Positions 1 to 64,000 of a stretch of 64,000 bases of DNA are shown piece by piece. Where the stretch lies: assembly GCA_034439575.1 (NCBI GenBank), contig JAWXAQ010000005.1, positions 64,001-128,000 of the forward strand, in the 5' to 3' direction. This DNA comes from Leptospira sp. GTDB taxonomy: Bacteria; Spirochaetota; Leptospiria; Leptospirales; Leptospiraceae. How positions within the stretch are numbered: the first letter of the stretch is position 1; each line of letters starts with the position of its first letter. The translations under genes and the position numbers were made by a program. The notes under the pieces are model-generated. The model worked only from the letters and a program-made list of their open reading frames with translations. It was not told where the DNA came from and ran no database searches.

Positions 1-1004
1 GGTAAAGCACCCGAAACAAAAATCCCATTGATAAAAAATGCTGGAGTTCCATTGACTCCCACTTTTTGTCCGTCATCAATATCTGTTTGAATCTCTGCTT
101 GAATTTTATCTTTGTTTTTCATACATTCTTGGAACTTCGCTTTATCAACACCCGCTTTAGTTACCAAAAAATCTACGTTAGCTGGTGAAAGGTCACCAGA
201 GTTTGCAAATAAAATATCAAATGCTTGCCAATACTTTCCTTGTGGAATTGTACAATTAGCTGCGATATGAGCATACATTGCATTTTCATGAAAAGGTAAT
301 GGATAATCGCGAAACACCCACTCTACGTCATCTTTATACTTTTCTCTCAAACGGCGGTTTACGTCTTGGCTTCGTTTGCAATATGGACATTCAAAATCCG
401 AAAATTCTATAATTGTCACTTTCGCACTTGGTTTACCGATAGAAGGATTGTTTTTCTTTTCTACTGATACTCGAACTGCTTCCGCTTCTTTAATTTTAAA
501 CTCAACAGGATATTTTGAAATAATCTCTTTATAAACTTTCTGATTGTGTTCTTGTTCTTGTTGGTTTTTCATAAGTCCAGCAATTTGATTTTTTACTTCA
601 GGAAGTGATTTTCCACCAAATTGCGACTTATACGTGTTATATATATTTGTTATCTCGGCATCTGTCGGTTCTTTAGCAATAAAGCCTTCTTTCAAAACAT
701 CAGAAGGTTTAATTTTCTTTTCTTCCGCAACGATTTCAAATAACTTATCTTGTGCGAATTCACTCAAAGTGTTTTTGAGTAAACTTGCATATTCAGTTTG
801 AAACTTTGAATACGCAATCGGTGAAGTTTTTTTTACATCACTCAAATCGTATTTTTTACCAGCGATTAAAACACCGTCTTGGTTAAAGTTGGCTTTGATA
901 AAAGAAGGGAGAGATACTCCCGCGACTACGGCAAAGAGAACAACTGCGCCTAAAACAAGTTTAGAGAGGGGTTGTTCGATCCATTTTTGGTTACTATTTT
1001 CCAT
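1..1004 (-). CDS. DsbA/BdbD-family thioredoxin-fold disulfide oxidoreductase (3' end runs off the window)
   Basis: Not in the ORF track. Manual translation of the minus strand from ATG at 1004 gives MENSNQKWIEQPLSKLVLGAVVLFAVVAG (TM anchor) ... VTIIEFSDFECPYCKRSQ ... WVFRDYPLPFH ... GVNGTPAFFING, i.e. CPYC active site and GTP cis-Pro loop. Confidence 0.9.
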   Translation of the reverse strand, partial: MENSNQKWIEQPLSKLVLGAVVLFAVVAGVSLPSFIKANFNQDGVLIAGKKYDLSDVKKTSPIAYSKFQTEYASLLKNTLSEFAQDKLFEIVAEEKKIKPSDVLKEGFIAKEPTDAEITNIYNTYKSQFGGKSLPEVKNQIAGLMKNQQEQEHNQKVYKEIISKYPVEFKIKEAEAVRVSVEKKNNPSIGKPSAKVTIIEFSDFECPYCKRSQDVNRRLREKYKDDVEWVFRDYPLPFHENAMYAHIAANCTIPQGKYWQAFDILFANSGDLSPANVDFLVTKAGVDKAKFQECMKNKDKIQAEIQTDIDDGQKVGVNGTPAFFINGIFVSGAL

Positions 1005-1094
1005 CAAAACCAGCTTTTATGTGCTAAATAGCCAGATCAAACGGAAAAATTTCTCAAATTTTCATGGATTTCATTTCTTTTTTATGAATTTTCC

Positions 1095-1121
1095 TAATAA
1101 TTATTTAAGATCGACCGATGA
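1095..1121 (+). promoter_or_regulatory. Putative sigma28 (FliA) promoter
   Basis: TAAT-N15-ACCGATGA versus consensus TAAA-N15-GCCGATAA; GGAGG RBS precedes ATG 1176. Confidence 0.4.
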
Positions 1122-1175
1122 TCAAAATGGAGAGAAAGGGACTTCTCTCAGAGATTAAAACGGAGGTTAGGGTCT

Positions 1176-1526
1176 ATGAATATTTCATCCCTCACTGGAA
1201 TTGCCCAAGGGGCCGTTCCTCAAATACTGCCCTCACAACCATCTAAGCAAAATGGAGACCAGGGCCATCAGGCACCATTGGAAGACAAAGAATTATCCCT
1301 TCCTTCCCTAAAGGCTGAGAAAGAAAAGGAATTGGAGAAAAAGAAGGAAAAGGAATATTCTTCCGCAATCAAACCGGAAGACCTGGTCCTTAAACCTTCA
1401 CCAACAACTTTGGAAGAAAGACTCAACCAAATTATTTCTGCGGAAGAAGTTAAAGATATTTTGTCTATGGTAACAAGAGTTCCACTTCGAAAAGAAGAAG
1501 AACACAAAGTCGACGTAAAACGGTAA
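1176..1526 (+). CDS. Hypothetical protein, 116 aa, charged and low-complexity
   Basis: ORF with strong RBS (CGGAGG). Confidence 0.75.
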   Translation: MNISSLTGIAQGAVPQILPSQPSKQNGDQGHQAPLEDKELSLPSLKAEKEKELEKKKEKEYSSAIKPEDLVLKPSPTTLEERLNQIISAEEVKDILSMVTRVPLRKEEEHKVDVKR

Positions 1527-1576
1527 TTATACTGGTTCCGCTTCTTATCGCCATCCAGGACGGATTTGTATTCCTC

Positions 1577-2170
1577 ATGGGTGGTGTTCTTGTTATTTCA
1601 ATCTTTGGCCTACTCGGCATCATATACCAACAATTTATCTTTCCTATCGTTTCTAGAAAAGATTCGGATCGTTATATTCCTGTGCAAACTGGTGATTCTT
1701 ATGATCTCACAGTTGATGAAATCAGTAGATTCTCTAGTTTCTCTGTTGGATGTCGTACAGGAAACTTAGCAACAAGGTGCAATGCGATCTCCGAAGATCA
1801 TCTTATTTTCCAATTCAAAAAAAGCAAAGACACCGAAGATTATGCCATCACCGTTCTAAGGAATGGACCAACATTTTATAAACCTCCACGAATGGACACT
1901 TATACAAAAATGGAATCGAAAGAAACTTTTGATTCCTATGAAATAATTGGTCATCCCGCTGAGTTAAGAATCTCAGATAAAATCATCAAAGAACGAATGG
2001 TGAATTTCATAGAAATATCTTTATCTTCTTCTTTTTATTTTACAAAACTTGGCAAAGAAAGAATGAAATTTACATTTACAATTGGAAAAATCCAACCCGG
2101 TATCAATCGTAAAATAAGATTTAGAGATGATACGTATGGATTTGGAAAAGAAGAAGATGCAGAAGAATAA
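1577..2170 (+). CDS. Hypothetical protein with N-terminal TM anchor (possible FHA-like beta domain)
   Basis: 197-aa ORF, hydrophobic N-terminus; ISEDHL and RNGPTF segments loosely FHA-like. Confidence 0.65.
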   Translation: MGGVLVISIFGLLGIIYQQFIFPIVSRKDSDRYIPVQTGDSYDLTVDEISRFSSFSVGCRTGNLATRCNAISEDHLIFQFKKSKDTEDYAITVLRNGPTFYKPPRMDTYTKMESKETFDSYEIIGHPAELRISDKIIKERMVNFIEISLSSSFYFTKLGKERMKFTFTIGKIQPGINRKIRFRDDTYGFGKEEDAEE

Positions 2171-2189
2171 TTATAAACTATAGTTCTTA

Positions 2190-3176
2190 TCAATGAAATT
2201 GAATTTTGGTTCCTAAATTATCAGTTTGAACACGTTTGAAATGATATGGAATTTTCAAATTCTCCATCAAAGTTTTTATTTCTCCCTCTAACTTAGGTAA
2301 TACTCTAGGGACATTTTTTCGTTCCATAAAAATCAATAAACTTGGACCAGAACCAGATAAACAATGGCCTAAGTGATGTTTATCCAAAAATTCAGATATT
2401 TTAAACAAAGGACTATCTTTTGTTACACGATATGGTGTATGCATCTTGTCTTCGAGTGCTACAAGCAAATCATTAAATTTTGATTTATCTAAAAAATGCA
2501 TCCAAGCACCAATGCGAGATAGATTAAAAATTACATCATTTGTTATATAATTGGCGGGTAATGTTTTACGAGATTCTTCGGTCGATATAGAGTATTCTGG
2601 CGTTAATACAAAAAGAGAAACAGAAGCGGGGAATTTTTTCCTAAAAAATCGAATTGGTTCGCCTTGGATAGAGTATGCGAAGATAAGTCCACCTAAATAT
2701 GCTGGTAATGTATTATCCGGATGTCCTTCCCATTCACTTAAGAATTGTAAAAATTCTTTTTCTGTTGGAACAGATTTTTCAAAATCAGATTTTTTATGAA
2801 CCGCACGACCCAGACAAAGACCTGCCACAATGGCAGAAGCACTCGATCCAAGTCCTCCACGTAAAGGGAGGGATAATTCCATCTTACAGTTGTATTTCGG
2901 AACCATAGTTCCAGGTAAAAATTGATTAAAATAAGAAAGGTAAGCTTTTTTTACTAAGTCATCTTTTTCCGAAAAAGGGAGTGCCTCTCCATTTTTGTAA
3001 GTGCTATGGAAATTTGCATCTTTTGGAAAAATAAAATCAAATTCATTATAAGTTTTTAAAGCCATTCCCATAAGGTCAAAACCTGGGCCTAGGTTGGCGC
3101 TAGTCCCTGGAACTCGAATATGGATTTTTGGTAACTTGCCCATGGCTTCCGCCCAGGGTTTTCTTTCCGTATCCAA
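2190..3176 (-). CDS. thrB: Homoserine kinase (start may be the downstream ATG at 3143)
   Basis: VPGTSANLGPGFDLMG, GHMP motif GLGSSASA, EGHPDN and LSGSGPS. Confidence 0.95.
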   Translation of the reverse strand: MDTERKPWAEAMGKLPKIHIRVPGTSANLGPGFDLMGMALKTYNEFDFIFPKDANFHSTYKNGEALPFSEKDDLVKKAYLSYFNQFLPGTMVPKYNCKMELSLPLRGGLGSSASAIVAGLCLGRAVHKKSDFEKSVPTEKEFLQFLSEWEGHPDNTLPAYLGGLIFAYSIQGEPIRFFRKKFPASVSLFVLTPEYSISTEESRKTLPANYITNDVIFNLSRIGAWMHFLDKSKFNDLLVALEDKMHTPYRVTKDSPLFKISEFLDKHHLGHCLSGSGPSLLIFMERKNVPRVLPKLEGEIKTLMENLKIPYHFKRVQTDNLGTKIQFH

Positions 3177-3192
3177 AAATCAATCTCTCTTT

Positions 3193-4680
3193 CTAAGAAC
3201 GTAAGCGAATTGCCAAATTCATTCCCCCAAGTACCACTGCTGGAATTCCTTGCCCGGGATATACGGTATCTCCAGTGAGATAGAGATGCGAAACCTTGGA
3301 AAAAGAGCCAAAATAATTAAATGGATTTCGAAAAAAGGAACTAGGTATCCCGCCTACCCTACCATTTTTTCGCCCCGTCCAAGTTTCCCAGGTTGCAGGA
3401 CTTGCCGTATGTACAAAACGTATTTTATCCTTTTGAAACCACGAAATTTTTGAATCTAATTCGTTGATGATTAGCTTAGCAATTTCTTCTTTGTTCTTAT
3501 GGTATTCTATGTTTCTTCTTTGCCAATTTTCTGGAGATTGGATATGAGTCGAGATAGATAGTATACGTATTCCGTTAGGTGATCTCTTTGTATCTTGAGT
3601 GTGGGATAGGGAAACAAAAATAGAATCCCCACCACCATATGGCAATTTTATTTCCAAATGGATTTGATGGTGAAGGCATTCTGTTTCTGGGATATTAGCT
3701 TTTAGGGCAATACCCATAGTAAACGCACCATAACTATTTTTTTCAAAGATTTCAGTTTTCAACTGATTCTCGTTATACTTCCCTTCACTTAGCTGAATCA
3801 GATTCCAAATTGGAACATTGGATATAATATTTTTAGCAAAGTATTTTTTATTCTTCGTTTCTAATGTCCAATTCGCGTAATTGAATTTTTCATTTATAGC
3901 TTCAAATCTTAGGACTTCTGATTTTGGTTCATAGGAACCATTATTTTGTTGTAAATATTCTATCAATTTATTTGAAATACTAACAATGCCAGATGGGATA
4001 TAATAATTTTGAAGATTCGAATAGGTTAATCCTGCACTCGCATAAAAAAAAGGAGCGTTCTCAGAGGAACTTTGATTTGTAATCATCAATTGTTCATCTA
4101 TAAATTTGAGGAATTTGATATCCTTACTTAGACCGAACAAAAATAACACTTGTTTTGTTGTAAAAAAACATAAGATTAAACCAAAAAAATCCAAGGGTCT
4201 CACATTTCGCAAAGTAAGTAATAAATCATATAACCGAGTGAAGGGAAAATACGTGAATCGTTTAGAAAGGGACCAAACTAAATCTGATAAAAAGAAAGTA
4301 AATTTCCAAAAGTATTTTTGCCGAATTGGTTTACCAAAAACTCGAATGCATTCGGCGATCCACTCGTTTTTATTTTGGTAACGAAAGATAATTTCATTCC
4401 CTAAATGAATTTTCATAGGGATAGACAAAGGAACCTTTTCAAAGGAAATTCCTAATTCTTTCTCCAAACGATCGAGTGGTAAATCTTTTTCAAATCCGAC
4501 AACTGTTGTGGCACCAGATTCAAAAATAAATCCTGCTTTTTGAAAACTAGAAGCACAACCACCAGCACTTGTTCCCTTTTCCAAAACAAGAACAGAATTT
4601 CCATCTTTTGCGAGAAGGCTTGCTGCACTCAGTCCCCCCAAACCCGCACCAATTACGATGTAATCCCATATCTTTTCCAT
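3193..4680 (-). CDS. Phytoene desaturase/CrtD-like FAD-dependent oxidoreductase
   Basis: GAGLGGL dinucleotide-binding motif, FESGATT, C-terminal LYLTGDTVYPGQGIPAVVLGG. Confidence 0.8.
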   Translation of the reverse strand: MEKIWDYIVIGAGLGGLSAASLLAKDGNSVLVLEKGTSAGGCASSFQKAGFIFESGATTVVGFEKDLPLDRLEKELGISFEKVPLSIPMKIHLGNEIIFRYQNKNEWIAECIRVFGKPIRQKYFWKFTFFLSDLVWSLSKRFTYFPFTRLYDLLLTLRNVRPLDFFGLILCFFTTKQVLFLFGLSKDIKFLKFIDEQLMITNQSSSENAPFFYASAGLTYSNLQNYYIPSGIVSISNKLIEYLQQNNGSYEPKSEVLRFEAINEKFNYANWTLETKNKKYFAKNIISNVPIWNLIQLSEGKYNENQLKTEIFEKNSYGAFTMGIALKANIPETECLHHQIHLEIKLPYGGGDSIFVSLSHTQDTKRSPNGIRILSISTHIQSPENWQRRNIEYHKNKEEIAKLIINELDSKISWFQKDKIRFVHTASPATWETWTGRKNGRVGGIPSSFFRNPFNYFGSFSKVSHLYLTGDTVYPGQGIPAVVLGGMNLAIRLRS

Positions 4681-4808
4681 ATTGCCTAATAGACTGGCAC
4701 GACTTATGCAATAGAAAGGTATTATCAGACTTAAAATTGGTAATCATGCAAAATAAGAATCCGAGCGTGCTGAAAATAGATACAAAGTGCTAGTTAGGAA
4801 AACAATTT

Positions 4809-5681
4809 ATGGTTTCAGAATCTCTAAAGAAAGTTGATCAAGCAGAATTATTATGGAAGTCCATTGCAAGGCAGCCCGAATTTCAAGCAGGTGCATTTCG
4901 GTTGAATGCAGACATTACGATCCGTACTTTTAAAAACCAATCCAACAAATTTCTTACTTCAGAAAGATTTGATTTTATTATTGCGATGAAAGAATTATTG
5001 AAACCAATCGCAGATCTGGAAAATGAAAAAATAGAATATTTGATTTTTAGAACTTACGAATGTTATAAGAAGGAACTTGCCTATAACGATGGCACGGACT
5101 CCAGATTTTCAATCGATATTGTTTTTCAATTTATTGAATTTTTGTGTTCAGATTCTCCCAAAGAAGATATTGCCCAATTATTACAAAGGGAAACAAGTTT
5201 AGATAAAAAAGAAGTAGAATCGATCATTCAACATATCAAAGCCTTTAATAAATTAGGAACCTATTTCAATAAAGCGAGTAACTTAAAAAAGACGATTGAG
5301 AATGGAGAACAAATCCTTGCGGCAACAGCTAGTGCATTTCCAGAAATCACTTGGCTTGCATTAGAATCAATGTTTTATTTACTGATTGCACAATATGCAC
5401 TAGCGACAAAATACTCCTGCGAATCTTTGTTACGCGGTTGGATGAAAGAATATGGCTTTGATGAAAACCAATATGTCGTCGTAGCAAATTTTTTCCCGCC
5501 AGGTACTTCCCTACTCGAATTTAGGGGAAAGTATACAAATGCGATACGAAGTTTACATAGAATCAAATCAGAACAAAGGCCAGAATATGATCTTTTACTC
5601 TTACGATCTATAGGAAACTATTTCAGTTCTTGGATCGTAAGAGTCGCACACCAAATGGAAACAGACTATCAGATGGCGTAA
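4809..5681 (+). CDS. Hypothetical protein, 290 aa
   Basis: Long ORF with AGGA RBS; no motif recognised. Confidence 0.75.
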   Translation: MVSESLKKVDQAELLWKSIARQPEFQAGAFRLNADITIRTFKNQSNKFLTSERFDFIIAMKELLKPIADLENEKIEYLIFRTYECYKKELAYNDGTDSRFSIDIVFQFIEFLCSDSPKEDIAQLLQRETSLDKKEVESIIQHIKAFNKLGTYFNKASNLKKTIENGEQILAATASAFPEITWLALESMFYLLIAQYALATKYSCESLLRGWMKEYGFDENQYVVVANFFPPGTSLLEFRGKYTNAIRSLHRIKSEQRPEYDLLLLRSIGNYFSSWIVRVAHQMETDYQMA

Positions 5682-5684
5682 AAA

Positions 5685-6866
5685 TTAAGCTCCCCAGATT
5701 TTTTTTAAATCAGAGGCTATGTTTTTTTGCATAGCCTCGTTGGTTCCACCACCTATGGAAAGTAAGATGGAATCTCTATGAAGTCTTTCGATAGGATATT
5801 CTCTACAATACCCATAGCCACCTAATACTTGTATGGCATTTCTAGAGACTCTTTCAGCCATTTGTGTTGCTACTAATTTTGCTGATGCAGCTCCAAGTGA
5901 ATTTCTGGATTCTGGGGAAAGACCAGATGCCACTTGATAAACAAGAGCCCTTGCCGCCGAATAATCTGCATAAGACTCAGCCAACATTCTTTGGATCTGG
6001 CCAAACTCTACTAGTTTTTTTCCAAAGGCCTCTCTATGTCGAACGGTATAATCACACATAACATCAATACAGCGACGAGCTATCCCTAATGATTGGGCGG
6101 CCAAAGTAACCCTTTCTATTTCTAAATTCCGCATCATATGCGTTATCGCACCGTTTTCATCACCAAGTAAGTTTTCTTCTGGCACTTCCATATCTTCAAA
6201 GACCAATTGCGTAGTAGGAGAAGAACGCATTCCCATCTTTTCTTCTTTTTTACCAACCGAAAAACCTTTGTAAGATGATTCGATTACGAAGGAGGTCATC
6301 TTTTTTGCTTGTTTGTCCAATTTTGTATAAAGTACAAAAACTTGACCAACAGAACCATTGGTAATGTATTGTTTTGTGCCATTAATGATATAACGATCTC
6401 CTTTTTTGACAGCGACCGTTGTCATACCGAGAACATCGGTTCCAGCTCCAGGTTCCGTCATACCCATCCCGCCAATCCATTCACCAGAAATAACTTTATC
6501 CAAATACTTTGCTCTTTGGATGGCATTTGAACTATGATAGAAGTTGTTCACAAAAAGCACTTCATGTGCTAAATAAGACAAGGTAAAACCTGGATCAAAA
6601 CGAGACATCTCCTCGTGAATGATCACACTTGCCACAGGATCTAGGCCATGACCCCCATCTTCTTCGGCCACAGTGATTCCAAAAATCCCAAGTTCTGAAC
6701 CCAAACGTTTGAATAGAATTTCATTAAAAGATTCATTTTCATCATGTTCTTTGGCCTGTGCGTCCATTTCTCTTTCGGCGAAGGATGCGACTGACTCACG
6801 TAAGGAAAGATGGGATTCTGTTGGATTAAATAAATCAAATGCAGGTTTAATTGAAGATAAGCTCAT
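5685..6866 (-). CDS. ivd: Isovaleryl-CoA dehydrogenase-like acyl-CoA dehydrogenase
   Basis: GMGMTEPGAGTDV, NGTKQYITNG, QVLGGYGY, SIGGGTNE; LSYLAH segment and catalytic-region LEIER typical of IVD. Confidence 0.8.
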   Translation of the reverse strand: MSLSSIKPAFDLFNPTESHLSLRESVASFAEREMDAQAKEHDENESFNEILFKRLGSELGIFGITVAEEDGGHGLDPVASVIIHEEMSRFDPGFTLSYLAHEVLFVNNFYHSSNAIQRAKYLDKVISGEWIGGMGMTEPGAGTDVLGMTTVAVKKGDRYIINGTKQYITNGSVGQVFVLYTKLDKQAKKMTSFVIESSYKGFSVGKKEEKMGMRSSPTTQLVFEDMEVPEENLLGDENGAITHMMRNLEIERVTLAAQSLGIARRCIDVMCDYTVRHREAFGKKLVEFGQIQRMLAESYADYSAARALVYQVASGLSPESRNSLGAASAKLVATQMAERVSRNAIQVLGGYGYCREYPIERLHRDSILLSIGGGTNEAMQKNIASDLKKIWGA

Positions 6867-7308
6867 TCGAAAACGATTGAACCCGTTCCTTGTTTTGTAA
6901 ACGAAAAATCCATGTCAAAATTTGGACAATCTTCAAGATTTTGTGGCAAGAGAGAGAGATTTCAAACCTTGAATTTTTGATTCATGAAGAGTTGAAAGAT
7001 TGATAAATATTTTTCCTAATGAAAGAAAATGATAATGATTCAAAAATTCAAATAATAGATGTACTCATTTAATAACCATCAATTCAAATTGTAATAATCT
7101 CCATATTGACACCTAACACCTTCATACTTATATCATAGTATAACAGCCGTGAACCACTAGGTAATCTCCTAATTTGTTATTACAAGACGTCCTATTCTTT
7201 GCGTATATCCACTAATGAAACATTTATTAAAAATAACATATTGATTACTCAAAATTATAAATTTATTTACGAATTTGGGTACTCGCAATTTAATCGTGAC
7301 ATAAGATC

Positions 7309-8778
7309 ATGAGTGACCTCCAACAAGTATCGAGAGACAAGCTCGCAAAATTCGAGTTAAATGAAGAAACTTTAAGTAGTTTCAGAAAAACCAATAGCAT
7401 CCCTATTGATCTTTATAATCGCAATGGTCAGATCATAATCCCTAAAAAAAAGAACCCAACAGCGGAGGATTTTGGTAAATTATTAAAATTTGAATTGCAA
7501 GGTGTTTACTTTCTTATTTCTGAACTCAATAAAAACAAAATCAATGCAAAAGCAAACCAGATCGGCAGCGAAACATCCGTTAAACTATTTGATGAGAAAA
7601 AAATTGCCAACTTTGCGAAACAATCTGCGACTCTCATAGAAGATCTTCGTAAACAATCATTTTCTTCCGAACAAGCCGTTGCTGTCCAAAATTCCATTAA
7701 CGAAATTTTAACAGATTTCACTAGCAATCCAGATTTTGAGTCTGGTATATTCAATATTCTTGAAATATTAGGTGTGGCAGGTGTATCATTACAATCAGAA
7801 CTTATGACCAAACGCACGATAGTTGCCATGGGTATGAAAGTTCGAACTAAAAAGATAGTCTCAGACGGAGACAAAAAACCTTATCAAAAAGAACATTTGG
7901 CGATCATGATGGCAAGTTACTTAGCTGACGTAGGTTATGCGAAACTGGATATAACCGAAAATCCAAAGATCTCCAAAGAAGAGTATGCCATCATCCAACA
8001 ACATCCGATCATTAGTTACTTGATGACACTTCCCGCACAAGAAATTTCAACTGATGTACGCACTCTTATATTAAACCACCACAGGCCATTTAGAGGAGCC
8101 GGTGTGAATAATAATTTTCCAGATGCGAGAATCGTTTTTCAAAAGTTAATGTCTGTTCGTGACATTTATACCAAAGAAACGAACAAAGAACGTATCGTTG
8201 AAGATATTGAAGCTCAACTCCATATGCAGGAAAATCAAATCACGACGGCGAACAGAGAAGATGATATTGCGATTCTTTCACTTGCCAGTGAGTATGCATC
8301 TTTGACTTCCGCACAAAGTTGGCGACCTGCTTTCAATTCCGCGACCGCATTAAAAATGATCGTAAATGACTCTTTTTTTTCTTATAGCAATAAAAATATC
8401 CGCCACCTTCTGGATTACGTCGGAGCGAGTCTTACAAACAATGAAAACATCATCAACACCGATGATTTTATCATTACAGCGGCTGTAGATTCAGAAAAAC
8501 AAGTCCACTTTGATATCTGTAAGGTGATCGAAGTGGATCGTTACCAAACTCGTCCGAAACTGCAACGCCTTTGCACTATAAAACCGATTTTTAAAAAATC
8601 GACAAAATATAGAATCGCAGACTTTGACTTAACGCAAGTGAGAATGGATAGGCGTAAGGCCATCATTGATCTCGGGTCACATGCTGCAGGAAGTATGCGT
8701 GTTATATATATCATTGACCCTGAACTAAATGCTCCTTTATTTGATGCAGTCACCAAACTCAGTAAAGTCGCTGTTTAA
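7309..8778 (+). CDS. HD-GYP-like domain protein with degenerate catalytic motifs
   Basis: YLADVGY (for LHDIGK), IIQQHPIISY, LNHHRPFRGAGVN (for HHERxDGxGYP), LTSAQSWRPAF. Confidence 0.75.
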   Translation: MSDLQQVSRDKLAKFELNEETLSSFRKTNSIPIDLYNRNGQIIIPKKKNPTAEDFGKLLKFELQGVYFLISELNKNKINAKANQIGSETSVKLFDEKKIANFAKQSATLIEDLRKQSFSSEQAVAVQNSINEILTDFTSNPDFESGIFNILEILGVAGVSLQSELMTKRTIVAMGMKVRTKKIVSDGDKKPYQKEHLAIMMASYLADVGYAKLDITENPKISKEEYAIIQQHPIISYLMTLPAQEISTDVRTLILNHHRPFRGAGVNNNFPDARIVFQKLMSVRDIYTKETNKERIVEDIEAQLHMQENQITTANREDDIAILSLASEYASLTSAQSWRPAFNSATALKMIVNDSFFSYSNKNIRHLLDYVGASLTNNENIINTDDFIITAAVDSEKQVHFDICKVIEVDRYQTRPKLQRLCTIKPIFKKSTKYRIADFDLTQVRMDRRKAIIDLGSHAAGSMRVIYIIDPELNAPLFDAVTKLSKVAV

Positions 8779-10112
8779 ACTATCCACTTAAAAAGTTCTA
8801 CTAAATTTTCTTTCCCGGCCAATTGAATTTTTTGCGTCCTTACAAAATCATTTGGTTTTCCTATTTCATTCCATACATCTTCTGAAATCAGCAAAACTGC
8901 GTTCAATGGTTTACATGCCGATTCTATACGAGAAGCAGTATTCACAGTGTCGCCTATCACAGTATATTCCATTCGTTCTTCCGATCCGATGTTTCCTGCA
9001 AAAACTTCACCTGTATGAATTCCAATTCCAATTTTTATCGGGGTCTCACCAACTTTTTCTCTATCAGCATTAAAAGAACTTAACTCAACTAGCATTTGTT
9101 TTGCTGACTTAACTGCATTGATTGAATCCAGCCCAGAAATATCCGAAGGGATAGGAGTTCCAAAAGTCGCCATCACTGCGTCTCCAATAAATTTATCTAG
9201 AGTACCCGAATTTGCAAATACGGCCCTTGTCATTCGTTTGCGGTACTCTGTGAGAAATTTCGAGAGGGATGTTGTGTCCATTCCCTCAGAAAAATGTGTG
9301 AAATCACGAATATCAGAAAAAAGCACTGTCACTTTTTGTCTTTTCCCAAACTCTATCACGTTAGGTTGTGATGTGATCACATCAATGAGATCTGGGGAAA
9401 AATATCTAGATAAGGAAGTTTTTTGGGCTTCGACATTCGCCAGTCGAATGAGCATCACATAAGAACGATAGATACCATAACATACAGCAATCGCCAAACA
9501 GACATATGCAATCGGTCTTGCAACAAGTGAATCTGAGATAATAACTCCAGAACCTAAAATATATTCATACCATGATACTGTAGCCTCAACTCCACATGCA
9601 AATGCATAAATAGAAAAAATATAAAAATACAATAGAAAGAATAATAGCGAACAAATAACAAGCTGTATACGAAATTGAATCAATGCAAAAGATATTGGAA
9701 TCATAAAATAATAATACATAGGATTTTTAACAAGAAAATTGGGATTGCCGTTTCCTTCCAATAGATACCAATTCCAAATAGTCATAGCAATGAGAGTGTT
9801 ATCGACAAACAAACTCACATATTCATACTTTGATTTTAATTTTAAATTTTCTGATTTTAAAATCTGTCTATGTATTATTGTATTTGCAAAGTAGATAAGA
9901 ATTGCCCCAAAGTTTACCAAAATTCCTTTGATACCGCTCTCCATCGAAATATTCACAATTGCAGAAATAAGTAGACCGATCCCTGCAACATAACGAAACT
10001 TATTCGCCATAGCTGCGCCGTGGATTTCCTCCTCTTTTAAGAGGAACATGGCACTAGCTGGAATCGCATGATAAAAAGAAAAAAATGATTTTAGTTTTTG
10101 GTATAACAACAT
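8775..10112 (-). CDS. Membrane-bound class III adenylate/guanylate cyclase
   Basis: Several TM helices, then VTVLFSDIRDFT, DKFIGDAVMATFG, GIGIHTG, YTVIGDTVNTASRIE. Start moved to 10112 (AAGGAG RBS), which removes the overlap with the divergent gene. Confidence 0.92.
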   Translation of the reverse strand: MLLYQKLKSFFSFYHAIPASAMFLLKEEEIHGAAMANKFRYVAGIGLLISAIVNISMESGIKGILVNFGAILIYFANTIIHRQILKSENLKLKSKYEYVSLFVDNTLIAMTIWNWYLLEGNGNPNFLVKNPMYYYFMIPISFALIQFRIQLVICSLLFFLLYFYIFSIYAFACGVEATVSWYEYILGSGVIISDSLVARPIAYVCLAIAVCYGIYRSYVMLIRLANVEAQKTSLSRYFSPDLIDVITSQPNVIEFGKRQKVTVLFSDIRDFTHFSEGMDTTSLSKFLTEYRKRMTRAVFANSGTLDKFIGDAVMATFGTPIPSDISGLDSINAVKSAKQMLVELSSFNADREKVGETPIKIGIGIHTGEVFAGNIGSEERMEYTVIGDTVNTASRIESACKPLNAVLLISEDVWNEIGKPNDFVRTQKIQLAGKENLVELFKWIV

Positions 10113-10177
10113 GGCTTTGTCTCCTTTATCATAAATTCTCATTGATTCGAAAAGAAAAAAATCAAGATCATGCTTCG

Positions 10178-10984
10178 ATGGGCTTTTTTTATTTAGGCGG
10201 AGATATAATATTATCCTTACTTGCCAATTTAGGAATATTATCAAGTGCCTATTCAAAAAACCTAAATGTATGGGAATTAATTTCTTTGGTCTTAGTTACA
10301 CTCGGTATTTATTTATTAGACCGTTCCTATGACTCTTTCAAGGAAACAACATCGACTCAAACCAAAAGAGGTCTCTTTTATCGAACTAAAATAAAAATCA
10401 TCATACCCGTAGGATTAATATTTCTAATATTTTCATTAACAATTGCTATTTGGCAATTTTCTTTATCTTTTTTACTAGGGGGATTTTGGATCGGATTGGG
10501 AATTTTAATTTATTTTTGTTTTTATTATTTTTTGAAACCAAAATTATTTCCAAAAGAAATTTTCATCGCCGTTTTTTATTGTTTGGGTGTGGCATATCCG
10601 ATTTATTATAATTCATTTCCTTCAAAACTCATTGAACTTTTCCCATATATTTTATTTTTTCTTTCTATTTTAGCAGAAGTAATGGCACTTTCCTTAAACG
10701 ATTTTGAATGGGATGCGAAACTACAATTCCATTCCTTAAGTCAGTCACTTGGGAAAAAGAAAACAAAGATAATCTTTCTAACACTCACTTTTATTGGTTT
10801 AGGTATAAGTATCTTTCTTAGTATCCAATATTTAACAACGATTAAACTAGTTGCAATGGGTTATATTTTTTATTTTATTTTTCTATTTTTAATCGAAGAA
10901 GAGAAAATACATTTTAGATTTATAGAAAAAAAAATTTTACTAGAACTGAGTTACTGTCCATTTTTCTTATATTATCTGCTTTAA
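10178..10984 (+). CDS. UbiA-like prenyltransferase-family membrane protein (start uncertain)
   Basis: Multi-TM; Asp-containing motifs YLLDRSYD and NDFEWD. Confidence 0.55.
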   Translation: MGFFYLGGDIILSLLANLGILSSAYSKNLNVWELISLVLVTLGIYLLDRSYDSFKETTSTQTKRGLFYRTKIKIIIPVGLIFLIFSLTIAIWQFSLSFLLGGFWIGLGILIYFCFYYFLKPKLFPKEIFIAVFYCLGVAYPIYYNSFPSKLIELFPYILFFLSILAEVMALSLNDFEWDAKLQFHSLSQSLGKKKTKIIFLTLTFIGLGISIFLSIQYLTTIKLVAMGYIFYFIFLFLIEEEKIHFRFIEKKILLELSYCPFFLYYLL

Positions 10985-11026
10985 ATTCTACTGTCCTTAG
11001 CGAAGGTCAAAAAAGAGAGTTGCACT

Positions 11027-11326
11027 ATGATCATCTTAATCTTTCATATTTTAGTTTTTATTGGCCTTTTATTTTCTCTACTCTTCTATTTCAAAAAAAA
11101 GGAACCCATCCTTTCTCTGGGCTTTTTACCGAGTTTGCGAACTACCCCGCAAAACCTAAAATCAAAGCCTCATTTATTTATATTTGTTACCTACATTCTT
11201 TTTTTATTATTTCCACTCACAATTGGCCTCTCCTATTATTTGCACTCTGATGCCAATGTTCTAGTTGTGATCATTTGGATCTTATGGACTTACAACTGGG
11301 TCAAATATACATTCTGGAGAGAATAA
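11027..11326 (+). CDS. Small hypothetical membrane protein
   Basis: 99 aa with about 3 hydrophobic segments. Confidence 0.6.
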   Translation: MIILIFHILVFIGLLFSLLFYFKKKEPILSLGFLPSLRTTPQNLKSKPHLFIFVTYILFLLFPLTIGLSYYLHSDANVLVVIIWILWTYNWVKYTFWRE

Positions 11327-11393
11327 AAGACTTTCCAGGGAGCATTCCTCACTTTTTCTGGTTTATAGGCAATCCACGAAATCGGGGTAAGGA

Positions 11394-12155
11394 ATGAAAA
11401 TTTTTGTACTTGTAAAACAGGTTCCAGACACGGAAACCAGCATCAAACCCGGCGACAAAGCAATCAATGAGTCCGGCGTAAAATGGATCATCTCTCCATA
11501 TGATGAATTCGCAATAGAAGAAGGCATCCGCATTCGTGAAAAAAGCGGTGGCGAAGTCGTAGCAGTTTCCCTTGGACCAGACCGAGTGGTAGAAGCACTT
11601 CGCACTGCATATGCCATGGGTGTTGATCGTGCGATTCATGTGAAAGTAGATGACTACATTACTTTCGATTCCACATATACATCTGAATTACTTGCAAATC
11701 TTATCAAAGCTGAAAATGCAGATTTAGTCATAGGTGGACGCCAATCCATTGACACTGACAGTTCACAGGTTGTGATTCAAATTGCAGAGCGACTCAATAT
11801 TCCTCACGTTGCAATGGCTCTCAAACTAGAATTTGACGGTACAAAAGTGACAGCTACTCGTGAAATCGAAGGCGGAACTGAAGTTGTAGAAACGACGGCT
11901 CCTCTAGCTATCACAGCACAAAAAGGTTTAAATGAACCTAGATACCCTAGTTTGAAAGGTATCATGTCAGCTAAGAAAAAACCAGTTGATGTTAAAAAAC
12001 CAGAAGAACTCGGTGCGACTCCATCAAAATTAGAAGTTGTATCATTAGAACCACCTCCTCCAAGAATTGCAGGTCGCAAATTAGAAGCAGGCGATGCGGC
12101 AGGTTTTGCATCTCAACTCGTAAAAGCTCTTCGCGAAGAAGCGAAGGTCATCTAA
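11394..12155 (+). CDS. etfB: Electron transfer flavoprotein beta subunit
   Basis: VKQVPDT, ISPYDEFAIEE, GRQSIDTD, LNEPRYPSL. Confidence 0.97.
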   Translation: MKIFVLVKQVPDTETSIKPGDKAINESGVKWIISPYDEFAIEEGIRIREKSGGEVVAVSLGPDRVVEALRTAYAMGVDRAIHVKVDDYITFDSTYTSELLANLIKAENADLVIGGRQSIDTDSSQVVIQIAERLNIPHVAMALKLEFDGTKVTATREIEGGTEVVETTAPLAITAQKGLNEPRYPSLKGIMSAKKKPVDVKKPEELGATPSKLEVVSLEPPPPRIAGRKLEAGDAAGFASQLVKALREEAKVI

Positions 12156-12165
12156 GGAGAACCAA

Positions 12166-13125
12166 ATGGCAGACGTATTAGTAGTTAGCGAATTAAAAGA
12201 CGGCGAACTTAAAAAAATATCAAAAGAACTCACTTCGGCAGCACGCAAGATTGCGGATGCAAGTGGTGGAAAAGTACATACGGTTGTTATTTCTGATAAT
12301 GCAGATAAATATGCAGCAGATCTAAAAGCTGTTGGCGCTGATACAATCATTGGTGTTAACTTAGGTGATTTTAACCCAGAAGGTTATGCGAATGGAATCG
12401 CAAGTATCATCCAAGAAAAAAAACCAGGTGTGGTTTTGATTCCTCACTCTTCGCAAGGAAAAGATTATTCTGCTAGAGTTGCGATCAAAGTAAATGCGGG
12501 TATCGTAGCCGATGCAGTGGGTCTTTCTATCGATGGTGGAAAAGTAGTAGCTAAAAAACCAATTTACTCTGGTAAAGCTTACGCAAATTTCAAAATCAAT
12601 TCTGAAATTCAAATTTTTACAGTGCGAGCGAACTCACAAGAAGTAACTTTGAAAGATGGCGCGGGCGTAGTTGAAAAATCAGGTGCTGGTGCTGGTGAAG
12701 TCAGACTTAAGTCTATTTCTAAAGACCTTTCTGGTGGCAACAAAGTGCAATTAGCGGATGCATCTATCATCGTATCCGGTGGTCGCGGGATCAAAGGACC
12801 AGAAAATTGGCCAATGTTGCAAGACTTAGCAGATACACTAGGGGCAGCCCTAGGAGCGTCGCGTGCGACAGTGGATGCAGGTTGGATTTCTCACTCTCAC
12901 CAAGTCGGTCAAACTGGTAAAACAGTTTCTCCAAATTGTTATATAGCTTGCGGTATTTCTGGAGCCATTCAGCATTTAGCTGGTATGGGTTCTTCCAAAT
13001 ACATCGTAGCGATCAATAAAGATGGAGATGCTCCAATTTTTAAAGTGGCAACCTACGGTGTGGTCGCAGACCTCTTCGAAGTGGTGCCGGCTCTTACTTC
13101 CGAATTCAAAAAAGTGCTGGGGTAA
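12166..13125 (+). CDS. etfA: Electron transfer flavoprotein alpha subunit
   Basis: IVSGGRG, GASRA, QVGQTGK, GISGAIQHLAGM, INKD. Confidence 0.97.
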   Translation: MADVLVVSELKDGELKKISKELTSAARKIADASGGKVHTVVISDNADKYAADLKAVGADTIIGVNLGDFNPEGYANGIASIIQEKKPGVVLIPHSSQGKDYSARVAIKVNAGIVADAVGLSIDGGKVVAKKPIYSGKAYANFKINSEIQIFTVRANSQEVTLKDGAGVVEKSGAGAGEVRLKSISKDLSGGNKVQLADASIIVSGGRGIKGPENWPMLQDLADTLGAALGASRATVDAGWISHSHQVGQTGKTVSPNCYIACGISGAIQHLAGMGSSKYIVAINKDGDAPIFKVATYGVVADLFEVVPALTSEFKKVLG

Positions 13126-13152
13126 TCCTAGCACTACTTTTGCATTGGAGTT

Positions 13153-13737
13153 GTGTTCCCCATTTTTCGAACCCTTCCTCTATTTTTCATGCTGTGTTTC
13201 ATTCTCACAAATAGAATCGAAGCACAGGATGGAAAAGAAAAACTAAACGCCGTTATAGCAAAACTTAATTCCCTCGATACATTCCGGGCTACCGTCACTA
13301 TCAATGGTGGTCTAACAGGCGTTCTTTCCTATAAAAATCCTTATCAAATGCATGTTCGTTTGAATGATGGTCGTATCATTTCCGCTAATGGAAAGGTATT
13401 ATGGTTTTATAGCCCAGATACTTCCCTCTCGGGTCGCCAAGATTTAAAAGGTGGTACTGGGGGCCTTGCAGGTATGTTGTCTGGTTATGAAACAGTCACT
13501 GTTTCAGGTAAAACTTTCCGACTTACCTCTCCTACAAAAAGATATACTGAGATCATACTTGTCGTTTCCGATAATGATTTGCCACGAGTGATTAAAATGA
13601 AACGAGAAGATGAAGAAATTACTGAAATTGCTTTTTCTGGAATTGCGACAAACATCGGACTCGGAACCAGTTTATTTAATTTTCAACCTCCAACAAATTC
13701 TCAAATCGTTGAAAATCCTCTCAATCAGAAGGAATGA
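13153..13737 (+). CDS. lolA: Outer-membrane lipoprotein carrier LolA family protein
   Basis: Signal peptide; IISANGKVLWFYSPD and C-terminal LFNFQPP. Confidence 0.75.
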   Translation: MFPIFRTLPLFFMLCFILTNRIEAQDGKEKLNAVIAKLNSLDTFRATVTINGGLTGVLSYKNPYQMHVRLNDGRIISANGKVLWFYSPDTSLSGRQDLKGGTGGLAGMLSGYETVTVSGKTFRLTSPTKRYTEIILVVSDNDLPRVIKMKREDEEITEIAFSGIATNIGLGTSLFNFQPPTNSQIVENPLNQKE

Positions 13738-13740
13738 CGT

Positions 13741-15666
13741 ATGACGCCCGTTTCACGAACCGAAGCTCATAGAGTTTTTGCTGATCTGTATAGAAAATCA
13801 AGGACTCCTGAACACCAACAGCTTATCGATGAAGCAATTTTAAAATCAAACGATGTTTTTATACGTATTGATCTTATCAAAAAAGTTGATGAAGATTATC
13901 AAAATCGCAATAAACCAAAAGACAAACCCAAAGTAGCGATAGAGGAAAGACCTCAAAGAGACCAAGGCAATAGGCAAGATTCACAATCTAAACAAGAACA
14001 GAAACCTCGTAAACCAGCGGACTTAGTTTCAACAGATTCCGCCAAACAAAAACAAGCTGGTCAAAAGAAAAAACCAGAACCGGCAAAACAAGGTGGTGGA
14101 TTGTTTGCAGGTCTTTTTGGCGGTGGTGCTGCACAAAATCCGATCGCAAAATTTGCCAAAGAAACTGGAACCATTGATATAGGATTGTTTGGAAGAAATC
14201 CTACCATTTCTAATGCTGCAGAAAAACTATTTCGAACTTTAAAAGAAGATACCATCATTCCCACAATTCAGGCATTGAGAACATCAGAACAACAAGGTTG
14301 GCGTTTATGGACACCACTTGTATATAATGTGATTAGCAATTATAGTAAATTTTTTAATGCATTCGTATCACTTGATTCTTTATTTTTAGATAAGATTTCT
14401 CCTGAAATTTTTTTGGACAGGTCCATAAAAATGCAAATGTTTTATGTTAGGTTTTTACAAAGAGATGATGCTAAACAAATCATAGTAGACAACCTACCGA
14501 AAATAGTGGGCATGGATGACAAACTAACAAACAAAATGTCAGCTGTCATGGAAGGAATCAATTATGGCGTCAATCTCGAAGTTTCTAAACCAAAGCTGAC
14601 AGATGTTATAACAGCCTTTTATATCGTCTCCAAAAAGAAAATGTTTACCTGGGATGATATTGTCGCAGATCTACGTGTACCATTAGTTCAAGAGCATAAA
14701 TTCCAAGAGTCACGAGAGATTCAAAAAGAAGTCGAACTTACAGTTTCCAAAACTACGGAAGATATCAATATACGTGTTTTCAAAAAGGAAGAGCTCCAAA
14801 ATTTAAGAACACGATATTTTACTATCGATGATAAAGGAAAAATAAGTTTTGAATTTTTAAATCAGGTAGTTGATGACTTTGTAAAACTACATATCCCTGA
14901 GGCAGTAAAGAGCCAATCCATTAAAAATACATATAAGTCGATGCCGCATAAATTACTTTATCTCTTGTTACGCGACATTCAAATCGTTTATATAAATATG
15001 ATCGAAGGATACATTCGCCTAGGGGATATCAATCAAAACCAAGATTTGTTAATTGTTCAGCCAGGCCTTTTTCGAAGTGAAATTGAAACTATGAACAATC
15101 TTGTTCGATTGATAGAAAATTTTAATAAAAAATTCCCGAGTTTTCAATACACTTTCCAACAATTCAATAGCGATTTTAGCAAAGGCACTATTGATCAAAT
15201 TGTTAATAATATTTTAAAAGTATTAACGGATTCAGCAGAATTTTTCGGAGCCTTCGCAAATAAATTAAATCTAATGATAGAAAGCCATTTGATGGCAAAA
15301 TCAAACGAATCCAAAGGGAAAGGATCAGATAAAATTGCTATTACAAAAGAAAAAGTAATCGAAGAAATAAAATTACAACAAAGGTTTATTCCCCATTACG
15401 ATAAAACATTGGTGACCAAAGAACGGATCAATGGAATGACAGTTGAAGAAATATTCATTCAACTAACAAAGTATTTATATAATTATGCAGTCATTTTTAA
15501 GGACCCACAAACTTCACAAAAGTTAACTGCTCATAGAAAAATAGAACAAGAGTTAATTGTCCTACAAAATGAATACGAAAGGCTTACGAATTCTTCCTTC
15601 TCTTCCGATGGATCAGGTCTAGTCTCTGAAGTTCCCGAAAATGAACCTGGCGACTTAGGAGAATAA
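13741..15666 (+). CDS. Hypothetical protein, 641 aa, helical
   Basis: Long ORF tightly packed between lolA and trpS. Confidence 0.8.
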   Translation: MTPVSRTEAHRVFADLYRKSRTPEHQQLIDEAILKSNDVFIRIDLIKKVDEDYQNRNKPKDKPKVAIEERPQRDQGNRQDSQSKQEQKPRKPADLVSTDSAKQKQAGQKKKPEPAKQGGGLFAGLFGGGAAQNPIAKFAKETGTIDIGLFGRNPTISNAAEKLFRTLKEDTIIPTIQALRTSEQQGWRLWTPLVYNVISNYSKFFNAFVSLDSLFLDKISPEIFLDRSIKMQMFYVRFLQRDDAKQIIVDNLPKIVGMDDKLTNKMSAVMEGINYGVNLEVSKPKLTDVITAFYIVSKKKMFTWDDIVADLRVPLVQEHKFQESREIQKEVELTVSKTTEDINIRVFKKEELQNLRTRYFTIDDKGKISFEFLNQVVDDFVKLHIPEAVKSQSIKNTYKSMPHKLLYLLLRDIQIVYINMIEGYIRLGDINQNQDLLIVQPGLFRSEIETMNNLVRLIENFNKKFPSFQYTFQQFNSDFSKGTIDQIVNNILKVLTDSAEFFGAFANKLNLMIESHLMAKSNESKGKGSDKIAITKEKVIEEIKLQQRFIPHYDKTLVTKERINGMTVEEIFIQLTKYLYNYAVIFKDPQTSQKLTAHRKIEQELIVLQNEYERLTNSSFSSDGSGLVSEVPENEPGDLGE

Positions 15667-15672
15667 ACTCAG

Positions 15673-16641
15673 ATGAGGATATTAACAGGAGTTCAACCTT
15701 CCGGAAAACTACATTTGGGTAATTATTTTTCTGCTATTAGAAAAATTTTAGAATATCAATCAAACAACGAACTTTTTCTCTTTGTTGCAAACCTTCATGC
15801 CTTAACAACTTTTTCTTCCAAAAATGATCTGGAAGATTACACTATGTCCGCTGTTCTCGACTTACTAGCGCTTGGTGTCGATCCAGAAAAAACAACTTTG
15901 TGGGTACAAAGTGATATCACCGAAGTCACAGAATTGGCATGGTATCTTTCACAATCCATCACCGTATCCCAATTGCAATTAGCACATTCATTTAAAGATA
16001 AAGTTTCTAAGGGATATAGCCCTGGTGCCGGACTATTTACCTATCCCATCTTGATGGCAGCAGATATTTTACTTTTCTCAGCCGATAAAGTTCCTGTCGG
16101 CAAAGACCAAAAACAACATTTAGAATTTGCTCGTGATATAGCCGAAAGGTTCAATGCACAATTTGGAAATTTACTTCGCATCCCCGAACCAGACATAGAC
16201 GAAAAGACTGCCACTATACCAGGTGTAGATGGTGCCAAAATGTCAAAATCTTACAAGAACACGATTGATCTATTTGCGACTGAAAAAGAGATCAGAAAGT
16301 CTGTCATGTCAATTCTGAGTGATTCCAAAGGAATCGAAGAACCAAAAGATCCAGATACTTCTATTATATTTCAAATTCATAGCCTATTCTTAGATGAAAC
16401 AGAAAAATCCTCGCTTAAGGCACGTTATTTGAAAGGTGGCGTAGGTTATGGGGATTTAAAAAAGTCACTTCTAGAAATAATTATGGAAAAATTTGCCCCC
16501 TTTAGAAAGAGAAGGGAAGAATTGGTTTTGGACCAATCATATGTAAAAAGGATCCTTAAAGAAGGCAAACAAAAAGCCAAATCTATTGCGGAACAAAAAC
16601 TAACGGAAATACGAACTTCGCTTGGAATTTACAGATCTTAA
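15673..16641 (+). CDS. trpS: Tryptophan--tRNA ligase
   Basis: [14 protein letters not shown] (HIGH), [25 protein letters not shown]. Confidence 0.97.
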
Positions 16642-16695
16642 TTTTTTTCTTTCGATTTTAACTCACAAAATAATTTAAAATTTACCTTATTCTTT

Positions 16696-18569
16696 ATGGC
16701 TAAGATTTCTTTGCCTCTGCCCTACCCATGTTCGCAAGGTGGAATCATTGCGATGGGTATTTCGTGTTCGGCTACTTTGTTGAAATATTCTGAACATCTA
16801 AGTGGTGCTCATTTAACATTACTCATACTATTTATTATTTTTTGGCTCACAAACGACGCTTTGTTCTATTTTTTTAAGAAAAGAATTTTTAAATTTCTTA
16901 GAATCTTCTTCTTGGGAAGTATATTATTTTCAAGCATTGTTATATGGAAAGTATCTACGCCTAACCAAAAACCAATGAAAGGTAAATCTGAAATCGCTAT
17001 AAATTTTTCTAAAAAAATTGAATCCTTACTATCTCAAAGCATTTTACCAAAAGAATCACAATTAGTAGCGAAAGGTCTCGTTCTCGGATCAAGTGCGGGA
17101 TTACCTTTAGAAATGAAAACTAGAGCTAGAGAGGGGGGGATTTTACACTTGTTTGCTGCATCTGGATTGCACCTGGGTATCTTTATAGGTTTCAATCTTT
17201 TCATTTTAAAAAAATATTTTCCAAGGTTCGTTTTCTCCCCTATATAATCGCCTTACTCTTTGGATTTTTTTATTTATTGTTATTAGATTTCCCCGTTTCA
17301 TTTTTACGCGCTTATTGCTTCGCCGTGTATAGTTTACTCGGATCTTTATTTTATAGAAAGGTTATGCCTGGGGATGTTCTTGCCTACTCTTCTGCGAGCA
17401 TTGCTATGTTTTTATACGCAGATTTTTTGAGTGTAGGTTTCTTACTCTCGTTTGGTGCTGTGTTTGGCATTTTTTATTTTAAACCTGTGATCGATTTTTA
17501 CTTTTTACCGGGAGTCCGACATTTTCTAAAAGACAATGTAAGTATTTCACTTGCTTGTTCCTTTGCGACCTTTCCCACTTTGGCCTATTATTTTCATTCA
17601 TTTTCATTTGGCAGTTTTTGGATCAATCTTTTTGTAGTACCACTCGCATCCTTGGTATTACCAGTTCTCTATTTGAATTTGATTTGTGAATGGTTAATAA
17701 AAAGTAATTTCACATTTTTGTTTTGGCACATAACGGATTTTATTTTGCGAGTATTCTTAAAAGTTGTCACGATGACAACAAATTCATTTTCCTTTTACTA
17801 TCAGTGGGATTATTTACCTTTGAGTATCTTAATCTATTTATTTTTTATATTTTCACTTTTGATACTTCCTTATTTTATTTTCCAAAACCGATTTCATAAA
17901 TTGTATGAGAACGAAAATATAATGAAAAGTGTCATCATTGGAAGTTTAATCACATTATTTTTTTTCTTTTACTTTCCCTTTGGAATCATCAATTTTGAAT
18001 CAAAAGATGATTCAAAATTAACGACGGAATACTTTATAAATAAAGGAAATTCTATCATTCATAGCAATCATTCCGTTTATTTACTTGGAAAATGTTTTAA
18101 ACAAAAATATTCCCTTCATCAAATAGGAAAATTGAAACTTTCCCTAACGAACGAAATTAATTTGGAAGATAGATCTTGTTACCCCATTGCCCTACACCTT
18201 GCAAAAACCATCCAAAGACGAAATGGATATTTACCCAAGGTCTTACTTTCTAAAGAACCAATCGTAGTCCCAGTGTTTCTTGCAAATCTACAATCCCAGA
18301 TTGTAAGGTTTGACGGTGATAAAAAAAAACTTTTTTCTCTTCTGAAAGTCCTAAAAGAAAATGAAACAGACTTACAAAAAACAAATGAAAATAAAGGAGG
18401 AATCATCGTTTTGGATCTTCCTCCCTGGTCGAAAGAAAAATTGGAAGATTGGAAAAAATACCAAAAACTTCTTGGGATTTCTTCTTACTGGAAAATTATG
18501 AGTAAAGAGGAACTTCTTGCAAAACAAATACCGCACACCAACGGAGATCCAAGAGTTCCTATCCTCTAA
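16696..18569 (+). pseudogene. comEC: ComEC/Rec2 competence channel split by a -1 frameshift (ORFs 16696-17247 and 17277-18569)
   Basis: HLFAASGLHLG motif in ORF1; SFLRAY and GFLLSFGAV in ORF2. One extra base at TTTTAAAAAAA (17204-17214) joins the frames. Confidence 0.8.
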
Positions 18570-19386
18570 CGGATTAAATGCGCAAAAAAAATTCGGACAA
18601 AATTTTCTCATAGATCAAAATATCACTCGTTTCATCATCGAGACTTCAAAACCTTTTTTGGAAAATCAAAAAACCGAGGTCGCCGAAATAGGAATTGGCC
18701 TTGGAACTTTAACTCATCCTATCTTAGAACTAAATTTACAAACTCATTTATTTGAAATTGATTTAGCTTATATTGAACTCGCCAAAAATACGTATTTAAA
18801 GGATTACCCCAAAGCAAAATTATATCCTGGTGATGCTCTAAAAAACCTACATTTCATCTGCGAAAAAGAAATTTTTGTTTTTGGAAATTTACCATACCAC
18901 CTAACTAGTGATTTTATAACTACTATTGTAACAGATTTTACTAATCTCGTTGGAGCCATATTTATGGTTCAAAAAGAATTCGCAGAACGTTTGACAGGTG
19001 AGACATCTTCCTTATCAATATTTTTAGAAGCCATAGGAAAAACTACACTGCTTCGGCATGTGAATAAAAAATGTTTTTACCCAGCACCCAAAATTGATTC
19101 CAGCCTGATCCTTTTTAAACCACATCCTCGCTCTGAACAAATTTTCAAAAATAAAGAAGAGTTACAAATTTGGTCTCAAATGTTACGTACTTTCTTTTGG
19201 GGAAAACGCAAACAAATCCAAGTTAGTCTACGGGAATCCCCTTTTTCCCAGGACCCACTTTTTCAAAAAGCCGTCAGTTCCGCTTGGGAAAAATTGGGCA
19301 TCGCACCCTCTAAGCGACCGGAAGAATTGAACAGAAAACAATTTCTGAATCTTGGTCAGGAATTACTTGACTCTTTGTCAAAATGA
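18517..19386 (+). CDS. rsmA: 16S rRNA m6(2)A1518/1519 dimethyltransferase
   Basis: KKFGQNFLID, EIGIGLG, GNLPYH, MVQKEFAER, FYPAPKIDS. Confidence 0.95.
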   Translation: MQNKYRTPTEIQEFLSSNGLNAQKKFGQNFLIDQNITRFIIETSKPFLENQKTEVAEIGIGLGTLTHPILELNLQTHLFEIDLAYIELAKNTYLKDYPKAKLYPGDALKNLHFICEKEIFVFGNLPYHLTSDFITTIVTDFTNLVGAIFMVQKEFAERLTGETSSLSIFLEAIGKTTLLRHVNKKCFYPAPKIDSSLILFKPHPRSEQIFKNKEELQIWSQMLRTFFWGKRKQIQVSLRESPFSQDPLFQKAVSSAWEKLGIAPSKRPEELNRKQFLNLGQELLDSLSK

Positions 19387-19403
19387 TGGCAATAGTGATA
19401 CTT

Positions 19404-20651
19404 ATGTTTGAGAACTTCACGCCTCCCCCTTTTGTTACCTTTGCGATTCCAGGATTTTTTGTCCTGATCGGAATTGAAGTTGCTATTGGTGCTTGGAAAA
19501 ATAGACAACTCTACCGCTTGAACGATTCCATAGCGGATCTAAGTACTGGGATTTTGTCTCAACTTTGGGGTCTTTTCCAAAAGGGCATTGGTCTTTTTGC
19601 CTACTTTTATATCTATGAACACTTTCGTATTTTTGAATTTGCACTTAACAACCCTTGGGCTTGGGTTCTTTGTATCGTTGGCCAAGATTTTTGTTATTAT
19701 TGGTCGCATAGACTCGCACACGAAGTGAATATCCTTTGGGCAGGGCATGTGATCCATCACCATAGCGAGGAATACAATCTTGTCGTGGCCCTTCGCCAAA
19801 CAGGACTTGGCGGGCTTATCTCTTGGATTTTTTATGTTCCTCTGGCACTAGTCGGATTTCACCCTTGGATGTATCTTGGATCAGGACAAATCAACTTAAT
19901 TTACCAATTTTGGGTGCATACAAAAGCAGTGGGAAAAATTGGCAAGGTGGGCGAATATTTACTTTCCACTCCTTCCCACCACCGCGTTCACCATGCGATC
20001 AATCCGATCTATATAGATAGAAATCATGGTGGTATTTTTATCATATGGGATCGTCTATTTGGTACTTTCCAAGAAGAACTCGAACCATGTGTGTATGGAA
20101 CGGTCAAACCACTCAAGAGTTTCAATCCAGTCTATGCAAATGTTCATTACTATGTAGAACTCATCCAACAATCCTTCAAAGCAAAGGGTCTTTGGAATAA
20201 GGTATTGGTTTTTCTAAAAAGACCAGGTTGGATGCCACCAGAAGGAAATCGTCCGGCTGGCTATTTGCCGATTCCAGAAGTTAGTCCGGAACGCTTTGTC
20301 AAATACGATCCAAATCCTAGCGCAGAGGTTCGTTCTTACACTACGGCTTGGTTTGTGGGCATATTATTATTGTCTTTTTCCTTTCTATTGTTTGTGACCA
20401 AGTTTTCTCTTCTTTCACAGATCCTATTTGCCTTATGGGTGACAATTTCCCTTGTCGCGGTCAATGCGATGATTGAAAGCAAATCTTGGGCTGTCTCTGT
20501 GGAAATCACTCGTTTGATTTTCGGATTTTTGCTCTTGGGATACTTTGGCCTTGGTTGGGTTTCGTATGGAATCGGCATCGCGTTTCTTATGATGGCTGGT
20601 TTTCATTTTTATAGAAGCCAATCCAAGTCCTTTCAAAGTGTGAGTGCTTAA
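19404..20651 (+). CDS. Sterol desaturase / alkylglycerol monooxygenase-like fatty acid hydroxylase family protein
   Basis: His boxes YYWSHRLAH, HVIHHHSEEYN, FWVHT, TPSHHRVHH. Confidence 0.9.
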   Translation: MFENFTPPPFVTFAIPGFFVLIGIEVAIGAWKNRQLYRLNDSIADLSTGILSQLWGLFQKGIGLFAYFYIYEHFRIFEFALNNPWAWVLCIVGQDFCYYWSHRLAHEVNILWAGHVIHHHSEEYNLVVALRQTGLGGLISWIFYVPLALVGFHPWMYLGSGQINLIYQFWVHTKAVGKIGKVGEYLLSTPSHHRVHHAINPIYIDRNHGGIFIIWDRLFGTFQEELEPCVYGTVKPLKSFNPVYANVHYYVELIQQSFKAKGLWNKVLVFLKRPGWMPPEGNRPAGYLPIPEVSPERFVKYDPNPSAEVRSYTTAWFVGILLLSFSFLLFVTKFSLLSQILFALWVTISLVAVNAMIESKSWAVSVEITRLIFGFLLLGYFGLGWVSYGIGIAFLMMAGFHFYRSQSKSFQSVSA

Positions 20652-20673
20652 AATTCTCTTAACTTACGATATT

Positions 20674-20704
20674 CACCTGAGAGGATCCCCCTCTCAGGTG
20701 TTTT
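20674..20704 (+). terminator. Rho-independent terminator
   Basis: CACCTGAGAGG-atccc-CCTCTCAGGTG perfect 11-bp stem followed by TTTT. Confidence 0.8.
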
Positions 20705-20867
20705 AAAATTCCTTTGATTTCCAAATCCACTCTTGTCAGAATTTCCCCATATTTAAATTATGTCACTTTAGTGCCTTTTTGACTTAAATTTTTGTCCTCC
20801 TTTTCCTTGACCCAAGAGCTTGCCGTGAGATTTTGGCAGTGCACAATAAAATGTGAGGGCGAAAAAG

Positions 20868-21653
20868 ATGAAACGAAAAAGATCACTGTTTAGTATTCTA
20901 GGAGCCATCCTACTGGTCGTATCCTTCTCAGCATTTGCATCCTACCAAAAGAAAAAAAATGAGCCAGTTTATCTCGATAACCAAGTTTTCCAAAGATATG
21001 GCGATGCTTGGGGACTTTGGGTCAATTTCCGAACGGAGAAAAAATCAATCGAAGAGAAAGTGGCAGAATTTGGAGCCAATCTAGACGAAGTTTACGAACT
21101 GAATGCCGTCCTAGAAAAAGAAAAAAAGAACTTAAAACGTTTTATCTTCATTCCCTATAGCAAATCCTATTCCCAAAAATTGCAAGAATCAGGAATGTTT
21201 CGTGAAGCAGTCGACTCTCAAATTGACCAATTCATTTGGCCAGTACTCCCCAATAACCGTTCACGGATTTCCTCTCGCATCGGCAGAAGGTGGAACACTT
21301 TACATACAGGTGTGGACATTGCCATTCCTAAAGAGTCAATCGTCCTTGCAGCGGCTGATGGCGTAGTGGAAATCGCAGGACGAAGTGGAGATTATGGAAA
21401 TACCGTAAAAATATACCACCATGACTTAAATCATTTTCATACAGTTTATGGGCACAACAACCAAGTCTTTGTTAAAGCAGGTGACATTGTCAAAAAAGGA
21501 CAAATCATCGCACTCTCAGGTAATACTGGCAAATCCACTGGTCCCCATGTTCATTTTGAAGTTAGATACCACAATGTGTATCTCAACCCAGAAAACTTTC
21601 TCACACCTTTTGAAGAAGGAGTTGCGACAAGTATGGTAGGTTTCGCTAATTAA
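20868..21653 (+). CDS. M23 family metallopeptidase with LysM-like segment
   Basis: HTGVD, YGH, STGPHVHFEV zinc motifs; N-terminal signal/TM. Confidence 0.9.
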   Translation: MKRKRSLFSILGAILLVVSFSAFASYQKKKNEPVYLDNQVFQRYGDAWGLWVNFRTEKKSIEEKVAEFGANLDEVYELNAVLEKEKKNLKRFIFIPYSKSYSQKLQESGMFREAVDSQIDQFIWPVLPNNRSRISSRIGRRWNTLHTGVDIAIPKESIVLAAADGVVEIAGRSGDYGNTVKIYHHDLNHFHTVYGHNNQVFVKAGDIVKKGQIIALSGNTGKSTGPHVHFEVRYHNVYLNPENFLTPFEEGVATSMVGFAN

Positions 21654-21656
21654 TCT

Positions 21657-22475
21657 GTGACATCCACTTTTCCGCTTAGAAGTTGGGTTCCTGAAATTCA
21701 CAGGAACCTAAACGAAACTATTCTTTTGAAGCCAGGCCTCGCTTGTTTTGATTTTGATAATACACTCATCCGAAATGATTTTGGCGAAAAATTAATGGAA
21801 GCCATTATCCAAGATGGTATGGTCCATTTGCCAAAAGACCTTAGCCCTTATTTCAGAGATAAGGACTTTTGGAAAGATCATGAAATCCATCCACTCTCTC
21901 AAAAAGAATCACTTATTTGGGAAGAGTACAGTTACCATTTAAAAGAATTCGGCATTGAAAATGGCTATCGTTGGACTTGTTTTTTATTTCAAGGCTTAAG
22001 CAAACAAACGTTTTATGAATTGAGCAGGAGAAATTGGGAAAAAGTAGGAAAACTAAAGGGCGATATAGCTGTGTTTCCTCAAAAGGAAATGATAGACCTC
22101 ATCCAATTTTTAAATCAAAATTCCTGGGAAGTATATATTGTCACTGCCTCCCCTGAAGAAGGCATAGCCGCTATCGCATCTCACTTCTATGTGAAAGAGG
22201 AGAATGTAATCGGCATGAGACAAGTTAAATCTTCCACAGGAATAAGCGTTCCTGAAATCATTGAACCTTATACATATGGAGAAGGAAAAGTAAGTGCAAT
22301 TCGTACACGAATTGGAAAACTTCCTGATTTAGCCTTCGGCGATTCCTTCAACGACTTTCCTATGTTATGTGCATCCAAATTGGGAGTTGCGATTGATAAA
22401 GGAAATCCCGAATTTGTAGAAGCATGCCAAAAAAAACAAATCTTGATCCAACCCTACTTTTCACTTAGTTCTTAA
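21657..22475 (+). CDS. HAD-superfamily hydrolase (subfamily IB-like)
   Basis: DFDNT motif I, VTAS motif II, GDSFND motif IV. Confidence 0.85.
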   Translation: MTSTFPLRSWVPEIHRNLNETILLKPGLACFDFDNTLIRNDFGEKLMEAIIQDGMVHLPKDLSPYFRDKDFWKDHEIHPLSQKESLIWEEYSYHLKEFGIENGYRWTCFLFQGLSKQTFYELSRRNWEKVGKLKGDIAVFPQKEMIDLIQFLNQNSWEVYIVTASPEEGIAAIASHFYVKEENVIGMRQVKSSTGISVPEIIEPYTYGEGKVSAIRTRIGKLPDLAFGDSFNDFPMLCASKLGVAIDKGNPEFVEACQKKQILIQPYFSLSS

Positions 22476-22481
22476 TCTATT

Positions 22482-23171
22482 ATGAAACCTACACTAATCT
22501 TAGTATCAAATTCTATTGGCGATGACAAAGATTTACCTCCGCGAACAAAAGAATTATTGGAAAAAGCAGACCTGATTCTTGGCGAAGAACAACGTACGAC
22601 CTCGACTCTTTTAAAAAGATTAGGGCTATCAAAAAATTTTGAGATATTCAATGAACATTCAACAAAAGAAGAATTGGAAGATCTTGTATTACGTTTAACA
22701 CAGGTTCCACTCACTGTCATCATTTCTGATTCGGGTAGCCCAGGTCTTGAAGATCCAGCTCGTAAATTAGTTCCGAAAGCTTGGGATTATGGCATTACCG
22801 TTCAATCTGCACCTGGACCCACTGCGGCTATGGCTGCTTTGACGGCTTCTGGTTTCCAATCTTCCCCCTTTACCTTTGTCGGTTTTTTTCCAAAAGAGCA
22901 AAAAGACAGAGAACGGGAACTAAAACACTACCTAAGTTTGGGTCATACTCTCGTATTTTATGAGACCCCATACCGAACCAAACATATGTTAGAATCTCTT
23001 TCTAAAGTTTTGCCAAATCAAAGACGTTTGTTTTTGAATTTGGACATTTCAACCCAATACGAAAAATCCTATCGTGGCTTAGCAAAAGATATTTTCAAAC
23101 AAGCCGCAAACCATCCAAAAGCTATGCCTGTTTTTGTGATCGAAGAGAAAAATTCCAGACACAACGGATAG
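22482..23171 (+). CDS. RsmI-like tetrapyrrole-methylase-family SAM methyltransferase
   Basis: SDSGSPGLEDP, PGPTA, FTFVGFFP, FYETPYR. Confidence 0.85.
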   Translation: MKPTLILVSNSIGDDKDLPPRTKELLEKADLILGEEQRTTSTLLKRLGLSKNFEIFNEHSTKEELEDLVLRLTQVPLTVIISDSGSPGLEDPARKLVPKAWDYGITVQSAPGPTAAMAALTASGFQSSPFTFVGFFPKEQKDRERELKHYLSLGHTLVFYETPYRTKHMLESLSKVLPNQRRLFLNLDISTQYEKSYRGLAKDIFKQAANHPKAMPVFVIEEKNSRHNG

Positions 23172-23208
23172 TTTCTTGACTCACCTCTGTTATATTGGAT
23201 ATTGAGTC

Positions 23209-23832
23209 ATGGTCACTAAACTCGAACCATCGGAAGATGAGAAAGAATCAGCCTTTGCTGAGGCTGGCGATTATATAACAGACGTCGTTAAGGAAAACTT
23301 AAAACTGATTCGTCATACGAAAGGTTTTTCTTTGGATAAATTAGCGAATCGTTGCGGAGTCAGTCGTGCCATGCTCTCCCAAATCGAACAAGGAAAATCC
23401 GTTCCTACGATCTCCGTCCTTTGGAAAATCGCGAATGGCCTGAGTGTTCCCTTTTCAGAACTCCTCAAAGAAAAAAACCAAGACGGTGTCCATGTTCTCA
23501 AAGCAGAAAACTCAAAAGTACTTTATTCAAATTCGAGAGTCTTTGCGAGTCGTGCCCTATTTCCTTTTTTAGGAAACCGTAAAACAGAATTTTACGAATT
23601 AGTTTTAAAGCCTGGTGGACATGAAGTAGCGGAAGCACATAAAACTGGCACAACAGAAAATATAGTCGTTGTTTCCGGCAAACTAAGGTTACGTGTAGGT
23701 GAAAAAGTTGTGGAATTGGAAGCAAAAGATTCCGTATTTTTTAAGGCAGATGTCTCTCATGAATATTCAAATCCAACTGACCAAGAAACTTTGATGTATT
23801 TGGTTATGGATTATACGGATGAGGTAGGCTAA
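23209..23832 (+). CDS. XRE-family HTH transcriptional regulator with cupin domain
   Basis: [38 protein letters not shown] followed by a cupin domain. Confidence 0.92.
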
Positions 23833-23842
23833 GGCCATTTCA

Positions 23843-24769
23843 TTGGAATACCGTGAAATAAAAATCAATTTACCGAAAGTCGGTTCTGACGACCTTTATT
23901 CATTATTAGAACTACTACAAGTAGCTGGGTATTATGAAATTCTATTTGATGGTGATGCACCGAAAGAACCAGACCAAGGAATTTTAAAAGAAAATACAAA
24001 TATTCGAATTTATTTAAATACTGATGAAATTCAAAAAGAAATTCAAATTATCGTATTTCTAAAAGTAAACTTTCCACATAACTCAAATTATGAAACTAGA
24101 ATCATTGAAACTAGAGATTATGAAGAAGCTTACAAAGAATTTTACAAACCCTTTTCCATAGGTAAAAAGCTATGGGTGATCCCGACTTGGGAAAAAGGTT
24201 CAGAAGTCACAGAAAAACTTTGGAAAGATGAAAATGGGATTCCTTTATTTATAAACCCTGGTGTGGCATTTGGTACAGGGCATCATGAAACCACCAAACT
24301 GATATTAGAACGTTTAGATACACTTTCAGAAGCGGAAAAACCTTTTTTTCAGTCGGCTTGTGACTTAGGTTGCGGATCTGGGATTCTCTCTATTGGTCTT
24401 GCAAAACTTGGTACGAAAAAAATATTCGCGTTGGACATTGATCCAAATGCCGTTAAGGCTGCATGGTCCAATTGGCAAGAAAATGATTTTTCACGTGATT
24501 ATAAATTCACCGTGGAAGAGTCAGGCCTAGACAATGAACACTGTCTCAGTGAAACCTATGATTTAGCGATTGCTAATATTACTTTTGCAGTATTGTCGCA
24601 AAACATTCGTAATCTTGCCAAAATAAAATGCAAAAGGTTTATCTTTTCTGGAATCATCACTGAAAAAAAAGATGCCTTTATGGAATTGCTACATCAACAT
24701 TTGCCAGGTGACCTACTCTATTCTTTCGAATGGAATGAATGGTGGGTGCTTGACTGGCAGAAAACTTAA
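23843..24769 (+). CDS. prmA: Ribosomal protein L11 methyltransferase
   Basis: INPGVAFGTGHHETT, DLGCGSGILSI, DIDPNA. Confidence 0.92.
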   Translation: MEYREIKINLPKVGSDDLYSLLELLQVAGYYEILFDGDAPKEPDQGILKENTNIRIYLNTDEIQKEIQIIVFLKVNFPHNSNYETRIIETRDYEEAYKEFYKPFSIGKKLWVIPTWEKGSEVTEKLWKDENGIPLFINPGVAFGTGHHETTKLILERLDTLSEAEKPFFQSACDLGCGSGILSIGLAKLGTKKIFALDIDPNAVKAAWSNWQENDFSRDYKFTVEESGLDNEHCLSETYDLAIANITFAVLSQNIRNLAKIKCKRFIFSGIITEKKDAFMELLHQHLPGDLLYSFEWNEWWVLDWQKT

Positions 24770-26877
24770 GTTTTTGTAAAATATTTAATCAGTCGCACTT
24801 GGTTACCTGAATCATTGTATTCTATGCGATCAAAAACTGATTTTGTCATATAGATACCTCTTCCATGTTGTTCATGCGCTTCATTGATAGATTCTATAGA
24901 CTGGCTCATAATTTTTTTATGATCAAATCCTTTTCCCTCATCTGTGATTCGATAGGCGACATACTCATCTGCCAATACATATTCGACCTTAATGGACTTG
25001 CGATTATAACGCGGGTCTTCTTGTCTCTTCTGGAGAAATTCTAGATAATTTCCTTCGAGTAATGCTTGCGATTTTTCATCAAAGCCTATATTCAAATTTC
25101 CATGTTCTATCGCATTGATAATAATTTCTCTGAGTGAAGTTCTCACTTCGGTCTGCATAATGGATGTCATATGTTTTCCTAAATTAGCAGTCACTTTTTG
25201 AGAAACCAACTCTGCATTTCTTAAATAATTATTGATTGTAAAATCAATCCTTTCTGAATCCAAAAATCGAATCAAGGTATCTTCTACTTGAGGAATTAAT
25301 GTAACAAGTATTTCGCGTAAATCACCAAATTCTATGTATTGTAGTCTTACAAACATATCCTTTGGCTCTTTGACATATTTTTGAGAAAATTCGACTACGA
25401 ACTGATCGACTTTGCCAAGCATATTCAATTCTTGCAATTTTTCATTTAAATATAACAAATTGAAGCCGGCTTTTTTTCCCTTGATAGGATATAATAACTC
25501 TTCCAGCTTTTTACCTTTGATATCATCTGTGCGAAAACCAAGGTGCCTCGCAATGGACCTGTTTACATTGATGATACGAGTTTCTTCATTCAGAAGTAAA
25601 ATGACTTCATTTGCTCCTTGAAAAATCTCCCGGAAACGTTTTTCTGATTCCTCGATTTTTACTTTCACATGCGACAACTCACGCAAATTTTCTCTAAGGC
25701 TTTTTGATAGCGAATTGATTCTATCAGCCAGTCCAAGGGAAAGTAAAACCACTTCTAAAGCGGTACCAATTTGGATGGTCCATCTAGTGACATTATTATC
25801 AGGTAAAATTCCTAAACTTTTCAATGCATATAATAGAACACCTAACAAAAAGAATGTCCAAGCGATCAAATAAAACTTAGCACTGCGACCTTTTTTTAAA
25901 AATGCAATCACTCCACCTGCGATCATGATAAATGCCGAGATAATAGCGAATCCAATGGCTATCAGTGTTGCAAACCTATACGGTAGAATCAGAGTGAGAA
26001 TACTCACACTCACCAATGTATAAAACCAATATTGCATTAATTTGGCAAAAAATGGAGCCAGTGACCTTAAACTCAAAAATTGGATCGCAAATAAAATACC
26101 GAGAAAACTAGAGGAAACCATAAAAAATGGCAAACAAGAATTTGCCCACCATACAAAACTTGGCCAGATATATTGAAAGGCAATACCGTTGTTTGTTAAA
26201 TGAAAAAAGGAAATATTTGTTATAAATAACACATAAAGTATGTAACTTATCTCTCGAGTAAAAACATAAATAGAAATATTGTATAAAACCATTACGAGCA
26301 TAATACCGTAGAACAAACCAAAGATGATTTGTTCCTTATTCATTTTACTAACGAAGGCTTGCGTTGACCATGCAATCAAAGTTAGTGGAATGGTGGATTC
26401 TGATTTTAACCTCAGATAATAAACTGATGCGGAATTTGGTTTTTCAATTAAGGGAAATACGACATTTCGATAATTTAGATTTCTATCGGAAAAATCTCGT
26501 GAATCGCCTGAAATAGTAATCAGATTTTCTGGTATGTTTTTACCATAAATTTCTATTTCATCAAGTAGGGGAAAATCAAATTCGATTAACCAAGGCAAGG
26601 CGATATTTGTCTTATTTTCGACTGGGATTCGAACCCAAAACTGAGAGCTACTAAATCCTAAATTCTCGGAATCGGGTCGTTTGAATTTTTGATCCAACTT
26701 ACCTGCAATGATTTCTGTAGAGGTAAATTTACTTTCTGGGTCTTCTAATAAAGTAATATATCGAATCAAACCTTTTCTTTCCATCTCGGGTTTTAGAGGG
26801 AAAGGAACATCTGCCTTTACGGCAAAAGAAAGGAACAAAACCGAAAAAAGAAAAAAGAACTTCAAATATGTTTTCAA
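24766..26877 (-). CDS. 7TM-DISM sensor with PAS and RsbW-type (HATPase_c_2) ATPase domain
   Basis: DISMED2-like N-terminus, 7TM region (LFYGIMLVMVLYN ... LEVVLLSLGLADRI), PAS, then EIIINAIEHGN, DEGKGFD, HGRGIYM. Confidence 0.85.
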   Translation of the reverse strand: MKTYLKFFFLFSVLFLSFAVKADVPFPLKPEMERKGLIRYITLLEDPESKFTSTEIIAGKLDQKFKRPDSENLGFSSSQFWVRIPVENKTNIALPWLIEFDFPLLDEIEIYGKNIPENLITISGDSRDFSDRNLNYRNVVFPLIEKPNSASVYYLRLKSESTIPLTLIAWSTQAFVSKMNKEQIIFGLFYGIMLVMVLYNISIYVFTREISYILYVLFITNISFFHLTNNGIAFQYIWPSFVWWANSCLPFFMVSSSFLGILFAIQFLSLRSLAPFFAKLMQYWFYTLVSVSILTLILPYRFATLIAIGFAIISAFIMIAGGVIAFLKKGRSAKFYLIAWTFFLLGVLLYALKSLGILPDNNVTRWTIQIGTALEVVLLSLGLADRINSLSKSLRENLRELSHVKVKIEESEKRFREIFQGANEVILLLNEETRIINVNRSIARHLGFRTDDIKGKKLEELLYPIKGKKAGFNLLYLNEKLQELNMLGKVDQFVVEFSQKYVKEPKDMFVRLQYIEFGDLREILVTLIPQVEDTLIRFLDSERIDFTINNYLRNAELVSQKVTANLGKHMTSIMQTEVRTSLREIIINAIEHGNLNIGFDEKSQALLEGNYLEFLQKRQEDPRYNRKSIKVEYVLADEYVAYRITDEGKGFDHKKIMSQSIESINEAHEQHGRGIYMTKSVFDRIEYNDSGNQVRLIKYFTKT

Positions 26878-26988
26878 ATGTAGTATCCGATACCTGTACT
26901 TAAGCTAAAAAAGCATACACAACTAGAACGGAATTTGGTAATTTTTCTAGCCTTTTTTCGGTTTCCGTAGAATTTAGGGGAAAGATTT

Positions 26989-28374
26989 ATGAATCGCAAA
27001 GATTTTATTAAAAAAATTGGTATTACCGGATCCTTACTCACTTTAGCAAAGACCTCCCCTATTTTTGGCCAAACCGAAAATCATTCTGAATCAAAAACTA
27101 CAACAAAGTCATCTTCAGATAAAACTGCGATTGTACTCGGAGGTGGACTTTCGGGTTTATATTCTGCCTATCTCCTCAAACAATCAGGTTATAAAGTGAC
27201 CATTGTAGAACGGGGAGAAAGATTAGGTGGAAGAATCTTTACCTATGTAGATAAAAATCTTGGCATACAACAAGATTTAGGTGGTGAGTGGATTGGCGAA
27301 GGCCAGTCTGATATCAAAACTCTGGTCAAACAATTGGGATTAACCCTGAATGAATCACCTATTGCTTCAAAATTTCAGCTCAAAAGTTCAAATGAAAATT
27401 CTTTAATAAAAATATCTCCTGCTTCTTTAGAAACCTTAGAGAAAGTAATCGAATTACACAAGTCGCTCGGTGAATCTAAAAAACAAGGTTTGGATAAGAT
27501 CAATTTTTCATCTTATGTTAGATACCAAGGTATCACTGAAGATGAAATGCGATCCATAAACGAAATCTATCGTACGTTAGTTGGCGGAGATTTAAATCAA
27601 ATTTCAAGTGAAGCTTTACTGAATGATTTGGCATCCCAAGAATCTTCACTTCGACCGAAGTATTATATTAATGGTGGTGCCGAAAAAATCATTAAAGGAC
27701 TTACGGATCTTCTCGGAAAAGAAACAGAAATTTCTTTGAATGATCCTGTTATAAAAGTGAGTCAAATTAAAAATTCAGTACAAGTCGAACTCACTTCTGG
27801 TAAAATGATTAAAGCTAGTCTTTTGATTTGTACTATCCCACCACAAAACATTTTAGATATAAAATGGACTCCTTCTCTCCCAAAAGATATGACATATTCT
27901 AGTCTTCGAATGCAGTCAGGTCGCATTTCAAAAAATATGGCAATATGCAGAAAGAAAGACAGCGTAACACCTAACTTATTACTTTCTGATACACCAATGC
28001 AAGCTTTATATGTTGCGAGTGATGAAGCTATTGGTGAAAATTTCTATGCTTTGACATCAATCACAAATGGTGACCGAGCCACTTTGATTGAAAGATCGAG
28101 TGAAACCCAAAAGAAAGCATTATTCAAATTATCAATACAAGAACTTAAACTCTCAGACGATATCCCAGATCAAAATTTTATTTTTCATTCGTTTCAAAAA
28201 CTAACAGGACAAAGAGGGTTTGTTTCCCTCTATCCACCTGGCTCTTTTGGAATCAAGGAAACGTGGATCGAACCTTATGAGAGAGTTTTCTTTGCTGGTG
28301 AACACTTAGCAAAACATTCAGGAACGATGGATGCAGCAATAGAATCTGCCATCCAAGCGGTTAACAGAACTTAA
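26989..28374 (+). CDS. Flavin monoamine oxidase family protein with Tat-like signal peptide
   Basis: NRKDFIKK N-terminus, GGGLSGL, RLGGRI, DLGGEWI, FFAGEH, GTMDAAIES. Confidence 0.85.
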   Translation: MNRKDFIKKIGITGSLLTLAKTSPIFGQTENHSESKTTTKSSSDKTAIVLGGGLSGLYSAYLLKQSGYKVTIVERGERLGGRIFTYVDKNLGIQQDLGGEWIGEGQSDIKTLVKQLGLTLNESPIASKFQLKSSNENSLIKISPASLETLEKVIELHKSLGESKKQGLDKINFSSYVRYQGITEDEMRSINEIYRTLVGGDLNQISSEALLNDLASQESSLRPKYYINGGAEKIIKGLTDLLGKETEISLNDPVIKVSQIKNSVQVELTSGKMIKASLLICTIPPQNILDIKWTPSLPKDMTYSSLRMQSGRISKNMAICRKKDSVTPNLLLSDTPMQALYVASDEAIGENFYALTSITNGDRATLIERSSETQKKALFKLSIQELKLSDDIPDQNFIFHSFQKLTGQRGFVSLYPPGSFGIKETWIEPYERVFFAGEHLAKHSGTMDAAIESAIQAVNRT

Positions 28375-28401
28375 ATCAGATTACATTTATCAAAATTTAG
28401 A

Positions 28402-29511
28402 TTATTTAAGCCCGAATAGGGTTCTTAGGATGATGGTATTTTTTATAAAGGTATCATAAATTAAAAAACTAAGGACCAATACCAAACTTACATGTATACC
28501 GAACTTATAATATGGAGAGATATCTATGTTTCTTATAAAATAAGCAATTCCTAAAGAAATTGGATGGTGCAATAAATAAATAGGAAGACTTGAATCTACG
28601 AGATAAACTGTGAATGGATTAGTAACATTTGCTATTTTTTGAAACAAAAAAACAAAAAAATAAGTCCAGACCAAAGGAGACATACTCCATAAAAATACAT
28701 GCGTTAGTCGGATAATTTGATTTCCGTAATAATAGGGCATCCATAGGGGATCACTTATCTCTAATTGATAAAACAATATAAAAATCAGGATTCCGAGTAT
28801 TAACAAAATAGAACCTTCTAACTTTGATTTAATGATCTCAGAAATTAAAATTGATCTTTTAAAATAAGCCAATATCCCCACAAAGAAAAATCCACATTGA
28901 TACATAAAGGTCAATTTATCTACCCCGATATAATCATCACCTCTAGGGAAAAAAGAATGAGCTAAGGTTGTAAAAATAAATGGAATCAGTATAAAAATGA
29001 ATGATTGTAAAAAAGTGTTATCCGGTAAGTTCTTTGCTATAAATTTAAAAATAGATTTTGGAATCACAATAAAAATCAAACTGAAAAGAAATAGATCCAC
29101 TAAAAACCAAATATGAGAATGAGAAAAATTTTTGATCGTAAAAAAATCTGAAACAAAAGGAACCACTAGGACATTTGTGTATTTTAACTTCGCCACTAAA
29201 TAATATTGGATAGGTGCAAAAAATATTAACCCGATGATCATAGGTATCAGGATTCTTTTGATTCTCCCTTCTATATAACTCTCTTTGCCTTTCTTTTCCC
29301 AGACTAATACCGAAAAATAACCAGAAATAATGAAAAATAATGGCATTCGAAAGCTATGAACCCAAAAAGAAAAGTATCCAAAGGGCTCTGCGCGATTTAA
29401 ATTTTGGATCGCATAGCTAATTTTAGGTGCATAGACGATAGCGGCATGGAATACAATGCCGAGTAATAATGCAAAAGACCTCAAATTATCTAAATATAAA
29501 AGTCTTCCCAT
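28402..29511 (-). CDS. Acyltransferase-3 family, OpgC/MdoC-like glucan succinyltransferase
   Basis: YLDNLRSFALLLGIVFH, HSFRMPLFFIISGYF, HIWFL, SSLPIYLLHHP. Confidence 0.8.
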   Translation of the reverse strand: MGRLLYLDNLRSFALLLGIVFHAAIVYAPKISYAIQNLNRAEPFGYFSFWVHSFRMPLFFIISGYFSVLVWEKKGKESYIEGRIKRILIPMIIGLIFFAPIQYYLVAKLKYTNVLVVPFVSDFFTIKNFSHSHIWFLVDLFLFSLIFIVIPKSIFKFIAKNLPDNTFLQSFIFILIPFIFTTLAHSFFPRGDDYIGVDKLTFMYQCGFFFVGILAYFKRSILISEIIKSKLEGSILLILGILIFILFYQLEISDPLWMPYYYGNQIIRLTHVFLWSMSPLVWTYFFVFLFQKIANVTNPFTVYLVDSSLPIYLLHHPISLGIAYFIRNIDISPYYKFGIHVSLVLVLSFLIYDTFIKNTIILRTLFGLK

Positions 29512-29598
29512 TCCTTCTTATGAAAAATGTGATAAGCAATAATCGTCGATCCTTTTTCTTTCCTTGACAAACCAAATCATACTAGCTTGTCTTTTGTT

Positions 29599-29895
29599 AT
29601 GGAAACCTCGCCCAAGGAAGAACCATTTTTCTCTACTGTATCCGATGAGGAAATAGCGCGAGAAAGAAAAAAAGCCAAGGAATTGAAAAATACGGCTTGG
29701 TGGAAAAATAAACGATCTTCTGGAACGTGCCATTATTGTGGGAAAAAATTTAAGGTAGATGAGTTGACTATGGATCACCTAATCCCACTCATTCGAGGTG
29801 GCTTATCAGTGAAATCAAACTTAGTCCCAGCGTGCAAAGAATGTAATTTCAAAAAAAAACATAGCCTCCCTTTCGAAAAGGATTTCTTTACATAA
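29599..29895 (+). CDS. Small stand-alone HNH endonuclease
   Basis: CHYCG ... TMDHLIPLIRGG ... NLVPACKECN. Confidence 0.9.
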   Translation: METSPKEEPFFSTVSDEEIARERKKAKELKNTAWWKNKRSSGTCHYCGKKFKVDELTMDHLIPLIRGGLSVKSNLVPACKECNFKKKHSLPFEKDFFT

Positions 29896-30260
29896 TGGAT
29901 TTAAAAGATCTCGGATTACAAAATGATGATTATTTACCGAGTCGTTCCTCAGAAGAAATTGATCTTGTAGATGAAAAAGGAAATAGTTTTTTATGGGAAG
30001 TTTTTTATTCCTTTTCACTGAACGGAAATGAATATCTCGTTTTTATACCGACTTCTGAGGCAGAATATTATCTCGTGAATGTGGAGTTAGATGATCCTGA
30101 CTCGGATGTACCTGGTTATATTGTATTAAGACTTGGCAATGACGAGAACGGCGAAGAAATACTAGAAGAAATTATTGATCCAGATGAATTAGAAGAAGTC
30201 ACAGAATTTGTAGAAGATGAAATAGGATTCATTGGCCAATTTCTTAATCAGGGGGAATGA
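29895..30260 (+). CDS. Acidic DUF1292-like protein
   Basis: IDLVDEKGN ... FSLNGNEYLVF ... IIDPDELEEV; TAATG overlap with the HNH gene. Confidence 0.65.
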   Translation: MDLKDLGLQNDDYLPSRSSEEIDLVDEKGNSFLWEVFYSFSLNGNEYLVFIPTSEAEYYLVNVELDDPDSDVPGYIVLRLGNDENGEEILEEIIDPDELEEVTEFVEDEIGFIGQFLNQGE

Positions 30261-30669
30261 CAAGAGTTTCGCCCTTACAAACGATTTCATTCTTTTGATT
30301 CGTCCAAACGATTTTCATTCTTATCGCTTTTAGTTTTAAAATTTTTTCAATCACTTCCACCTTACATGTAATCGTATCACCAAAGAATACAGGTTTTCTA
30401 AATTTAGTATTCGTTTCTAAAGCCACAGTACCAAGACCTGGTAACTTCATCCCTAAAACAGGTGCTAGGAGTGAGGCCGCCAAACCACCATGTGCAATAC
30501 GTGTTCCAAATACAGTCGTCTTTGCATACTCTTCATCGGTATGAAGTGGATTAAAATCTCCACTGATTCCCGCAAAAAGATACACATCTGTTTCTGTTAT
30601 TGTTTTAGAAAAGGAAGCTGTTTCCTTTAGCACAATTTGTTCGTACGTTTTCCCTTTTTGATACATCAT
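30244..30669 (-). CDS. MaoC-family (R)-specific enoyl-CoA hydratase
   Basis: FAGISGDFNPLH, IAHG, FRKPVFFGDTI. Confidence 0.92.
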   Translation of the reverse strand: MMYQKGKTYEQIVLKETASFSKTITETDVYLFAGISGDFNPLHTDEEYAKTTVFGTRIAHGGLAASLLAPVLGMKLPGLGTVALETNTKFRKPVFFGDTITCKVEVIEKILKLKAIRMKIVWTNQKNEIVCKGETLVIPPD

Positions 30670-31907
30670 AACACTTGTTTCTTGGACTTTGGTTGGAATT
30701 CAAAATGGTATAGAATCCCTTGATTTTCCTCAGATTTAATTTCTATAATTCGACCTACCATTTGGCTACATAGAGAAAATATGACTGATAAACCGATACT
30801 TTCAGCACTCTGAATATCAAAACCTTTGGGAAATCCAATTCCATTATCAGAATATTGAAAATCCATTTTTTCATCATCAGCGATAGAAAGTTTTATTACT
30901 ATTTCTGCATTATGTTTATCTATAAACGCATGCCTTAGTGAATTGGTTAACATTTCTGTAAGCATTAAACCGAGGGGAATTGCCAAAGTTAAATTGAGAT
31001 CTTTAGAATCTACGATTTGAACAATTCGTATATCCATACGCATGTACATCAATTTAATATTTTCAACGAGGCTTTCTATATAATCATTTGCATTTAACCT
31101 AGAAAGATTTTTAGAACTATAAAGTTTTTCATGAACTAGGGCAATCGCCTTAATGCGAGCGATACTTTGTTCCAAAATAATAGCCGATTCCTTAGGTGCT
31201 GAATATGTTTGTAATTGTAAAAAGGATACAATTACAGCTAAATTGTTTTTAATTCTATGATGAACTTCTGTTAATAGAGTCTCATTTTCTTTTAATGAGA
31301 TTTCCAATAACTTTTGTTTCTCTATGTAGTCTGTAATATCAGTCGTGACGGCAATAGCTCTCCCTTCATTTTCTTCATAGTCAAAAAAATAAAGTCTGTT
31401 TTCAAGTCCCCACTTGATACGACCATCCGGAAACTTCAATCTGTATAAAATACCAGCTATATTTTCTGTTAAACGATTTGTCCATATATTTAACATTCGT
31501 TCATGGTCTTCTGGATGTAGCCTCTCCACTAATCGATTTGGTTCACGAATGATGGATTCCCTTGAATGTTCAAAAAATTTTGCCGTTTGATGAGAGATCA
31601 TCTCCACCTTCCAAGTGGAAGTATTAAAAACAATCACTGAGTCTTGGATCTCTTGTAGAATACTCTGATAAAGAAAATCCGCTTTCTTTTTTTCTTTTAA
31701 GGTTCTGTATTGACTGTCAAGTTCACGTTTAAGAAGTAAAAAAATGAGAATGGAAGAAATGGCGACATAGAACCAACCTTTATATGATTGAGCCATACGT
31801 ATTCTTTCCGAATCATGATTAAAAATCGAAAGTGCATAATCAGAAAAATATATCCATAACACTCCAAGTAACAAATAAAGTAAGGAAACTCGGAGGGCGG
31901 CTTTCAT
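30666..31907 (-). CDS. Sensor histidine kinase (2 TM, PAS, HisKA_2)
   Basis: EVHHRIKNNL H-box, EMLTNSLRHAF, DNGIG, SIGL. Confidence 0.92.
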   Translation of the reverse strand: MKAALRVSLLYLLLGVLWIYFSDYALSIFNHDSERIRMAQSYKGWFYVAISSILIFLLLKRELDSQYRTLKEKKKADFLYQSILQEIQDSVIVFNTSTWKVEMISHQTAKFFEHSRESIIREPNRLVERLHPEDHERMLNIWTNRLTENIAGILYRLKFPDGRIKWGLENRLYFFDYEENEGRAIAVTTDITDYIEKQKLLEISLKENETLLTEVHHRIKNNLAVIVSFLQLQTYSAPKESAIILEQSIARIKAIALVHEKLYSSKNLSRLNANDYIESLVENIKLMYMRMDIRIVQIVDSKDLNLTLAIPLGLMLTEMLTNSLRHAFIDKHNAEIVIKLSIADDEKMDFQYSDNGIGFPKGFDIQSAESIGLSVIFSLCSQMVGRIIEIKSEENQGILYHFEFQPKSKKQVL

Positions 31908-33482
31908 TTAACTAAACTCTTGTAATGTGCTAAACCTAACATTTACAGTATTTTCTATCTCCTGACTCAATCTCTGATATCCTTTCCATAGGTCATCCAA
32001 TTCTTTTTCTACGAAACTTGACAATCTAGAAAGTGAAGCTAAGTATTTACCAACTAAATAGAAAGTCAATAAGCTTCTATCGACTAACTTTTCTTCTATT
32101 GTGTAATGTACGAATGTTTTATTTGAATCTTGTTCAGAAAGAGATAAAATGACAAAAAGAGACAATGCATCAGCGAAGGCAAACTCTATGGATTGCAATT
32201 TTTTACGTGATGGTTCTGCATCCAATTTGACCAAAATTTCATAGAGTAAATTTTGTATGGTATCACTTGGACTTTTTTCACTTTCAATTCTTGAGAATTC
32301 TCCCATAAATTTTACTTTGCCAGGATACAAAGAAGAAATGATAGATCTTTGTATTTCACTAGTCCCTCCACCAATAGTTCCAAGTTTGACATCCCTATAA
32401 AATCTTTCGACAGCATATTCTTTCATATACCCATATCCACCAAGTAATTGGACAGAGTCTTTCGCCACATCTTCTGAGATCTCAGAAGAAATTAATTTTC
32501 CAAGTGAACTTTCAAGAGGAGAAGGAATGCCTTTGTCTTTCCGATCGGCAACCCAATAAATCAAACGTCTAGCGGCTTGAATGTAGACCCAATTTCGAAC
32601 TAAGATATCCTTCATACCAAAAAAACTAGAAATTGATTTTCCAAATTGTATTCTTTCTTTAGCATAACGCATACCAGTGCGAAAACAAAATTCCATAGCA
32701 CCTGAAAGTCCTGCTACGAAAACAGTACGTTCCCATTCTAAGGTTTCTTTACCAATTCGTAGAAAACCAGAATTAAGAGGCCCAAGTAAACTATCCTTAG
32801 GTAGTATCATATCCTCAAAAACAAGTTCAGCAGTCATAGAAGTATGATGGCCAAGTTTTTTTAGCACCTTACTTACATTAAATCCTTTAAATTTCTCTTC
32901 GACAATAAATGCAGATATTCCAAGGGGTCCCCGCCCCTTTTCAGATGTCCGAGCCATAGTCACAAACACTTGGCCAATAGGTCCATTTGTGATAAACATC
33001 TTTGAGCCATTTAATTTCCAACCGCCATTGACTTCTTCTGCTTTTGTCAAAAGTGATGCGGCATCAGAACCTGAAGCTGGCTCACTTAACGCGAATCCTG
33101 CGATCCATTCACCTGATGCAATTTTTGGAAGATATTTTTTCTTTTGTTCATCGGTTCCTTGAAACACAATTGGCATAGCGCCGATAATCATGTGAGCGGC
33201 CCATGATAGTCCCATTCCCCCGTCCAGGCATCCAGCGGAAAAGGCATCTGTGGCATGAGAACATTGCAAACAACTTGCCCCTTGTCCTCCGTATTCAGAG
33301 GGGATGGACAGTCCAGTCAATCCAGCCTTACTAAATTCTTTCCACAATTCCTCTGACCAAATTTCTTTCTCATCACGTTCTTCTGCAGAAGGTAATACTT
33401 TATCTCGAGCAAAATCAAAAACAGTTTCGTAAAAATCTTTATCTGTATCTTGCAGATAGGGATTTAATTTTGGGTTTCTCAT
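31908..33482 (-). CDS. Acyl-CoA dehydrogenase with C-terminal extension
   Basis: FALSEPASGSD, NGSKMFITNG, QLLGGYGY, TIGGGTSEIQR plus about 135 extra residues. Confidence 0.92.
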   Translation of the reverse strand: MRNPKLNPYLQDTDKDFYETVFDFARDKVLPSAEERDEKEIWSEELWKEFSKAGLTGLSIPSEYGGQGASCLQCSHATDAFSAGCLDGGMGLSWAAHMIIGAMPIVFQGTDEQKKKYLPKIASGEWIAGFALSEPASGSDAASLLTKAEEVNGGWKLNGSKMFITNGPIGQVFVTMARTSEKGRGPLGISAFIVEEKFKGFNVSKVLKKLGHHTSMTAELVFEDMILPKDSLLGPLNSGFLRIGKETLEWERTVFVAGLSGAMEFCFRTGMRYAKERIQFGKSISSFFGMKDILVRNWVYIQAARRLIYWVADRKDKGIPSPLESSLGKLISSEISEDVAKDSVQLLGGYGYMKEYAVERFYRDVKLGTIGGGTSEIQRSIISSLYPGKVKFMGEFSRIESEKSPSDTIQNLLYEILVKLDAEPSRKKLQSIEFAFADALSLFVILSLSEQDSNKTFVHYTIEEKLVDRSLLTFYLVGKYLASLSRLSSFVEKELDDLWKGYQRLSQEIENTVNVRFSTLQEFS

Positions 33483-35383
33483 GAAAATATCCTTTCAATT
33501 TGTTTTGTAAAAACATCTGCGATTATATTTCTTTTCATTTTAAGTGTCCTCGTCATTTCACGGTCGGGATCAAAAACCCTAGGCACAACATAGAAATTGT
33601 TAGCTGGAACAAGTTCGAAAGATTTAAAACCATTATCTCTAGAAATAATTTTAGATATTTCCGTTTTGTATAAATTTCGCACATTCACATTCTCATTCCA
33701 GGACTCATATTTTCCAGTTATCTCCGGGAATTTTTTTTCAATTGCCTCAAAATTTGGAACAATAAGGGCACCAAGTGTTTTTCTATCATGACCGATAACC
33801 ATCACCTGATCTATGTATGGTGAAGTCAGAAGTTTATCTTCTATAGGAATTGGTTCTATATTTTCGCCGCCAATAAGTGCAATCGTATCTTTGGAGCGCC
33901 CAGTGAAAACGAGTTCATTTCTATGCGTTAGTTGCATTAAATCTCCCGTATCAAAAAAACCATCCTCATCAAATACGACCGAATTAAGTTCAGGTCTCTT
34001 GTAATATCCTTTGAGAATTTGATCAGATTTGATCCAAAGGGTTCCCTTCGCATATGGAGTTTTTAATTCACGAGATAATTCATCTTTTAATTTCAATTGG
34101 TAGCCATCGATTGGCAATCCGACAGTTCCTCTTGTAGGTTTTTGATTCGAACGTATAGAAACCACAGCAGAAGTTTCCGTCATCCCATAACCTTCCAAAA
34201 CTTTCAAACCTATCGCAGAAAGAAATCCATCAACAACACTTGGTAAGGCGGAACCTGCAGAAATACAAATCCTTATCTTGCCTCCCAAGGCTTTATGTAT
34301 GGCGGAAAATATTTTTATGGAAATTAGTTTTAGGGGTGAAAGTAATATTAATATAAAACATGAAATGAATCTTTTATATAAATCAATCATGAGATTTCTT
34401 TTTTGAATGGCAAAATCATACCCCATAACAACCGATTTGTGCTTTGCCCATAAGGAACCGATTTTTAAGAAAAATTGAAACAATTTCTCTTTCATACCCC
34501 CTTCCTTTGTTACTTTCGCGATGATTCCGTTATAAACAGATTCCCATATACGTGGTACGGATGGAAACACTGTGGGTCGAAAATCTCTAAGATCATCTTT
34601 TAAGTTTGTCATATTTGAAACTAAAAATTGGATACCTAGAGTCAGTGTGGCATACTCAACGGCTCTCTCGAATGCATGCCAAGGCGGTAACAAACTGAGA
34701 GCCGTATCATCAGAATTCATATCAAGCCGTGCAATGGTATTTGTAATAGCTGTGAGCCAACCTTTCTGAGTGAGCATAACTCCTTTTGGATTACCAGTTG
34801 TACCAGAAGTATAGATTAATGTTGCCAGTTCTTCTGGATTAATATCAGCTAATCTTTGTTTGATTGCTGAAGAATTTGCATTCAATAATTTTTGCCCAGA
34901 CTCCATGAGTTTGGAAGCAGAATTTTCACCGAGCAAGTATTCACCAGTATCTGATTCTAAAATTACTAAAAATTCTAACTTTGGTAATTGTGATTTTAGA
35001 TTTATAATTCTTTGGTAGTCTTTTTGTTTTTGTACAACCAAAAATTTAGCTTCGGAATGATTTAAAATATATAAGATTTCATCATCGACAATATCAGTGC
35101 CTCGGGGAACGACAACCCCGCCAGCAGAAAGGATGGATAAATCCATTGAGAGCCAGTTAGTCGAAGCATCACAAAAAAATCCCACTCTGTCCCCAGGTTT
35201 TAATCCTATACTGATCCAACCCGCAGTCAGTTGATCCACATTCTCTTTTAATTTTGAAAAAGAAATGCCAACAAATCCCTGCACCTTGTCTCTTTTCAAG
35301 AAACTTTGTTTCGAAGGAAAGGAAGTTGCAACATTCTGCAGAAGATGATAAAGTAACTCAGGTTTCGGATCCATGTTTTTCAT
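33479..35383 (-). CDS. fadD: Long-chain fatty acid--CoA ligase
   Basis: IYTSGTTGNPKGV, EGYGMTET, FDTGDL, GRSKD. Confidence 0.9.
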   Translation of the reverse strand: MKNMDPKPELLYHLLQNVATSFPSKQSFLKRDKVQGFVGISFSKLKENVDQLTAGWISIGLKPGDRVGFFCDASTNWLSMDLSILSAGGVVVPRGTDIVDDEILYILNHSEAKFLVVQKQKDYQRIINLKSQLPKLEFLVILESDTGEYLLGENSASKLMESGQKLLNANSSAIKQRLADINPEELATLIYTSGTTGNPKGVMLTQKGWLTAITNTIARLDMNSDDTALSLLPPWHAFERAVEYATLTLGIQFLVSNMTNLKDDLRDFRPTVFPSVPRIWESVYNGIIAKVTKEGGMKEKLFQFFLKIGSLWAKHKSVVMGYDFAIQKRNLMIDLYKRFISCFILILLSPLKLISIKIFSAIHKALGGKIRICISAGSALPSVVDGFLSAIGLKVLEGYGMTETSAVVSIRSNQKPTRGTVGLPIDGYQLKLKDELSRELKTPYAKGTLWIKSDQILKGYYKRPELNSVVFDEDGFFDTGDLMQLTHRNELVFTGRSKDTIALIGGENIEPIPIEDKLLTSPYIDQVMVIGHDRKTLGALIVPNFEAIEKKFPEITGKYESWNENVNVRNLYKTEISKIISRDNGFKSFELVPANNFYVVPRVFDPDREMTRTLKMKRNIIADVFTKQIERIFS

Positions 35384-35489
35384 TCCTTGCCCGAAGGATT
35401 CGGTCTTTCAGGATAAAAAACCACTGTTCGTTTTTTGCAAGTTTTTTCTCGATTTTTTGATTCAATTTTGCCTTAAGTAGGACGATTAT

Positions 35490-36098
35490 ATGTTTTTTTG
35501 GATTCAAAATGGACAAATGACGCCCAGATCACCGGAAATATCACGGAGATTGGTTCCTCCCGTCTATCATTCCGAAAAATCTGCAAGCTCAAAAAAAATT
35601 GAATCAGAGGAAGATCGAAGCGGAAACCGATCCAATTTCTTCCAAGATGCCAGGTCCGCCTATTTGGAATCTGAGGAAAAAATAGAATCCTTTCCTTTGT
35701 TATTTGCAAGTCAAGTGATGAGTAGCCCTGTATTTACGATCTCAGAAGACCAAAACATAGAAGAGGCAAAAATTCTTTTTATGGAAAAAAGATTTCGTCA
35801 TATCCCAATTTTGGACAAAAACCAAAAGCTAGTTGGAGTTCTTTCAGATAGAGATCTACTTAAAACCATTTCGTTTTCAGGAACCATCATTCACACGACT
35901 GTGAAAGAAATAATGGCAAAAAAAATCCTAACTGGTTCCTTGCAAACGGAAATCAGATATGCCGCAAAGGTAATGTTAGACGAAAAGGTAGGTTCATTAC
36001 CGATAGTTGATGACAATGGAAAAATACTTGGCATCATCACAAGGACTGATTTAATTCGTGCCATGGTTAAATTTCCTGGTTTTACTCTACTCGCCTAA
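35490..36098 (+). CDS. CBS domain pair protein
   Basis: FRHIPILD ... LVGVLSDRDL and GSLPIVD ... GIITRTDL. Confidence 0.88.
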   Translation: MFFWIQNGQMTPRSPEISRRLVPPVYHSEKSASSKKIESEEDRSGNRSNFFQDARSAYLESEEKIESFPLLFASQVMSSPVFTISEDQNIEEAKILFMEKRFRHIPILDKNQKLVGVLSDRDLLKTISFSGTIIHTTVKEIMAKKILTGSLQTEIRYAAKVMLDEKVGSLPIVDDNGKILGIITRTDLIRAMVKFPGFTLLA

Positions 36099-36120
36099 TG
36101 AAATACTGTCACGAGATCCT

Positions 36121-37578
36121 ATGAATTTTTATTCTGACTTCTTTATCATATTTATATACTTTGTTATTGTCTTCTTTTTTGGTTTTTATTTTTCAAAATC
36201 AAAATCATCGGAATCTGATTTTTATTTAGGCAAAAAAGAAATTCATTGGATTTGGCTACTTTTTTCACTAGTAGCCACAGAAACTTCGAGTCTTACTTTT
36301 TTATCTATCCCTTCCTTGTCATATAAGGGAGACTATTCGTTTTTACAAATTAGCATAGGTTATATTTTCGGCCGTACGATTGTAGCTTACTATTTATTAC
36401 CAAGTTATTTTGCAGGAGAGCGAATCTCCATATACGAATATCTAGGCGAAAAATTTGGAAAATCAGCGCAAAGATCTATGTCCTTGATTTTTACAGTTTC
36501 ACGCATATTAGGTGATGGGATTAGGCTCTATGTAACTTCTCTACCCATTGCCTTTCTTATAAACAAAATGGGAGGACTTCAACTTTCTGAATTTGAAATA
36601 GGAATCTTAGCATTATTTTTACTAAGTTTTGCCACCATCATTTACTCCGTATTTGGTGGATTCCGAGCCATAGTATTTACGGACTCATTGCAACTCTGTA
36701 TATATTTATTGGGCGGTATTTTTTCCTTATTTTTATTGATACATTTGATTTCGCCAATTGGTAGTGGATTTGATGTTTCAAAATTATTTCCGACTGGAAT
36801 CAGCGAAAAACTAAGTCTTTTCCATTTTCAATTTATATCTGGTGATAATTCTTATTTCTTTGTATTTGCCATACTCGGTGGTGCATTCATATCTATCGGC
36901 TCACACGGTACTGACTTAATGCTTGTTCAACGAATCATTGCATCTAAAAATTTAAAAACAGGTCAAAAGATTTTAGTAACAAGTGGTGTATTTGTCTTTT
37001 TCCAATTTTTGTTATTTCTAAGCATAGGCACTTTACTCTATATTTATTATCAAGGCCAAAACATAGCACCTGATAAAGTATTTAGTTATTTTATCATTGA
37101 AAAAATCCCATCTCCCTTTTTAGGATTATTACTCTCTGCAATTCTTGCAAGTGCTATGTCTACGCTTTCGTCCACGATTAATTCACTTTCTTTGACTTGG
37201 GCGAGAGACTGGGGGATGGACAAGTATTTTAGTCCCAAGATACTTAGTTTATTTTTTGGAATTGTACTTTTTATATCTTCTTTAATTCCATTTGCCTTGA
37301 ATGAAAATTTAGAAAAGAGCATATTAGAAATTGGGCTTACCATTTTTTCTTATACTTTAGGACCAAGCATTGCCCTATTTTTCTTTGCTAAAATGAAAAA
37401 AAATCATCATTTCCCGAACTGGATCGTCTCTATTCTGTTATTTGGTTCAATCACTATACTCATTATCCTAGCTCAAATGATTAAACTACCATTCACCTTG
37501 CTTGTTCCTATCGGCATTTTAATCTTTTGTATAGGTTGGTTCCTATCAAATTTTATAGCTTCTTTATCGCGATCATAG
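36121..37578 (+). CDS. Sodium:solute symporter family protein
   Basis: SLVATETSSLTFLSIP, GGFRAIVFTDSLQ, GTDLMLVQR, ASAMSTLSSTINSLS. Confidence 0.9.
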   Translation: MNFYSDFFIIFIYFVIVFFFGFYFSKSKSSESDFYLGKKEIHWIWLLFSLVATETSSLTFLSIPSLSYKGDYSFLQISIGYIFGRTIVAYYLLPSYFAGERISIYEYLGEKFGKSAQRSMSLIFTVSRILGDGIRLYVTSLPIAFLINKMGGLQLSEFEIGILALFLLSFATIIYSVFGGFRAIVFTDSLQLCIYLLGGIFSLFLLIHLISPIGSGFDVSKLFPTGISEKLSLFHFQFISGDNSYFFVFAILGGAFISIGSHGTDLMLVQRIIASKNLKTGQKILVTSGVFVFFQFLLFLSIGTLLYIYYQGQNIAPDKVFSYFIIEKIPSPFLGLLLSAILASAMSTLSSTINSLSLTWARDWGMDKYFSPKILSLFFGIVLFISSLIPFALNENLEKSILEIGLTIFSYTLGPSIALFFFAKMKKNHHFPNWIVSILLFGSITILIILAQMIKLPFTLLVPIGILIFCIGWFLSNFIASLSRS

Positions 37579-40525
37579 CAATATCATCAGATAAAGCAGA
37601 CATGCCAGACTGAGAAAGATTGAAGGTTGTATGTTTTTCTAAATCTTTTACAAATGAATTTACGATCTCGTTAACGCTAGTTTGACTGTTGTCCAATAAA
37701 ATTTTACTTACCTGCTCTCTTGTAAAAAAATCGCCAGAAGGACTACGGGCTTCATCTAAACCATCAGTGTATTGAAAAAAAACATCGCTACTATCCATAA
37801 TAATCGCTCTTCTTTCAATCGTAGTTTCGAAAAAAGAATTTTCATCCATACCTAATGGCAATCCCCCTGCAGGTAATTCGTGAATCTTATTTTTTGAGGC
37901 ATCAAAATACAAAGGTTTGATATGACCTGCGGAAACATATTCAACTTGCGAATTTACAGGATCAAATAAAGCCAAGAAAAAAGTAATAAAAATATGATCG
38001 GGTGTTTCTTCATACAAACTAGCATTAGCCTCAAGTAAAACTTTTTTCAAATTTCTTTCCCCTCTGCGAAAAATAGAACGGATTTGTGAACGAAACAAAG
38101 CCATTACGATAGCAGGACCGACACCATGATTTGATACATCGCCAATACAAAAAACTAATTTGCCATCATTTAATTCGATAAAATCATAATAGTCACCACC
38201 AACACCAGTCATTGCTTTATAAAAGGCAGCAATTTCGATTTTGTCAGAAAGACTTGTCGGTAACTTTTCGGGTAACAAACGTTTTTGTATTTCTTCAGCG
38301 GCAATTAACTCACCTCGCATCTCATCTCTTTCTTTTAATCCAGAGACCATATCATTGAGTGAGTCCGTTAATATGCCAATTTCATCATAACCTGCCTTTG
38401 GAAAAGTTACATTCAAATTTCCTTTTTCGATTTGTTCTGCGTTTTTACTGATTACTTTAATGCGTCTAACAAATAAATGTGAAAAAATAAATGATAATAA
38501 AATAGCGAATAACCCGATAATGGCGACGTATCGCATTGTTTCTTCTCGGTTTTTTTTGATTTGGCGAATTCCATCTGTTCTATCTAATATGACAATATTA
38601 AAACCTATAATATCTTTTTCTAATATTTCAAAAATTAAACCTCGTTTACCTTCAATTGATTCTAATAAAGGTTTACCATCCAATTCCCACATAGCCTCCT
38701 CTACTTCGGATCTACTATGCACCAATATTCCAGAATCATTATATATCTCTGTACCTCTTAATTTTGGTAATTCTGTCTCAGAATTTGCACTCAGGACCCA
38801 GTTACGAAAATGTGTATATTTGGTTTGAATTCTTTTTCGTTCATCTCCACTTTTATAGTATTTATTAATATTCGAATTTCCTGTTTTATAAGGAATAAAA
38901 GAAAAATCATGTAAACTCGCGTCTCTCAAATACAAAACGGAATCATTTGACATTTCATGTATAAATTTTGTCCAATCGTCTTTTGAAGATTCGTGCAAGG
39001 CGATGTTATCTCGCATTTCTTCTAACTGGCTTTCTAGTGTCTGGATTTTGTAATCGATCTCTTCTATCGAATATATTTTTTCATTTTCTTTTTGATTGCT
39101 TTTCGCTTTCAATTTCCACTCTGATAATTTTGCATTCAAATCATCAAAATTCTTTTTAAATTGTAATCCTTGTTCTTTCCATTTGATTTTATTTTCAGCG
39201 ATCACGTTTTGATTTGGCAATAGTTCTTTAAATTTGGCCTCTCGTTTTGATATTAAACTGCGATATTTTTCTGTTAGTTCACGAAAAACTTTATCAGAAC
39301 CTGGTTTCGTTTTTCCTGTTTTTCTAAGTTCACGCAATCGAATACGTATTTCAGTACTGAGTGTTTTAATTTCTTTTGCAATTTTTGTGTCTTCAATAAA
39401 ATATTGATTATAAAAGTCTTTTTCCTTTTGCAAGAAACCAAGAAGAGTGATTGCTCGCTCCGCCGAATCAGGATTTTTGAAAACTGGTTTAGTTAATACT
39501 TCAAATTGTCTGCCAACTACATCAATGGATTTGCTGTTAGAGTTAAATTGAGTTTCGATTTGTTTTTTCGAAAATAAGTCTGTGAGAATTTGTTTATATT
39601 CCTCACGTAAGAGCAATTTTTTACTCGTTTCCGGTGCCAGAGGAAATAGAGAAGCTGTATCTAAAGATTCTTTTCCATGTTTATCATATACAAATATTCT
39701 AATTTTATCTGGTAATAATCCGATTGAATCGATTTTTTCTTTATAATTTCCTTTAAATATATTTAGCAAAGCTTTATTTAAATTTGACTCAAAGTTTAAA
39801 GCTTTCGCATCAGAAGTAATGATGTTTTTTGAAATTTGAATGAATTCTTTATTTAATTGATCCCTTTCTAAATTCAATTTTGATTTAGAAATTTCATCAA
39901 TGGATGTATCAGAAATATAAGCATTTATCGATTCTTTTAAGTCAGAAATTTCACGTACCCGAAATTTGTACTTTTCTGATTTTATTTTTTCTAAGGCCGC
40001 AGCTTTTGCAATCTTTTGAATTCTTTGATAGTTAATATCATCTATAGGCTTACCTGCTTCACCTTGAAGTTCATTTTTAATTTTTGATTCAAAAATAGAG
40101 ATTTCCTTATCAGAAAGATAACGAGAGTAATAAGTATCAACTGAAGTATAAACATTTCCTCTTTTTACAGCAAGTCCAATGGATTGACCTAAATCTTTAA
40201 GAGTTCCTAAAAAACCAACTTCCTTACTAACTACCGTTCGTTTAAACTTTTTTAATTCACTTTTTTTTTCTTCGACTCGAATTTTGAATTCTTCAATCAA
40301 AACTAAACTTCTATTTATATTTTCAAGTTCTAAAACTATACCATTCAAATAAACTAATGGATTTTTGATTTCAAGTTCCAACTTTTCTTGTAAGGCGTTT
40401 TTTTGTTGGCGATATGTGACGACAGAAGTCACGACCAGGATCACAGAGACCAATAAAATTGTGATAAAGGAAAGTTTTGTTCGTAAACCGGGTGTTATGA
40501 TTCTCAAAATCTGTTTTTTATCCAT
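37553..40525 (-). CDS. Membrane PP2C/SpoIIE (RsbU-like) phosphatase with HAMP and large extracytoplasmic domain
   Basis: TM, about 650-aa extracytoplasmic region, TM, HAMP (DEIGILTDSLNDM), VGGDYYD, GDVSNHG, YTDGLDEA, DDIA. Start set at MDKKQ. Confidence 0.9.
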   Translation of the reverse strand: MDKKQILRIITPGLRTKLSFITILLVSVILVVTSVVTYRQQKNALQEKLELEIKNPLVYLNGIVLELENINRSLVLIEEFKIRVEEKKSELKKFKRTVVSKEVGFLGTLKDLGQSIGLAVKRGNVYTSVDTYYSRYLSDKEISIFESKIKNELQGEAGKPIDDINYQRIQKIAKAAALEKIKSEKYKFRVREISDLKESINAYISDTSIDEISKSKLNLERDQLNKEFIQISKNIITSDAKALNFESNLNKALLNIFKGNYKEKIDSIGLLPDKIRIFVYDKHGKESLDTASLFPLAPETSKKLLLREEYKQILTDLFSKKQIETQFNSNSKSIDVVGRQFEVLTKPVFKNPDSAERAITLLGFLQKEKDFYNQYFIEDTKIAKEIKTLSTEIRIRLRELRKTGKTKPGSDKVFRELTEKYRSLISKREAKFKELLPNQNVIAENKIKWKEQGLQFKKNFDDLNAKLSEWKLKAKSNQKENEKIYSIEEIDYKIQTLESQLEEMRDNIALHESSKDDWTKFIHEMSNDSVLYLRDASLHDFSFIPYKTGNSNINKYYKSGDERKRIQTKYTHFRNWVLSANSETELPKLRGTEIYNDSGILVHSRSEVEEAMWELDGKPLLESIEGKRGLIFEILEKDIIGFNIVILDRTDGIRQIKKNREETMRYVAIIGLFAILLSFIFSHLFVRRIKVISKNAEQIEKGNLNVTFPKAGYDEIGILTDSLNDMVSGLKERDEMRGELIAAEEIQKRLLPEKLPTSLSDKIEIAAFYKAMTGVGGDYYDFIELNDGKLVFCIGDVSNHGVGPAIVMALFRSQIRSIFRRGERNLKKVLLEANASLYEETPDHIFITFFLALFDPVNSQVEYVSAGHIKPLYFDASKNKIHELPAGGLPLGMDENSFFETTIERRAIIMDSSDVFFQYTDGLDEARSPSGDFFTREQVSKILLDNSQTSVNEIVNSFVKDLEKHTTFNLSQSGMSALSDDIAMIAIKKL

Positions 40526-40949
40526 GATTGTCTTTTCTGAAATGGAGATCCAATTTATTTTTATTTTCAGCAACAAGTCTCGTATAGTGAAGTGAAGCTA
40601 CCTTTTTTATAGCATTCAAACCGAACCCACCATCGGCACCTGAAGCTAATTTTTGTTTTGAATCTGCACCAGTATATTTTGTTGGATCGAATGGCTTCCC
40701 AAAATCAATCACAGTAAAGCAAAGATAATCAGTATATTCGAGGATTCTAATCTCTATTTTTTGGTCTAAACTTAATATTCCACCATGCTCTATAACATTT
40801 GTCACAATTTCATCTAGGGAAAATATGATGCGATTTTGTAATTGTTTGGATACTAATTCAGAAACAAACTTTCTAATCTCACTTCTTAATAGAACTAAGG
40901 ATCCTAAAGTCGGATCTAGGAAAATAATATTCTCTTTTACAACTTTCAT
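40518..40949 (-). CDS. RsbW/SpoIIAB-like anti-sigma factor (serine kinase)
   Basis: DEIVTNVIEHG, DFGKPFDP, GGFGL. Confidence 0.88.
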   Translation of the reverse strand: MKVVKENIIFLDPTLGSLVLLRSEIRKFVSELVSKQLQNRIIFSLDEIVTNVIEHGGILSLDQKIEIRILEYTDYLCFTVIDFGKPFDPTKYTGADSKQKLASGADGGFGLNAIKKVASLHYTRLVAENKNKLDLHFRKDNHG

Positions 40950-40956
40950 TGCTTCA

Positions 40957-41298
40957 TTAAAAACTGGAAAGTGCCGCCTCGACAGTCGGGAAGATTTTTA
41001 TTTTTTTTGTAAAATACATTAAATCCATTGTGTCTTTGACTTCTTTAGATAATCCGCTAAGGACTATTTCACCAGATTTTTCTTTTAAAAATTTCAAAGT
41101 AGCATTAAGCACACCGATCCCAGCAGAAGAAATGTAAGAAAGGTTTGCCATATCGAGCACAATATTTGTACTTCCATTTCCAATTATTAATTCCATCTGA
41201 AGCTTTAGATCAGGAGCAGTTTTTGCATCAATTTCGCCAGTCAATTTAAGCACCGCTGGATTTCCTACTTTTGTTTGTGATATTGTTAATTTATCCAT
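40957..41298 (-). CDS. STAS anti-sigma factor antagonist (RsbV/SpoIIAA-like)
   Basis: LTGEIDAKTA, LDMANLSYISSAGIGVL. Confidence 0.92.
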   Translation of the reverse strand: MDKLTISQTKVGNPAVLKLTGEIDAKTAPDLKLQMELIIGNGSTNIVLDMANLSYISSAGIGVLNATLKFLKEKSGEIVLSGLSKEVKDTMDLMYFTKKIKIFPTVEAALSSF

Positions 41299-42220
41299 TA
41301 TCTTTCTTTTTTAACTCCTGCATTAAATCTTTAGATTGAATGATTCCGTATAATTTTCGTTCAAGGGCATCTATTTCGTAATAGAATTTAGTGTTGGGAT
41401 CACCTTCGAAGATATATGCGAATTTTCGAATACCTTGAATTGCTTTTTTAGCATTTCCTTCCAATATTCCTTTTGTTACCGAATAATAAATATCTATCGC
41501 GAGAGTATCCCATAAATTTTGTCTGAATCCAGCTTCTCTTTTATCGAGTGCCAATAATAAAGTTTCTACTTCGGACTTATTATATATTTCTGATTCATTA
41601 TAGGTGATGATATAATGGGATAACAATTTTCGACAACGAGCTAAGTTATTTGATCTTGTGGCTGTTAATACTTGTTGATAAAGATTGTGTATAGATTTTT
41701 CGAGATAAACTTTCTTTCTTGTCCCGTCTAAGCGAACCGTATCAAATGCTTCCCGCATATCATCCGCTGTAAAATTCTGAATTGTTTGTTCAAATTTTAA
41801 TTCGCTCTCTTCGCTTGTAAGTTTAGCAAATTCCTTCAATGGCTTTTCAATTGCTAAAACAAATTCCGTTGATTCTTGTGCGCCGGCAAGTGTTGGCATT
41901 TCTTGCATTCTTTCTAAAAAAAAGATACAGGCATCACCTAATGCGGATAAACTTTCAGAAATACTTTGTGCGATTAGGCGTTTGCAATGATGTCCAATGG
42001 CATGAGTATAAGATGGGTCCTTGATATCTTCCTGGATTTTGTCCATGAGTTTAGCCGCTGTCGTTGCCAAATGGGCTCTATCTCTTTCAAAGCCCGCATA
42101 AGACAAAGGTTGATAGAGGTATGTAGTGAATTTTTTTTTGCCAGAAAGAGCCAGTAAACGTATGGTCTTTACTAACTCTAGGGAAAGTTCTACGGGGATA
42201 AAAGCTCTTCTATTTGACAT
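41291..42220 (-). CDS. Hypothetical protein, 309 aa
   Basis: Long ORF overlapping the STAS gene by 8 nt. Confidence 0.75.
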   Translation of the reverse strand: MSNRRAFIPVELSLELVKTIRLLALSGKKKFTTYLYQPLSYAGFERDRAHLATTAAKLMDKIQEDIKDPSYTHAIGHHCKRLIAQSISESLSALGDACIFFLERMQEMPTLAGAQESTEFVLAIEKPLKEFAKLTSEESELKFEQTIQNFTADDMREAFDTVRLDGTRKKVYLEKSIHNLYQQVLTATRSNNLARCRKLLSHYIITYNESEIYNKSEVETLLLALDKREAGFRQNLWDTLAIDIYYSVTKGILEGNAKKAIQGIRKFAYIFEGDPNTKFYYEIDALERKLYGIIQSKDLMQELKKKDNG

Positions 42221-42298
42221 ATAGCATTCGGAAACATTCCCTAAATGCTAATAGGCAGTCCAATGCGTAAAGCCAAATCTATTCGGCAAGTAACAAGA

Positions 42299-43588
42299 TT
42301 ATCTCCGTCTAGATTTTTTTGCTGATGGTCCTCTTGATTGGCCACCAGATTGTCTATTTCCTTGAGGGCGACCTGATCGTCCCCCGCCACCACCACCGCC
42401 GTGGATTTTTGGAGCTTTGCCTGTATGTTCTTCTACTTTTGCAGAATGAAAAGCATGTTCACGATTCACTGGGATTTTGACATCAATTACTTTTTCAATA
42501 TCTTTGATTAACGACCGTTCATCGGCTTCGCAAATGGATATAGCAATGCCTTTTGCACCAGCTCTCGCCGTCCTTCCTATACGATGAACATATGTTTCTG
42601 GAACGTACGGAATTTCGTAATTAATAACATGAGTTATAGCATCAATATCAATGCCTCGCGCGGCAAGATCTGTCGCAACCAAAGCGCGATTTTTCCCAGC
42701 ACGAAAATCTTCGAGTGCTCTTTGTCTCGCTGATTGAGATTTATTTCCATGAATGACATCGACCCGAACACCATTCTTTGCCAATAACTCAGCAACTTTA
42801 TTGGCACCGTGTTTTGTTTTTGTAAACACGATAACTCGATTCAATGCTTTGTCTTTAAAGAGTGAAAGTAATAGATCTTTTTTATGATCTTTGTCTACAT
42901 ACATTACCGATTGTGCAATGAGTTCAACGGTGGATGATACAGGTGTCACATCAATTCTTATAGGATGCACGAGTATAGATCCTGCCAACTTCTCTATGTC
43001 AGGTGGCATTGTTGCTGAGAAAAATAAGTTATGTCTTTTTTTCGGGAGAAAAGTTAAAATTTTACGTATGGAATGTATAAAACCCATATCAAGCATTCTA
43101 TCTGCTTCATCTAAAACAAATACTTCTAGGTTTGATAAATTTATATATCTTTGGTCCATTAAATCGACTAGCCTTCCTGGAGTTGCGACTAACACATCAA
43201 CTCCAGAAGCAAGTGCTTTCACTTGGGGAACTTGACCTACTCCACCAAATATAACAGCTGTCTTGATGCTTAAATTTTTTCCATAAATCTTAAAACTATC
43301 ATGCACCTGGACCGCAAGTTCTCTAGTCGGTACAAGCACAAGACATCTAGGTTGTTTAGGGATGGTTTTTCGATTTTGTATAACGAGATTATGAAGAATT
43401 GGTAATGCGAAGGCGGCAGTTTTTCCTGTGCCAGTTTGAGCACAGCCGAGCAAGTCCTTACCTTCTAATAATAGGGGAATTGCTTGGATTTGTATGGGTG
43501 TAGGTATGGAATAACCCGATTCTGTAACAGCCTTAAGGATGTGTGGATCAAGTTTTAAATCAGAAAAGGATTCTATTTTTTTTTGCAA
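42299..43588 (-). CDS. rhlE: DEAD-box RNA helicase (RhlE-like)
   Basis: AQTGTGKT, PTRELA, DEAD, SAT, HRIGRTARAG; Gly/Arg-rich tail. Confidence 0.9.
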   Translation of the reverse strand: MQKKIESFSDLKLDPHILKAVTESGYSIPTPIQIQAIPLLLEGKDLLGCAQTGTGKTAAFALPILHNLVIQNRKTIPKQPRCLVLVPTRELAVQVHDSFKIYGKNLSIKTAVIFGGVGQVPQVKALASGVDVLVATPGRLVDLMDQRYINLSNLEVFVLDEADRMLDMGFIHSIRKILTFLPKKRHNLFFSATMPPDIEKLAGSILVHPIRIDVTPVSSTVELIAQSVMYVDKDHKKDLLLSLFKDKALNRVIVFTKTKHGANKVAELLAKNGVRVDVIHGNKSQSARQRALEDFRAGKNRALVATDLAARGIDIDAITHVINYEIPYVPETYVHRIGRTARAGAKGIAISICEADERSLIKDIEKVIDVKIPVNREHAFHSAKVEEHTGKAPKIHGGGGGGGRSGRPQGNRQSGGQSRGPSAKKSRRR

Positions 43589-43724
43589 GGTTTGCCTTCG
43601 TATTTCTTTCCAGGTTTTGGTAATGGCTTTGTTTGGATAGGGAAATAAATTGAAATAATTTTAACTTGTGGACAAGTTATTATAAATAAAAGTCAATTCT
43701 ATTGACCATTGGCCAACCCAAAAT

Positions 43725-44159
43725 ATGACACAGGTTTTTGAAATTTTTAGTCTTTTGAATTCTATAATATTTGCACTGATATCTTTTTTACATGTCTATT
43801 GGGCGTTTGGTGGTAAGTCATTCTTTTTATCAGCCATACCAAAAGACAGATCAGGAAAACTAATCTTCTCACCAGGGCCAATCGCATGTTTGATTGTCGC
43901 CTCGGGATTGTTACTTTTTACTGCCTTAAATTTGTTAAATTTCTTCTCTTATTTTCCCAAGGAATATCAAAATTTCAACAAAGCGGCTTTCTTTTTGATC
44001 GCGCTAATTTTTGGGCTCAGGGCGATTGGTGACTTATCCTATGTTGGATTTTTTAAAAAAGTTCGGTCTGGCGTTTTTGCCAAATGGGATACCTTGCTCT
44101 ACTCACCACTTTGTTTATTTCTTTCCCTTTCCCATTTAATATTGGGTCAAATTATTTAA
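43725..44159 (+). CDS. DUF3995-like membrane protein
   Basis: LHVYWAFGG, RAIGD, FAKWDTLLYSPLCL. Confidence 0.75.
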   Translation: MTQVFEIFSLLNSIIFALISFLHVYWAFGGKSFFLSAIPKDRSGKLIFSPGPIACLIVASGLLLFTALNLLNFFSYFPKEYQNFNKAAFFLIALIFGLRAIGDLSYVGFFKKVRSGVFAKWDTLLYSPLCLFLSLSHLILGQII

Positions 44160-44206
44160 TAAAAAAATTGACGATTTTATCCCTTTGAATCGTCTATAAT
44201 ATAACT

Positions 44207-44260
44207 ATGAAATCTTCCGCATTCATTCAAATTTCTCTACTCCTCCTCGAGCTCAAATAG
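44207..44260 (+). CDS. Leucine-rich attenuator leader peptide MKSSAFIQISLLLLELK
   Basis: ATG 44207 to TAG 44260; tandem CTA CTC CTC CTC Leu codons; directly upstream of leuA. Confidence 0.8.
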   Translation: MKSSAFIQISLLLLELK

Positions 44261-44286
44261 TTCGAGGGAGATAGAGCTTTTTGTTT

Positions 44287-44322
44287 AAGCCCGGTCCTCT
44301 CAAAAAGGATGCGGGCTTTTTT
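44287..44322 (+). terminator. Attenuator terminator hairpin upstream of leuA
   Basis: AAGCCCGGTCCT-ctcaaaa-AGGATGCGGGCTT followed by a T run. Confidence 0.8.
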
Positions 44323-44391
44323 GCTTTTAGCCCCGAAAAGCAAAAAAATTCCTCCTTCCAAAGACCGGCAAAAAGGAAGTAAGGAAAAAAA

Positions 44392-45579
44392 ATGAACGAA
44401 CATAAAACAAACAAAAGAAAAGTTTGGATACAAGACGTCACATTGCGGGACGGAAACCAGGCTTTAAAAAAACCTTGGACAAAATCTGAGAAAGAATCCG
44501 TGTTTGACGCCTTAGTCGCGTTAAATGTAAATGGAATCGAAGTAGGATTTCCTTCCTCGAATCGAAACGAGTTTGAATCTGTACAGTCTTTGGCAAAAAA
44601 GGCACCCAAACACATAACAATTGCAGCTTTATCAAGGGCAAATGAAAAGGAAATACAAACCACTTGGGATGCCATTCAATTTGCAAAAACACCAAGGCTT
44701 CATATTGTTTATCCAGTCAGTGCATTTCAAATTCAAAACGTATTAAAAATTTCTAATGAACAAGTATTGGAAAAAATTTTTAATGCTATAAGTTTTGCAC
44801 GAAAGATTTCAGGTAAAGATACTAGCTTACAGTTTTCCGGAGAACATTTTGGAGATGCGATTGAAAATTTTGAATTCACCATAAAAGCATTTAACACTGC
44901 GATTGAAGCGGGGGCGACTGTGATCAATTTACCAAATACAGTGGAGCGTTATCGCCCCTTTTTGTTTGTCGATATGGTTCGTAGAGTCGTAGAAAAAATT
45001 CCAAGTCATATAACAGTATCCGTTCATACTCATAACGATTTAGGTATGGCAACGGCAACGACGGTCGAAAGTTTTTATGCTGGTGCGACACAATTAGAAG
45101 TCGCATTGAATGGATTAGGTGAAAGAGCGGGCAATACAAATCTTTATGAAACTGCCATTGCACTTCATCAATGCGGCGAAGACGTCGATCTTAACTTTAA
45201 AAAAGTATATCCTACTGCGAAATTTATTTCCGATTTAACAAAGATCCCTATTGGCGAAAAATCACCCATAGTTGGGGAAGATATATTTTCACACAGAAGT
45301 GGAATTCACCAAGACGGTGTGACAAAAACAATTGGACAAAAAAAAGGAGCATATCGTACTTTTTCACCTGACTTTGTGGGCCGAGAAGACGAAGAAAAAA
45401 TTTCTTTCACAAACCAATCAGGTGCCAAAGCGATCCAACATTTGTTATGGGAAGCTGGAAAAAAAATTGAGCCAGATAAAATCCAAATCCTATTTCACAA
45501 GGCTAAGGAAGTATCTAGCGCGGAAGAGAATCGAACCATTGAAATAGAAGAATTGTTATTTTGGGCAGAACAAGTTTGA
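44392..45579 (+). CDS. leuA: 2-isopropylmalate synthase, short form lacking the C-terminal regulatory domain
   Basis: DVTLRDGNQA, HTHNDLGMA, NGLGERAGN, HRSGIHQDG; only 395 aa. Confidence 0.9.
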   Translation: MNEHKTNKRKVWIQDVTLRDGNQALKKPWTKSEKESVFDALVALNVNGIEVGFPSSNRNEFESVQSLAKKAPKHITIAALSRANEKEIQTTWDAIQFAKTPRLHIVYPVSAFQIQNVLKISNEQVLEKIFNAISFARKISGKDTSLQFSGEHFGDAIENFEFTIKAFNTAIEAGATVINLPNTVERYRPFLFVDMVRRVVEKIPSHITVSVHTHNDLGMATATTVESFYAGATQLEVALNGLGERAGNTNLYETAIALHQCGEDVDLNFKKVYPTAKFISDLTKIPIGEKSPIVGEDIFSHRSGIHQDGVTKTIGQKKGAYRTFSPDFVGREDEEKISFTNQSGAKAIQHLLWEAGKKIEPDKIQILFHKAKEVSSAEENRTIEIEELLFWAEQV

Positions 45580-45609
45580 AAACCATTCAGCTTAACTTCT
45601 ATTTCAGTG

Positions 45610-45638
45610 TTGACAGTTTTATCATTGTTTGGTTAAAT
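45610..45638 (+). promoter_or_regulatory. Putative sigma70 promoter for the amidohydrolase gene
   Basis: TTGACA-N17-TTAAAT upstream of the GGAG RBS and ATG 45674. Confidence 0.4.
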
Positions 45639-45673
45639 CTTGTCCGAGTCTTAAGGCTCTTATTGGAGAAACA

Positions 45674-47422
45674 ATGACAACAACAACTTTGATTCAAGGT
45701 GCTAGAATATTTGATGGTTCAACAAAGCCATCTTTTGTTGGGGATATAAGAATCAAAGATGGCATCGTTCAGGAAATCGGAAATTCACTCAAAAAAAATG
45801 CGAAGGAAGAAGTCATAAATGCGAAAGGATTATGGCTCACTCCAGGATTTATTGATTTTCATACGCATTACGATGCAGAAATAGAAGTAGCACCCGACTT
45901 GTCTGAATCAGTGCGGCACGGGATTACGACAATTGCGCTGGGAAGTTGTAGTTTAAGTTTAGCGTTAGGTGACCCTGTTGATCTAGCGGATATGTTCAGT
46001 CGCGTCGAAGCCATTCCCAGAAAGAACGTATTGCAAATACTAGAAAAAAGGAAAAACTGGAATAGTGCTAAAGAATACAAAGCACACTTAAACTCCCTAC
46101 CCCTCGGTCCAAATGTAGTATCCTTTGCAGGGCATTCCGCAATTCGAGCTGAAGTCATGGGCCTGGAACGTTCTTTGACCAAAGGGGAAAATCCCACAAA
46201 GCAAGAGTTAAATGAGATGAAGGCCCACCTAGAAGAAGCACTTGATGCAGGATTTTTGGGTATGTCGATCAATACTCTTGTCTGGGATAAAATGGATGGT
46301 ACTAGATTTCGTTCTCGTCCCCTTCCATCAACTTTTGCTAGTTGGAGTGAATACCAATCCCTAAATCAAATTCTTCGCCGACGAGGGAAGGTTTTTCAAG
46401 GAGTCCCAAATGTTTCAACAAAGATCAATTTACTTATGTTTTTGTGGGAAGCCTTTGGAATCTTTCGAAAACCTTTAAAAACCACAATCATTTCTTTAAT
46501 GGATGTCAAATATGATCCAAGGCTTTATAAATTATTAGGAATTATTGGTCGGATCACAAATAAACTTTTTGGTTCTGATTTTCGTTATCAATCCTTACCA
46601 GAACCTTTTGATTTGTATGCAGATGGAATGGATGTCGTCGTCTTCGAAGAGTTTGGTGCAGGTGCCTATGCGAATCATATTGAAGATGAACATGAACGTA
46701 AATTACTTATGAAAGATCCAAAGTACAGGTCTTGGTTTAAAAAACAATGGACCAATTGGTTTTTACCGCGCGTATTTCATCGAGACTTCTCAGAAACAAA
46801 AATTGTCTCCGCACCTAACAAATTACTTATTGGTAAATCTATCGACCAAATCGCCAAAGAAAGAGGAGTACATTCTGTCACAGCCTTCTTAGATCTAGTC
46901 GCAGAATATGGAAACGACATTCGTTGGTATACGGTTATGGCAAATCATAGATTGAAACCATTGCAAGAAATAGTCTCTCATCCAGACATATTGATAGGAT
47001 TTTCAGATGCTGGCGCTCATTTGCGGGGGATGGCTCATTATAACTTCCCACTTCGTATGCTTAAGTTAGTTTATGATGCCGAAAAAAATAAAACGCCATT
47101 TATGACATTAGAATACGCAGTTCATCGTTTAACGGGAGAGATAGCGGATTGGTTTGGCATTGAAACAGGTTATATCAAAATCGGTAAACGTGCTGATCTT
47201 GTCCTCATAGATCCAAATGAACTTAATGAGGAGCTAGCAAAAGATTTCGAAGCACCTATGCCTTTTATGAATGGTTTCAAAAGATGGGTGAGAAGAAATG
47301 ATAAAACCATCAAAAGAGTATTCATCAATGGTGCAGAGGCGATTAAAAATGGAAAACCTGTGGCGGCACTTGGTAAAAAGAAAATCTATGGCAAATTTTT
47401 AGAATCAAAAATGGGAACTTAA
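45674..47422 (+). CDS. N-acyl-D-amino-acid deacylase-like amidohydrolase
   Basis: PGFIDFHTHYD, SDAGAH, GKRADLVLID. Confidence 0.85.
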   Translation: MTTTTLIQGARIFDGSTKPSFVGDIRIKDGIVQEIGNSLKKNAKEEVINAKGLWLTPGFIDFHTHYDAEIEVAPDLSESVRHGITTIALGSCSLSLALGDPVDLADMFSRVEAIPRKNVLQILEKRKNWNSAKEYKAHLNSLPLGPNVVSFAGHSAIRAEVMGLERSLTKGENPTKQELNEMKAHLEEALDAGFLGMSINTLVWDKMDGTRFRSRPLPSTFASWSEYQSLNQILRRRGKVFQGVPNVSTKINLLMFLWEAFGIFRKPLKTTIISLMDVKYDPRLYKLLGIIGRITNKLFGSDFRYQSLPEPFDLYADGMDVVVFEEFGAGAYANHIEDEHERKLLMKDPKYRSWFKKQWTNWFLPRVFHRDFSETKIVSAPNKLLIGKSIDQIAKERGVHSVTAFLDLVAEYGNDIRWYTVMANHRLKPLQEIVSHPDILIGFSDAGAHLRGMAHYNFPLRMLKLVYDAEKNKTPFMTLEYAVHRLTGEIADWFGIETGYIKIGKRADLVLIDPNELNEELAKDFEAPMPFMNGFKRWVRRNDKTIKRVFINGAEAIKNGKPVAALGKKKIYGKFLESKMGT

Positions 47423-47594
47423 ACTATCAATTGATATAAAATAAATTTTTATGCAAACAAAATTGTTAAAATAATATACTGAATCGACAGAATTAAATTT
47501 CGCTAAAAAATAATCACGATTTGCTCTAAATTCAGTTCCAATTGCAGGCAAAAAACTTGAGGAAAGTATTTCTAGCCATGAGAATTTGGTTTTT

Positions 47595-49157
47595 ATGGGC
47601 TTATTGAATCTACTTCTAGGCGCATTTGCTGCATTTTTGATTGCAACTGGAATCACTAAAGATCCAAACGTAGACAAAGGAAATGTAACGATCCAAAGTC
47701 CTCACGAAATCGTTCGTCCCAAAATGGATTTCGGAATCCTCAAGACAAAAGCAAAAAAACTCCAAGAGTCACCGTACTTAGAAGTTAAGCCCCACACTTC
47801 CAAAGAGTTGGCTTCTTTACCTTATGATAAATATAAGAATATTCGATTTTTGACTGAGAAGTCACTCTGGAGAAAAGATGGAAGTGCGTTTCAAATTCAA
47901 TTTTTACCTCCAGGACATTTATATAACCACTCCGTTTATCTAAATGAACTCATAGACGATGTCTACCAAGGCATTCCCTTTTTAGAAGAGTATTTTGATT
48001 GGTCTGAAGTTGGTAACATCAAACTCAGTCCCGAAATCGGACACACTGGATTTAAAATTCATTATCCTATCAATACCAATGAACATACAGATGAGTTCGC
48101 CGTCTTTCAAGGATCTAGTTATTTTAGAATTGTTTCCAAGGGTCAAGTGTATGGCTTATCAGCCAGAGGACTTAGCATTAACACAGGTTTAACGAATGTC
48201 CAAGAAGATTTTCCTATCTTTAAAGAATTTTGGATCCAAAAACCTGGGACCAATGATTCTAAAATCATAATTTATGCATTATTAGATAGTAAATCTGCCA
48301 CTGGTGCCTACCAATTCGAAATCACTCCAGGTGAAAATTCTAAAAGTATAGTCACAGCAGAAATTTATTTACGAAAACCAGTAGAAAAACTTGGGCTCAC
48401 TCCCCTAACAAGTATGTTTTGGTATGGAGAAAATTCTCAAATCCCACCTAACCAGGGATTTCCGGAAGTTCATGATTCAGATGGATTGCAAATACAAACT
48501 GCTCAAGGTGAAATGTATTGGCGACCGATTGATAATCCCAAAAAACCTCATACTCACCAAATTGAATTAGAAAATCCAAAAGGTTATGGTCTGATTCAAA
48601 GGGATCGTGAATTTGCAAGTTATGAAGATACCAATATGAAGTATCATTTAAGACCTAGTGCATGGATTGAACCAAATCAAAATTTCGGTAAAGGCTCACT
48701 TCAATTATATAGATTCCCCACCAAACAAGACTCAGATGACAATGTAACTATGTTATGGGTTCCAAATGAAGTGCCGGAAGTTGGCCAACCAATCAATTTA
48801 GAATATACAATTTATTGGAATGTGAATCCGCCAAAAAAAATTGCATATGTAGTTTCAACGCGTTCCAATCAAATCAAAGAAGGTGAACGTCAATTTTTCA
48901 TTGATTTTAAAGGTGACATTTTACAATCATTTAACGAGACCAATCTTCCAACACCTGTTGTAGAATCCTGGAATGACCCTATTGACATAACGAATGTAAG
49001 CTTACAGATGATTCCAGAATCAGAAAAAATCAGATTAAGTTTTTCAATTCCATCCAAACATTCAATTAAAAGTACAGAGCTCAAAGCCTATATCAAGGAC
49101 AAAGAAGAAATCATTTCGGAAACCTGGATCACAACTTACGAACATGGAAACCAGTGA
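47595..49157 (+). CDS. opgG: Osmoregulated periplasmic glucan biosynthesis protein G/D family
   Basis: YDKYKNIRF, FQGSSYFR, YGLSARGL, PLTSMF, EVHDSDGL, GLIQRDR, RPSAWIEP. Confidence 0.9.
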   Translation: MGLLNLLLGAFAAFLIATGITKDPNVDKGNVTIQSPHEIVRPKMDFGILKTKAKKLQESPYLEVKPHTSKELASLPYDKYKNIRFLTEKSLWRKDGSAFQIQFLPPGHLYNHSVYLNELIDDVYQGIPFLEEYFDWSEVGNIKLSPEIGHTGFKIHYPINTNEHTDEFAVFQGSSYFRIVSKGQVYGLSARGLSINTGLTNVQEDFPIFKEFWIQKPGTNDSKIIIYALLDSKSATGAYQFEITPGENSKSIVTAEIYLRKPVEKLGLTPLTSMFWYGENSQIPPNQGFPEVHDSDGLQIQTAQGEMYWRPIDNPKKPHTHQIELENPKGYGLIQRDREFASYEDTNMKYHLRPSAWIEPNQNFGKGSLQLYRFPTKQDSDDNVTMLWVPNEVPEVGQPINLEYTIYWNVNPPKKIAYVVSTRSNQIKEGERQFFIDFKGDILQSFNETNLPTPVVESWNDPIDITNVSLQMIPESEKIRLSFSIPSKHSIKSTELKAYIKDKEEIISETWITTYEHGNQ

Positions 49158-49596
49158 AATAGTTTTGATCATTGAAAAACGTTTGCGAGTATTGGGTTTT
49201 ACAGATCCACTTTGGATTGCAGAATCAATTCAAAATATTTTAAACAAAAGCGAAAACCAAAATCTAACTCAGGTTATGGATCAGTTTGATAAGTTTATTG
49301 AAGAGTATTGGTTAAATAAACTGCAACTAGATCCTAAAAATTTTCCAGATATCAAATACGAAGGAAAATTTTTAGAACAATTAATGGAAGAGAATCATTT
49401 TGCTAAAAATGCCCAAATTTTAAAGGAACAATTTTCCTCGAGGGGAAAAGGATTTGGAAAAATGGTTCCAAGACCCATTGATTTTGGCGGATTTGCAAGG
49501 TTATCAGAAGATAAAATCGATAGAAAAACTTTATTTTTCACATCTATATTTTGGATTATAGTCTATTCGCTGATCACATATTTTTTTCTTCTCTAA
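49144..49596 (+). CDS. Hypothetical protein with C-terminal TM, between opgG and opgH
   Basis: 150 aa, overlaps opgG by 14 nt; MVPRPIDFG followed by a hydrophobic tail. Confidence 0.7.
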   Translation: METSEIVLIIEKRLRVLGFTDPLWIAESIQNILNKSENQNLTQVMDQFDKFIEEYWLNKLQLDPKNFPDIKYEGKFLEQLMEENHFAKNAQILKEQFSSRGKGFGKMVPRPIDFGGFARLSEDKIDRKTLFFTSIFWIIVYSLITYFFLL

Positions 49597-49602
49597 ATTA
49601 AA

Positions 49603-51600
49603 ATGCCAAAATTAAAGCTAAATACATATACATTCAGAATTTTAACTTTTTGGGGATTTGTAAATTTATTATCTGGATTCGGCACATTCGTATATTATGA
49701 ATTTCTAACATTTAGACAATTCGATGGGATAGATGCAGTTTTGCTTTTTACTTTCTCATTATTATTCTTACACTTATCCTATGGCGCATCCATTGCTTTA
49801 TTTGGATTTTTACAGCATTTTTTTGGTGGTGATACATTAAGTTGTCGTTTAAGAGAATCAGAACTTGCAGACATACCTCTTGAAAATGTATCTGTCGCAG
49901 TGGTGATTCCAATTTTCAATGAAAATCCAAATGAAGTTTATGACCGCATAGCAAGAATGTATAATGAATTAAAAAAATTCAATGAGCAAAAATCTTTCGA
50001 TTTTTTTATCCTGAGCGATTCAAATGATATTTCCGTTTGGTTAAAGGAAGAATCAGAATTCATTTCTCTATTAAAAAATACCAATGGCTGGGGCAGAATT
50101 TACTATCGTCGCAGAAAATCAAACACGAATGGTAAGAGTGGAAATATATCAGATTTTTGTAGACGTTTTGGAAAAAATTACCGTTATATGTTAGTCCTTG
50201 ATGCTGATAGTTATATGGATGCCAAGGGGATAATCCTACTAACAAAAAAAATGGAAAGCGAACCAACACTTGGTATTTTACAAACAAATCCATTAATTTA
50301 TAAAGTAAAAACTTCATTTCAAAATATTTTTAAAAACTCACAATCACTCTATAGCGAATATTATCTGGCAGGAGCTAACTACTGGCAGATGAATTCAAGT
50401 TCTTTTTGGGGGCATAATGCAATGATTCGTTTGGATCCATTCATTGCTCATTGCGCATTACCAAAACTTCCAAAGTTTGGTGCCATCGGTGGAAAAATTC
50501 TAAGTCATGACACCATTGAAGCCGCTTTAATACGACGTTCAGGGTATTCTGTTCGGTTTTCGCTTGATCCGATAGGAAGTTATGAAGAGTATCCACCAAC
50601 TTGGATAGAGTCTTTACAACGTGACCAAAGATGGTGCCAAGGGAACATACAACATTTTTGGTTTTTAGGTGCGAAAGAATTAAATATGCATTCTAAAATT
50701 TCAATTCTGCTTGGCATTTTTTCTTACTTGTCTAGTCTCATGTGGCTCTTATTTATTTTCCTATCTTCATATTTATATCTATCTGATCTTAGATTTTTTC
50801 GATTAGCATTCAACTCGCAAGATTTTGAATTAATTTTCAAAGAACTCTATTTACAAAAGGCGATACAATTGCAATGGATCACCTTATCCATGCTATTTGT
50901 GCCAAAAATCATAGCTTTTATTATTGACTTGATTCTTCCTAAACGATTAGGGAACTCTCGCTTAAAGACGGCCAAATTTTTCATCATAGAAAGTTTCACT
51001 TCCTTCCTGATGGCACCAACTAACATGATCATGCATGTTCAATTTGTTATTTTCACTCTCTTTGGGAAAAAGGTAATTTGGAAAAATCAGAATCGAAATG
51101 TGAATAAAATATTAAATTTAAAAACTGCTTTTGCAAATTTTAAAATTCCGTTTGTTTTTGGAATATTATTATCATTCGGTTTATATCGATTGGAAATGTT
51201 ATTATTCTTTTGGTTGTCACCTATTTGGATTTCCTGGATCCTTTCTCCTTTCCTTGCGATTTTAACATCTAAACCGATTCGTAATAATTTTATTACACCT
51301 AACAATGATAAGAAATTAATAGAAAATGAAATCATTCAAAAGGATAATGCATTAAAATTAGCACTCACACATCCATATTTTTTTGGCATACATTTATTTA
51401 TGGTGCGCGAGAGACTTTTGGAAAAACAAAAAACAAAAGATTCACTGCGAATTCTAAGCGAAAATCTCCTTCGGCTCGGCCCAAAGGAGATCAGTCCAAA
51501 TGTAATTTCAAGAATCCTTCACAACAAAACAGCATTGTTATATTTCCATAATTTATATTGGAAAACTTTGCCTAATGACCGTTCGCCTTACTGGAATTAA
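49603..51600 (+). CDS. opgH: Glucans biosynthesis glucosyltransferase H (GT2)
   Basis: FFILSDS, YYRRR, KSGNISDF, VLDADS, FWGHNAMIR, ILSHDTIEAAL, RDQRWCQGN. Confidence 0.93.
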   Translation: MPKLKLNTYTFRILTFWGFVNLLSGFGTFVYYEFLTFRQFDGIDAVLLFTFSLLFLHLSYGASIALFGFLQHFFGGDTLSCRLRESELADIPLENVSVAVVIPIFNENPNEVYDRIARMYNELKKFNEQKSFDFFILSDSNDISVWLKEESEFISLLKNTNGWGRIYYRRRKSNTNGKSGNISDFCRRFGKNYRYMLVLDADSYMDAKGIILLTKKMESEPTLGILQTNPLIYKVKTSFQNIFKNSQSLYSEYYLAGANYWQMNSSSFWGHNAMIRLDPFIAHCALPKLPKFGAIGGKILSHDTIEAALIRRSGYSVRFSLDPIGSYEEYPPTWIESLQRDQRWCQGNIQHFWFLGAKELNMHSKISILLGIFSYLSSLMWLLFIFLSSYLYLSDLRFFRLAFNSQDFELIFKELYLQKAIQLQWITLSMLFVPKIIAFIIDLILPKRLGNSRLKTAKFFIIESFTSFLMAPTNMIMHVQFVIFTLFGKKVIWKNQNRNVNKILNLKTAFANFKIPFVFGILLSFGLYRLEMLLFFWLSPIWISWILSPFLAILTSKPIRNNFITPNNDKKLIENEIIQKDNALKLALTHPYFFGIHLFMVRERLLEKQKTKDSLRILSENLLRLGPKEISPNVISRILHNKTALLYFHNLYWKTLPNDRSPYWN

Positions 51601-51615
51601 TCTTTTATTTTTACT

Positions 51616-52452
51616 CTAACCTCTGATATGATATCCACCGTCTACGTTTCGAATTTCACCTGTGATTCGATTATTTTTTCTAAGTAGATAAACGACTTCA
51701 TCAGCTAAATCTTGAGGTTTGGCATTTCCTAATGGTGATTTATTATCAGATTCCAAAACTGCTTCGGCTAATCCTTCAATAGCACTTCCTGCCTTACTCG
51801 CTGTATATGGTGAGAACCTGATTGCATTTACTTGAATACCTTTTGCTTTACCAAGTTCATAAGCCAATTCTTTAGTGAGTCTTTCGAGAGCAGCCTTTGC
51901 GATTCCTATATTTTTATATGGATGGCTGACTATTTTTTCTGCACCCAAATAACTTAATGCAAGAATTGAGGATTGTTTTTGCAAAACATCTTCAAAATAC
52001 AGAGCTTTTGTCAATGCTAATAATGAATATGCGGATATATTCATAGCATCCATAAATTCTTCTCTACTGACTTCCAAAATTGGCTTCACCTTGCCTTGAC
52101 GAATTGTTTTGTCCATTGCAATGGAATGAACGAAACCATTGATCTGAACATTTTCTTTTTTCAAAACTTTTACAAAATCATCAATACTTTCTTGAATGCC
52201 AACATCAAGAGCATATGTTCGCACTTCTTTACCAAGTTCACTTTGAACCGTCTTTTCAAAGTCAGAGAATGTTTTTTCCAAGTATGACAATCCATTTTCT
52301 GATAGATTTTTATGGTGAATTGTTTTTCCGAGTCCAGTGCAAATTAAATTTGCACCTTGTTTTTTACATTCCTTCGCTATATACAGAGCTAAAGAAGATG
52401 AATCTGTAATTCCCGTTATAATGACCGTTTGATTTTTTAATACGTTTTCCAT
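51616..52452 (-). CDS. fabI: Enoyl-ACP reductase (FabI-like SDR)
   Basis: TGITDSSSLA, HSIA, ISAYSL, LSYLGAE, Y-x6-K (YKNIGIAK), ITGE..NVDGG. Confidence 0.8.
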   Translation of the reverse strand: MENVLKNQTVIITGITDSSSLALYIAKECKKQGANLICTGLGKTIHHKNLSENGLSYLEKTFSDFEKTVQSELGKEVRTYALDVGIQESIDDFVKVLKKENVQINGFVHSIAMDKTIRQGKVKPILEVSREEFMDAMNISAYSLLALTKALYFEDVLQKQSSILALSYLGAEKIVSHPYKNIGIAKAALERLTKELAYELGKAKGIQVNAIRFSPYTASKAGSAIEGLAEAVLESDNKSPLGNAKPQDLADEVVYLLRKNNRITGEIRNVDGGYHIRG

Positions 52453-52460
52453 AAAATTTC

Positions 52461-52763
52461 CTAATTGAATCTTTCTCGTCTAACAACTTTTACATCTGAA
52501 GAAAAAACAATCATCGCATATTTATCTAAATATTTATCAGTCATTATCTCGATTATTTTTTCAGCCTTTGACTCAGAAACTAATGATTCTATTCTAATAC
52601 TTTTCCCTTCCCATGATGAGTTATGTATAGAATTCAAACCTTCTCCGCGAGCTTCCGTGATCGTGTATCCTTTAACAGAAACACTCTTTAGATCTTCAAT
52701 GATCTTATTTTCTATAGCATCGTCGGCTATAATTGTGATTAATTTTGCTGTATCTAATTTCAT
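52461..52763 (-). CDS. sbtB: PII-like protein SbtB
   Basis: KLITII, VKGYTITEARGEG, IRIESLVS, C-terminal VVRRERF; adjacent to sbtA. Start set at MKLDT. Confidence 0.85.
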   Translation of the reverse strand: MKLDTAKLITIIADDAIENKIIEDLKSVSVKGYTITEARGEGLNSIHNSSWEGKSIRIESLVSESKAEKIIEIMTDKYLDKYAMIVFSSDVKVVRRERFN

Positions 52764-52764
52764 G

Positions 52765-53736
52765 TTATGCTCCATAAATGATTTTTGCCATAGACAAATA
52801 AAGTGGAATGCCGATTGAAATATTAAAAGGAAACGTAATCGCAAGGGCAGCGGTTAAATAATAGGCTGGACTTGCTTCCGGAAGGGCAATCCGTATCGCA
52901 GAAGGTGCGGCAATGTAGGAAGCACTAGCGGCTAAGGTCGCAAGTATTGAAGCTCCGCCTAACGATAAACCTGCAATTTTTGCCAATAGTAATGCAAAAA
53001 ATGAGCACATTATTGGAAATATAATTCCAAACCCTATCAAAAACACTCCTGCTTTTTTAAGATCAGATAACCTTCTACCTGTTACAATTCCTACTTCAAG
53101 CAAAAAGAGTATCAGAACACCACGAAATGGGGTATCGAACAATGGCCCAAATTGTTCTAAACCCTTTTTACCTGAAAGTAAGCCAATCATTAGTCCACCT
53201 AACAAAAGCAATGTACCTTTCCCTGCAAATAATTCATGTAAAACTTTTTTCCAGGAATCGGAATCCTCTCCTGATTTTGATTTAACTATAAAAATTGCAA
53301 TTATGATCGCTGGGACTTCCATAATCGCAAGCATACTTGGCATAAACCCTTCGTAAGTGATATGTTGTGAGTCCATGAAAGCTAATGCTTCACTGAATGT
53401 GACTGCCGATACTGAACCATAATGTGCTGCGAGGGCTGCGGCATTGACCATATCATATTTCCCTAGTCTGGTTAATATCACGTAGGCAATGACCGGAATT
53501 GTAATGCACAATAGTATAGCCGCGAGAGCCGGTTTATAAAATTCTTCTATGGTCGTATTACTTAATTTTACTCCACCTTTCAAGCCTATGGCGAGTAACA
53601 AATAAATTGTCAAGCCTGTGTACATTCCGTCCGGAAATTTAAGATCACTTTTTATAAGTGTGGCAAAAATACCCAAAAAAAATGCTAAGAACATGGGAGT
53701 TCTTAGATTTGATAACAATGCTTCTGCGATTTCCAT
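52765..53736 (-). CDS. sbtA: Sodium-dependent bicarbonate transporter SbtA family
   Basis: IYLLLAIGLKGG, AAHYGSVSAVTF, ASASYIAAP, ITFPFNI. Confidence 0.92.
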   Translation of the reverse strand: MEIAEALLSNLRTPMFLAFFLGIFATLIKSDLKFPDGMYTGLTIYLLLAIGLKGGVKLSNTTIEEFYKPALAAILLCITIPVIAYVILTRLGKYDMVNAAALAAHYGSVSAVTFSEALAFMDSQHITYEGFMPSMLAIMEVPAIIIAIFIVKSKSGEDSDSWKKVLHELFAGKGTLLLLGGLMIGLLSGKKGLEQFGPLFDTPFRGVLILFLLEVGIVTGRRLSDLKKAGVFLIGFGIIFPIMCSFFALLLAKIAGLSLGGASILATLAASASYIAAPSAIRIALPEASPAYYLTAALAITFPFNISIGIPLYLSMAKIIYGA

Positions 53737-53745
53737 TTTGTCTCC

Positions 53746-54450
53746 TTACTTATTCATATCCAAGATAAATTTTTCTGTCAGGAATTCTACTTTGCCTGTT
53801 TCGAGATCATAGATTCCTCCTACAATTTGAATTTCTTTGTTCTTTGTTAATTTTGATAAAACTGGTTCAAGATTACGCAAGGATTGCACTTGTAAGGCGA
53901 CATTTACTTTAACGCTGTTTTCTATATGATCCCCAGGCAAATTGAGTGCTTTTTCTGCTGCTGGCTTTATTGAATTTACTAGTGTGACGATATGACCCGG
54001 TACTTCGGGAACTTTACAGGCTGCAGCGACTGCACCGCACTTGCTATGTCCAAGCACTACAACCAACTTGGCACCCAATGCTACAGTAGCAAATTCGATG
54101 CTTCCCCAAGACGCATAAGAAGAAACTTGGCCTGCTGTCCTAACAATGAACAGGTCCCCTAATCCTTGATCAAAAATAATTTCACTTGGGACACGTGAAT
54201 CCGAACAACCAACTATGACCGCGAACGGTTTTTGTTGTATGGCTACTTCCTTCAAGCGATCAATTGACTGATTTGGTTTAAGTGTTTTGCCAGTGATAAA
54301 CCTTTGATTCCCATCTGTTAATCTCTGTAGTGCATCAATAGTTGCCTTATTTTGAGCATCTAGAGCTAGAGAATTAAAGAATAATGCGGTCACTAGAAAT
54401 AGACCTTCCTTAGAATTAATTCTTTGTTTCATTTTTTCACCCTGCTTCAT
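53746..54450 (-). CDS. Beta-class carbonic anhydrase with probable signal peptide
   Basis: CSDSRV and HSKCGA zinc ligands; GNQRF; hydrophobic N-terminal segment GLFLVTALFFNSLALDA. Confidence 0.92.
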   Translation of the reverse strand: MKQGEKMKQRINSKEGLFLVTALFFNSLALDAQNKATIDALQRLTDGNQRFITGKTLKPNQSIDRLKEVAIQQKPFAVIVGCSDSRVPSEIIFDQGLGDLFIVRTAGQVSSYASWGSIEFATVALGAKLVVVLGHSKCGAVAAACKVPEVPGHIVTLVNSIKPAAEKALNLPGDHIENSVKVNVALQVQSLRNLEPVLSKLTKNKEIQIVGGIYDLETGKVEFLTEKFILDMNK

Positions 54451-54505
54451 TTATATCAGAAAAGAGAAAAAAGGTCGTCCCAGCTTATAAGTTGGAACTA
54501 AAAAA

Positions 54506-56074
54506 ATGATTCAGATAATTTTTAACTATTTGCTTTATTTAAGCCTACTCCTTGTTAGAGTTGGTCATTTACAGGCCTCAGATATAAACTCATCTTTTTC
54601 TTTAACTCCCAAAGGGCAAAATATAGAATATTTCCAAAAGTTGGATGAAAAATCATTAGTGATCCATTATGGTTTCAAAGAGGATAAAGTATCTTTTACG
54701 TTAGAATCTCAAAATAACTTCAACAAACCAAAACAACATTTTTTGATCTTTCTTTGGAGCCATTTGGATGAAGTGGAAGTCTGTTTAAAAAATCTGCCAT
54801 GTCAAAAAGCAGGTTATATTCAACCCGTATCAAACTGGCCTATCCAACAAATTTTTCCTACGTTTCCGATTGAATTGATTCCAAATGAAAATCAATCAAT
54901 TGATATACATATTAAATCAAAAAATTATATAGAATCTGAAATTAAACTCGTCTCCACAGAAGAACTGTTTGGACTAATTGGCTGGTACATTGGCCTTGTT
55001 ATTATTTTTTTTGTGATCATATTTTTATTTCTTACTAGATTGATTTTTATATATTTTAAGTTTCGAAAACGATGGATGCTTTATTTGATCGCATTTCATT
55101 TTTCGATACTATTAGTTTTTATTTTTGGTTCTGGCATTGCGAATTTTTATTTATTTCCTACTTTAAGTATCCCACTTTCTTTATGTAAAAAAATAATTAT
55201 AGGATTACTAATCATTACAGGAAGCGCATGGCTTTCGAATTATTTTGAAACAAAAAAAAATCATCCAATCATTTATAAAATTTACCAAATAGCTATTTTA
55301 TTTACGTTTTTATTAATATGTCTGAGCTTCACGGAAACCCCTAGACTTTTTATCTCTGTTTTCTATTCATGTTTGTATTTAGGATTAACTCTACTCTCAT
55401 TAAAACTTGCGATATCAAAACTTAATGATCAATTAATACCTGCTCCATGGTTAATACTTAGCCTCTTATGCTTATTTACATTCGAAATTTTGAATATATT
55501 TTCTTATGAAACCTTTGATTCGCATGATAGTAAAATTTATTTATTTTTTCTTGGAATTTTTTTACCGGCGAATGCTTTCTTTGTTTCGCGAACAATTAAA
55601 AGTCATATAAAAGAAATAGAATCTGAATTGACCTTATCGAAATTAGAAATTCAAAAATTTAAACAAGATATCAATCAAACAATACACATCACACCAAAAA
55701 ATGATAAAAAATCTCACTTAAACGGTGTTGATATAGAATTGATCCTTAGTAAATTAAATAATTTAATGATGTTAGATAAAGTATTTCGAGAAGAGGAGCT
55801 TCGTCTCTCCGACTTAGCCGCTTTACTTGGATTAAGTGTCCACCAAACTTCAGAAGTATTAAATCAATTTTTGAATATATCATTTGTTGATTTAATAAAG
55901 AAATATAGAATCGAAGAAGCAAAACGATTGTTACAAATGAATTTAAATAAATCCGTATTTGACATAGCCTTAGAATGTGGATTCACCTCTAAATCTGTAT
56001 TCAATTCCGCGTTTCGTAAATATGTGGCTATGACACCTTTAGAATACAGGAAATATATTTCACAGAATCAGTGA
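54506..56074 (+). CDS. 7TM-DISM membrane sensor with C-terminal AraC HTH
   Basis: Signal peptide, extracytoplasmic domain, about 7 TMs, then LRLSDLA ... RIEEAK ... IALECGFTSKSVFNSAFRKY. Confidence 0.88.
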   Translation: MIQIIFNYLLYLSLLLVRVGHLQASDINSSFSLTPKGQNIEYFQKLDEKSLVIHYGFKEDKVSFTLESQNNFNKPKQHFLIFLWSHLDEVEVCLKNLPCQKAGYIQPVSNWPIQQIFPTFPIELIPNENQSIDIHIKSKNYIESEIKLVSTEELFGLIGWYIGLVIIFFVIIFLFLTRLIFIYFKFRKRWMLYLIAFHFSILLVFIFGSGIANFYLFPTLSIPLSLCKKIIIGLLIITGSAWLSNYFETKKNHPIIYKIYQIAILFTFLLICLSFTETPRLFISVFYSCLYLGLTLLSLKLAISKLNDQLIPAPWLILSLLCLFTFEILNIFSYETFDSHDSKIYLFFLGIFLPANAFFVSRTIKSHIKEIESELTLSKLEIQKFKQDINQTIHITPKNDKKSHLNGVDIELILSKLNNLMMLDKVFREEELRLSDLAALLGLSVHQTSEVLNQFLNISFVDLIKKYRIEEAKRLLQMNLNKSVFDIALECGFTSKSVFNSAFRKYVAMTPLEYRKYISQNQ

Positions 56075-56371
56075 ATTTGAAATTCGAAAGTAAATTCAAT
56101 TAGACAAAGAACTGATTTAGGTATCTTTCTTATTTAAATAACACCGAGTAATCGCGGTCGGTTTCGTTAGGCAAATGCCTTGATTTGATTATGATTGGTT
56201 AAATCAAGAATTTTGTTGCCGCAAGTTGAAAGTGTTTCCATGGTATCTCAGGTTTCATCTCAAACCAGGTTTGGATGAGTACAACTATATATCGGTTTTG
56301 ATCCATAAGATCAATTACATTCAAATAAAAGTTCTATGATATTGATAAAAGAATCCACTCTAAAATCTCAT

Positions 56372-56965
56372 TTACTTTATTGCCAAATTAGATAATTTTT
56401 TAGCATCTGAGGCTACATCCGCAAATCCCACTTTCAATTGTCTCATATATTTTATATCACGGGAAGATCGATATAACATTACACATCCTGTATGAACGAT
56501 CAGAATTTTTTCGGCTACGCGTCTTGCATGATTTGATCTACCGTAAAACTTTATATAGGCGCGTTCTTGCATAGCTAACCATTCAGTTTCAATTGAGCGC
56601 AAAATATTTATAAAATAAATTCTTTCTGATATATCAAGTTCGCTAGAAAATGCGGTAAATGGACAACCAAAAAATTCATTGCGCCTAGCAAGCATAATAA
56701 GCGATGTAGCCCAATTGGATAGATATTGATCAAATGTCTTTGCTCTCTTCTGTAAGCTTTCAAGCATTTCAAAAAGTATCGTCGAACGGTATTCGAGATA
56801 TGCAAGTCCAAGTGAATTTTTTGATTCGAAATGGTAGTATAGAGTCGGTTTTTTAACACCGACTACACGAGTAATCTCATCCATTCCTGTGTTGTTGAAT
56901 CCTTTAGAATAAAAAAGGACACTTGCTTTTTCTATAATTTTTCCCCGAGTGTTTAATTCGATCAA
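56372..56965 (-). CDS. TetR/AcrR-family transcriptional regulator
   Basis: LFYSKGFNNTGMDEI ... KPTLYYHFESK; C-terminal GCPF motif. Confidence 0.92.
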   Translation of the reverse strand: MIELNTRGKIIEKASVLFYSKGFNNTGMDEITRVVGVKKPTLYYHFESKNSLGLAYLEYRSTILFEMLESLQKRAKTFDQYLSNWATSLIMLARRNEFFGCPFTAFSSELDISERIYFINILRSIETEWLAMQERAYIKFYGRSNHARRVAEKILIVHTGCVMLYRSSRDIKYMRQLKVGFADVASDAKKLSNLAIK

Positions 56966-57675
56966 TTGACACCTTTTGATTTATCAAAAAGAAATGTAGC
57001 CCTCTCAGGATGGTATGTTTTCATATAATCTCGGAATTCGCCGAGTTTAAATGCACATGGATAACGATCACGATTCCAAAAATTTATTGGCTCACCAACG
57101 ATATGCCATGGAATCCCAATTCGACGATGATATTTGTATACGATTTTTTCCATATCTGCGATGCCGAGAAACTCATTTTCACGCTCAGAAAAATCTTGCA
57201 TCAAGCCTCGTAACAAAAGATCGAATATGAAAATAGATTTTGTTCGATCTATATTATATTTTTCCAAAGCGTCTTTGTTGATAGCAGTGCGCCAACCATT
57301 GAAAACAAAATTTATTGAACCAGCATTCATATCACTAACAATCTTATTTAGATCGAGATTGTATTTTTCTTCTGTTGGTAATGCGGACTCTTGTTTTGAT
57401 AAATCATTAACGATTATTCCCCACGTACCCACTAATTCACCAGATGTATGTCGAACACCACACACTCTTGCACGTAAAAAATTTTCAAAGGCTGCTGGCG
57501 CGATTTCATCCATAGGTACCTCTGGATCACCGCAAGTTGAACCAAATGCCTCGTTATAAACTGTGTAGATATGATGATTAAATTCTTCGATAGCATCAGT
57601 GCCGAGAAGCCATAGATCTAATTCACCGAAAGATTCAATTTTTTGAGAAACAGCACCAGAAAGCCCTAACTCCAT
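56962..57675 (-). CDS. Hypothetical protein, probable GNAT fold (N-acyl amino acid synthase / LuxI-like)
   Basis: HIYTVY, GELVGTWGII, LPTEEKY, GWRTAI, YHRRIGIPWHIVGEP pattern; 4-nt overlap with tetR; AAGGAG RBS. Confidence 0.55.
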   Translation of the reverse strand: MELGLSGAVSQKIESFGELDLWLLGTDAIEEFNHHIYTVYNEAFGSTCGDPEVPMDEIAPAAFENFLRARVCGVRHTSGELVGTWGIIVNDLSKQESALPTEEKYNLDLNKIVSDMNAGSINFVFNGWRTAINKDALEKYNIDRTKSIFIFDLLLRGLMQDFSERENEFLGIADMEKIVYKYHRRIGIPWHIVGEPINFWNRDRYPCAFKLGEFRDYMKTYHPERATFLFDKSKGVN

Positions 57676-57719
57676 ATAAACTCCTTTAGCTTTGCAAAAA
57701 TTCTAAATATTAATTAAAC

Positions 57720-57748
57720 TATATACCTACCGATCGGTATATAATCAA
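57720..57748 (-). promoter_or_regulatory. sigma70 promoter with palindromic TetR-type operator in the spacer
   Basis: Minus strand TTGATT-N17-TATATA; perfect palindrome TACCGATCGGTA at 57728-57739. Confidence 0.7.
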
Positions 57749-57859
57749 GTGAAAATCTCAATAAATCCGCCAACATAGTGACATGCCATTTGTTTTTCGT
57801 CACGTCATAGAGAGTATCTTGAAATCAAAATTGGATTGTTAAATGAAAAATAGATATAA

Positions 57860-58078
57860 ATGGAAAACCATAATTCACTCACCTTGATTGATTCGCAGAC
57901 TGGAAATTTAGCTTTTAAAATTTTTCCTTCTGAAAATAACCTTTACTATAATCATTTCCATTTAGATTTTTTTTTCAAATTAAAAGATCAAAAAGAAATA
58001 TCATGCAATGGAATCTTATTTAATGATATTTATCATTCTCCCGAAGTTAAATTGAAAAAAGGATTGAAAATTAATTGA
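57860..58078 (+). pseudogene. Remnant of an AraC-family regulator N-terminal domain
   Basis: SLTLID..GNLAFKIF and FHLDFF...KEISCNGILFNDIY resemble (from recall) separated parts of Bacteroidetes-type AraC N-termini; no HTH present. Confidence 0.45.
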
Positions 58079-58239
58079 GATTTAACCTGAAATAGTTCTG
58101 TTGGTATGATGCATGTCACTAGACTATAAATTGGTATGTTTGGCGATATGATCATAGCGACACTCTGTTCGTGAAATAAAGTAATTCTTTCCTTTAATAT
58201 TTAATTTTATCCATCTGTTTACTTGAAATGGAGTAACAG

Positions 58240-58524
58240 TTGAAAATTATATTCAACCTATTAATTGCTCTTGTGTTTATAATAAACATAAGTGCAGAAA
58301 ACTACACCGTGTTTATTCATAGAAAATCTAGCAAAAACCAAAACGGCGTAGTAACAACAGCTAAAGGCCTTAACATTACAAAAGTAATAGCTCTGGTAGC
58401 AGCTTTCGGAAGCTCTAAATTAGCAAATGTGATTGAATGCACAACATATACTCAATATTCAGGTCACATCAGAGCGGTTTCTTTAACGTCTGCTGGATTG
58501 TATAAAATCATAGCAAGATCATGA
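58240..58524 (+). pseudogene. Probable internally deleted remnant of a secreted alpha/beta-hydrolase-like protein
   Basis: Signal peptide, AENYTVFIHRKSS (HG eroded), KVIALVAAFGSSKLAN; only 94 aa. Confidence 0.4.
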
Positions 58525-58998
58525 ACGAAGGGAATCGTTAAGTTATTATCACCGAGACAAAAGTCTGTCAATTCGAATTACAATATATAAACTGTTTATA
58601 TAAATATATTTTTTTTATATCACAGACATTAGGTGCTCACTAATTAGATAAATGCATTCCTGCACTGAAAATTTAAATCAATTATAATTATTATAACGAT
58701 TAAACACAATTACGATTTGCCTTTTACCTCTTCCAGAGATATTTGTTTATTCATCTTAGTTTCTTTTAGAACTGGTTGGGTCAAAAGCGAGAATAGCCCA
58801 GTTATATGCAAGATTAGCATAAGAAGGCTCTATCATTGCTAAATGCAATTTTCAGAGTATTATAGATATAAAATTATTGTCGCCTTTATGCCATCTGGCA
58901 TGTTATCATGGAAATTGTGCCTAAAAGAATCAGCATCTCTAATTATTTTTCAAATCGGTTCTCGAAAACGATTACTTATTTCATTTGTGTTTGGTTAA

Positions 58999-60750
58999 GT
59001 GGTCGAAAATAGGCGATTGAATAGTATGCCTCCAACTACAGATACTCAGATCGCTGAAATCACACCCCAAAAGTATACTGTTGTCAATGCGGCACGTTTG
59101 CTTATCATCGTACTTGCGTCACTCGTATCTTTTCAATATGATTTTCTTTTTTTCCAAAATGCCTGCCTCGCCTTTGTAGTATTTTCCATGTTATGGTTTC
59201 TTGCCGATGAAAAGGGATGGGTATCGCAGAATAAATATCCAATGATTGTCTTTATCCCAACTTTTTTAGATTTGATCATCATTTCTATTTTTTTGTATTT
59301 TACAGGTACTTATTATTCCTTGGGTATTGCGGGATATATATACGCAACCGTTGTTTGTTCTTTGAATTTGAAAGTGCAACAAGGACTATTTTCTGTCATC
59401 CTATCGATCTCATTCTATAGTGGATTATCTCTATTAGTATATTCGAATATTTTACCACATATCAATATTTTTGGTGAAGAATTTTATCTTAAGCCTGCTG
59501 GCCTACTCACCAATATTTTAATTTTTGCGATCATCACTATTGCACTTCATCTAATTGTCAAAAATCTTTCTTTAGAAAATCAAAGGCTACTACTACAAAA
59601 AGATGAAGAGAAAGCAAAAGCAGAGATAGCGAATCAAGTGAAGTCCCTGTTTCTTGCGAATATGAGTCATGAAATTCGCACACCAATGAATGGTATATTA
59701 GGAATGGCTGGACTTCTAAAGGATTCAACAATGAATTCTGAACAAAATGAATACTTGGATTCGATTTTAACTAGTGGTAATGCATTATTAGAGATCATCA
59801 ATGATATATTAGATTTTTCTAAAATAGAATCTGGTAAAATGGAACTCGAATATCTCTCATTTCCAATACGCAACTTTCAACGTGAACTAACAAGTCTGTT
59901 CTTGCATAAAATTCAAGAAAAGAATATCTCCCTCACTTTCCATTTCGACGAAGCAATTCCAGATAGAGTAATCATTGATCCAACTCGTTTGCGTCAGGTG
60001 CTAATTAATCTCATTGGAAATTCGATTAAGTTTACTAAAATAGAAGGGAAAGTTGTGGTTTATGTTTCATTGATTCAGGAAAATCCGATCAAGATATTGT
60101 TCCGAATTTGGGACAATGGCATAGGAATTCCTAGGGACATGATCTCCAAATTGTTCTCGCCTTTTGAGCAATTAGATCTATCCAAAACTCGTAACTTTGG
60201 TGGGACAGGTCTTGGCCTTGCGATTTCGAAACGACTTATTGAACTTATGAACGGTGAAATTAAAGTCTATAGTATTGAAGGTCAGGAAACTGAATTTTCC
60301 TTTTTCATTTTTACTGATACTGCCGATGATGATCAGATTCAACATTACAAATTAGATCAACCCGTTAATATAGAATATAAAATTAATCCTGCATTGAGAA
60401 TACTTGTTGTGGATGATAATCTCATCAACCAAAAGCTGGCAGTTAAACTAATTTCAAGAATGGGGATTAAGGTAGACCAAGCTTTCCAAGGCCAAGAAGC
60501 TATCGATAAAGTAAAAACATCAACTTATGACATTATCTTTATGGACATGCAAATGCCCTTAGTAGATGGAATTACTGCCACAAAAGAAATTTTCAAACTA
60601 AATTTAATTAGACCACCTAAGATTGTTGCTATGACTGCCAATGCATTCCCAGAAGACATTGAATTGTGTCTACGGGCCGGCATGTCTGATTTTCTCTCAA
60701 AACCTCTTGATCGAGATAAACTATATGCAATTATGGAAAGCGTATCCTAA
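58999..60750 (+). CDS. Hybrid membrane sensor histidine kinase (TM-HisKA-HATPase-REC); start may be ATG 59026
   Basis: [56 protein letters not shown]. Confidence 0.93.
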
Positions 60751-61391
60751 ACGTTAGAAATAATAACATTATATTACCCCCACCTCGTATTCTATCAAAT
60801 AAAAAGCAAAATGATTATTTAACTAACTCCATTGCAAATCTTTTTCCATGATTTCAAAGAATAAAACTCAATTCTTTGGAAATACTCAAAATAGAATTAC
60901 AAAAAGTCCGAAATATAAACTTATTTAGATTCATAGTTTATATGGAATTTTTAATGATCAATACCATGCCACCGAAATTTTTCGGTATACTGTTTCTAGA
61001 AGCCTTATATAGAAAACTTTTTCTAGAGAAAAGCGCTTCCATTTTTCACATAACATACTTCATAACCAAAGAGAAAATATAACAAAGACAAACGACACCC
61101 ATTAATGAATATCCGTTCCCTAAGATATACTTTCTACCCTACAAAAAAAAGAAAAGAAAATTCGATTTGATAGATATAAATTGCTAATAAATCTTCATTA
61201 GATGATATTGATAATTTATCAAACGTTTGAGGGCACCCTTTTTTAAAGTTAAAACATAATCTTGGAAAAACTAGAATATTTCACTTAATTTTTAAAAATA
61301 ATAAATTTGTTGTCAGAATTATTTTCAAAGATTATATTATGATAGATTTATATTAAATTATTTTAAAACTAAAACTTTGGTTATCTAGCAT

Positions 61392-62930
61392 ATGACGACA
61401 ACAACGAAAAACAGAAAAATTTTATTAGTCGAAGACGAAGCAATTATTGCTCTAGCTACTAAAAAAGCACTAGAGCAATTTTATTATGATGTTATAACCG
61501 CATCATCACCTGAATCAGCTATCAAATTTATTAAAGAAGAACTTTTTTTTGACTTAGTGTTAATGGATTTAGACTTAAATCATGAAATCGACGGAATTCA
61601 ACTTGCTCAAAACATATTAAGCATTTTTGAAATTCCAATCGTATTCTTATCAAGCCATAACTCTCAAAAATTCATTGAAAAAACGGAACGAGTGACATCT
61701 TACGGTTTTATTGTTAAAACATCCAGTATAACAGTCGTCGACACCTCAATCAAAATGGCACTCAGACTATTTGAAGCAAAAAAATTCTTAGCGAGTGAAT
61801 TAGAAAGTCATAAACTCACCACCAAGGCTTTGATAGAAAAGGAAGATAACTTAGCTACAACTCTCAATTCAATCGGCGATGCGGTTATTGTAACAGATAT
61901 TAGAGGAAATATCACCAGGCTGAATCCTGCCGCAACACGGCTAACCGGATGGAATGTATCCGAGGCAGTCGGAAAACATATTGATGAAGTGTTTGTCATC
62001 TTTAATGTTTATTCGAAACAGGTGGTGACCAATCCAGTTAATATGGTTTTAGAGAGGGGGGAAATTGTTGGTTTGGCAAATCATACAACACTTCGTTCCA
62101 AAGATGGAATTGAATACCAAATCTCTGACATTGCCTCACCGATACGAGAATCAAATGGAAATTTGCGCGGAGCTGTGTTGGTCTTTAGTGATATTACAGA
62201 AAAATACCGACAAGAGGAAGCAATTAGATTTAATGAAAACTTACTTTCTGAATCTCAGAGAATTGCTAAAATTGGAAGTTGGTCTTATAATGCATACTCG
62301 AACGAACTAAAATGGTCCCAGGAAACATATAATATCTATGGGGTTAAAGATACTGATTTTCAAGTTACAATCGAAAATTTTCTCGCATTTGTTCATCCTG
62401 AAGATCTCACACGTGTTATTGAAAGTGGAAAACGAATTGAAGAAGGATACATGGACGGAGGTTATACCGACTTCCGTATTAAATTAAAATCTGGAGAAAC
62501 TCGTTATCTTCGTGGACATTCAGAAAAACTTCCTGCAACAGCTTATAGTCAAGAGCAGATGATTGGTACTGTACAAGATATAACGGACCAAACATTGGAA
62601 ACTGAAAGATATAAATTTCTCTTTGGAATCACCTCCGATGCTGTTTTTGTCTCAGATTCAAATTTCATTGTTATTGATGTGAATCCCAGCTTTAATAAAC
62701 TTATGGGATACACAAAAGATGAGATTATAGGCAAGTCCTTATTGATCTTTATTTTTGATAGCGATGCCCACAAGGTAAACCAAAGGAGATTCCAAGAAGC
62801 ACAAGAACTGGGTAAAGTGGAATCGCAATGGAATTTTAAGACAAAAAATGGAGATGCTATTCAAGTGGATGTCATTTCGTATGCCATTTCAAAAAATAGC
62901 AGACTGGCAATCTTCAAAAAAGTAATTTAA
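61392..62930 (+). CDS. REC + multi-PAS signalling protein without an output domain (possibly truncated)
   Basis: LLVEDE, LMDLDL receiver followed by three PAS/PAC domains; ends at SRLAIFKKVI. Confidence 0.8.
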   Translation: MTTTTKNRKILLVEDEAIIALATKKALEQFYYDVITASSPESAIKFIKEELFFDLVLMDLDLNHEIDGIQLAQNILSIFEIPIVFLSSHNSQKFIEKTERVTSYGFIVKTSSITVVDTSIKMALRLFEAKKFLASELESHKLTTKALIEKEDNLATTLNSIGDAVIVTDIRGNITRLNPAATRLTGWNVSEAVGKHIDEVFVIFNVYSKQVVTNPVNMVLERGEIVGLANHTTLRSKDGIEYQISDIASPIRESNGNLRGAVLVFSDITEKYRQEEAIRFNENLLSESQRIAKIGSWSYNAYSNELKWSQETYNIYGVKDTDFQVTIENFLAFVHPEDLTRVIESGKRIEEGYMDGGYTDFRIKLKSGETRYLRGHSEKLPATAYSQEQMIGTVQDITDQTLETERYKFLFGITSDAVFVSDSNFIVIDVNPSFNKLMGYTKDEIIGKSLLIFIFDSDAHKVNQRRFQEAQELGKVESQWNFKTKNGDAIQVDVISYAISKNSRLAIFKKVI

Positions 62931-63338
62931 TTCAAGCAAACCATGAGCAATTTTTTCACTTACAACTAAAGGAAATATCCAAACCTATTCTTTGATACTC
63001 ATCCATTGCAAGTATTTTGATTTTAACATTTGGATTCATTATTTTGGCTACTTTTCATCGTTCCTTTTCTTATGAGAATGCAGATAAAAGCATACAAATC
63101 GGAGCTCGTGTAACCTATGCAATATCTTATCTAAAGGAAAAATATACGGACAATAGAAAAGCATAATTGGCAGAATCATCATAACATAACATCGTTAAGC
63201 TATAATATAGGTAAATATGAGAATCGATTCGATCGAGATTTAAATTATTTATTATCCCCCAATCCATTCAATGGCAAAAGAAGATGCCGAGGCGATTCAG
63301 ACAAAATACACTCTATCAATTTTCAGATTCCACAACCA

Positions 63339-63854
63339 TTGATACCGTATAACATATATTTGGCTGGCATATCGGTTTGTTCCAATCTAACTGTTGACGA
63401 TATCATGAAATTTAGCAAAAAGAAAAACTCTCCAATTTATACTCCAAATACAGATTCCGATCCAATGGATAGATTCAGTGCTATCCAAGATATTGAAAAT
63501 CAATATATAAAATTTTATTATTCAGAAAAAAAATTGAAATATATAATTTTGTATAATGATCCGTTCCATTCATTTAAATCTGATTATGCGATAAATGCGA
63601 TTTTAATTCCAGAAACATACAATAGAGCAGAAAAAATAAAGAATTCTGAGTTTATTATAAAGAAAAATACAAAAAGTTATTTAGATTTGAAAGAAGCAAG
63701 AGTAAAAGAACAATTTCTTGGTGGAGAAGTCATCGAATCCAATTTCAAAATCACAGAAGGAACTAAAGAATATCATTTTTTTCGAGGATGGATTTCTAAG
63801 GACAACTTAATTCCGTTAAATGAATTGGAAAACCAGATTAGTAATATGAGTTAA
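63339..63854 (+). CDS. Hypothetical protein, probably the 3' part of a frameshifted gene
   Basis: TTG start; the frame is open upstream to 63135 and a TM-bearing ORF in another frame precedes it. Confidence 0.45.
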   Translation: MIPYNIYLAGISVCSNLTVDDIMKFSKKKNSPIYTPNTDSDPMDRFSAIQDIENQYIKFYYSEKKLKYIILYNDPFHSFKSDYAINAILIPETYNRAEKIKNSEFIIKKNTKSYLDLKEARVKEQFLGGEVIESNFKITEGTKEYHFFRGWISKDNLIPLNELENQISNMS

Positions 63855-64000
63855 AAAATTAATCCATCAGATTATAATGCTAACAATCCAATGGATTTTA
63901 TTATGCCAGCAAGTGTTAATTTTAATGAAAATAATTTTCCTTATTTCAATAAAATTCTGAAGCAATCGGAACATTCTGAAGCATTGTGTAAAGATGGTAA

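Follow-up and report, generated by a model that had tools for sequence, protein, structure and literature searches.

How is an enzyme of leucine synthesis controlled by leucine if it lacks the domain that senses it? The question is raised by a gene in the 64,000-nucleotide stretch of Leptospira sp. DNA analyzed here, which we refer to as the window:

44392..45579, + strand: leuA2, short 2-isopropylmalate synthase, 395 aa (NCBIfam NF042434, IPMS_Lepto)

LeuA2 scored 680.7 bits against the IPMS_Lepto model (cut-off, 500 bits). It contained only the HMGL-like and IPMS_D2/HCS_D2 domains and was devoid of LeuA_dimer (PF08502), a domain which is present in LeuA1, the paralog encoded in the same genome. 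The first-pass annotation had described leuA2 as a leuA without its feedback domain, and the domain content of the two paralogs bears this out. Since LeuA2 has no allosteric leucine-binding domain, the attenuator described below would be its only leucine-dependent control. No such leader was present upstream of leuA1.

Upstream of leuA2 we found a short leader ORF that annotation pipelines had overlooked, together with its candidate regulatory codons:

44207..44260, + strand: leader ORF of 17 codons plus TAG, MKSSAFIQISLLLLELK, read from the sequence
44237..44248, + strand: four tandem Leu codons (CTA CTC CTC CTC), candidate regulatory codons

Both the ORF and its Leu run had been proposed earlier, and both are present in the sequence, with the ATG at 44207, the stop codon TAG at 44258-44260 and a fifth Leu codon (CTC) at 44252-44254. 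CTC and CTA are minor codons, accounting for 9.3% and 10.3%, respectively, of the Leu codons in 1126 long ORFs, and the genes for tRNA-Leu(GAG) and tRNA-Leu(UAG) occur once each. We counted this use of minor codons with single cognate tRNA genes in favor of an attenuator. However, the codon choice is not independent evidence for rare-codon sensing, since pairing with GAGGGAG also demands CUC-rich codons. The antisense ORFs at 44253-44675 and 44227-44433 matched no Pfam family (E up to 0.1).

The Leu codons are part of the first of two hairpins in this region, the second being an intrinsic terminator 70 nt upstream of leuA2:

44235..44276, + strand: hairpin 1:2 between the Leu codons and the segment past the stop codon (MFE fold)
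44287..44322, + strand: intrinsic terminator 3:4, stem 44287-44298/44306-44318, loop 44299-44305, T-run 44317-44322

Both structures, the Leu-codon hairpin and the GC-rich terminator with its U-tract, had been claimed before and were reproduced in the MFE fold of 44203-44330, which reached -39.7 kcal/mol (z = -4.35) and was not equaled by any of 200 shuffles. In this fold, hairpin 1:2 pairs 44235-44243/44246-44253 with 44259-44270/44272-44276. The terminator has an energy of -16.0 kcal/mol. A simple terminator scan did not pick up 44287-44322, because its rules do not allow for the loop-plus-bulge geometry of this terminator. When sequences of the genus were aligned, 88.5% of the cells were paired over the 17 pairs of hairpin 1:2 and 97.5% over the 12 pairs of the terminator, and in each structure four pairs had changed on both sides. 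For the two structures combined, 92.2% of the cells were paired, compared to 35-57% for slid partners, and none of 500 shuffles attained their eight pairs changed on both sides.

Within the Leptospira family, LeuA2 scored above the NF042434 cut-off in 104 of 114 genomes, and the DNA upstream of it was inspected in 78 of these 104, representing nine genera. An ATG ORF of 14-20 codons with a run of three to seven Leu was found at the leader position in all 78 genomes. The Leu run, whose conservation upstream of leuA had been proposed as a check, was thus invariably kept, and the stems covary within the genus. In 77 loci (our own and those of other genomes), the longest run comprised three Leu in 5, four in 12, five in 36, six in 23 and seven in 1, and every one of these loci had a hairpin with a run of at least five T starting 20-39 nt after the leader stop. 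The 78th locus, G026, has the leader ORF and the hairpin, with the T-run absent, so that the terminator is kept in 77 of 78 loci. The leader ORF, the Leu run, hairpin 1:2 and the terminator are retained across the nine genera, while the N terminus of the peptide changes, as do the helix sequences and the stop codon.

Region 2, the segment right after the stop codon, can pair with region 1 (the Leu codons) or else with region 3 (the 5′ arm of the terminator), so that an alternative structure can be drawn:

44264..44301, + strand: candidate antiterminator 2:3, 44264-44279 with 44287-44301, -12.7 to -13.3 kcal/mol

The earlier proposal that 44264-44279 serves as an antiterminator fared unevenly. 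When 44259-44305 was folded alone, this segment did pair with 44287-44301 (-12.7 kcal/mol). In the window itself, however, the helix was not above chance (z = -1.15), with 31 of 200 shuffles being as good (8 of 100 in a second test), and within the genus it showed no covariation, with 0 pairs changed on both sides and shuffles performing equally well. In representatives of all nine genera, the segment between the stop codon and the terminator loop formed one long-range helix of region 2 with the terminator 5′ arm, and in 13 of 16 representatives, the window not being among these 13, at most 5 of 200 dinucleotide shuffles were as good. The sequence of this helix varies by genus (GGGGGAGCcGG:CCuGCUCCUCC, AGAGGAcGG:CCGcUCCUCU, GGUUGGcGUGaGC:GCcCACuCCAACC), and pairing of each region 2 with its own region 3 was stronger (mean, -14.7 kcal/mol) than that in 4288 between-genus swaps (-11.1 kcal/mol).

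The position of the stop codon relative to these regions is such that a ribosome at the stop masks region 2, whereas one stalled on the Leu codons leaves it free: region 2 begins 0-8 nt past the stop codon, and the Leu run ends one to five codons before it. Masked folds agree. In folds of the nascent transcripts of the 77 loci, at least 60% of the terminator 5′ arm was paired in 46 loci with the ribosome stalled at the final Leu codon of the run, compared to 8 with the ribosome at the stop, the mean energies being -11.1 and -3.2 kcal/mol, respectively. The arm was more paired in the stalled state in 63 of the 77 loci and equally paired in 9; in the window, 10 of its 12 bases were paired in the stalled state and 5 of 12 at the stop. 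In full-length MFE folds with a stalled ribosome, the terminator still won in 74 of 77 loci, and the switch must therefore be kinetic. The E. coli trp leader behaves likewise.

Given this arrangement and its comparative support across nine genera, we consider it very probable that leuA2 is controlled by a classical ribosome-mediated transcription attenuator sensing charged tRNA-Leu, as the first-pass annotation had suggested; the leucine response itself is a prediction. We infer from the sequence where transcription starts, that the leader is translated, that the structures compete kinetically and that the outcome depends on leucine. Transcription would begin at the leader AUG or a few bases before it, and a ribosome would translate the 17-codon leader. 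With ample Leu-tRNA, it would reach the TAG and cover the G-rich region 2 just beyond, so that the terminator 3:4 could form and transcription would end, some 115 nt from its start, at the U-tract. If no ribosome were loaded, region 2 would pair with region 1 (1:2), and here too the terminator would form. When Leu-tRNA is scarce, the ribosome would stall on CUA CUC CUC CUC, covering region 1 and leaving region 2 free; region 2 would then pair with the emerging terminator 5′ arm (2:3), the terminator would fail to form, and RNA polymerase would read into leuA2. We also counted against this reading a report that added leucine left the growth of L. interrogans unchanged with or without paraquat (PMC12345160), in passages that do not deal with leucine uptake.

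Where the leader transcript begins is suggested by two hexamers upstream of the ORF:

44168..44173, + strand: -35-like TTGACG, with an A-run (44161-44167) just before it
44195..44200, + strand: TATAAT hexamer, candidate -10, 6 nt before the leader ATG, not conserved in relatives

The -35-like hexamer lies 39 nt upstream of the leader ATG in the window, and in each of the 77 loci a hexamer of the TTGAC/TTGTA type precedes the leader ATG by 34-43 nt. A perfect TATAAT without a Shine-Dalgarno (SD) sequence had been noted earlier as the -10 of a leaderless transcript. The hexamer is indeed there and the window has no SD, but relatives carry TAAAAG, TATAGT, TGATAG and similar sequences at its place, and it sits 21 nt from the conserved TTGACG; its role as a -10 is therefore uncertain, and it is probably not the conserved promoter element. 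What the relatives do share is (C)GTCT/GAGTCT 17 nt after the -35, and the hexamer at this canonical spacing, which is CGTCTA in the window and GAGTCT elsewhere, makes a poor -10. Just 6 of 77 loci have an SD-like 4-mer ahead of the leader ATG. Because of the usual lack of an SD and the distance of 34-43 nt between the -35-like hexamer and the ATG, we predict that transcription starts at the AUG or a few nucleotides before it, giving a leaderless or almost leaderless mRNA. In L. interrogans, leaderless mRNAs are common, with about 440 having a 5′UTR under 10 nt (PMC5243855). In L081, a single 2967-nt RNA contig from one RNA run spans the whole orthologous stretch, although it is silent on starts, 3′ ends and levels; of the runs searched, one contained the whole stretch, one a small share of it and one none, and the other two runs gave no contig over it.

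Between the terminator and leuA2, two further structures could form:

44317..44347, + strand: second hairpin, T-run with downstream A-run, formable only after read-through
44349..44386, + strand: helix of UUCCU/CUUCC with GGAAG/AAGGA, covering the leuA2 SD

Judged by eye, L002-L008 and g25 have hairpins of other sequence at the place of the first of these. As for the second, at least five of the six bases of the leuA2 SD hexamer were paired to the upstream anti-SD in 42 of 77 loci, and the mean number of paired bases was 4.42, versus 2.92 with the upstream part shuffled. Such pairing would suit a leader whose translation acts mainly through translational control at the SD-covering helix, or else through Rho-dependent termination or polarity, and two further observations point the same way, namely, the absence of a T-run after the hairpin in G026 and a uORF before an ilvB paralog in our own genome (see below) whose downstream hairpin has an A-run after it instead of a T-run. 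We nevertheless regard this explanation as quite unlikely, since in 77 of 78 loci a strong hairpin is followed at once by at least five T and the anti-SD, being downstream of the terminator, is out of reach of the leader ribosome.

Alternatively, the short ORF might be a small gene in its own right, encoding a hydrophobic peptide and ending in its own terminator, with leuA2 being transcribed from a separate downstream promoter. Its Leu-rich, hydrophobic product does resemble small membrane proteins, and ORF and terminator would make a complete transcription unit. Between genera, however, the Leu run is the sole part of the peptide that is shared (examples are MAQNFFQANMLGLLLLLLWS, MFRNVTLLTLTIELLLLLS, MIQKFFTTMLLLLLTLM and MTKKQNNLLLLLKLT), the unit always lies directly before leuA2 while the upstream gene changes, and the complementarity of region 2 to both Leu codons and terminator arm also speaks against such a gene. 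A promoter scan of the + strand of 44323-44391 found no sigma-70-like site, although the same scan also missed the leader's own promoter, owing to its 21-nt spacing. We therefore consider a separate small gene very unlikely.

It is extremely doubtful that the region is instead an RNA regulator acting by structure alone, with a protein, tRNA or metabolite as its ligand and the ORF being incidental. Conservation and covariation of both hairpins would be expected of such an element, and in other bacteria leu and ilv genes are under the control of T-boxes or RNA-binding proteins. Yet none of the 78 loci has lost the ATG, the reading frame or the stop, and length differences within the genus alignment are multiples of three. 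Moreover, the leader Leu codons are swapped synonymously while still encoding Leu (n = 541: CTC, 266; CTT, 137; TTA, 58; CTA, 48; TTG, 20; CTG, 12), and the structure has no conserved unpaired pocket. An Rfam search of 43600-46000 (E up to 10) returned no leader or riboswitch and no family matching the leader, with chance-level eukaryotic and viral families as the only hits. Finally, although the element lies just downstream of a DUF3995 gene (43725-44159) on the same strand, the chance that its hairpins are merely the terminator of that gene is practically negligible, because the -35-like element and the leader ORF intervene and because the element remains next to leuA2 even in those clades and genera whose upstream sequence is unrelated.

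The attenuator candidate is also singular within its genome. Scanning the whole 4.1-Mb genome on both strands for a short ATG ORF with at least four identical residues (or at least six L/I/V), with a hairpin and T-run behind it, yielded seven matches, three of them with Leu runs, and the leuA2 leader had the strongest terminator of the seven. A match on contig C8 (MVINFLSLVVVLVR...) was rejected, as no long ORF follows it and it resembles part of a gene on the opposite strand. A covariance model built from the genus had exactly one match in our own genome and one strong match adjoining leuA2 in 39 of 40 genus genomes. Secondary matches to this model were seen about 38 kb from leuA2 in some genus genomes; the one in L085 was rejected, being a gene-end hairpin and terminator with a convergent gene next to it and no leader ORF.

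A possible physiological role comes from L. interrogans, in which leuA2 is reported to be the most superoxide-induced gene and the sole induced gene of the leucine pathway (PMC12345160). We tentatively suggest that the attenuator may account for this induction as its missing control and may act family-wide as a stress sensor, beyond a nutritional one, although we would put this at somewhat less than an even chance. Oxidative damage, by way of the Fe-S dehydratases of the pathway or of tRNA-Leu itself, might lower the level of charged tRNA-Leu for CUC/CUA codons. The ensuing stall on the leaderless Leu run would turn on feedback-insensitive LeuA2 as an emergency booster answering only to tRNA charging. 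This would offer a testable cause for the unexplained superoxide induction of leuA2 in a pathogen without superoxide dismutase. More generally, the feedback-blind LeuA2 would not be unregulated; its control would have moved to transcription and be tied to tRNA charging.

Among known systems, the closest in layout is the enterobacterial leuL, a short leader ORF with four tandem minor Leu codons and 1:2, 2:3 and 3:4 structures before the first gene of the leucine pathway. The leuA2 leader likewise has tandem minor Leu codons, hairpin 1:2, a candidate antiterminator 2:3 and terminator 3:4, but by the Rfam search (E up to 10) the two share no homology of sequence or structure. The leuA2 leader has 14-20 codons and usually no SD, little or no 5′UTR is predicted for its transcript, and in contrast to leuL it would control a single gene for a feedback-insensitive paralog rather than a whole operon, LeuA1 not being attenuated.

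At mycobacterial polycysteine uORFs, the mechanism is not known to depend on an intrinsic terminator. The leuA2 leader resembles these leaderless attenuators, as they are reported (bioRxiv 10.1101/834739), in being a short ORF, predicted to lie at or near the mRNA 5′ end, with a run of codons for the amino acid that the downstream gene helps to make, but amino acid and phylum differ and the transcript start of the leuA2 leader is only predicted. If correct, this leaderless start would add a spirochete example beside the mycobacterial ones.

The first-pass annotation knew of no such attenuator in spirochetes. Our literature search likewise turned up no account of a leader or attenuator upstream of leuA2 in Leptospira, but the claim to novelty needs softening, since an attenuator uORF before ilvB has already been proposed for Leptospira. 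This "ilvB motif", a prediction from seven representatives, is described as a conserved uORF rich in branched-chain codons, with Val runs and Thr, about 70 nt upstream of ilvB (PMC10272879). A probable copy in our own genome (L083, contig C11) has 40 codons, including VVV, and precedes the ilvB paralog mentioned above. The two leaders are the same kind of device in the same bacteria, each before a branched-chain biosynthesis gene, yet the leuA2 leader, with its Leu run and canonical terminator, is an element distinct from the other. It would be the second leader-peptide attenuator for Leptospira, and a much better supported one, given nine genera and helix-level covariation. Outside the Proteobacteria, leader-peptide attenuation has reportedly also been predicted by comparative genomics for actinobacterial leuA and ilvB (PMC1262725, PMC11857589). 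The leuA2 leader is like these in kind, but their sequences are unrelated and their genes encode full-length, feedback-sensitive enzymes.

The leader of leuA2, the short 2-isopropylmalate synthase gene, comprises the following elements, listed together with those that lie between it and the gene.

44207-44260, + strand: leader ORF, ATG(44207) AAA TCT TCC GCA TTC ATT CAA ATT TCT CTA CTC CTC CTC GAG CTC AAA TAG(44258-44260)
44235-44243 and 44246-44253, pairing with 44259-44270 and 44272-44276, + strand: Leu-codon hairpin (1:2), minimum-energy fold
44287-44298/44306-44318, then six T at 44317-44322, + strand: terminator, a G+C-rich hairpin (3:4), minimum-energy fold
44317-44347: second hairpin, drawing on the terminator T-run and an A-run downstream of it, UUUUUUGCUUUU AGCCCCG AAAAGCAAAAAA
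44349-44386: helix covering the leuA2 Shine-Dalgarno (SD) sequence, UUCCU/CUUCC with GGAAG/AAGGA
44392-45579, + strand: leuA2, NCBIfam NF042434 ("IPMS_Lepto, 2-isopropylmalate synthase LeuA2"), 680.7 bits (cut-off 500)

The ORF encodes the peptide MKSSAFIQISLLLLELK, and the terminator lies 70 nt from the leuA2 start (44392). Checked against the sequence and the minimum-energy fold, all coordinates given in the first-pass annotation were correct. The minimum-energy fold of 44203-44330 has -39.7 kcal/mol (z = -4.35), which was equalled by none of 200 shuffles. The leader gave no Rfam match, even at E up to 10. We also scanned both strands of the genome (4.1 Mb) for ATG ORFs of 8 to 35 codons that contain a run of at least four identical residues or at least six L/I/V and are followed by a hairpin and T-run. 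Seven matches were found, three of them with Leu runs, and the leuA2 leader had the strongest terminator of the seven.

At the sequence level, the decisive evidence that the element exceeds chance is comparative. LeuA2 scored above the NF042434 cut-off in 104 of 114 family genomes, and upstream DNA was compared at 80 loci, reduced to 77 genomes from 9 genera by removal of three duplicates (L054, L056 and L060). All 77 carry an ATG ORF of 14 to 20 codons in which the longest stretch of Leu spans 3 to 7 residues, so that the Leu-run conservation named earlier as a check on the reading holds in every one of them, and in all 77 a hairpin with at least five T begins 20 to 39 nt past the leader stop. 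Between genera, the peptides (MAQNFFQANMLGLLLLLLWS, MFRNVTLLTLTIELLLLLS, MIQKFFTTMLLLLLTLM, MKIYYQIELLLLLLKLA, MQNQRENQFRITLLLLLSE, MTKKQNNLLLLLKLT and MIKSHSSLLLLLLG, for example) have in common only the Leu run and its position near the C terminus; the stop codon may be TAA, TAG or TGA, and Leu codons change synonymously. Upstream of the promoter, the DNA of different clades is unrelated, indicating that the element moves together with leuA2. When searched with a covariance model derived from the genus alignment, the window's own genome gave one match, and 39 of 40 genomes of the genus gave a single strong match next to leuA2. The model missed a 78th genome, G026 of the same genus, where the ORF MVIILTKSFLLLLSLQKA with 4 Leu and a hairpin are present (locus L087, 315-430) and the T-run is absent, the sole exception in 78 loci. 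Several genomes of the genus also have a weak second match some 38 kb away from leuA2; the one inspected, at 130-240 of locus L085 (G013), is an ordinary two-hairpin gene end that has a terminator but lacks a leader ORF.

On a 30-sequence alignment of the leader region within the genus, 92.2% of cells in the 1:2 hairpin and terminator were paired, versus 35 to 57% with partners slid. Stem covariation, likewise suggested as a check, was evident as eight pairs changed on both sides (four per helix), a number reached by 0 of 500 shuffles. For the proposed antiterminator (2:3), in which 44264-44279 pairs with the terminator 5' arm, the window's genus and the wider family gave different pictures. 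This pairing does form in the window (with 44287-44301, -12.7 kcal/mol). It was equalled by 31 of 200 shuffles, and on the same alignment its pairs were 87.8% paired without covariation. In representatives of every genus, the stretch from stop codon to terminator loop folds as one long-range helix, joining bases just past the stop to the terminator 5' arm. Its sequence differs from genus to genus, and for 13 of the 16 representatives no more than 5 of 200 shuffles equalled it, the exceptions being the window, L020 and L077. Own region 2 (just after the leader stop) on own region 3 (terminator 5' arm) averaged -14.7 kcal/mol versus -11.1 for between-genera swaps, a conservative control, given that complementarity to CUC-type Leu codons is required of any region 2. 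The predicted antiterminator thus appears less clear in the window's genus and much stronger across the family.

Folding the 77 loci with the ribosome footprint masked gave a consistent geometry. Of the free transcripts, 75 form the terminator and 73 have the Leu run paired. In nascent RNA that does not yet include the 3' arm, the terminator 5' arm is at least 60% paired in 46 of 77 loci (mean, -11.1 kcal/mol) when the ribosome is stalled at the final Leu codon of the run, versus 8 of 77 (mean, -3.2 kcal/mol) with the ribosome at the stop codon; pairing of this arm is higher under stalling in 63 loci and equal in 9. With a stalled ribosome, full-length equilibrium folds continue to favour the terminator in 74 of 77 loci, and therefore the choice of the switch must be kinetic, as it also is in the E. 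coli trp leader. In the window's genome, single genes encode tRNA-Leu(GAG) and tRNA-Leu(UAG). The regulatory codons CTC and CTA are minor ones, making up 9.3% and 10.3% of the Leu codons across 1126 long ORFs, and the 49% share of CTC among leader Leu codons is not independent evidence, since region 2 pairing also favours CUC.

In each of the 77 loci, a TTGAC-type hexamer with a preceding A-run lies 34 to 43 nt upstream of the leader ATG. In four genera the distance is exactly 35 nt, as would be expected for transcription beginning on the A of AUG. The leaderless transcript first proposed from a TATAAT before the ATG is consistent with the rarity of SD-like words there (6 of 77 loci), but the hexamer itself (44195-44200), though perfect, is unconserved and separated from the -35 by 21 nt. 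What relatives share after TTGAC(A/G), at the canonical spacing of 17 nt, is (C)GTCT or GAGTCT, which is not TATAAT-like (44168-44206 and orthologous promoters). It may be an atypical -10, a site for an alternative sigma factor or one for a regulator. A similar CCGAGTCTTAAGG occurs at 45644-45656, before the next gene. Leaderless mRNAs have been described as frequent in L. interrogans, with about 440 having a 5'UTR of <10 nt (PMC5243855). We infer that the leader is leaderless or has a 5'UTR of at most ~6 nt.

Directly after the terminator, the hairpin at 44317-44347 can form in read-through RNA only; hairpins of other sequence occupy the matching place in L002-L008 and in genus g25. In 42 of 77 loci, upstream sequence pairs with five or more of the six bases of the leuA2 SD hexamer (mean paired bases, 4.42 versus 2.92 after shuffling), with anti-SD sequences that differ by genus (TCTCTC:GAGAGA, CTCCTTAAA:TTTAAGGAG). 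The SD-covering helix may provide a second, translational layer of control. Beyond leuA2, the downstream amidohydrolase gene has a listed ORF start at TTG 45629. GGAGA stands before a further ATG at 45674, and 45610-45638 holds a promoter-like TTGACA-17-TTAAAT. These two features suggest a later start and its own promoter, in which case leuA2 would be monocistronic.

As first annotated, LeuA2 lacks the feedback domain, having HMGL-like and post-catalytic domains only. LeuA1, the other synthase of this genome (contig C27), has the LeuA_dimer allosteric domain, and neither leader nor terminator was found upstream of its gene. In PMC12345160, LeuA2 is likewise described as lacking a feedback domain, and leuA2 is reported to respond to paraquat in L. 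interrogans with the strongest up-regulation of any gene or protein and to be the only leucine-pathway gene induced; word searches of the paper's text gave no instance of terms starting with "attenuat", "leader", "terminator", "UTR", "riboswitch" or "tRNA". This selective induction would fit an attenuator that precedes leuA2 but not leuA1, which offers a testable cause for it. According to the same paper (PMC12345160), added leucine did not help growth and aconitase activity was unchanged, so that a simple Fe-S damage route is not favoured.

Our full-text literature search turned up no paper describing a leader upstream of leuA2 in Leptospira. The first-pass statement that no such attenuator was known in spirochetes nevertheless needs correction, as the "ilvB motif" (seven representatives, all Leptospira) has been re-read as a uORF rich in Val and Thr that would be consistent with attenuation (PMC10272879). 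In the window's own genome (L083, contig C11, ~3366-3244, minus strand), a 40-codon ORF, MFTSSLQNTVFTNVSLVMLSYALTLLVVVTLPITLSFLSL, with VVV precedes a second acetolactate synthase gene (ilvB paralog). After the ORF come the hairpin CUCCCCAC...GUGGGGAG and then an A-run in place of a T-run; the region matched no Rfam family at the gathering threshold. This ORF is probably the published motif.

Strong comparative evidence from 77 genomes and 9 genera thus supports the original sequence-based reading of the leuA2 leader as a leucine leader-peptide attenuator. Its two notable traits would be the predicted leaderless start and control of the feedback-insensitive paralog only. It would resemble the classical leu, trp and ilv leaders in its working but is not homologous to them.
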